Shown here piece by piece: positions 1 to 64,000 of a stretch of DNA of 64,000 nt. The stretch is from Sminthopsis crassicaudata (lineage: Eukaryota). The notes below the pieces were generated by a model. The model was not told the origin of the DNA. It did not search any database and was given only the letters and a program-made list of their open reading frames with translations. How positions within the stretch are numbered: the first letter of the stretch is position 1; the number at the start of each line of letters is the position of its first letter. The position numbers and the translations under genes were made by a program. The stretch covers positions 71,260,937-71,324,936 of the forward strand of contig NC_133617.1 of assembly GCF_048593235.1 (NCBI RefSeq), written 5' to 3'.

Positions 1-339
1 AGGGAACAAGGTTGCTCAGAGTCAGTGTCTGGGTGCCAGGCAGCAGGGTCCTCAGCAGACAGACTGCAGCCTGGAACCCCAGACACAGAGGCAGGCTAGC
101 TGAATTTGTATTCCCCCCCATTCCCTAATTGGCCCTACTCAGTTCAGCTCCTGCCCCCAAGAAGAAAGAAATAAATACCTTCCTTTCCCTGCCCCTATCC
201 TCCTTTCCTCCCTCAAAACCAGCAGCTTCCCCTGTGGGACATTAGGAACGTCTGTGCAAACTGCCCTAGGGGCAGAGGAGAGTTCCAGGGAAATGCCAGG
301 AGGAGCTGGGGTCAAGGGTGGACAAGTGGTCTTTTGGGG

Positions 340-3300
340 CTATTGAGCGCTGGGTGGTTTGTAGGGTTCCAACAGGAGGCTGGAGAAAGTGTTGACCTTG
401 TCAGCCCCTCGAACTTCATGGGGCAGCAGCGGCAGCTTCACAATGTGGAAGTCTTCATAGAGGTCTTCCATCTGAGGGGGCCACATGGCGAGGTCAGAGC
501 TCAACCCTGGGGAGGTCAGGGGGTCAGCCCCTGGGTAAGTGAGGGTGGTGAGGTCGGGGAGGGGTCCCAGGTCAGTGACTGGGAGTGAGGGCAAGGGAGA
601 GACATTGGGGCAGACCCACCTGGTCGAGGTATTTGGACTGTATCTTGTGCCGGGCCTCGCACATCTTGCAGGGCTTCTCAGGCTCGGGGAATACCAGCTG
701 GTTGACGATTATATTGTGGGTGTCTATCTTGCACTTGGCCAGCTCTTGGATGAGCCTTTCAGTCTCATACAGGGACAGGAACTCAGCAATGCAGACACAA
801 ATGAAGGTTGTCTGTTCCTGGGGTTGGAGTGGGGAAGAGAAAAACAAAGGAAGTTTTGTGTCATTTCCATAATTTCCACAAAAACCTTAGGAGTCTTTTC
901 TCTTAGGATCCATATTGTACATATCTACACACTCATCCACCCACACTCATAACCAATTATATGTAAAAACCTATTTCAACAATTTTTTAAAATTCTGAGT
1001 TCCAGATTTTCCTATCCTTCTTCGTTCTTCCTCCTTAGGAGCCCCTGAACTTAAAAGATTTTTCAAATTGGCCAAGATTCAGCCCAGCATTCTGCACACA
1101 GTAAATAAGTAAAGATGGGGACAGAAAAAGGGACTGAGGGTAGGACTTCCTACCTATAAGGAGGTCCCTCTATCAATGCAGGTTAGCCTGTAAGTTCAGG
1201 AAATGTGGAATAATACTCAAAGATTAATATTCTAGGCCCATGAAGAATACCTGGTCAGACAATCATAGATTCAGGGATTGATATGTTGCATGTCACCTCT
1301 CACCGCACAGACAAGAAAGCCAGGTGGGAGCAATGAAGGGACTGGACCAAGATCACATATTGGTGGGAATGGCCAGCCTCCAAACTCAATCTCCTGCCTC
1401 TTAGAAACAGGCTGCCTCGATGGTGGCTGGAAGGCCTCCCCCTTCATCTCAATTGTGATTGATCTTCCTTCAAGAACAACTCAGGTGATATTTGTATCAT
1501 GAGGCTCATCCTGACCCAACAACTTGAAAGAACTCCCTCCCCAAATTCTTCTAGAGGTCTCTGGCCCCAACGTATCTGTTAAGTCCCTGCTGAGTCCCCT
1601 TGATTATTAGACTGCACACAATTTGAGGGAAGGGTCGGTGTTGCTCACTTTTCTCTGGCACCTAAACACATTCAATGTTTAATAAGCCACTTGCTGAACT
1701 GAACAGATTCCAGGCCCCTAGAGAGCTCCAGCGCTGCAGGGGCCTTAGGGCTTATTTTATAAAAGAGGAAGCGAAGGTCCATGTCCAGGGGTCACCCAAG
1801 TACTAAGCAGCAGAAGCAGGGCTGGAATCTGGATTCTGAGACTCCAGAACCAAGGTCCTTTCCCTTGGACTCCACTGTCTCCCTGGGTCAGATCAAAGCC
1901 TAAAGCACTTAATAGTGTCAGGGCCCTGGGGGGGGTAGGACTTTGCCTTCCTCACCGGATCCTTGAACTGCTCGCTGACAGACCGGATAACAGGTAGGGT
2001 TTCTTCCAGCTTGGAGGCCAGCTGGTCAGCATTCATGTCACCCAGGCCCAGCATGTTGCACATCTAGGGAGGGAGGGAGAAGAGGTCACCAACACTTCCT
2101 CACCTGCTACCCATCTCCCTCCGCTCTCCGCCCTGTGCCTGCCCAGAGCAGGCTCCTCCCTCCTTCTGCTCCATCCTGCCTCCACCCCAGATGACCAATT
2201 CCCTCCCTACCTGTGAGATGAAGGGGCTGATTTGATTCTTGATCTGCATGAGGCGACCCAGGCCCCGCTCAACAATGGTTGGGAAATTGAGCAACCGAAG
2301 AGTGTGCCCAGTGGGGGCTGTGTCAAACACGACCACCGAGAAATTCATTCCTTTAACCAGCCTGTTGGAGAGCAGCCGCATGAGGCAGCTAGCTGGAGCT
2401 GCCCTGGCCCCCCAGGCTGGCCCTGCCACCCAACTCACTCACCTCATGACCTCGGCATAGCTCATGGCCTCATCAATGCCGGGAAAGGCACTCATGGCCT
2501 CCTGCATCATCTTCTTGCCCATGCTCAACATATTGTCTTCCTCAAAGAACTCATCAGGAAGTTCTGCCACACCCAGGCTGGGGTCAATCTCCTGCAGAAG
2601 CCAGGAGAAAAATAAAATAACTTTTTAGCGAACATCCAACCCCCACGATCTCACGTGGCTCTTGAAGGGGCAAAAGCACCCAGCATTATGTCTGAGGTCA
2701 GATTCTGGCCCTACCCACACTGCTGCCGTGGAAGACACAGGTCACTGGGACGGAGCAGCACGTCCCTCTCTGTAAAATGAGGACGGGGGGGCTAAAGAGC
2801 CAGCTCCAGAAGAGCCCTAGAAAGGAGATGCTCTTATCCCCATTTTAGAGATGAGGACAGTGAGACTCAAGGAGTAAGTGAATGGTCTCAGCTTCATTCA
2901 GACAGAGCGGGGATTTCTCTGCTCCCCAAGTGAGATCTTTATCCTGCAACAAAAAGCTGCCTTCTCAGCCCAGGACCGAGCCAGGGACACAGGAAAACTA
3001 CCTCAAAAGAAAAGGTACTATGGCTAAGGTAGGCCTTCTGAGAAAAGGAAGGGAAGGTCTAGGGCACGTTCCCAACTGTGGTTGAAGTCAGAATGAAAAG
3101 TCATTTGAAAATATTTAACTAGATAAAAGTACAATAAAATATAGATATTACATTTTAAAACTAAGTTAATATGCAACCCACAGGAATCCTTATTACAGAT
3201 TGGTGGCCCTCTTTCCTAGTTGAATTTGACAATGGTCTTGTGATGAAGAGAGCTCTCTGCATCCAGAAAGGGGATTGTGGGAGCTGCATGTGGATCACAA

Positions 3301-6300
3301 CATAGTGTTTTCACATTTTTTGTTACTCTTGTTTGCTTGCATTTTGCTTTCTTTCTCATTTTTTCTTTTTGATCTGATTTGTGTGTGTGTGTGTGTGTGC
3401 AATATAATTGTGGACATACTTGGCTTTCTCAGTGGCAGGAAGGGGTTGGGTTAAGACGGCGACTCATATGGAAAAGGTCTCCTGAGGTGCAGGTGAGGGA
3501 AGAAGTAAATACCGCAGAGAGATTCTAGGCCCAGAGGTCACTCTGGGAAGAGTCAGATATCAGGTGGGCAGGGCAGATAGCAGCCTGGGGAGAGGTCCGG
3601 AGCTGGGGCGGGGTGCGGCAGAAAGTCTGGACAGCAGGATGGGGGAGAAGGGAGGGGGCTGGACTAAATTATCTCTGGTCCCTTCCAACTCTGAAAGTTT
3701 AAGAATTCTGGTTCATCATTTACCACCTGTGTGACCTAAAACAAATCATTAAATGTTTCAACTTCTTCATAAGAAAAACCCTGTCCTGCGTCCATCTCCG
3801 GGTAAAAACGCTGGCTGTGTAGCCCTGGCTTTGCTATTGGGGAACAACCTCGGTCATCATAAATCGCTCTCACCTCACTTTGTCTACAAAACATATTTGA
3901 TTCTGAGGTCCTTTCTAGCCCGAAAACTGGAGAGTCTGCCCCAGGGAACCCCAGTCTTTGCTACTGTCTCTTCCCTCTGACGTTATGAAGCAGCCTGGCT
4001 GAGGGAGCCTTGCAGGGGCAGAGAGAGGGAGGGAGGACCCAGGCCCGGCCCCCCTCCCTCTGCACCTCCCGCTCTGGAGGAGGGGAACCGTTGGAGGCGG
4101 GGAAGTCTCCGCACTCCCACACCAGGCTGCAGTCTTTGGGGCAGGGCGTGACCAGGGCTAGTTGGGGGGAGACAGGCTAGGAAAGGACGATGCCCGGGAG
4201 GTGCTGCGTGGTGCCGGCCCGTGCGAGGTGCCAACTGGGTGAGGAAAAGTCACCTCGGGACAAAAAGCCAACAGCGGAAAGCGGCAGCGGAGGCTCGGAG
4301 GCTACAGGCGGCTGCGATGCGCAGCGGGAGGAGCCCCCGGTCAGCGGGACCTTAGAAGCCTGAGCCCCCAGTCCTTTTCTCCCCCCTCTTCCTGAGGCAG
4401 CACTGAGAAAGCAGTCACAGAACATCACAACTGAGGAGGCTCGGAAGCCATGCGGCCAGTGCCTGTCCCGGGGCCGGGAGGGGCCCAGAGCGGTCTCTCC
4501 CAGACCTGGCCTCTCCCAGACCTGGCCTCACTCCGAGGCTCCGGCACTCACCATGGCAAAGAGGTTGTCATAACCCTTCACTTTGGTGGGAACTTTGGAG
4601 AACTTCTGGTCAAAGGCGTCAGAGATGTTGTGGGCTGGGTCCGTGGAGATGATGAGGACGCTTTCTCTCCCCTTGGACAGCTGTACTGCTAGGCTGCAGC
4701 TGGGCAGAGTGAGAGCCAGGGGAGCCAGCTGGAGGGGCAGAAGGGGCAGAGCTCCACCCCCCTCCCAGCTCCGGTCCCACAGGCTAGGGAAGAAGAGGCT
4801 CCGGGGGGAGCAAAGACCCGGAGATCGGGGAGCCGGGCCCTACCCCAGGTCTCCCTGGAGAGGCTGTGACTCTGGGAGCAAAAGAACCAGGGAACAACAC
4901 GGGCGACCAAGGAGGGGCAGAGGACGGCAGGAGACGGGCGCAGGCCCTCCGGGTGGGAGAGCATTGTGACTCCGGGAAAGGAGCGTGGCCCTGGGGAGAC
5001 GTGGGGGACCAGGAGCAAAGGGGCGGCTACAGGAAAGGGCCCGGACCTGGGGAGAAGGGGAACGCCTGGGGGAAAGTGGGTGGGCCTGGGGGGAGGGCAT
5101 GCTGGGCCCCGAGAGCCAGGGGGGGGGGGAGAGACCCCAGGACGGGGTGCTCGGGACTGGGGGGTGGGGACCCCAGGACGGGGTGTTTGGGACTGGGGGG
5201 GACCCCAGGACGGGGTGTTCGGGACCGGGGAGGACCCCAGGACGGGGTGTTCAGGACGGGGGTGGGGGGTGGGGACCCCAGGACAGGGTGTTCAGGACCT
5301 GGGGGTGGGGACCCCAGGACAGGGTGTTCGGGACCTGGGGGTGGGGACCCCAGGACGGGGTGTTCGGGACCTGGGGGTGGGGACCCCAGGACAGGGTGTT
5401 CGGGACCTGGGGGTGGGGACCCCAGGACAGGGTGTTCGGGACTGGGGGGTGGGGACCCCAGGACGGGGTGTTCGGGACTGGGGGGTGGGGACCCCAGGAC
5501 GGGGTGTTCGGGACTGGGGGGGACCCCAGGACAGGGTGTTCGGGACCGGGGAGGACCCCAGGACGGGGTGTTCAGGACGGGGGTGGGGGGTGGGGACCCC
5601 AGGACGGGGTGCTCGGGACTGGGGGGTGGGGACCCCAGGACGGGGTGTTCGGGACTGGGGGGGACCCCAGGACAGGGTGTTCAGGACCGGGGAGGACCCC
5701 AGGACGGGGTGTTCAGGACGGGGGTGGGGGGTGGGGACCCCAGGACAGGGTGTTCAGGACCTGGGGGTGGGGACCCCAGGACAGGGTGTTCGGGACTGGG
5801 GGGTGGGGACCCCAGGACGGGGTGTTCGGGACTGGGGGGGACCCCAGGACAGGGTGTTCGGGACTGGGGGGTGGGGACCCCAGGACGGGGTGTTCGGGAC
5901 TGGGGGGGACCCCCGGGCAGAATGCTCGGGACCCCGGGGGGGGGGGGGGGAGCTGGCCCCTGGAAGAAGGAATGGGGCAGCTGGGGCAGGGATGCCTGGA
6001 ACCCAGAGAGAAGCTGCACCCTGGGGCTGTTAGAAGAATGGGAATGCAGGAAGTCGGGGCTGCGCCAGGCCCGGGGAGGAAGCTGGACCTCGGCCAGCAG
6101 CCGGCTGGGTGCTCCGTTCCAGATCCCCGCCCCCTTTTTTCTCCTTCCCCAGGTCCGGTCCCCGCACCATCCGCAGCCCCCACCGCCGGGGGAGGGAGTG
6201 GTACAACCCATTCATTCCTGACTTCCCTCCACCCACCACGGCTTGGTACGACTCTTCCCTTTCCCACCACCTGCCGCTTCCCCCGTCGCCCGATCGCGGT

Positions 6301-6532
6301 GGTACAGCCCACCGGTCTCCATCCCCGTGGCCCCGTCCCCTACCGCAGTGGTACTTCCCACCCGCCCCCACCTGCAAGTGGTCTTGCCCACGCCGCCCTT
6401 GCCCCCGACGAAGATCCACTTGAGGCTGCGCTGCTCGATGATGTTGCTGAGTGTGGGCTCCAGGGGCTCCACATCGGGCGCATCCTCGAACTCCTCTGAC
6501 TCCAGCCCCCACCCGGCCACCCCAGCCGCCAT
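340..6532 (-). CDS. GET3: GET3/ASNA1 (TRC40) tail-anchored protein targeting ATPase, complete, 348 aa
   Basis: Coding exons (-): 6532-6372, 4699-4552, 2591-2443, 2361-2211, 2063-1956, 817-620, 471-340. All introns are GT-AG with compatible phases; total 1047 nt = 348 aa + TAG. Motifs GGKGGVGKT (P-loop), STDPAHN, DTAPTGH and CKMC. Confidence 0.98.
5134..5940. repeat. G-rich minisatellite in GET3 intron 1 (32-41 bp units)
   Basis: 22 copies of the core ACCCCAGGAC(G/A)GGGTG from 5134 to 5877, plus a degenerate copy at 5909. Unit lengths are 36, 32 or 41 bp. Confidence 0.95.
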
Positions 6533-7560
6533 CTTGGAACCGGCTCACGTGACCCGACCGCCGCACAAACTACCGGCGTCCTCTTCGGAATGGGGGGATT
6601 AGTGATGGAGCGTTATTGTTGCCACGTGACCTCCCGGGAAGAAAGGTTGACAGTGGCCGAGGGAAGGCTTTAATAAACTGTAAGAAATGCGAAACTCGAT
6701 TTAAACATTATGTGCACTCCTGTGGTACGTGGAAGGGGCCTCGGGTATCGTGTCCTTCCCCTGCCTTTTCCCACCAATGGTGCTACCCACGCCCGCCCTC
6801 CTTTGCGGATTGGGGCCCATGTCTAGAGTCTCCCGCTGGATTGGCTGGGTCTGCCGAACGTTCCTCCCCCAACCGCCAACAGCTTACTTTAGAAGCCAAC
6901 CTCGCCTTAGCAACCGGGCAAACTCCTCCACGCCGCTCTCCCAGGGGCGGGACCCTGGCTCCCCTCTCCTCCGCCTATAGGGCGAAGTCCATTGTCTGTC
7001 AGGAGGTGGTCTCTGAGCCCGCCCCCACCTCGTGGTTGGCTGCTCGCCGTTAGGACGGGTTCTATAGAAAAGTACGCGCTCCAGGAGCAAAGGTCATTGC
7101 CAAAGATCGGAGCCGCTTTGTGTGCGTGTTGAAAGAGCTCTCTTTTTCGTGGTGCTTTTGGGGAGAGCTTTGTCCCCATCCCCTTATGGACATACCGCAG
7201 AAACGTGCAGAGACTTGTCCAAGCGCACGGGGATAGTAGCGGTGCGCGGGACTCGAACCCAGGCCCTCCATCTCCAACTTGTCTCCTCGCAGCGCGCGCC
7301 CCTCCCCCACTCAATCCCCCTCCCCCACTCAATCCCCCTCCCTAGAAGTAGGCTTCTTTGTGAGAGACCCAGGGCAAATACGCTATTCACTTTATAGATG
7401 AGGAAAGCTCACTTTCCAAAAATTACACGGCAACTAGTGGTAGAGCCTGGACCCCTGGAAGAGCCGCCACCTAGAACATCCCGGCCAGCCCGGGACCGCC
7501 GCGCCCGCGGCGTCCCAGGCTGTCCTCTGCTGGGTCGCTAAATTCACGTTCCCGAGAGCC
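6100..7560 (-). promoter_or_regulatory. CpG-island promoter of GET3
   Basis: CpG-dense region around the first exon. YY1-type AAGATGGCGGC overlaps the ATG; CACGTGAC E-boxes at 6546-6553 and 6623-6630. Confidence 0.75.
7190..7275 (-). mobile_element. CORE-SINE (MIR/MAR-like) head with intact B-box
   Basis: Minus strand reads GGAGGGCCTGGGTTCGAGTCCCGCGCACCGCTACT...CTTGGACAAGTC, which resembles a tRNA-derived SINE head. B-box GGTTCGAGTCC at 7259-7249. Confidence 0.6.
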
Positions 7561-8209
7561 CATCAGGCTCTCTACCCAAAACGCTTCCATAGCTCCCTGT
7601 CACTCCTAGGTTAACTTAGCCCTCCCACGCCAAGATCGGGCTTTGGGAATATAAAGACGAAAATGCATTTTTTTAAAATCTGTGTATTACATTAGAAGTT
7701 TATATTAAACAAGTGTGCATATAAAAATATTTTTGAACTTACGCATAAGATCCCCATACCCATATGTCGATATATATGTGAGGCCCCTGGAATTTCCCCC
7801 AGAAGGCAAAGTGGGGGAAGTGAGGGGTTACAGCCGGGGTCTACTCAAATGCAAATCTAGCCAAGGAAGGTGGAGCTCTTTCGTTGGGGCTTATTTGGCT
7901 CCTGATCTTTCTATTTACATCTTTGTAGACTTGTAGTTTGCTCTTTGAGCCCCAAATTTTCGGTATATAAAGTCCTGAACCATTTCTAATTTGCAAAAGG
8001 CTTTGGTGTAAATAAATTTTTGTGATTTTAAGAGAATCTCTTGGAATTCTTTCAAACAAGGAAGCACGACTGGCATACATTTCATACGTACATATGTATG
8101 TATATCTATTTTCTTCTAAAAGTTCATGTCATGGGCCACATTCCTGAGAGAGAGAGAGAGGCATATATTATACACAAGGAATATATGTGTTTATGTATAA
8201 ACCTATATT

Positions 8210-8420
8210 CTTTTGTTCAGCTGTTTCAGCCTTGTCCAACTTCTCGGGACCCAATTTGGGGTTTTTTGGGCGCAGATAGTGGAGTGGTTTGCTATTTCCT
8301 GCTATTTCCTTCTCCAGTTAATGTTACAGGTTAGGAGACTGGGGGAAATGGAGTTAAATAACTTGCCTAAGTCAATCACTAATATGGTCTGAGATTGGAT
8401 TTAAACCCCTCCGTACTGCA
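8210..8420 (-). mobile_element. MAR1-like marsupial SINE
   Basis: RTE-type tail (GACCCAATTTGGGGTTTTTTGG...GGAGTGGTTTGCTATTTCC) joined to CORE sequence (GTTAAATAACTTGCCTAAGTC). Confidence 0.65.
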
Positions 8421-9199
8421 GGCCTAGCACTCTATCCGCTTTGCCATTAGCCGACCCCCAACAAGCACACGCGTATACGTGTACGTATGTTTGTATGTGC
8501 ATACGTACAAGCCAGAGACGTACTCACACGTCCCAGGAAGGTGTGTATGAGGTGCAGCCCACCTGCGCTTGTGTAATACACAAATATGCACGCACTGGTA
8601 AGCGTATGGATGGAATGTGGCCCATGACACTGAAGAAGGGACTATTTCCAGATAGCGAGGGAGCCAGTGCAAAGGGTCTTAGTGTGAAAGGACTAATATT
8701 TGATGAGGTTGACCCTGGGCAAGTTACAACCCCAATGACCTCAAAAAAAAAAAAAAAAAAAAGTTTAATGAGGTTGAAAAGATATTTGGAACCAGGTTGT
8801 AAACGGCTTTACATTCCAAACAAAGGAGTTGGTTGATCCAACAACAGGCAGCCTCTGGAGTTTATCTAGTAGGGAAAAGCATTCCCACACTTTGGGAATG
8901 GCAGCATGTGGAGAATGGATTGGAGGGATGGGCACTGGGGGCTCTTACAGTCCAAGAGAAGGGGAATTAAGGTCCAAACTAGGGAGGGTGGCCAAGTGAG
9001 TAGAGAAAAAAGGATGATACCAGCAAGAATTAGCAGCTGATTAGATATGAGAAGCTTCATATTTTACTCAGAAAATGAAGGCCATTCCCTGAGAGCTTTT
9101 TTCTCATTTCACAACCCCCTGACATCATCCCTCATTCTCTTCCCCTTTCCCCCTAGTCTGTGAGAGTGAGGCCTTGCCAAGGCCAAGGGCATTATGGCC

Positions 9200-9630
9200 T
9201 TGACCCCGAGGGATCTTTTCTCATCAATTCTCTACTATCTCCTGCGCTTGACATTCATGGTCATCTTCTCCTGGATACCTTCTCGTGACTTTTAGCTTTT
9301 CTGACATTGTTCTTTCTTGGTTCTCTTACCCGACTGGCCACTAATTCTTGGTTTCCTTCACTGGATCATCATTCATCTCATGTCTCCTAACTATTGTGAT
9401 CCGCAGTGTGCTGAACCCTTTTCTCTCATTTGGTGACCCCATCAGCTTCCACAGTTTAGTTGTCATCTCTCTGTAGATGACTTCCGGTCTGTATATCTAG
9501 GCTTAAGGCTCAAGTCCCAATACTAGATTATTTTAGCATCCTCCTAAGTGGTCCCTCCTTCAGTATATTCTCTTACTGCTGCTAAAATGATTTTCCTGAA
9601 GCCAGAAAACTTGATCACATCACTCCCCTT
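9200..9630 (+). mobile_element. Old L2-like LINE fragment
   Basis: Degenerate pyrimidine-rich sequence resembling the L2 ORF2 region; boundaries approximate. Confidence 0.5.
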
Positions 9631-9779
9631 GGCTTACAAACTAGATTTTTTTCCCAGAATACTTCCTTATTTACAGAGAAGAAAGACCCATAGAAAGAGT
9701 GAAATTGTAAACAGTTGAATTTGTTTCTGGATGGATGTGGATGGCATATTCTATCCAAAGTTTATTGGGATTACCTGAA

Positions 9780-9990
9780 CTGTTGACAAGACGCTTGTAG
9801 CAGCTCTTTTTGTGGTGGTAAAGAATTGGAAAATGAGTAGACACTCATCAATTGGGGATTGGCTGAATGAATCATATCATATGAAAGTAATGGAATGTTA
9901 TTGTTTTATAAAAAAAAAAAAATGATGCACAAGCTGATTTTAGAAAGGCCTGGAAAGATTTATACCAATTGGTACGGAGCTAAACATGCA
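9780..9990 (+). mobile_element. L1 ORF2 C-terminal fragment
   Basis: TTGTAGCAGCTCTTTTTGTGGTGGTAAAGAATTGGAAAATGAG...GATTTTAGAAAGGCCTGGAAAGATTTATA resembles the other L1 3' copies in this window. Confidence 0.7.
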
Positions 9991-11826
9991 AAACTGTATT
10001 TCTTAAGGACCTAGCTTTAAACAAAACCACTCAGTCTCTGGTTCATCGGCCAACAATAGGTCCCAGGCCAAGTCCCAATTGATTATTGTTTGGGTTCTGA
10101 TTGACTCTAGTGAATGGAAATAGCAATCACTTCTGTTCCAGATGGCTCTGGAGGAGAAAGTGAGGCAGCCCTCCTTCATTTAAATACAATTTACTTACAA
10201 GTCTTGGTATCACCTCCCTGAGATCATGAACCTCTTCCAGAATGAAAGACAAGCAACAGGAATCATATATGAACTCCTTTATTTAATATTTAAGGCTCTT
10301 CCCAACCTTGTTCTAATATACCTTTCCAAAAGTATTATCCACTTCATGTACTCCAGTCTAGTCATACTATCCTTATTCTGTTCTTCCCCAACAACGGTAT
10401 ATGTCTCCCATCCCTTCCTCTGATCGGCTTATTCCGTATTCCCGAAATGCTTTCTCTTATCGACTGTGTCTTTTATAATTCCTGATTTTCTTTCATCAAT
10501 CAATAATTCTTAAGTGCCTACTGTGTGGCAGGCACTATGCTAAGTACTGCAGAAACAAATACAGAGAATCATGTATCATACATCAGGTGAGATGAAATAG
10601 GGGTAATTGGGGTGTTAGCCAAGGCAACAAGAAAAACAGATGTGAGAAAAAGAGATGGGGAGGGAGACTCTTCTGAAAGCCTATGAATCTCTTCTCAGCA
10701 TCATGATATTAAATTCATAAGATAAAACACATAACATTTAAAAAGGAAACAAATTACATTAAAATGCAGTTATCAAATTTTGTTGTTGTTGTTGTTGTTG
10801 TTGTTTTTTAAATCATTGTTATGAGCCAGAACTTGAAACAGGGTGATGAGTCAGTGGAATTGATAGAGACAATGGTTATTTAGCATGGTGCTTAACAGTT
10901 CTCTGGTTCAATACATGTACTTAGTACTTACTATAGTTCCACAAGATTCACACCTATGATGAAAGAGGATATAAGCATGGACAAACTCAGCCAGAAGGAA
11001 AACAGAAGGCAAGACAAGTGATAGCAGGCTCTCCTTTGCTTCTCCACTGAAACTAAGATCCAGAAGGCCTCCAGAGAAACTAGCCGAGCCCCAAGTGAAG
11101 GAGACAAGACTTTGAAGGAGACAATAAAGGATTTGGACTTTAACTCCTGGCTGCACTTGTGGTGATTGTGGAACTGAAACGAAGGCTGCTCCTAGAGAAC
11201 CCCAAGAAAACCTCAACAAGAGAATATTACATTTTAGAGAAGAATATTACAAAGCATGAATACCTAAACATTTTTAGCTTAAATGCTTCACAGATAACAA
11301 ACCAAAATCAATATGTAAATTTATATGTATATAGGCTGACTGAATGGCATAGCATTTATATACTTAAAAGAAAAGTTAATCAAATTATAAAGAGAAATAG
11401 ATGGTGACCTTTTAACAATTATAATAACAGTAGCTAACATTTACAAAGTATTATAAGGTTTGCCAATTGTTTAGTCCTTGCAATAACCTGTAAGTTTGGT
11501 GTTTTTGTTCCCATTTTTGTAGATGCAGAAACTGAGGCAGAGTAAAATAATTTCCCTTGAATTCAAATTTGGCCTCAGACATATACATCAAGCCACTTAA
11601 CTGCCATATAATAGGTACTATATAAATGTTAACTATTACTAGTAATAAATTGAAGCCATAATTTCATAAATCCATATAAACCTACAGCATTTCTATAAGT
11701 AGAATTTCCATTGTATATTAATACAGAATGTTTAAAATATTTGGGAATCTATCCATGAAAACATAGATATTATAGTAATACAACTAATACTAATAGTTTG
11801 CATTTATTTAGTGCTTCCAGATTTAC

Positions 11827-12432
11827 TGTGTTGAGGTCCTGGGTCACTAGGTAGGGCTGGTAGAGAAAGTTTAAAGCACAGAAGGACACCGATGGGGATC
11901 AGCTCAATCTTAAAGTCCCACCTCCTGTGAAAGTTTTAGGTAACTCTACTTTACCATATCCAATCAGGAAGCCAAGTTATGTCAAACCCCCAAGGCTAAA
12001 TTTCCCCTATCAATCTGCCCATGGCCTATGCCATCTTTGCTGAAACTCTTTTGGGTTGCCCTGCCTCAGCAATGTGTCTCGATGTCTTTCTCTTTATCCC
12101 ACCCCCCCCCCCTTGCCTCATGGTGTCTTTCTCCTTCTTACAGATAACCAGATCTTTTAGGGTGTTAAACTCTTCTGGATTTAGCCTGCCAGTCAATGGC
12201 ATACTCCCTTCAGGCATATTCCCTTTCTCCTTATTAATCGGGAATTCCACTGGGAAACTTCTTTTCCTTTATTGTTAAAAACCCCTCTCCTTGCTAACTA
12301 TGATGCTGTCCCAGATCTGTTTCATATTTGCCACTCTTGGTGCCTATTTTACCTTTTTATTTTGTTCATAACCCCTTCTTGTAAATAAACCTACCTTTTA
12401 GCAATGAAGAAAGTCATTATGAATTCTTCACA
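11827..12432 (+). mobile_element. Putative solo ERV LTR (~605 bp)
   Basis: Starts TGTG and ends CACA, with CCAAT at 11960 and AATAAA at 12384 near the 3' end. No clear target-site duplication (TSD) found. Confidence 0.5.
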
Positions 12433-26100: not shown

Positions 26101-26915
26101 TTTTTTAAATTAATTTTATAATTATAACTTTTTTGACAATACATATGCATAGGTAATGCAATGGCAGGCATTCCCATACATATTAAATATGTTATAGTAT
26201 ATCCTAGGTACGATATACATGTGCAGAACCGAATTTTGTTGTTGTTGTTGTTGCAAAGGAAGGATTGGATTCAGAAGGTATAAATAACCAAAAATGCTCA
26301 CAGTTTACACTCATTTCCCAGAGTTCCTTCTCTGGGTGTAGCTGATTCTGTCCATCACTGATCAATTGGAATTGGAATAGCTCTTCCCTATGTTGAAGAC
26401 ATCCACTTCCATCAGAATACATCCTCATACAGTTGAAGTGTATAACGATCTCCTAGTTCTGCTCGTTTCACTCAGCATCAGTTGATGTAAGTCTCTCCAA
26501 ACCTCTCTGAAATCATCCTGTTGGTCATTTCTTACAGAGCAATAATATTCCATAACATTCATATACCATAATTTACCCAACCATTCTCCAATTGATGGAC
26601 ATCCATTCATTTTCCAGTTTCTAGCCACGACAAAAAGAGCTGCCACGAACATTTTGGCACATACAGCTCCCTTTCCGCTCTTTATTATTTCTTTGGGATA
26701 TAAGCCCAGTAGTAGCACTGCTGGGTCAAAGGGTATGCACAGTTTGATAACTTTTTGGGCATAGTTCCAAGTCACTCTCTAGAATGGCTGGATTCTTTCA
26801 CAACTCCACCAACAATGCACCAGTGTCCCAGTTTTCCCACAGCCCCTCCAACATTCATCATTATTTGTTCCTGTCATCTTAGCCAATCTGACAGGTGTGT
26901 AGTGGTATCTCAGAG
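26101..26915 (-). mobile_element. 5'-truncated young L1 with TSD
   Basis: TSD CACTATATTTCTT at 26088-26100 and 26916-26928. Carries an ORF2 C-terminal remnant (KLCIPFDPAVLLLGLYPKE). Confidence 0.88.
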
Positions 26916-28239
26916 CACTATATTTCTTAAAGTCAGGACTTCTGACTTATGAGTCCTTTGGCCTTTCCTTTGTCCTTCAGATTACTTGAGCAGAAGCCAA
27001 AAGGACTGCTGAGGAAAGGGCCTGGGGGCCATTAACTCCAACTCCCACCCTCATGCTTCGGGATGTCACGTCACAGGCTTGTTGCTCAAGCACAGTAGCG
27101 TCTGCATGCACCCAGGATTTGAGATCATGCAGGGGCTCCCCTACTCTTCCTTTCCTTCCAGGCTTGCCTCACCTTAATATTCCTTTTCTTACCTGCCAGC
27201 AAAACTGGATTGTTTGCTAAGCCTTATATAAACAGTTTACACTTGCTTGCAACTTTGGTCATAGTATATTCTATCTCAGATGTCCCTCCCCCCTCCGCAC
27301 CCCCATCTTCACTTTCAGAGACCTAGCATCTTCCAAATCCAAGTCCGGGTGACTCTCCATTAACCGCTCCCGATTTCTTCTGATTGGCTCTTCCTTCTTC
27401 GCCCTCATTACCGTTAAATAGAAAAACTTCAGTCAAGACTTGCCTAAGCTTTGAAATCCGGTAATTCTCCATTTATTGTGTGTTTACATTTCCAGTCCTG
27501 AGTCTTCACCCGTCCTCCCCCGGACCGGCTCCCCTAGATTTAAACACTCCTCCTTAACAAACCCATTCCTCCAGGTGTTGTCTTTCCCAGTTACAAGGCC
27601 CCGGAGGGCAGAGATTGTAGCTTTTTGCATACTTAGCGCTGCAGTTAAACCCCCGCCGTGCGCCGGGGAGAAAGAGCACCTGTGTAACGGATGTTAGAGA
27701 GGTAGAAAGGGAGGGGCCTGGCGCTGCTTGTAGGGAGGAGGCGAGAACGTGGGGCTGAGGTCGGCGCCAGGTTCCGGATGATTGGGAAGATGATTCCCGG
27801 GGCAGTGACCGCGAATCGGGAGGAAGAAAGGGACCATCGGGGAAGGCAGATAATGAGTTCAGTTTCACCCGGTTGGGTTTAAAAGGGAGCTCGGGACCCT
27901 GAGACATTAACTGAATCCATGAAAGCCGAGGGTCTACAGTATAGTAAGTACCTGGTAAGTACTTAATGGTTGATTTTCATTCCTTTCTAGGTTCTCTCTG
28001 CTAGGAAAAAAAGCTCACTGAGGCCGCGGCCTCCTTTTCTGTCCCGTGCGGAGTCGGTTTAGTGGACTGTATATAGGCATTTAATAAAGGCTCACTGACT
28101 GAATGGGGCCACGTGGCCTTAGAGCAGGCTGGACCTGGAGGAAACAGCTCTAGCTAGGGGTGTAGTCGTATCCCACAATAACGAACGTTTGTATGCACAA
28201 CCGCTTAGGAGTTGCAAGTTTTATTCTCTTTCTCGCTAG

Positions 28240-29720
28240 GCGGAATCCCGAGCTCAGAGAGGCTCTCCGCGCCTCGGACCCCTCAGCTAAAGCGCCCGAA
28301 GGAGGCCTCGTCCTATAAGTAAATCGCTCGTGGCTGCCCGAGGCCGTCCGCGTCCGGCGGGGTGGGTGGGTGCAGATTTGGAGGGAACTTAGAAAGACCG
28401 ACTCAATAAAAGCTCAGTCTACTTTATTACTGAGAGAGAAACCGAAGCTCCGACAGGCTGAAGCAGAGGGGCGGTCTGAGACGGAGGAACGAATCTCAGA
28501 GGTCTCCACCCCTCTAGGGAAGGCGCTGAGGTGGGAGGAGCAGCTGAGCTCACCCAGAGAAAGGGTGTTGCTTCCCAGAATCCTTTGCCCGGAAGCCGCC
28601 GGGAGGGAGGGCTTTGCGCGGGGTCCGAAGCCTTCCCAGCCTCCTTTGCGCGGCACCTGGTCACAAAATGGCGGCCCGAGGGAGACGGGCGGAGCCTGCG
28701 GGCCGGGAGCCGTCGGGCCCCGCGGGCGGCGGCGCTGGCGGAGGCGGCGGGAGCCGGTGGCCCGGGCCGGGTGGCGCCGGGGCCGAGTCCGGAGCGGGCT
28801 CGGGAGCCGGGGAAGAGGAGGAGGACGCGGCGGCGGCGTCGGGCCCGGCCTCGGGGGGCGTGAACCTATTCGCCAACGACGGCAGCTTCCTGGAGCTGTT
28901 CAAGCGGAAGATGGAGGAGGAGGAGGAGCGGCGGCGGCAGCGGCAGCAGCAGCAGAGTCCGGACGAGCCGCCCGCGCCCCCGGGGGCCGCCGCCCCTGCC
29001 GCCGCCCCTGCTGGCGGCGGCGAGCCGAAGAAGAGGAGCGGGCCCGGCCCGGCGGCGCTCAGCTTCGTAAGGAGCCGCCGCCCGCGGGAGGGCGGGACGG
29101 GCCGCGCCGCGCCGCCGGGACAGACAGACAGACCGAGAGACAGACAGAGGGAGGGCCCATCCCGGGAGCGGGGGAGGGCAGATCGGGCGCCGCCGCCGCC
29201 GAGGGCCCCGTAGCACGGGCCTCCCCTCGGGCGGGGGCACTGTGCGGGTCGGGCCAGGATGGGATGGGGCCGTCGCTCCCAGCGCTTCCCTTCCCCGCCT
29301 TTTAAATCGGCTGCTGCCGGACCGGGGCCCCGCTTGCGTCGTCATCCTCAGCCCCCGAAATTTGACCTTTGCTACCAAGCCTGCTCTGGATGGAAGGGGG
29401 CGGGACGGGCGGGTGCGTGCCGCGGCTGGCGAGGCTGTGGAAGGGACTCGGGCCGGGAAGGGAGACGTCCTCAGAAAGATGCGCGCGAACCCGGCAGACT
29501 GATGCCGAGACCTCAGACGCTGGAGCTGCGGCCTCCACGGCTCTCCGAGGCTGGCCATTGAGATGACCAAGTGGTGCGAACCTCGGTGGCTAGCCGTGGG
29601 GATCGGGGGATGTGGCTGGGGTCCGCGGGAGGTAGTGGGAGCCAGGCTTATCATCCGGCTCGCTGCCCTGCCGGGGCTGACTGAGCAGGTTCGGGCTGCA
29701 TCGTCCTGAGAAGTCCCTTG
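28240..29720 (+). promoter_or_regulatory. CpG-island promoter of TRIR
   Basis: Very high CpG/GC content. YY1-type AAAATGGCGGC overlaps the start codon. Confidence 0.75.
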
Positions 29721-30354
29721 TGCTCCTCTCTGATTGCTGCGTAGGTTGGCCAGGCTGGGCACGGCTTGGTACTACACGACAGGCATGAGGAGCTAAGATG
29801 ATCTAAGGCCAGGACTCCCTGTCCCGTTGTGTAGTGGGCTACATGGCCGCCAGGGCAGCCCCCAGGGCTCCTATAATGGTTGCAGTCTTCTATCCCTTCA
29901 CCCAGGTGGGCAAGCGGAGAGGCGGGAACAAGCTAGCCCTCAAGACAGGAATAGTAGCCAAGAAGCAGAAGACGGAGGATGAGGTGAGTGCCTGCTGCCT
30001 GTGTAGTTTGGGGGGAGGGAAGGGGGGGGGGCCTTTTCCCTTCTAGGAGAATAGGACTGGCTGGCTCCAGTCTCCACAAAGTGCAGACTTCAGGGCTAGA
30101 AACACTGGGCTGCTGTGAACCTGGCTGCTGATCTAGTGGCCCAGGGTCTAAGGCCTAGGAGGAGAGCTGGGCTTTGGACATCCTGAAGCTCCTGGTTTTC
30201 TAGACCTCATGCTCTCCTATGCCTGTCTTCCCCCTTTTGTCCCCAGGTTATGACAAGTAAAGGAGACGCTTGGGCCAAGTACATGGCGGAAGTGAAAAAA
30301 TACAAGGCACATCAGTGCAGTGATGATGACAAAACCCGGCCCCTGGTGAAATAA
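28668..30354 (+). CDS. TRIR: TRIR (C19orf43), telomerase RNA component-interacting RNase, 194 aa
   Basis: Exons 28668-29066, 29906-29983, 30247-30354, all phase 0 and GT-AG. Motifs NLFANDGSFLELFKRKME and KGDAWAKYMAEVKKYKAHQCSDDDKTRPLVK. Candidate polyA signals ATTAAA 30673 and AATAAA 32025. Confidence 0.96.
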
Positions 30355-33300
30355 CTCTTTCCGCCAAGGACTTTCTGCATTGTACATACTTATTTAACGC
30401 AGCAAAAGAACAATAGCATTTTCACCAAGGACTCAAAACACAGAAGACAAACTTGTAGCTTTCTGGCGCCAGCGGATGATTCTTCAAGACTTTTTATACC
30501 TTGAGCACTTGACTTCTGAGACTTATTAGTATGTGGTTTACTGTTTCGATCTTTTTCCTCCCTACCACCCTCCTTTTCCAATCCTTCATCCACCCTTCCC
30601 TTTCTTCCTCATCACTTCTGGGAAGTAAAGAACTCAACTAAATAGTTGGAGGATTTTTGTTTCTTCTTTTTAATTAAAAAGACAGGTTAGGAAATTGAGA
30701 AATGACTTCTCCCTGAGTTGTACCCAAGTCCGGTATTGGTGCTGCCATCTTTTCTAAGGGTCTCTCTGGTTTGATATGCAATAGCATCTTTTGGGGAAAT
30801 CCATTTTTGTCCTCTGGGTATGGGAAGGGCTTGTCAGAAACATCTCCCCTTCTGGAGATGGGGCTAGTGGGTTTTATTGGAGTTCTTAGTGGCTCCCCTT
30901 TTATTTCATCCTGTAATATATTGGGCTCTTGTAGTCTGGGTGGTACTGGCAGGTGGCACTGGACTTTGGAGCTCAAAGGAGTTTGACATGTTTCTCACTT
31001 TTTCTGTAGACTAATCTCCTCTGCCCAGGTGCCCCTGTGACATTTGTCTGCCTAAGTCTTTTATTTCTCTCTCCCTGCAGATATGCTTATCCCCTTCTCT
31101 GGGGCCCCTTTGAATTCTTATGACCTTCAAAGGGAGTTCCAACATCAGAGATTTCTATTGTAACTGGTTGGCCTGCTGTGAGGCCAATATCTGTGCCAAC
31201 CCCCTCACCTTCAGGGCAAGCAAGACTCTTCTAAACTCATTTAAAAAAAAATAACGGTGTCCACATGCCCTAAATCCAGGTATCCATGTTCCCCTTTACC
31301 CCCAGCCCACACCACACTTAAACCTCTGGCTTGCCCCATTGCATCCCCTTCACCAGTGTAATGCTTTTGAGTATGTATTTTCCTCTGAAGAACGTTCTTG
31401 TCTAAGGCCATGCTTCAGGGATACCTCAAATTTAACTTTCTGATTTTTGCCTTTATTGGAACTATTCCCCTTTGGCCTATATTTAGGTGCCTGGGGAAAT
31501 GTGGTGGGGCAAGTGTTTTCTGTGTATTCTAATGGGAAAATGTTGAAGGGATAGTTCCTTTGATCCAGGGTGTCTCTTGCCCTTTGGCTAGGGAAAGCGA
31601 ACCTGACTGGGAAGTGAAGACTTCCCTTTGCCTCTGAATGATGTTTCTCTAATCCCAGTTTGATGCCCTAGGTAGCTTTGGGAGCAAGTTTTACCCCCAA
31701 AGGCTGGTTGGGGCTTTTGCTCCTTGTACTTTTCCTTTTTCTTTCCTCAAAGTCCCCTTCTCTCTCCCCCCTCCCATAGCATGGATGGTGCTTGTCCCTG
31801 GACAGTGAGGTAATGCTTCTGGGATGCAGGGGGGTGGTAAGAGGTGTAGTAGGGGTGTAGTTCCTACTCTCCTGTGGTGCTGCTCTGCTTGTCTGAATTT
31901 GGAGTAGCCATTGGTTACTTTGCCTTCTTCTGGCTCCCTTTCTCTACCCCACACATGTCCCTTTGTGTGGCTCCTTTCCCTTTCCCTAAGGAATTAATGT
32001 TTAAAAGTGCTGACTTTAAATGAAAATAAAAAAGTGATCTAAGAGCTGCCTGTATGTGTTCCTTCTGGAGGCAGCTTCTGACCCCTGCTTGGAGTCTCAG
32101 GCTTGAGATCACAGGCTCATAAATGTGGAGCTTGGAAGGGACCTTAGCGCCCACCTAGTCCAATCTAAATTTTAGGAAACTGTCTCTTTAAAAGATTGTA
32201 CAAGGTCACACTTTCACAAGAGGTAAAAAGTCTGCTTTTGAATCCAAAAAACACATTGACTAGCTTGTTCTTCCTGCTTTCATTTCTTAACTGCCAGGCC
32301 CCAGGGAGAATGAAGTCTGCTGATAACTTGGTGCCCTGGCAGCTGTTTTCTGGGAATGCCCTAGGCCCTATGAGAACCTGCATCCTAAATAGCCTTCACC
32401 AGCTGTGGATATGAGGCACTAGGCTTCTTGAACTCTGCCCTAAGTTCATCAGGAAAGTAATGGGATAAGATAGGATCTGAGCTCAGTGCAACACCCTGCA
32501 AGATCCTAGTCTTTACAGAGAAAACACTGCCCTGAGCTTGCTCAGAAGTGAAGAGTAACTATCCACTGTTTGAAGTGAGCCAAATTGTAGTCTTCCAAGA
32601 CATCCCTGTATCTGTGACCATCCTTTCTTAGGAAACCATTGGAATTTGGATTCTCATTCATTTTAGGTTTAATGTAACAGTAGGACTGAATGCCTCTGAA
32701 GGTTTTCTCCAACCCTGATTCCCATTGCAAACAGCACAGGGGGTCCCGTTTTATTTGCAACACATTTTATTGCTTATCTTTTACATGATCAGGGGCCCAG
32801 TTCATCTCTTCTACTGGAACTAGCCCAGAGATAATCATTAATGAAGCTCCTCTCTAGTCACCCTTCCCCTACATTGGGGGTAGCCTGGGAATACCCAAAA
32901 TGACCAGACAAGAGCCCCTGCCAGCAGAAAGGAGGGCTATGCCCTGGGATTGGGGGGAAGAGTCTTGTCTATGTTGAAGGCAGTAGTTCTCCTCTGGTGA
33001 GCCATTATGTGTGAAACCATGTCATGCTGCTTCCCTCTCTGCATCCCTGCTCCACAGAATTAGTTTAGCTTAAAAAAATAAACCCCAAACCTAAGGAACC
33101 CTGTTCCTCAAAGTAGGTCATACATGACCCCACTGTCCTCAGTACTAAACCAGGGGCTTTAAGGCAAGCAAGATTCAACCTGTCCAGGGAGTAAGGGAAG
33201 GACAGACGAATATCCCAATTCTATCTGCCCAGCTTTCAGGATTATGAAAGAACAGAGTAGAGATGTTTAGTGACCAAAGTTGACCCAACTTGGGAGGGAC

Positions 33301-33951
33301 CAGGATTCTGACCCAAAAAGGTATGTCTGGTTGAAGTGAGGTAGAAGAAGAGAGACTAAAGGTTCCTTTTCATGTCACCAGATGGTATAGGGGGCAGGTA
33401 ACAAGATCCAAAACATCAAGCTTGTTAGTAAGTTTTCTGATTATCATTATCTTACCAGCAAAACCCCAAGCAGAGAGGGAACCAAGGTAATCTGTTCCTC
33501 CCACACCCTTACCACCCCCATCCTACTGGGCTTTAGCTAGTGGACATAACTCCTGTAATCAGGATTTAAAAGGATTTTTCTCCCATCACCTTTAGGAGCA
33601 GCTCAGGTACTGGGGCTTCAGGACTCAATGTTATTGGGTGAGAAAAATTAGCTTTCAGGATCATCTTTAAAAACTCAGCAGTAAATGGGGATGGGGGAGG
33701 AAACTGTAGTTACTTAACCCCCCAAAAGTGAAACTGAGCTAGGGATGACATACTTAGTATGCACTTGGCCTGGCTCAGGCCAGGACACCCATGGAGCCAC
33801 AACCTCTTGAGTGGGCGCCGCCAAGTCAGGCTCAGGCATTCTTTGATATGTTCCCCAAATATGAAAAATGTCTAGCTCCAGTAGCTGCTGCTTTCCCCTT
33901 GGGGCTCACCTGAGTAGGCCTGGGGGACATGTTGGCTGCCAGGCTCCATAT

Positions 33952-36004
33952 TCAGCTTGTCTCATAGGAAGAAAGCAGGGCTGTGTCCACTGGCTCCATG
34001 CAAGAGGGACATGTGAGGGAGCGCATGAGCCAGTCATCAATGCAGTGGACGTGGTAGGTATGCAGGCATGGCAAGAAGCGTATGGCATCCCCATACACAA
34101 AGTCCAACATGCAGATCACACACCTACGGGGACCAGGGATGGATGAATGTAGCACCAGTTCTTACCCTCTTCTTCACCCACCCACAGCCCACCCCCTCTA
34201 TGCCCAGCATCTCAGCTCCGATTGCCACAGAAGCCTCCCCTTGAGTACCCAGACTTGAACTATACTGTTGACTGAAGAGACTAGGGCCTGCCTTCAAGGA
34301 TCTCAGCATGAGGGAGTCAAGGAATGGCAGACCTTGGCCTTGCTCTTGGGAATCTGGAGAAAACAGAAAAGTAGAAGATCCTGGCCCTGCCTTTTAGTTC
34401 ACAGTTTGGGACAGACCCAAAACCTGGAAGCTCATTAGGAGCTGTCAAACTTGAGGGACTGGAGTGAATTTAGATGAACTCCAAGAAAAACCCAGTTGGG
34501 ATTGAGCTCAAGGATATGGTCAAGATTAACATGGGTAGGTCTCGGGGCCTGGGTGTTTCCCAGACTTCCCTCCTAAAAAGAAAAAGAGTGAGAGCCTCAC
34601 TACTGAGGGACCTCAGGTTTCAGCTTCCAGGAGGACTGGGCTGCAACATTCCCTTCAGGAGCCGGGGGTATCCTTGTCCTGGTCCCCACCCTTACTCTTT
34701 CATTTTCTTTTCTGACCCCTCAGAGCCAGGGTCGAAGATGCCCTTGGGCAGGTGCTGGATGAGGCCAATTCTCTGGGCGATGAGGATCTGCTCCTCCTCT
34801 GTGAGCTGTGCGGCCAGTCTGCTCTGGCTCGGAGATGGGTGGTACACTGGGATTGGCTCCCGTCCCTGGGGGATGGGGACAGGATATTACATGGCAACTT
34901 GTCCCTGGGGAACTTCTCTTTCAACCTGCCTGTATCTAGTTCCCTATGGGGCTTGGCTTCAAGTGGTCTCGCTTTAAGGGATCTATGAGCCCTGTACCCT
35001 CTGCATCTCTTCTACTGTTTCCCAGGGATCCTAATCCCTCGAGTGCTCCACTTCTGAATGGGACCAAGACCTCCTTCCTCTATGTCACTACTGTCCTGCT
35101 GACTGCAATAAACTCCCCCATCTCTGTGACTGGATCTAGAGCAGGAGAGGCCCCAGAGATCATTTAAACCGACACTTTCGTTTTCTATAGAGGAAAACAG
35201 GGACACAGACTTAGCCAAGCTCACAGGGCTGGTAAACAGGCAGCGAGAATTCAGAAGATGTTCTGAATCCTTACTCCTCCTGCCTTATTCAATTATAGGG
35301 CTTCTGTGCTTCTCTTGTTCTGGGATTTCTAATCAGTCCCTCTAACCCCAGTCCCGACCTTGTCTGGTGTGGTAAATCCCAAAGGCCCCTCCTTTCCCAA
35401 CTCTATCATGTCCTTTACTCTGCAGGGTGAAAGCAGCTTCCAAAGGCTTTCTCTGACTACAGTACAGGGCGGGGTGGTGGGTGTCAGAGTACTACATCTC
35501 TGGGGGGGTGGGGGCAGGGGTGAGATGCTTGAGGTTCCCTATGCTTGGCCCTGCCTTGTTTTTCTGAGGAACTAGGCCGTTGGTCCCTGGAACTAGGCCA
35601 GTCTCTTCTGGGACAGGGGGTGGGCCACAGCAGTTGCTGGAGTTCTCTAGATCAAAGCTCTGCCTGGTCTCTCGGGAGTGAAGCGGACACAGGGATGCCC
35701 TGACCCCCAGGCCTGCCCTGCCCCTCCGGGGCCCTGGGGGTGACGGCAGAGGCCGGGTTCCTCTGTGCTCAGCCCTTCCCTGCCTCTCTGGGCCGCAGTG
35801 TCAGATGGGCCGGTTCCTCGATTCCTAGCCTGGTCTGTCCAGCGCGGTGCCCATCCTCTGGGAGGGTGGGGGCGGCGGCGGGTCCCCGGGGGAGCTGCTT
35901 CCCTCCCCATAGTCGTTGAGCAACGACAGAAGGTCGGTAACTCCGGTCCCCACCTCGTCCCCAGCCCTGATGCCGGACCGCTGAGAAGACAGGCAGTTCC
36001 CCAT
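33952..36004 (-). CDS. RNF11-like RING-H2 protein (intron-containing RNF11 paralogue); exon 1 donor uncertain
   Basis: Exon 1 starts at ATG 36004 (MGNCLSSQ...DLLSLLNDYGEG...PPPPPPSQ; RNF11-equivalent end at 35858). Exon 2 is 34865-34696 (170 nt, cag/gtaagg). Exon 3 is 34123-33952 (CVIC...CLHTYHVHC...CPSC...SSYETS*). Two AATAAA on the minus strand at 32771-32766 and 32755-32750. Confidence 0.85.
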
Positions 36005-36350
36005 GCCCGGCCCGGCCCACTCAGCGGCGGCCAGGGCCCCTCCTTCTAGGCTCCCAGGCCCCGGCGTCCGTTTCAGCTCCAGAGGCCCCGGACAGCCCGA
36101 GCCCCGCCATGGTCCCTCCACGGCCGCGGGGGCTCTGGGCCCAACTTGGACTCACCGCTGTTTACAATCCCAGACGGAAGTGCTGCAGCTCGCGGCGCAG
36201 AGGATCGCGGGGAATGTAGTTACCGGCGCTCTCGGGGAAGGGGCGTGAAACTGAGCGCTGAACTGAGCTCGTCATGCGCATGTGCACGCGCAGGTGAGGC
36301 GCCTCCCCTAGATTCCGTGCGGGCGGAGGTAGAGGGGCGGGAACCACGTG
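35700..36350 (-). promoter_or_regulatory. CpG-island promoter of the RNF11-like gene
   Basis: CpG-rich. ETS CGGAAGTG near 36175, ZNF143/THAP11-like ACTACATTCCC (-) near 36210-36221, NRF1-like TGCGCATGTGCA near 36275. Confidence 0.65.
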
Positions 36351-37479
36351 TTCTTGCTGACCCTGGACACTTAAGGTGATTTCAGAAGTGACCTGGGTCT
36401 TATATTATCATTATTCTTGAATCTTTCTTAACTCCCTTAAGTGATTGGGACTCCCAGCCTGGGACTGATCTCATGCTTTCATCCTGGTACCTTCCTCCCT
36501 ACCCCCATGCTGCGTGTAGGGCGTCCTAGCTTTGAGAAATATCTGTGGAAAGAATGAAGGCAAAAGCCTGAATCCCTGGATAGGACAGAAGGTCTTTCCC
36601 CTGCCCTGCCTCATTCTTATCATAACTGCCCTTTCACTGGAGCACGCAGGGCCTGGATCCCCGGTCCCGCCCTCGGCCTTGCCCTTCGGGGTCCTTGTAA
36701 ACCTAGCAGTCTCTGGGAAGCGAAGGCCTTCCTTGGACCTAGGCTGCAAAGCCCGGGCGGCCAGGGGAGCTCACAGGGTCTGACTAGAACCTCTTTTATT
36801 TAGGAGACACTAAAACTGAGGCGAGGGAGATCTTTATCTAAAGTTAGGCAACAGAGCAAGGATCTCAGGGTCTCTGACTTCACGTGGTTCTTAGCCCTCA
36901 CCGGGGAGTTGGAGGGAGTGCAGAGCAATGTTCCTGCTTCCTCTTGATGGCCCAAACAATGGAAATCCAGCAGGACCTCCTCTCCAAGCACAGCCACTTA
37001 GGGCGCCCAGGAGCCTCAATCCAAGATCCTCATATCTAGAGGTGCCACAAGGGGTCCCAGGCCACCCTGCCTCCCTCTCCCGTTCTGGCTGTCCTGCCAG
37101 GATAAACAGCATGGCTCAGTCCCTTCCCCCTCGGGCCTTTGTGTTTACTGTCCCCATCCTCCCCTACTTCCTAAACTCTGGAGCGTTTGATGGATCGAAG
37201 CAATTGGGGGAGGAGGAGAACCTTCCCACGGCTCTGGCTCTGCCCCCCAGGGTGAGGACACAGCCCAGAGAACAAACAACGTGCGAGCGACCTCTTGCAC
37301 CCGCCCTGGGGAAGGCCCGGGCACGGGACAGGAGGGTTTAGGGAGCCGGCGGCCCGGGGAGGATGGGTATGGGAAGAAGGGCTTGTACGCCGAGGAATCT
37401 GCAGCCACTTCCGCCACCTTATCTAGGAGGAAACAAGGCAGCTCGGGGACTTGGAGGCCAGCGTGGAAGAGGTGCCCAG

Positions 37480-46903
<9,424 letters not shown>

Positions 46904-46928
46904 GTGAAGCAGAGAGACCACGCACTAG

Positions 46929-47019
46929 GTAAATCCTGGGCCTCTGGGAACTGGGTGCCAAAACAGGAGCCAAGAGACCTGGGTGCTGACGCTTCTTCCC
47001 TCTACCTCCTTGTCCCCAG
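46929..47019 (+). other. Intron in the TNPO2 3' UTR
   Basis: Donor TAG/GTAAAT 25 nt after the stop codon; pyrimidine tract and CCCCAG acceptor at 47019. Confidence 0.7.
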
Positions 47020-49719
47020 GTTCCTGACGGCGTTGGGAGGGGTTGCTGGGAGCTCATCAGCATCCAGGTGTTGCAGTGCCCTGTCAGTGGGGGGTTAGGG
47101 AGGAGTACGTGGGACACAAAACTAAACGACTTCCCGTCTTCCTGCCATTGCGGGGGTGGGGGGTGGGGGGGCCTCCACGCTCATTCTACAAACCAGGGGC
47201 TTTCATCTCTGGCAGAAGCCTGAGCAGTGCCAGCCACACGGGGGGCGGTGGGTGGGGGGAGGACTCGCTGCAACAGGATCTTGTTTTGGAGGAGGAAGAG
47301 GAGGAGGAGGAAGGGGAAACAAACGGGGAAAGGGAATTGTTCTCGTGATCCGAGAGACGCCGATAGATGGTCTCTCGAGTGTGCACAGAGTAGGGTTAAA
47401 AAATGTTTAAAAACGAAAGGACAAATAGAACAAGCAGCCACTATTCTGGTACTGCCCATCAGTCTGGCGGGGTGGGGGGTGTCGCTGTGGGGATTATGGT
47501 GCATCCAGATTGGTGGGAGGGGGCTTTGCCTGTTTCTCCCACCTTTTTCCCTGACTGCATGGTGACATTTAGAGTAGCGAAACCTGTGAGTTAGGCCATA
47601 ATGACTTAATGTAACCTTCATCTAGAGTTTAAGATGCTTCTGTAATAGGTGCTGTGCAATGGTCCGAAGAAGGCCGTGACAGAGGGTCCCAGCTGGCGAG
47701 AGTCCAGGGCCTTGGGGCCAGGGGTGGGGAGGGAGGAGAAGAAGAAGGTACAGAGCCTCCTCTGGGCTGCCTAGCCCAGCAATTCATCGAGGAGGAGAGC
47801 CATTTCCTGGGCCCTGGGCCCTGCTCTGCTGGTCAGCACTGTAGAGACGCATGCTTCTAAAGCCACTGCTCAGCCAATTCTCCTCTCACTGGTTGTGCAC
47901 CCGTATCCGTGCTGCTGCTGCTGCTGCTGCGTTTACTTCACCTTTCCCTTTCAAACCTATTGGGGGGGTGGGGAGGTAGCAGCTGGGAGATAGGGGGGTT
48001 GGAGCATATGGTGAGCCCCTCAGCCTGGGTCCGCTGTCTCCTAGCCTCAATCATGAGGCTGCCTAGCAATCTTCCCACTGGGAGGAGGACTGTGCTTCTC
48101 TACCACTGTTGGTTCCCTATGTGTGGATGAGCCCTAAGATACCTGAGTGTAACTGAATACAACTTAAGTATCTCTTCTCTCTTCTAGAAATGTTGATAGG
48201 ACAGTCTTAGGGCTTCATTCCTGTTTCCTTTTCTGTCCTGTTATGGCCTCGAGGCTATCCTTTTCTTGTCTCATTTTATTTAACATTTTTGGTCCTGGGA
48301 TAGTGGCTGGAACCAGCTTTGGCAGTAGCCAAGAAAGGCTTTCTTCTGGGTGCTTTACATGTGGGGAAATTAAGTCAGCCGAGTGGCAGCAGGAATCTCA
48401 TTCAGAGTCTAGTGAATCAGTGAGGGGAAAGTGAAATGGGTGGATGGACGGACCTACGACTCATGGTATTTCCACTTATTCATTCCCTCAGTCCTCCAGA
48501 GCATAGAAGGGAAAAGTGGTTAGTGGAAGTAGATTGCTTGCTTGCTCTCCAGAAACTAGGACAGGGACCTTCATAAACGCTGCCCAGCCTGGAAGGAAGG
48601 AAGGAATCTGGGTCTGGTGATTTTCCTGGGCCCGAGGACTGTCAGGGCCCTGGAAGACTCCAGATAGGGGTGGGTGAAGGGGGCTGGGGGGACGACAGTG
48701 AGGAGGGATCGACCCCCTGTGGAGATTTTACTCATGGGCTTTGAGGGAAACATTCCCCCTCCAGCGGCTTTGTGCCCGCTCACGTCTCCTCTGTTCTTGG
48801 GTTTCGGTGTCTCATCAGCCCTTCCCAAGGGGGGGCTAAGATCTCCCTTTCTTGGTTGAAGCCCTACGCTTTCTGCCTGCCTTCCACCTCAGGATGGGGA
48901 ACCCTGTATCTGAATCAGGGCCTGTCTGCCCCTTCCATTTCTTCCATCCTTCACTCACCATTTCAAGCGTCTTGTCACGCACATTCCTCAGCTCAGCTTT
49001 TTAATTTAATTTTTTAAAATCGCGTAAAAACTCGAGCAGGTCTCTGGGAGCCGTTTACAAATGGTTTTTTTTTTTTTTTTGTTATTTTTGTTTTTTAATT
49101 TTTTGTTAATTTTATTTTTAAAATTCTGGTTTTTTTGGAGAAGCTTTTCGCCTGGGTTGCTGGAGACATAGCCTGGTATTAATCCAGCCTGTGCTTTTGC
49201 TCAGCTCAGGGTGAGAGATCCGGGTTTAGCCTCCGAGGGACCCAGAGAAGGGGACGGGGGAGCAAGTGGTTTTTTTTTTTTTTGTTTTTTGTTTTTTTTC
49301 AGATTATTTAATTTTTTAGTTTGTTTTATTTAAAATTTTTGGTTTTTTGCACAATGAAGTTAAAGCTCCATGATCCAACTGCCTCTGCCTCTGTTTGAGT
49401 TAGTTTCTGATTTCGGGAGTTTGCTTGGCCTGGGTGACGGTGCTGACTCTAGTTTTTAGCCTCCTGTCTGTTGAATCCTCGATTTGTACATTTGTAAATG
49501 TGCTGTAATGTTTCCTATGGTAAAACTGCTGTGGATTAGTGTTGAAGCAACTGCTTGCACCTTTGCTCCAATGAGATTTTTCTCATTTTATGTATAATTT
49601 TTTGTTGACTAAAAACCAGTTTCTTGTGACTCAAGTTTTTTGGCCTCCACCTTTGTGTCTGTCTCTCTGGGGTGGGGACACTTTCCGGGGATAAAGAACG
49701 GGCCGAATCTGGTGGGAAG

Positions 49720-51200
49720 GAGGCTAGATAGTGCACGAGCAGTTTCAAGGCTCCGCCCCGAAGCAGCGGAAGTGAGGTGTCCTGTTTCCGGCCCGTCGGT
49801 GGTTCTACAGCTGTTGTGCTACGTCATCAGTCGGTGCCGGAAGTAACGTCCCGGTGCCTTGGAGACGAAATGCAGCTGGGGCGGCGGCGGCCCAGCGGGT
49901 GACAGGTGGGAGGTGGAGGGGCTCCGTGGGGAGGCGCCTCAGTCCGCCCTGGGCTCTCCCTCCCGTACTTCGGGCCCCCGCCACCTTTGGCCCGGGCCCC
50001 CACGTAGCGCGGTGTGGTGCGTTGGTAAGAGCCCTGGATTGGATTGAGAAGACCTGGATTCGAGTGCTGCCTCTGCCATTTACTGCTGGCGTGTTACCGG
50101 GAGAGTCGCTTCCCTCCTCTGAGCCGTAAAGTGAGGGGGCGGGTCAGGGAGCGCACGAGGGTTCTTCCAGCCTTCGCTCTGTGATCGTATGCTCTCAGGG
50201 CGTTTCCCCCCCCATCCTCGGCCCCACAGGGTCTTCCCCCCGGCATGGAGCCACCCCCAGACGACAACCAGGACTGGGATGAGGACTCGGACCCTGAGGC
50301 AGATCCGGATGTCCAAGCCCAGGAGTACATCGACCGAGTTCTGGGTTCGCCCAGCCCGGCCCCGGCCCGCACGGTCCTGGCGCCCCCGCCAGTGGTCAGC
50401 CCCCGCCCACCTCCGGCGGAGCTGTGGCGGGAATCCCTGCGGTCCCCCGGCGGGGAGCCCGGCCCGGACGCATCCGGCCTGCTGGGTCTGCCGCTGGAGC
50501 TAATCCTGGAGATCTGCTCCTACCTAGAGGCGAGGCTGGTGCTGGGGGTCCTGCCCCTGGTGTGCCGCTCCCTCCGGGACATCGTCCAGGACCAGGTTAT
50601 GTGGAAGATCCGCGTGCAGAAACTCCTGGGGGGGGCCTACCCCGTGGTGGAAGGTGCGGGGGCCGGGGGGAGGGGCCCGACCCTGCGCTGACCCCAGGAC
50701 TTCACCAGGGTGGGGGGAAAGATGGGGAGGGACGCGGAACCTTCAGGGTCGAGCCGTTTTCCTTGGCTGAATTAGGGAGTGAGGCTGCCGGGAAGGGAGG
50801 GGGGCGGCGGCCAGAGAGGAGACAACTTTCGGATGGGGCAGGGCTCAGACCTCGCTATTTCCCCCCACCCCGGCCCCCCAGAGGAGGACTTTGACTGGCC
50901 GGCGGCCTGCATTGAATTAGAGGAGCACCTGGCCCGCTGGGCAGATGACGGGCGCAGGGCCGAATACTTCTGCTTGTCGGACGGCCACTTTGCCTCCATC
51001 GACTCGGTGCTCCTGCTGCAGGTGAGGGCCAGGCCGGCCTCCTTGGGCGCGGGAGGGGGTCAGCAGCCTGGCCCCCGCCCAGGCGACGCGCCCAGTTTCT
51101 ATGACTAGCTCTGCCAAGCGTAACCCCGCAGGGCCGGAGAGCAGGTGAGAGGAGGGGCCTGGATGTGAGAACGGGACACTGGAAGCTCCCTGGCTTGGCT
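49720..51200 (+). promoter_or_regulatory. CpG-island promoter of FBXW9
   Basis: ETS motifs (GCGGAAGTG near 49767, CCGGAAGT near 49837) and a half-CRE CTACGTCAT. Probable 5' UTR intron with acceptor at 50229. Confidence 0.7.
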
Positions 51201-53891
51201 AGGCCCGGGGCTGAAGTGGAATGTGCTCTGTTCCATGCCCCCCTGGGACATCTGGAGGTCCCTTCTTCCACACTCCCTGTTTCTGCCGCCCGTCCTGAGC
51301 TCCCGTCCAGCCAGAGTCTAATGGCCTCTACTTCCACAGGCTCTCAGATCCAAGCAGGCGCCTCTCGTGGTCTATTGTTAAAATCCTTTTCTTTCTTTCG
51401 TGCCCCCCACTTCCGTCCACCTGCTGCATGCCCGACTAGGCCGCTCTCCGGTGAGAAAAATGAGCAAGCTCACCGTGTCCTCGCCTGAATCTAGAGATTG
51501 CCGAATCCCACCTGCCGTCCCTGCGGCTCGGAACTGCCCCTGTATCCCCCTGCCTTGGCCCCGATCTTGCTGATGCTTAGAAAGGCACTCCCTCCTCTTA
51601 GCTCCACTGCCCAAATGCCGTTTCCTTTAAGAGAGAGGGAGGGAGGGAGAGACTGTCTTTCGTTTATTATGGTTATTATGGATTCCCAAAGCCAGGGTTT
51701 GAACTCTAACCCTAAGCACAGTGGAAAGAACTCTGGGTTTGAAGTGGAAGAACTTACATTTGAATCCCAGCTTTGTGACTTTGGCTTTCTAGCTGACGTT
51801 TCCTCATCTTCACTATGATAGGGTGAGATCAGAAAATCTCAGAGGTCACATGTAGCTCATAAATCCTGTCCTGGGACTATCTTCCATAAGGCCCTCACCC
51901 CCACCTGTGTCCTCCTCCAGGGCGGGGCACTCTGTGTCTCTGGCTCCAGAGACCGCAATGTCAACTTGTGGGACTTAAGACAGCTGGGAGTAGAGCCAGG
52001 CAAAGTTCTGGTCAAGGCCCTGGGTACCCAGCGCAGTGGGACCCACAAGGTGAGGATTGGGAGCCAGGCTTTGGGGTGAGTCTATTGATGGGCTTATGTG
52101 GGCGGCTCCCAAATGAGGCTCCAGGCCCTGACTGCCCCAGTTTCTCCAGGGCTGGGTCTGGTCCCTGGCCTCCCAGGATAACCGCGTCTGCTCGGGCTCC
52201 TGGGATAGCACCGTGAAGCTCTGGGACATGGAAGCTGACGGGCAGCAGTTTGGGGAGATCAGGTATGCGGTGGTTGGGGGGGAGAACGCTCCAAGGTTCG
52301 GGCCTGGGAGGGATGGAGAAGGATGAGGCCCAGCTGGCCCAACTTCCCTTCCCCCAGCCCCATTCCTGTCTCCCTAGGGGCAAGGCTGCAGTTCTCTGTC
52401 TCTCCTACCGTCCTGACATCCTGGTCACTGGCACCTATGACAAGAAAGTGACTGTTTACGATCCCCGAGGTGGGCCCCCAGAATCCTGGGCAGAGATAGG
52501 GAAAGTAGGGAGCCCCGGGGAGCGTAGGATTTCAGGGTGGTGGAGAGCCAACAAGAGCTCCGTATGCTAGCTGGGGTGGTCGACAGTATTGTCACAGTCT
52601 GGGATCAGGTCTCAGAAGGTGGCCTTTGCGAGCATCTCTCTGGTCTGGACCGGAAGCCTTTGGGAGGGGAGGAAGTGACCGGCTGTTCTAATGCTTGACC
52701 CACTTCGGCACAGCGGGCCAGGCCCTGGTGAAGAGCCGAAGGCTGCATTCCAGTGCCGTGCTGGCCTTGTTGGCTGATGACCAGTACATTATCTCAGGAA
52801 GTGAGGACCGGACCTTGGTGGTGTTTGAGCGGCGGACCAACAGTGTCCTACAGCGGCTGCAGGTGCTGGGGCCCAGCGGGGCTGGGGGTGGGGGGAGCAG
52901 CCCCGGGTCTGGTGCTGCCCTTGCCCCTGCCCCGGCCCTGGCTCCATCCTTGATGGCAGGGAGGAGGTGGGGCTCAGGGTGGAGGTCAGGACCAGTTTGT
53001 TCTTCCACTGAGCCTTCCTCTTCTTGCCACCAGCTGGAGTCATATCTACTGTGCATGTCCTATCAAGAGCCCCAGCTCTGGGCTGGGGACAACCAGGGTC
53101 TGCTCTATGTGTTTGAGAACCACGGAGGCCAATTCAAGCATGTCAGGGTGTGGTATTTCTCAGTTCTTCTCACCTTGGCTTGACTTTCTCCCTTGCTCAT
53201 TTCTCTTCTGGCCTTGGGGATAGGAGGGGAAACCATAGCAAATAATCTCCCAAGATTTCACTGTCTTGTTCTGGGCTGGGTGATCCTAAGCCCACTTTTA
53301 ATTTTTGATTTTGTTTTTCATTCTAAGAGTTGGAAAAGGGTGTGGGCGGAAGGGCCATCCCTGGATCAGCAGCTGGCCTGAGACTATGATCTAAGTTGGG
53401 AACTGGATTTGGAGGGGTGTGGGAGGGCAGGGACCTGGTGTTGGGAGATAGAAACCCTTCGTGCCCCATCCCTTGTGTCTCTTCCTTACAGTCCTTTGAT
53501 GTGGGGCATAGGTCACAAATCACTGGCATTGAACATTCCCTGGGGTCACTTTATACCACATCCACGGACAAAACCATTCGGGTAAGCACCAGCTGACTGG
53601 GGTCCCCAAATTGAAGCGTATATCCTCACATCCAGACCCTGAGCCCAGTCCTTCCTCTCCAGGTACACGTGCCTACTGACCCACCAAGGACCATCTGCAC
53701 CCGAAGCCACCACAATGTTCTTAATGGGGTAAGCCCTCCCCCCCAAGCTTTGCCTCACTGCACCCTCTGCCCACTGCCCTCTGGTAAGGCCTCTGTTCCT
53801 GACTCCCTTCTGCCAGGTCTGTGCTGATGGCAACATGGTGGTAGCTGCATCCGGGGGCCTGTCCTTGGAGGTGTGGCGATTGAAGCCCTGA
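50245..53891 (+). CDS. FBXW9: F-box/WD40 protein 9, complete, 458 aa
   Basis: Exons 50245-50653, 50882-51021, 51921-52049, 52150-52262, 52378-52469, 52714-52862, 53034-53147, 53492-53581, 53663-53728, 53817-53891; sum 1377 nt. F-box [16 protein letters not shown]; WD repeats [12 protein letters not shown] and [12 protein letters not shown]; AATAAA at 54207. Confidence 0.97.
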
Positions 53892-54797
53892 AGAAGACAG
53901 GGCCCAGAGGACTGAGTCTGGCTGAGGCATCCTGGGATACTTCCCCCATCATGGCCCCAAGCCCGAGGCTGGGGACCATCCCAACTGTCCGGGTCTCAGA
54001 CCTGGTTCTGTGGTGCTACCGGAGTCCATGGCCATTTTCTGTAGTGGCCAAAGATAATATTGCTCCCACTGTGTGAGCTCATAGCTCCCGAAGGGGCCGG
54101 ATGAGGGGTGAGGTCCCTCCCGTGAGGGCTTGGCTGGTCCCCTCCTTTCCCTGTTATTTATTATTGGAATATCCTTTTTTTCCTGCTGTTGAGGCCAAAG
54201 CTCAGGAATAAACCTGTTGGATGATTCCCCTGCTGTGTACTTTGGGACCTGTCTGTGAAGTCACTAGTGCCTTCCTGTGGACAGAGATGGGACATCCATT
54301 TGTGATGCTGCTCATGGGGGTGTCGCTTCTGACCTGCGCTTACTGATTGACAGCAGTAGGCCTGGGATGTGAGAAGCGTGTTTATTAGAGGCTGAGGGAG
54401 AGACCAGGAAGTGGGTGAGTGTGAAATGCCTTTATGGGACACCCAGATCCTTCGGAGGTCGGAGAGATTCTTGGTTCTCCTTCCCAGACAAATTCAGACT
54501 CACATACAGAACTGAGGACTCCAGTAAGGCCTCACCTGCATTTTCCTGTGCCTCAGACTCAAGGATTGAAGGGACAGGAGAGGAGATCAAAGGTTCTTTT
54601 TTTTGGAGGGGAAGGATCACAGGATGGAAATGTCTCAGGGAAGTGAGGGAACAGTGCGGTGGGGTCTGTCTCGGGCTATAGGAGACTGGTGTCAGGTAGC
54701 TTAGGACAGGAAGGTGAGGAGTACTGAATCGGAAATTCGAAGGGAAGGCTCTCACAACAGAGGTGTCTAAAGATATAAGGGTTTCTTGAGAGAGGGG

Positions 54798-55145
<348 letters not shown>

Positions 55146-55531
55146 TCAAACTCCCCTAGCCCCTTGCAGCAAGAAAAGCCAGCTACTAGCCCCCACACCC
55201 AATCCCTCCTCAAGTTGCTCCTGGACCTCTCAGGCTCAGACTTGTCCTGCCAGTTAACTGTGACTGTGACCTTGGACCCCCACCTCAGCTTTTTCTCATC
55301 TGAGAAATGAGAAATGCAACCTTTCCTAGCTTTAAGTACTGTGGTTTCCAAGTCTGCTTCCTTCATCTTCTCCCCTCCTCCTCCACTTGAATCCCCCAGG
55401 CTCGTTCCAGGCCCACTGCGGGGGAATGGATCATTGCCAGGAAGGCCAGAAAGGCTGGGTGAGCATTGGATGTGGAGTCAGGCTTCAGATTCAAGGCTCA
55501 GCACTTAAGTCTAATTCCTTCTCTGAGCCTG

Positions 55532-55565
<34 letters not shown>

Positions 55566-56472
55566 TTTGTTTGTTTGTTTGTTTTTTTTTTTGTAAAATA
55601 AAAGATATTGGACTATGCTAAATCCTATGATCCTTACCTCTCCAAGGAGAGATTCTCTCTGTCAGGGTCTGGTTCTGCTTAGTGCCCAGGGAGGAATGCC
55701 ACCTCTCCCATCCACTAATAGCCCAGCCCCCTGGACTCCCAGGGTCTGGGCTGTCCCTTTCTTCCCTCCCACCAGTGCCTTTGAAGCCAGGACACCTGGG
55801 GAGTGAATGTCACTGCCAGAAAATAGCAGCAGCTGCAGTGGCTGTGGGGTGGGCGGGAGCCCTCTGAGGGGGGAAAGGGTATGAATACAATAACCCATCT
55901 GTCAGGCAGGAACCCAGAAGAAACCCAGTAGTGGGGTTCCAACCACATAGCTTGATGCCTTGGGGAACTGCCTGATTTCATGGATCATAGGATATCACGG
56001 CCAAAGTGGGCTACACCAGTGGCCTCCAAATAAGAGTCCATGCACTCTCCAAGGGGTTGTGGCAAGACCCCAAGTCCAGAGGGACTGGTCATAAGCAATC
56101 ATAGGCTGATTTCCAACATCTCCATGCCAAAAGAAAAATAATCTGAATGTAATAAAGGATCCTTTTCCTCCTCTACCATGTATATGGAAATGCCCACAAT
56201 AAATGCCCATCTGCCATCTTCCCCATTGTATCCCACCATTGACCTTTTGTAGCTTCACCAAGTACTTGTTCCTCAAACCTAGTGAAACGGTGGCAATTGA
56301 GAGAGGGGACCTCCAAGATTTTCTTGGACCCTGTTTACCATCTTTCCCCTCCCTACTTTATTGTTCCCAAGTCACTGATGATAGATTAAGGTCCTTTCAA
56401 CTCTACTGAGCTTTCCTATTCCCAGCACCCAAATTGATATTCATACTCAAAGCCACCTTGTAGTCCTTAATT

Positions 56473-57597
56473 TTATTTTTTAAATTAAAGCTTTTTATTT
56501 TCAAAACATATGGACAGATAATTTTTTAACATTGACCCTTGCATAGCCTTGTGTTCCAAATTTTCCCTTCCCCTCCTCCCCTAGATATCAAGCAATCCAA
56601 TATGTGGGTTTTTTTCATGTCTTTATTCTTAAAAATATTATATGGTACTTTAAAGTATGTATAGTTCTCTCAATATGTTCTCATTTTGGTTTCACAAAGT
56701 CCCTTTAAAGGAGATGCTTCAAGTGTTAATTATCTCTTTTATAGATAAGAAAACTCTTAAGGTACAAAATAGTTAAAGATTCCAAGCAGTACATTATTTA
56801 GCATGCTTTTACTTTTTACTTTTTTCTCCACCAATGCATTATTTTCTTTTTGACAAGGCAGTTTGGGGTTATGTGGCTTGCCAGGATCACACAGCTAGTA
56901 AGTGTTAAGTGTCTGAAGTCTCATTTGAACTCAGATTCTCCTGATTCCAGGGCTGGTGCTCTGTCCACTGCACCAACTAATTAATCTGTCAGTTCATTAT
57001 TATTATTGTTATTTTTAATTAAAGCTTTTTATTTACAAAATATATGCATGGTTAATTTTTCCAACACTGACCCTTGGAAAACCTTTTGTTCCAAACTTTC
57101 CCCACTTTTCCCCTACCTCCTCCCTTAGATGGCAGATAGTCCAATACATGTTAAATTTGTTGAAATACATGCTAAATCCAATATATGTATACATATTTAT
57201 ACAGTTATCTTGCTGCACAAGAAAAATCAGATCAAGGAAGAAGGAAGAAAAAGAAAAACTAAGAAAACATAATGCAAACAAATAGCAGAGAATGAGAATG
57301 CTATGTTGTGTTGCACATTCTGTTCCCATGGTTCTCTCTCTGGGTATGTTCTCTTCACTGAACAATTGGAACTGGTTTGAATCATCTCATTGTTGAAGAG
57401 AGCCACGTTCATCAGAATTGATCATTGTATAATATTGATAATATTGCCATGTACAATGATCTCCTGGTTCTGCTCATTTCTTACAGAATGATATTATTCT
57501 ATAACATTCCTATACCATAACTCATTCAGCCATTCTCCAGCTGCTGGGCATCTACTCATTTCCCAATTCCTTGCCACTACAAAAAGGGCTACCACAA
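56473..57597 (-). mobile_element. Composite of L1 3' end, flank containing a WSINE1-like copy, and a second L1 3' end
   Basis: L1 3' termini at about 56473-56600 and 57010-57597, with a SINE at about 56840-56980. The whole unit is bracketed by GTAGT(C/G)CTTAATT at 56460-56472 and 57598-57610. Confidence 0.65.
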
Positions 57598-57869
57598 GTA
57601 GTGCTTAATTCTTGCCTCACTCCTCATGGCCTTCTTTCTACCTCTCATAAAGATCCCTTTGTTTCATTCACCCTTAATCGGGCATCTCACCCAGACTTTT
57701 ATCAATAGCTTTTAACTAGCCTCTGACTTGTAACTTCTACCTAAGAGCTCAGGTCAGACCATGCCATTCCTTTTTCAGTAAACTCCAATAGTCCCCCTCT
57801 TGGACTGTAGGATCAAAAGTTTCAACTTATATTTAATTTAAATTAATATTTTTTCTTGGAAATAATTAC

Positions 57870-58290
57870 ATGAACTGATTCTGAATGAAACATTGCACAC
57901 TGATAGTAACATTGTGCTGTGCTCATCTCTGATACACTTTAACTTTTTTCAGCAATACAATGATACAAGACAATTCCAAAAGACTCATGATGGAAAATGG
58001 TATCCACAGCCAGAGAAAGAATTGTGGAGTCTATATGTAGATTGAAGTATATTTTTTGTGATTGTTGTGGCAGTGGTTTTTCCCTTTTGTTCTGATTCTT
58101 CTTTCACAACATGATTAATGTGGAAATAATTGTACACATATATCAGATTACTTGCTTTCTTAAGGAGGAGGAAGAGAAAGGGGGGAGAAAAATGGAAATC
58201 AAAATCTTATAGATGTTAAAAACTATTTTTACACATAATTGGAAAACAAATACTACTAATTGGGAAAATAGAAAAAATAAATGTATATTT
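57870..58290 (+). mobile_element. Old L1 3' end
   Basis: CAATACAATGATACAAGACAATTCCAAAAGACTCATGATGGAAAATG...GGAAAATAGAAAAAATAAA resembles an L1 3' UTR. Confidence 0.65.
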
Positions 58291-59618
58291 TTATATGTTT
58301 GATTAAGCATATATTATCACAGTGGTAAAGTATTAGAGACTGTAAATTTCATTCATATGGGGAACTTTTAGGTAAGGAAATTTTGTCTTCCAAAGAAGGT
58401 TGACATCCTGGAAGTTTGCTACCTTTGAATTTCCTAAACCAGAGCAACCAGATATTAAGGGACCTGCCCATCATCACACAGATGCCATGCGGCAGGACTT
58501 GAATCCAGTTCTTTATCCGTTTATACCATTTTTTGTTGTTGCTTCAGTTGTGGTCAACTGCGTCCCTATTTGGGTTTTCTTGGCAAAGGTCCTGGAGTGA
58601 TTCGCCATTTCCTTCTCCAGTTTATGAGGCACACAAAGTTCACTTAGTGTTTGAGGCTGGATCTGAATTCCAGTCCAGGCCTGGGATCCACTCTCCATTG
58701 CGCCACCCGGCTGCCCTTCTACATCACAAATCTCCCTATAGGTAAGTTTAGAGAACATACAAGTAAATGGACACACTTTTTTTTGATGCTCTGCTGCCCT
58801 TCCACAAGGATATTACCTCATCCCTTGGCACGGCTGGCTTCTGGAGGCCAGGCAGGGCAGCGGAGAGAACTGGAATCAGGAAGATTTAAAATCCAGTCTC
58901 AGCGCTAGCTGTGTGACCGTGGACAATCACTCAAGCCCATCTGCCTCAGTTTCCTCCTATGTAAAACGAGTCCGGGAAGGAAATGGCGCGCCCACTCCAG
59001 TATTAATGCTCAGGAACCCTAAATAGGGTAACGACGAGCAGTTATAATGTCCCGTCTAAACTTGGCCCTTTCCTAGCTCAGGACGCTGCACACAGCCGCC
59101 GACTTAGCTGACTCATCTGTGAAATGGGCAGAGGGGGAGGATGGATCGCCCACGTGAGCCCCGCTCTCCAGTCCGGGATTTTACAGAGAAGGTAACAAGT
59201 GACCGAGGGAAGGGCCGGGTATATTCTGCTCCAGAATTATGAGGAGGCCTGGGCCCCGCCTGAGCCGTGAGACTGCGCACCAGGGGCATCTCCTGGATGC
59301 CGAGCAATGGCAGACCCGGTACCGAAGCGGGGAGCCTGAAGTCTCTCTGGGGGCGACAGTGGGCGGGGCAACGCCCCGCGAAGCTCTAGAGCCTCAGCGG
59401 CATCCGTAGAAGACAAAAGACTCGGGGAAAAAAGGGCCCTGGGCCTCCGTCGCCACGTGACGTGCACCACTTCCGGTCCCTCACGCTCTCCGCTCCCTGG
59501 CTTCATTTCCTCTGCTAACCGGGGAAGGGGTGCGGGGGCCGGTATCGCGCTTAGCTCCGGGTGAGCAAGGGCGGGCCGGGAGCCCTCACCCTGACCTCCG
59601 ACCTCTCTCGTAGAGCCC

Positions 59619-62633
<3,015 letters not shown>

Positions 62634-62845
62634 ACAACTGGTTCCAACAAGGAATCTGGGGGTTCTGGATTCTGACTCCTATTTATTGTTTCACAGTTAT
62701 TCCCCAGACATCCCTAATTTTTATGGTGTCCTGGCCAAGGCCAGCAAATACCTAGGGCTAGATAAGGCCCTTTATGTGGCAGATGATACAGATCCCTAAG
62801 GCCAATAAAGTATGTATTTCCATCCAGGCATGTTTCTGTTGCCCC

Positions 62846-63945
62846 TCAAGCCGGCAACTCATCCTCTGCTACAAACGATTCTTCTCGCCAGCACTGCACG
62901 TTCCCTTCTGACGCTGTTAGCAGGCAGGGCTCCGTGGGGTGGAAGGCCAGGGACTGAACTACACCATGACTCACAGGCAGGGTCAAAGCCAAAGTACCCT
63001 AAGATAGAACAAAAAGGTTATAGTGAGGAGGAGGAAGAAGGCAAATGCTAGTTGCTGGGCAGCCCTGGGGATGGGGGCACTCACCTCCACCAGATCCCAG
63101 AAGTAGACATGTCCGTCCTCTGAGGCACTGACCACGTGGGTATCTCGCTCACTCAGGCAGCAATCCAGCTTATATTCTTGATTTTTGTGCCCTGTGTACC
63201 TGAGGTGGCGAGAAATCAGGCTGGCTCCTGAGAGCTTAAGGCTCCCCACTCCTTCCTGCAAGAAACAGGCCCTCCAGGCTCTCCCCCAATAATGTTCTGC
63301 CTTGCCTAATGCTTTTCCTAGGCCTAGAATATGGTCATTTCTGTCTGGTTTTGTGGAAACCTCTCTTCTCCATTCCTAGGATGGCTAACCCTGTCATGAC
63401 ACCTCCCCTCCCCCCCACCGTGAAGCTTTCCCAGACTCCTAAGAAAACCATTTTTGGTGCCTCTTTCACCATCTTGTATTTTACAATTTTACCCACTACC
63501 CCTTTGTCACAGCTTTCTTTGGGTGTTTTCTGTGCCTGAAGAGGTTTATATATAATATAGGACAGTGGTCCTCAAACTTTTTAAATAGGGGGCCAGTTCA
63601 TTGTCTCAGACCGTTGGAGTACCTCACACTCTCTCTCTGCCACCTTAGCCCAGTGATGGAAGAGTGCGTTGTTAATGCAAGTTTAGGTTGAATGTCATTT
63701 TGGGTCTGATTTTGCCATAGGCAGGCCCTGTTTGGCCCACGGGCCGTAGTTTGAGAACCCCTGATATAGGAGCTTTGTTATCACTGAACAAATGGACGAA
63801 TCGATGAGAGGCCCCCAGTTTTGTTGGCTCACTCACTCTCCAAGCAGCTCTCCTGTGTCTTTGTCCAGGAGTCGAAGGGAAGAGTCCAGGCTGGAGATGA
63901 GCGTGCACTGGCCATCTTTGCTAAAGCACACACATGTGATGGGAC
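62846..63945 (-). CDS. WDR83: WD repeat protein 83 (MORG1), last three coding exons; the rest lies beyond the window
   Basis: Exons 63945-63837 (PITCVCFSKDGQCTLISSLDS...), 63199-63085 (YTGHKNQEYKLDCCLSERDTHVV...) and 62998-62846 (GTLALTLPV...EDELPA*). Phases are consistent. AATAAA (-) at 62687-62682. Confidence 0.96.
63563..63763. mobile_element. Non-autonomous hAT (OC1/OposCharlie-like) MITE in a WDR83 intron
   Basis: Terminal inverted repeats CAGTGGTCCTCAAACT and AGTTTGAGAACCCCTG (14/16 match). Perfect 8-bp TSD ATATAGGA at 63555-63562 and 63764-63771. Confidence 0.9.
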
Positions 63946-64000
63946 CTGTAGAAGGTGCAAGTTAGGACCAGTGATCCCAGCCCCATGTTCTCAAGCTCCT

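Follow-up and report, generated by a model that had tools for sequence, protein, structure and literature searches.

Within the 64-kb window of Sminthopsis crassicaudata DNA, a RING-H2 gene on the minus strand, flanked by TNPO2 and by a small gene at the position of TRIR, is very probably the dasyurid orthologue of an ancient vertebrate paralogue of RNF11 (rnf11a or RNF11-like), with a product of 130 aa and a shifted splice donor. The locus is a real, expressed gene: RNA contigs of six runs show its splicing. RNF11-like is no new kind of gene; particular to the S. crassicaudata locus is the dasyurid donor shift, which removes the N-terminal acidic dileucine and the Pro-rich segment of the former PPxY motif. 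Human RNF11, located at 1p32.3, is a 154-aa RING-H2 adaptor of NEDD4-family HECT ligases. It has been studied as the only RING protein capable of docking on every member of this ligase family, and the 2020 review of RNF11 makes no mention of a paralogue (PMC7697665).

Gene model and transcript structure

All transcribed features of the gene lie on the minus strand. Exon 1 (35954..36161) consists of 5'UTR and 51 nt of coding sequence, MGNCLSSQRSGIRAGDE, starting from the ATG at 36004, where the peptide begins with MGNCLSS, and ending at the donor GAG/GTGGGG. Its 5' end at 36161 is a minimum, since transcript contigs reach at least that far. Exon 2 (34696..34865) measures 170 nt, starts in phase 0 and ends in phase 2, encodes GREPIPVYHPSPSQSRLAAQLTEEEQILIAQRIGLIQHLPKGIFDPGSEGSEKKMK(E) and has RNA joints on both sides. 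Exon 3 (33910..34123), likewise defined by RNA joints, encodes the RING-H2 domain and the C-terminal DTALL in its coding part (34123-33952), with the stop at 33954-33952 followed by 42 nt of 3'UTR and the donor CTCAG/GTGAGC. The spliced CDS of 393 nt is open. An intron of 841 nt (33069..33909, alternative acceptor at 33045), both splice sites of which are conserved in koala, interrupts the 3'UTR and is removed from most transcripts in the RNA contigs and kept in a minority. Exon 4 (32745..33068) is non-coding, holds 3'UTR only and is about 90% identical to koala. It contains AATAAA signals at 32771 and 32755, and contig 3' ends fall near 32746-32794.

Canonical GT-AG joints were seen for all three introns. 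Of the six runs with joints, which come from five studies, every one showed that of intron 2, four (X9, X13, X11 and X15) that of intron 1 (34864/5 to 35953/4) and four (X9, X6, X11 and X12) that of the 3'UTR intron (33068 to 33910). One contig of X11 runs across exons 1 to 3. Read depth in X9 was 10-40 times higher in exons than in introns; the runs carry the label 'RNA?' and some contain introns at depth. The one other intron-1 joint seen represents a minor, unproductive isoform ending in a premature stop.

The CpG-island promoter (35800..36400; GC 0.61-0.72, CpG o/e 0.67-0.94) is distinct from the TNPO2 island at 37800-38600, about 1.5 kb beyond it. The 5'UTR contains a uORF of 29 codons (36021..36110), with its ATG in the context GACCATGG, which ends 18 nt before the main ATG and has the same position and length in koala.

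An earlier sequence-only reading of the window had proposed RNF11-like exon boundaries, an own CpG island and a 3'UTR of about 1.2 kb with two AATAAA signals. The island and both signals were confirmed, as were the 170-nt exon 2 and phases 0 and 2; the 3'UTR is shortened by the 841-nt intron in most transcripts, and coding exon 1 is 51 nt (17 aa) instead of about 150 nt, because RNA contigs join 35954 to 34865. The exon 1 boundary therefore departs from that of RNF11 here, with phase 0 nonetheless kept. The Pro-rich stretch downstream of coding exon 1 is intronic in the RNA contigs. A GC donor at the exon-1 end of that reading was rejected on phase, the RNA placing the donor 99 nt upstream. 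When the 98-aa ORF surrounding exon 1, only 17 residues of which are coding, served as query in a word-based protein search, no match was returned.

Donor shift in dasyurids

Alignment with koala places the former 3' part of exon 1 at 35855..35953. These 33 codons, VGTGVTDLLSLLNDYGEGSSSPGDPPPPPPSQR, are now intronic and contain the old acidic dileucine and a decayed PPxY (PPPS). Nucleotide identity to koala in this segment is 74%, with a dN of 0.22. At the ancestral donor koala has AGG/GTGAGC versus AGG/ATGGGC in S. crassicaudata (AT at 35854-35853), and at the upstream donor the DNA alignment shows GAG/GCGGGG in koala versus GAG/GTGGGG. No joint using the ancestral donor was found among the RNA contigs. 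In dasyurids the ancestral exon-1 donor was lost by a change of GT to AT, and 99 nt upstream a change of GC to GT created a new donor in frame. Because of the donor shift, the 33 codons with the N-terminal acidic dileucine and the PPxY are skipped in the mRNA.

Marsupial RNF11-like proteins carry a 13-residue insert after MGNCLSSQ, and dasyurids splice from within this insert directly to exon 2. The proteins of non-dasyurid marsupials are 163-173 aa long, versus 130 aa in dasyurids. The same 130-aa architecture is present in Antechinus flavipes RNF11-like (XP_051827575.1; 129/130 identical) and in a Sarcophilus harrisii protein annotated as RNF11 (XP_012397555.1; 127/130 identical).

Protein motifs and comparison with RNF11

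Motifs were called with a regex table and by alignment, and their functions were taken from the RNF11 review (PMC7697665). The RING-H2 domain (C3H2C3) matched Pfam zf-RING_2 at 1.2e-13, with a complete ligand pattern (8/8). The MGxC signal (Gly2 myristoylation, Cys4 palmitoylation) is present as MGNCLSS at the RNA-supported start, and acylation is predicted from this motif. The middle block PVYHP...LTEEEQ..IAQRIG.I.HLP.G is encoded in the 170-nt exon 2; a phmmer search with this exon alone yielded 175 matches, the best at 85% identity, and every match inspected was an RNF11-type protein. The eight RING-H2 ligands, the MGNCLS start, LTEEEQILIAQRIG and the C-terminal DTALL named in the sequence-only reading were all recovered on the minus strand. 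DTALL provides a C-terminal dileucine, and its N-terminal counterpart, TDLLSLL, is spliced out of the mRNA. Neither the regex table nor the alignment revealed a PPxY in the spliced product, the genomic remnant PPPS being located in intron 1. As the motif is present in other lineages of the family, its absence is a secondary loss and family membership stands.

Similar to RNF11 (canonical sequence MGNCLKSPTSDDISLL...), the gene has three coding exons with identical phases, an MGNC dual-acylation start, the middle block PVYHP...LTEEEQI.IAQRIGLIQHLPKG, eight RING-H2 ligands and a C-terminal D..LL. In exons 2-3, 90 of 110 aligned residues are identical, close to the approximately 90/113 estimated beforehand. 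In contrast to RNF11, it belongs to a separate ancient paralogue clade and another chromosomal block. RNF11 has 37-PPPY-40, its key HECT docking motif, and 11-DDISLL-16, its key AP-2/GGA sorting signal (PMC7697665), whereas the mature S. crassicaudata protein has no equivalents. Non-marsupial RNF11-like and rnf11a proteins (146-157 aa) also differ from it by keeping PPPPY and ADDLSLLND, while amniote RNF11-like proteins have KGIFDPG, CVICML and PCLH in common with it.

The dasyurid protein retains MGxC for dual acylation, the middle region conserved in the family, an intact RING-H2 and the C-terminal DxxLL. From these motifs it is predicted to be a RING-H2 protein that carries myristate and palmitate and is anchored in membranes; its C-terminus may still allow E2 engagement and endosomal sorting, but the WW domains of NEDD4-family HECT ligases would no longer be able to dock on it. 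The RNF11-type role in TGF-beta or NF-kB signalling via PPxY that had been suggested for the gene cannot be carried over, since its HECT-docking mechanism is not transferable to a mature protein lacking both the PPxY and the N-terminal acidic dileucine.

Selective constraint

Coding divergence amounts to 2.7% versus 22% in the intron, with a dN of 0.0115, a dS of 0.084 and an omega of 0.14 for the core and an intron distance of 0.255. These substitution rates indicate that the RING core is under strong constraint. Over the 113-aa core, 108-112 residues are identical between other marsupials and Monodelphis. All three dasyurid sequences compared (S. crassicaudata, Antechinus and Sarcophilus) have an intact ORF and retain the eight zinc ligands as well as MGxC and DxxLL.

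Loss of the ancestral donor, with 33 codons skipped, could also mean that the dasyurid locus, though still transcribed, is degenerating into a pseudogene, the motif and donor losses being steps of this decay and the 130-aa product being non-functional. The repeated loss of the PPxY tyrosine in other australidelphians, the minor unproductive isoform and the conserved uORF, which could restrict translation, would fit such decay, as would a dasyurid core 108-109/113 identical to Monodelphis, versus 109-112 in other marsupials. However, the new donor preserves the reading frame and forms the sole productive intron-1 joint seen, and the intact motifs, the core omega and the low coding divergence all speak against decay, which is considered improbable.

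Phylogeny and synteny

The tree was built from about 150 columns with hagfish as sole outgroup. It places the gene in a clade with shark 'rnf11a', teleost rnf11a and tetrapod RNF11-like (support 100/96), in which the teleost and tetrapod subset is supported at 99/90 and branching mostly follows vertebrate phylogeny (sharks, teleosts, amphibians, amniotes). RNF11 proper did not resolve as a clade because it is so conserved. Placement of an invertebrate outgroup proved unreliable; an earlier tree with three distant homologues as outgroups was dropped, as their long branches scattered. Cartilaginous fishes carry both types, 'rnf11a' in sharks and rays and 'rnf11b' in the chimaera Callorhinchus. 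The duplication of RNF11 and RNF11-like would predate the split of sharks and bony vertebrates.

The gene order FBXW9-TNPO2-RNF11L-TRIR-GET3-HOOK2 is conserved out to emu. The S. crassicaudata stretch is collinear with the koala locus, and Pfam confirmed GET3, the F-box gene and DHPS within it. In koala, sugar glider and the Komodo dragon (Varanus), TNPO2 stands head-to-head with RNF11-like, and the small gene at the TRIR position is convergent. This neighbour, which received no name from Pfam or the ESM Atlas, is presumably TRIR, as judged from position, and the TNPO2-TRIR-GET3 block is the equivalent of human 19p13.13. The emu locus reads FBXW9-TNPO2-RNF11L-141 aa gene-GET3-HOOK and that of Xenopus RNF11L-243 aa gene-GET3. 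RNF11-like adjoins an NFI gene in lumpfish and KRI1 in whale shark. A 1p/19p paralogon is known, and the flanking NFI, HOOK and KRI1 genes at the lumpfish, emu and whale shark loci fit it. Teleost rnf11a and the RNF11-like genes of frogs, reptiles, emu and marsupials, which have the start MGNCLSSQ in common, are orthologous by tree and synteny.

That the gene is the sole RNF11 of the S. crassicaudata genome, a relocated orthologue of human RNF11, would agree with canonical RNF11 not having been located there, but is very unlikely given its position in the RNF11-like clade and the presence of both genes in Lerista, Pogona, Candoia, emu and Monodelphis (P0243 RNF11, P0278 RNF11-like). Least credible of all is a recent origin by DNA duplication of RNF11, specific to marsupials or mammals, with the copy inserted between TRIR and TNPO2: the 90/110 similarity and the same intron phases would agree with it, but the tree groups the gene with reptile, frog and fish RNF11-like, rejecting a mammal-only duplication (AU p=0.002), and its position among TNPO2, TRIR and GET3 is the same in Varanus, emu and Xenopus.

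Distribution and significance

The gene is already in databases, automatically annotated in other marsupials: NCBI lists 'RNF11-like' in ten marsupials, in many reptiles and frogs and in emu. It is not an unknown gene, and is the orthologue of teleost rnf11a. Protein searches, which cover annotated proteins only, retrieved no eutherian protein of this type among 5.8 billion clusters, and on the basis of protein annotation eutherians appear to be without an RNF11-like gene. The proposal of an ohnologue kept in marsupials and lost in eutherians is supported in its evolutionary part, because tree and synteny give an ancient clade, and in the lack of an annotated eutherian protein; retention is broad outside eutherians, with no special marsupial retention. 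Of the three findings that were to refute this proposal, none emerged, two of them having been approached indirectly. Literature searches for rnf11a, rnf11b, RNF11-like and RNF11L returned mentions in gene lists only, and PMC5764321 contains no discussion of RNF11. One 'RNF11B' in the literature is a misprint for RNF144B.

The PPxY tyrosine is replaced in at least four australidelphian lineages: Dromiciops (H), koala (C), the group of brushtail possum, glider and wallaby (C, P/Q, S) and the dasyurids (exon truncation). It is retained in wombat and in two American opossums (didelphids). At the same time, the acylation signal and RING core are almost invariant. Tentatively, the apparent eutherian loss and the repeated australidelphian loss of PPxY might together reflect an uncoupling of the putative RNF11-like ohnologue from HECT ligases across therians, which would make the 130-aa protein of dasyurids a naturally occurring 'minimal RNF11', though we regard this as somewhat less probable than the opposite. 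If such uncoupling is true, the strong conservation of the minimal form would suggest that the family has a core function independent of HECT ligases, such as the binding of E2 enzymes on endosomal membranes.

Most vertebrates have a second member of the RNF11 family. The eutherian protein annotations searched lack it, so that studies in human and mouse are blind to it. The locus is an extra candidate among ohnologues lost on the eutherian stem, and its orthologues, a natural series with and without PPxY, offer a test of which functions of RNF11 depend on HECT docking. The locus is also an example of a donor shift rescuing the reading frame.

Gene structure and transcripts

The RNF11-like gene is located on the minus strand, and its coding sequence opens at ATG 36004 with MGNCLSSQRSGIRAGDE. 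Exon 2 (34865-34696, 170 nt) encodes GREPIPVYHPSPSQSRLAAQLTEEEQILIAQRIGLIQHLPKGIFDPGSEGSEKKMK. The RING-H2 domain, with a Pfam zf-RING_2 match of 1.2e-13, and the end of the protein, ...VDTALLSSYETS-stop, come from the coding part of exon 3 (34123-33952). After splicing, the CDS measures 393 nt (130 aa) and all introns are GT-AG. A CpG island (35800-36400) accompanies the gene, separate from the TNPO2 island at 37800-38600. The 5′UTR carries a 29-codon uORF (36021-36110, minus strand) with a strong start context, GACCATGG, ending 18 nt before the main ATG; a koala uORF (9895-9984 in the koala locus DNA, L001) matches it in length and position.

Splicing was assessed with eight public RNA runs mapped over window positions 32400-36400. 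The intron 1 joint (34864/5-35953/4) was found in runs X9, X13, X11 and X15 and the intron 2 joint (34121-34694) in six runs, and a single 592-nt contig of X11 spans all three coding exons, starting in exon 1 at 36161. Read depth in X9 was 140-390 for exons versus about 10 for introns. The intron-containing RNF11-like gene proposed in the sequence-only reading is real, but its exon 1 boundary and its 3′UTR in one piece did not hold: no joint at the expected end of exon 1 occurred in the RNA contigs of the eight runs over 32400-36400, and the 3′UTR contains an 841-nt intron (33909-33069, minus strand, alternative acceptor 33045) that starts 42 nt past the stop codon. This intron is spliced out in most transcripts (422 spliced versus 9 unspliced in X9), and koala keeps its splice sites; the last exon and its first AATAAA are conserved there too.

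In a minor isoform (35555-35982, minus strand), the old exon 1 is read through to 35555 and a GC-AG intron leads to exon 2. Its depth in X9 was 7 versus 169 and its ORF stops at 35827-35825; this isoform is unproductive. The odd N-terminus of P0260, the Ensembl model of the devil, seems to correspond to the equivalent of this exon. At window position 33801 the assembly has A and seven of the eight runs have C, probably a common allele; X6, labelled organism B, agrees with the assembly.

Shift of the exon 1 donor

Alignment of exon 1 DNA picked out two point differences of consequence between window and koala. Where koala has its donor AGG|GTGAGC, the window reads AGG|ATGGGC (AT at 35854-35853). 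The functional window donor is GAG|GTGGGG (GT at 35953-35952), where koala has GAG|GCGGGG. All RNA contigs covering the two sites confirmed the assembly. The 99 nt between the old and new donors, 33 codons (VGTGVTDLLSLLNDYGEGSSSPGDPPPPPPSQR), are intronic in the window gene. This former exon segment is 74% identical to koala, near the identity of introns (70-78%), and its dN of 0.22 is far above that of the core, the 113-aa part encoded by exons 2-3. In a protein alignment of orthologues (A2), a 13-residue insert, RSGTGAGDEAGAG, directly follows MGNCLSSQ in all marsupials and is absent from sauropsids, frogs and fish. The replacement dasyurid donor sits within this marsupial-specific insert.

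Distribution and phylogeny

With exon 2 alone as query, phmmer returned 175 family matches; the best were reptile proteins that have the distinctive residues of the window protein (MG.CLSSQ, KGIFDPG, CVICML and PCLH). Among the hits of word-based protein searches with one lizard and the koala protein were 'RING finger protein 11-like' of squamates, turtles, alligator, emu, frogs and marsupials and 'rnf11a' of teleosts and sharks, alongside canonical RNF11 and 'rnf11b'. NCBI models from ten marsupials were present within the koala and sugar glider protein clusters. The Antechinus flavipes and Sarcophilus harrisii proteins, both 130 aa and identical to the window protein at 129/130 and 127/130 residues, have exactly the architecture derived from RNA, which assigns the window to a dasyurid. 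Those of Monodelphis, Gracilinanus, Dromiciops, wombat, koala, brushtail possum, sugar glider and tammar measure 163-173 aa.

A maximum-likelihood tree of 47 RNF11 family sequences united shark 'rnf11a', teleost rnf11a and tetrapod RNF11-like in one clade (support 100/96), with a teleost and tetrapod subset (99/90). Devil is the sister of the window protein (99/94), both within a marsupial clade (100/99), and within the paralogue clade the branches are for the most part ordered as in the vertebrate phylogeny. A duplication confined to mammals was rejected (constraint cost of 36 log-likelihood units, AU p=0.002).

Among the annotated proteins searched, no eutherian or monotreme RNF11-like was found, an absence at the level of annotation and not of DNA. 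When proteins were scored against the cores of turtle RNF11-like and turtle RNF11, all those closer to the former were non-eutherian. Bat entries named 'RNF11-like' have an RNF11-type N-terminus (MGNC.KSPT). Retention in marsupials, as proposed earlier, is correct but not special to them: most non-eutherian vertebrates keep the gene, which is not a database discovery. No characterisation of the paralogue was found in the searchable literature.

Synteny

Window positions 28359-41000 are collinear with the koala locus, where RNF11-like has an 899-aa IBN_N/HEAT importin (TNPO2) as its head-to-head neighbour and a 195-aa gene as its tail-to-tail one; sugar glider and Varanus share this arrangement. 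We take the small convergent gene to be TRIR. ORF fragments of GET3 (ArsA_ATPase, about 2100-2438), an F-box gene (from 50245) and DHPS (from 59619) were also located in the window. The order in emu is F-box/WD40, importin, RNF11-like, 141 aa gene, ArsA ATPase and HOOK, and in Xenopus tropicalis RNF11-like, 243 aa gene and ArsA ATPase. In lumpfish the neighbour of rnf11a is an NFI gene; in whale shark, 'rnf11a' adjoins KRI1. These neighbours correspond to the human 19p13.13-13.2 set (FBXW9, TNPO2, TRIR, GET3, HOOK2, NFIX and KRI1). Tree and synteny together back the earlier proposal of an old paralogue in a 19p13-like block, absent from eutherian annotation.

Constraint and motifs

Exons 2-3 differ between window and koala by six synonymous and three non-synonymous changes (dN 0.0115, dS 0.084, omega 0.14), with an intron 2 distance of 0.255. 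The core of Monodelphis is identical to that of each other marsupial at 108-112 of 113 residues. Because the marsupial stem in the tree is long (0.16) and the dasyurid core has three to four extra substitutions, some acceleration is suggested in marsupial and dasyurid RNF11-like, which does not look like decay.

RNF11 is myristoylated at Gly2 and palmitoylated at Cys4, carries overlapping DxxxLL/DxxLL signals for AP-2 and GGA at residues 11-16, binds the WW domains of ITCH, NEDD4, SMURF1/2 and WWP1/2 through 37-PPPY-40, and further contains a RING-H2 domain and 144-DAALL-148 (PMC7697665). The window protein keeps MGNC, the RING-H2 and, at its C-terminus, DTALL; the N-terminal dileucine and PPxY are missing from it. 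Since the PPxY docking motif is gone, the suggested RNF11-type role as HECT adaptor is not transferable to the window species.

In the marsupial protein alignment, PPPY is intact in Monodelphis, Gracilinanus and wombat; koala and brushtail possum have C in place of its tyrosine, Dromiciops has H and tammar S, and sugar glider has P/Q instead. As koala and wombat are sister taxa on the accepted phylogeny and wombat has PPPY, the tyrosine would have been lost independently at least four times in marsupials.

Other features of the window

A GC-rich tandem repeat at about 4866-6500 yields long ORFs in each of the three plus-strand frames; its appearance is that of a minisatellite and not of a gene. 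ORF fragments at 21426-22475 and 26425-26775 (minus strand), for example ...TTLRYHYTPVRLAKM..., are taken by us to resemble LINE-1 ORF2 remnants.

What the first reader, a model, noticed from the sequence alone, without database searches (positions are those of the whole stretch)
35825..36004. RNF11-like exon 1 has lost the PPxY tyrosine and the expected splice donor
Seen: exon 1 ends PPPPPPSQ (TCC where RNF11 has Tyr), followed by CAG|AGGATGGG with no GT. Read-through reaches TAG at 35827-35825 after 59 aa. The only good phase-0 donor is upstream, GAG|GTGGGG at 35954/35953. Using it would give a 130-aa protein that keeps the acylation signal and RING but drops the N-terminal dileucine and proline-rich segment. 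Exons 2-3 have no disablements. Inference, three options: (a) a rewired paralogue uncoupled from NEDD4-family ligases (ITCH/SMURF2), possibly a decoy; (b) early pseudogenisation, mirroring the eutherian loss; (c) a local assembly error such as a missing GTG.
Basis: partly seen in the sequence, partly recalled or inferred. Interest (0 to 1): 0.75.

Follow-up and report, generated by a model that had tools for sequence, protein, structure and literature searches.

The report
RNF11-like gene with a shifted splice donor
In this marsupial and two dasyurid relatives, a single C-to-T change made a new splice site inside exon 1 of an RNF11-like ubiquitin-ligase gene, so the protein loses its sorting and WW-binding motifs but keeps its membrane anchor and RING domain; it is neither an assembly error nor a dying gene.

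Summary
In the window that site reads AGG|AT, a G>A at donor position +1 (35854).

Contigs from two other samples and studies match the window exactly across exon 1, so this is not an assembly error.

All three dasyuromorph sequences have GTG there. Koala and Dromiciops DNA read GCG, and all eight non-dasyurid marsupial proteins have Ala. A CpG transition therefore created the donor in the common ancestor.

The skipped 99 nt (acidic di-leucine plus proline-rich segment) then decayed differently in each lineage:
- Window: old donor GT>AT.
- Antechinus: old donor GT>GC.
- Devil: a 1-nt deletion.

Exons 2-3 are under strong purifying selection (pN/pS 0.06-0.10), which argues against pseudogenisation.

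The PPxY tyrosine is also lost in koala, brushtail possum, wallaby, sugar glider and Dromiciops, so the loss is not special to this species.

I obtained no direct RNA evidence for the exon 1-2 junction in the window species. The scan had noted the gene before on this same window (s1-153252).

The parts
35954..36004 (-). Coding exon 1 as now spliced (17 codons, MGNCLSSQRSGIRAGDE). It keeps Gly2/Cys4 of the dual-acylation signal.
   Evidence: Identical to the first 17 aa of the Antechinus RefSeq model P0170.
35952..35953 (-). New phase-0 5' splice site, GAG|GTGGGG. It was created by GCG>GTG, a C>T change at a CpG.
   Evidence: GTG in the window, Antechinus and Sarcophilus; GCG in koala and Dromiciops. 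Ala at this residue in all 8 non-dasyurid marsupial proteins; predicted U1 duplex -9.4 against -5.0 kcal/mol.
35855..35953 (-). Intronised former 3' part of exon 1 (33 codons: VGTGVTDLLSLLNDYGEGSSSPGDPPPPPPSQR). It holds the acidic di-leucine motif and the proline-rich ex-PPxY segment.
   Evidence: The frame is still open in the window and Antechinus. The devil has a 1-nt deletion (equivalent to window 35893-35888).
35853..35854 (-). Position of the ancestral marsupial donor, now AT (AGG|ATGGGC). This is G>A at +1.
   Evidence: koala and Dromiciops AGG|GTGAGC, devil AGG|GTGGGC, Antechinus AGG|GCGGGC; the same letters in X1 and X10.
35825..35827 (-). TAG that ends the read-through frame of unspliced exon 1 (59 aa).
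34696..34865 (-). Exon 2 (GREPIPVYHP...KKMKE), the conserved RNF11 middle region.
   Evidence: Donor junction 34696|34123 seen in devil RNA contig X20. 93% identical to the koala and sugar glider orthologues.
33952..34123 (-). Exon 3: RING-H2 domain, C-terminal DTALL motif and the TGA stop.
   Evidence: Pfam zf-RING_2, 49.5 bits against a cutoff of 27.3. 88-91% identical to RNF11-like proteins.
35554..35560 (-). Conserved AAG|GCAGGG inside intron 1. The Ensembl devil model (P0166, no Met) uses it as a donor. It may be a minor or non-productive isoform.

Best explanation
This is the marsupial RNF11-like gene, the paralogue that sits next to an FBXW9-like gene. It is intact and under selection, and its exon 1 was shortened in the dasyuromorph ancestor. 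A C>T change at a CpG (GAG GCG > GAG GTG) created a phase-0 5' splice site 99 nt upstream of the ancestral donor. Splicing from 35954 to the unchanged acceptor at 34865 gives a 130-aa protein.

Kept: the N-terminal Gly2/Cys4 acylation signal, the conserved middle region, the RING-H2 domain and the C-terminal DxxLL motif.

Lost: the N-terminal acidic di-leucine motif, which in RNF11 binds AP-2 and GGA, and the proline-rich PPxY segment, which in RNF11 binds WW domains of NEDD4-type ligases.

Once the segment was skipped, it and the old donor were free to decay. They did so by a different lesion in each lineage; in this genome it is GT>AT at the old donor.

Shown here: the sequence states, their distribution across species, the constraint on exons 2-3, and the RefSeq models of relatives.

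Inferred: that the window species really uses the new donor, and that the product no longer engages WW-domain ligases or GGA/AP-2 through its N-terminus.
For: - New donor present in 3 of 3 dasyuromorph sequences and absent in koala and Dromiciops DNA. All 8 other marsupial proteins have Ala at that residue.
- RefSeq models XP_051827575.1 (Antechinus) and XP_012397555.1 (Sarcophilus) are 130 aa and join ...AG[D/T]E to GREPIPVYHP.
- Three different lesions affect the skipped part: window AGG|AT, Antechinus AGG|GC, devil 1-nt deletion. This means the shared new donor came first.
- Exons 2-3 have pN/pS 0.06-0.10 and 1-3% divergence, against 7-13% in introns.
- Devil RNA (X20) joins exon 2 to exon 3. 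Its exon-2 contig ends exactly 2 nt past the acceptor. That fits an upstream exon ending ...AG with a third-last base other than C (GAG|), and does not fit the old AGG| donor.
- The letters are confirmed in two further samples.
- Motif functions are taken from the RNF11 review PMC7697665.
Against: - No read or contig across the 35954|34865 junction was obtained for the window species. The RNA-like runs that hold the locus are colinear with the genome and look like DNA.
- I could not inspect the evidence behind the RefSeq models.
- The Ensembl devil model uses a different donor, AAG|GC at the equivalent of 35555, so other isoforms exist.
- The LSLLND core of the skipped segment is still identical in all three dasyuromorphs. 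This could mean the long isoform persisted for some time.
- The skipped segment also evolves fast where it is still coding (koala against Dromiciops 17%), so its rate is not diagnostic.
Confidence: 0.75

Rival explanations
1. Early pseudogenisation. With the ancestral donor destroyed, transcripts read through to the TAG. Only a 59-aa acylated peptide, or nothing, is made, and the RING exons are drifting.
For: The old donor is AT and the read-through stops after 59 aa. There is no direct junction evidence in this species.
Against: Exons 2-3 carry no disablement. They show 1 non-synonymous against 5 synonymous differences from Antechinus, across a divergence of 8-12% in the introns. Neutral drift would predict about 20 replacement changes. 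An in-frame donor older than the lesion exists and is the annotated one in two relatives.
Confidence: 0.1
2. The main transcripts use another 5' exon or donor, such as the conserved AAG|GC site at 35555/35554 of the Ensembl devil model. The RING frame would then lack the MGNC start and the locus would be largely non-coding or regulated by a upstream ORF.
For: Ensembl model P0166 starts without Met and maps to 35646-35555 before exon 2. The GC site and its surroundings are conserved in five marsupials. The end of the X20 exon-2 contig fits AAG| as well as GAG|.
Against: The frame upstream of that site contains stops and no ATG in the window. Such a transcript would not explain the purifying selection on exons 2-3. 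RefSeq gives the 130-aa model in two species.
Confidence: 0.1
3. Local assembly error, with missing or wrong bases at the donor.
For: The region is GC-rich and holds a proline-codon repeat, which is prone to errors.
Against: Contigs of X1 (sample S1, study P1) and X10 (sample S6, study P4) agree letter for letter over 35817-36116. Antechinus and devil assemblies show the same exon architecture.
Confidence: 0.02

Closest known systems
RNF11 (human/mouse, 154 aa RING-H2 E3 and adaptor of ITCH/SMURF2; review PMC7697665)
   Same: Three coding exons with the same phases. MGNC acylation start, PVYHP...LTEEEQI.IAQRIGLIQHLPKG middle region, RING-H2 domain and C-terminal DxxLL. About 77-84% identical in exons 2-3 (from hits; the percentage against human RNF11 is my estimate from those hits).
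   Different: A different locus, next to an F-box/FBXW9-like gene. No PPxY tyrosine. The predicted product lacks the N-terminal DxxLL motif and the proline-rich segment.
'RING finger protein 11-like' of other marsupials (koala XP_020850742.1, wombat XP_027706863.1, Monodelphis XP_001362925.1 and others, 163-173 aa)
   Same: Orthologous gene. Exons 2-3 are 93-97% identical. They share the marsupial-specific RSGTGAGDEAGAGAA insertion in exon 1.
   Different: They splice at the ancestral AGG|GT donor and keep the di-leucine and proline-rich segment. Opossums and wombat still have PPPY.
RefSeq 130-aa models of Antechinus flavipes (XP_051827575.1) and Sarcophilus harrisii (XP_012397555.1)
   Same: The same upstream donor and the same product, apart from one or three residues.
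   Different: The state of the abandoned donor and segment differs: GC in Antechinus, GT plus a 1-nt deletion in the devil, AT here.
Intronisation or 5' splice-site creation by point mutation (for example in retrogenes, PMC3002245 and PMC3565874; seen only as titles and abstracts)
   Same: Exonic coding sequence becomes intron after a new GT arises.
   Different: Here it happens in an old multi-exon gene, stays in frame, and removes two defined interaction motifs.

Membership tests
RNF11 family | RING-H2 domain at the C-terminus | tested here: met
   Pfam zf-RING_2, 49.5 bits (cutoff 27.3), on the exon 3 translation.
RNF11 family | Conserved middle region (PVYHP..LTEEEQI.IAQRIGLIQHLPKG) | tested here: met
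   Exon 2 aligns at 92-94% with marsupial RNF11-like proteins. The exon 3 query retrieved only RNF11 and RNF11-like proteins.
RNF11 family | N-terminal MGxC dual acylation signal (Gly2 myristoylation, Cys4 palmitoylation) | tested here: met
   MGNCLSS at 36004-35984. The motif definition is from PMC7697665. The modification itself was not tested.
RNF11 family | PPxY motif for WW domains (Tyr40 in RNF11) | tested here: not met
   PPPPPPSQR contains no Tyr, and the segment lies downstream of the donor now in use.
RNF11 family | N-terminal acidic di-leucine motif (DxxLL/DxxxLL) | tested here: not met
   DLLSLLND is encoded at about 35935-35912, inside the skipped 99 nt. It is absent from the 130-aa models of relatives. 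It would be present only if a long isoform were made.
Unitary pseudogene | Frameshifts or stops in formerly coding exons, and relaxed dN/dS | tested here: not met
   Exons 2-3 are open, with pN/pS 0.06-0.10. Lesions are confined to the skipped segment and the old donor.
Evolutionary 5' splice-site shift (exon shortening) | A new GT created by substitution, in frame with the old acceptor, and shared by a clade | tested here: met
   GCG>GTG in 3 of 3 dasyuromorphs, phase 0.
Evolutionary 5' splice-site shift (exon shortening) | The new junction is seen in transcripts of this species | tested here: inconclusive
   The one read-laying run gave only genome-colinear contigs for organism A. Devil RNA shows the exon 2-3 joint and an exon-2 contig end compatible with GAG|.

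The most novel reading that the evidence does not exclude
The RNF11 paralogue has undergone a functional shift away from NEDD4-type (WW-domain) ligases across Australidelphian marsupials. The PPxY tyrosine was lost at least four separate times: koala Cys, Trichosurus Cys, wallaby Ser, Petaurus Pro/Gln, Dromiciops His, dasyuromorphs Ser-Gln. Dasyuromorphs then removed the whole di-leucine/proline module by inventing a splice donor. The result would be a membrane-anchored RING protein that acts independently of ITCH/SMURF2 and GGA/AP-2, for example by competing with RNF11 for E2s or for partners in the A20 complex.
Probability: 0.3. Interest if true: 0.5.

Novelty: new variant of a known kind. 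Interest (0 to 1): 0.4.

Why it matters
This is a clean natural experiment. One point mutation removes two well-studied interaction modules of an RNF11-type ligase (AP-2/GGA sorting and WW-domain binding) while selection keeps the remainder. Three lineages then record the event by decaying the abandoned piece in three different ways.

It indicates which parts of the RNF11 scaffold can work alone. It also gives annotators a rule for this locus in dasyuromorph genomes: a 130-aa model, not a broken gene.

The practical importance is modest. The paralogue is absent from the eutherian hits seen here and has not been studied functionally.

Tried and rejected
- Word search with the exon 1 frame came back blank. 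This was a false negative, because koala P0129 shares several 5-mers with the query.
- Runs X1 and X10 were chosen in the hope that they were RNA. Their contigs are colinear with the genome through both introns and the promoter, so they serve only as independent DNA-level confirmation. X19 laid nothing.
- Substitution rate of the skipped segment as a test of lost coding constraint: rejected. The segment is almost as fast in koala against Dromiciops, where it is still coding.
- GC-AG rescue at 35829 (CAG|GCTAGG, phase 1) joined to the internal AG at 34849: considered from the sequence. It has no support in any relative's model.
- AT-AC (U12) reading of AGG|ATGGGC: no U12 donor consensus.
- Second window-specific GT at 35941 (GGA|GTTACC): weak and absent in relatives.
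- Apparent break in similarity upstream of 36358 suggested by the X20 loose end: this is just local divergence, and the flank is colinear with the devil and Antechinus.
- Literature searches for RNF11 + marsupial and for rnf11b found nothing on this gene. The hits were RNF113B or RNF144B.
- DNA of wombat, Monodelphis, wallaby, Trichosurus and Petaurus could not be fetched because the files were too large.
Exons were handled one at a time by reference, and dN/dS was counted exon by exon, leaving out the split codon.
- The large representative search, structure prediction and fold search were not used because they were not needed.

Full report
**What is in the window.** The gene lies on the minus strand.
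- An ATG at 36004 opens the frame MGNCLSSQRSGIRAGDEVGTGVTDLLSLLNDYGEGSSSPGDPPPPPPSQRMGTALDRPG, which stops at TAG 35827-35825.
- Exon 2 (34865-34696, GREPIPVYHP...KKMKE) follows a good acceptor and ends at GA|GTAAGG.
- Exon 3 (34123-33955, stop at 33954-33952) encodes a RING-H2 domain (Pfam zf-RING_2, 49.5 bits).
- No GT occurs between 35923 and 35745.
- The phase-0 GTs inside exon 1 are at 35953 (GACGAG|GTGGGG) and 35941 (GGA|GTTACC, weak).
- The window contains no N.

**Not an assembly error.** In the single read-laying run, a 4.9-kb contig of run X1 (sample S1, study P1) covers 33167-36400. Its only difference is at 33801. A 300-nt contig of X10 (sample S6, study P4) covers 35817-36116 with no difference. 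Neither comes from the sample flagged as the likely source of the assembly. Both runs are colinear with the genome through the introns and promoter, so they behave as DNA, not as spliced RNA.

**What the gene is.** The exon 3 frame retrieves only RNF11 and RNF11-like proteins. A turtle RNF11-like hit, used as the next query, brought in the marsupial proteins. Cluster look-up then gave named RefSeq entries for ten marsupials.
- Non-dasyurid marsupials have 163-173-aa proteins whose exon 1 ends ...PPP[Y/C/S/H]R, joined to GREPIPVYHP.
- Tyr is kept in Monodelphis, Gracilinanus and wombat.
- Tyr is replaced by Cys in koala and Trichosurus, Ser in wallaby, His in Dromiciops, and Pro/Gln in Petaurus.

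Because wombat keeps Tyr, the losses must be repeated. By my reading of the accepted marsupial tree there were at least four; this rests on established knowledge and was not computed here. Reptile, amphibian and tuatara RNF11-like proteins keep PPPY-Q. An F-box ORF at 50245-50688 fits the FBXW9/TNPO2 neighbourhood noted earlier by the scan (s1-153252). I did not test TRIR or TNPO2 themselves.

**The key result.** The two other dasyurid RefSeq models are 130 aa: Antechinus flavipes XP_051827575.1 and Sarcophilus harrisii XP_012397555.1. They read MGNCLSSQRSGIRAG[D/T]E, joined to GREPIPVYHP.

I fetched the genomic loci of Antechinus (L002), devil (L003), koala (L004) and Dromiciops (L005) and aligned them with the window.
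1. The ancestral marsupial donor is AGG|GTGAGC in koala and Dromiciops. The states at that site are:
   - Window: AGG|ATGGGC (35857-35855 | 35854-35853).
   - Antechinus: AGG|GCGGGC.
   - Devil: AGG|GTGGGC.
2. The devil has a 1-nt deletion in the segment between the two donors (equivalent to 35893-35888). Its old donor would therefore be out of frame.
3. At the upstream site all three dasyuromorphs read GAG|GTGGGG. Koala and Dromiciops read GAG|GCGGGG, and all eight non-dasyurid proteins have Ala there. A C>T transition at a CpG thus made the new donor. The predicted U1 pairing improves from -5.0 to -9.4 kcal/mol, comparable with -9.0 for the ancestral donor (a rough measure).

**Order of events.** The new donor is shared. 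The lesions of the old donor and segment are all different. The new donor therefore arose first, in a common ancestor, and the abandoned 99 nt then decayed independently.

The window species is an outgroup to devil + Antechinus. Intron 1 divergence is 12.7% and 12.0% against the window, compared with 7.2% between those two. The event is consequently at least as old as that deeper split.

The SQR ending is also shared by the three, so the tyrosine was already gone in their ancestor. Whether that happened before or after the donor arose cannot be told.

**Is the gene alive?** Counted exon by exon, with the split codon left out, exons 2-3 show the following:

| Comparison | Non-synonymous / synonymous differences | pN/pS |
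|---|---|---|
| Window vs Antechinus | 1 / 5 | 0.06 |
| Window vs devil | 2 / 6 | 0.10 |

Nucleotide divergence in these exons is 1-3%, against 7-13% in introns and the 3' UTR. Under neutrality roughly twenty replacement changes would be expected over this distance.

Run X20 is a true RNA library. Its contigs carry devil-specific letters at 34857, 34839 and 36307, and it contains the exon 2-exon 3 junction.

Its exon-2 contig stops exactly 2 nt beyond the acceptor. In a de Bruijn assembly that is where paths sharing only ...AG diverge. This fits GAG| (new donor) or AAG| (the GC site of the Ensembl model) and does not fit AGG| (old donor). It is weak evidence, it is indirect, and it comes from the devil, not from the window species.

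**What I could not show.** No transcript of the window species crossing 35954|34865 was seen. The evidence behind the RefSeq models is not visible to me.

An Ensembl devil model (A0A7N4PYS5, no initiator Met) instead joins a conserved AAG|GCAGGG site inside intron 1 (window 35555/35554) to exon 2. Other, probably non-productive, isoforms therefore exist.

The LSLLND core of the skipped segment is still identical in all three dasyuromorphs. This may be chance, or it may be a trace of a period when both donors were used. The rate of the skipped segment is not informative, because it is nearly as fast where it is still coding (17% koala-Dromiciops against 19-20% in introns).

**Mechanism proposed.** The motif functions below are taken from the RNF11 review PMC7697665.

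The 130-aa product keeps:
- Gly2 myristoylation and Cys4 palmitoylation, which give membrane anchoring.
- The conserved middle region.
- The RING-H2 domain.
- The C-terminal DTALL motif.

It lacks:
- The N-terminal acidic di-leucine motif, which in RNF11 binds AP-2 and the GGA VHS domains.
- The PPxY segment. In RNF11, Tyr40 is needed for the SMURF2 WW3 interaction.

The inference is a membrane-anchored RING protein that cannot be recruited by, or act as adaptor for, NEDD4-type ligases and is sorted differently. A decoy or competitor role is possible but untested.

**Comparison with what is known.** The 130-aa form already exists as automatic RefSeq models in two relatives. No paper in the searchable library discusses this paralogue. 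As far as I can see, three things are undescribed:
- The creation of the donor by a CpG transition.
- The three independent decays of the abandoned segment.
- The recurrent tyrosine loss.

I class this as a new variant of a known kind, of moderate interest.

Noticed in passing
L001:515-1833 (Logan contig of SRR18112698, 9.8 kb): A GC-rich RNF11-like copy from an unidentified species. It has a short reptile-type exon 1 ending PPPPYQ|GT, a noticeably diverged exon 2 (PTYHSVPGQSCLATQ...TGVFDLGTEPTDRKTKE), a marsupial-like RING exon, and an ArsA/GET3-like ORF 6 kb downstream. It could be a monotreme or a decaying copy.
   Followed up: partly
window 35520-35600 (-): A block inside intron 1 is conserved in five marsupials. 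It includes AAG|GC[A/G][A/G]GG at 35555/35554, which the Ensembl devil model uses as a donor to exon 2. It may be an alternative exon end or a regulatory element.
   Followed up: partly
window 33801: The assembly has A (+ strand) where runs X1 and X10 and all four other marsupials have C. This is an allele of the sequenced animal or a base error, and it lies in the 3' UTR.
   Followed up: partly
window 50245-50688 (+): An ORF with an F-box domain (F-box-like, 31.7 bits), fitting FBXW9 in the TNPO2/GNG14 neighbourhood.
   Followed up: no
window 34694-34867 and 36270-36358 (run X20): A metatranscriptomic run labelled with another organism holds Tasmanian-devil host RNA from this gene. It carries devil-specific letters at 34857, 34839 and 36307.
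   Followed up: yes
window 35941 (-): A window-specific second phase-0 GT (GGA|GTTACC), absent in Antechinus and the devil. It is a weak site and probably irrelevant.
   Followed up: no
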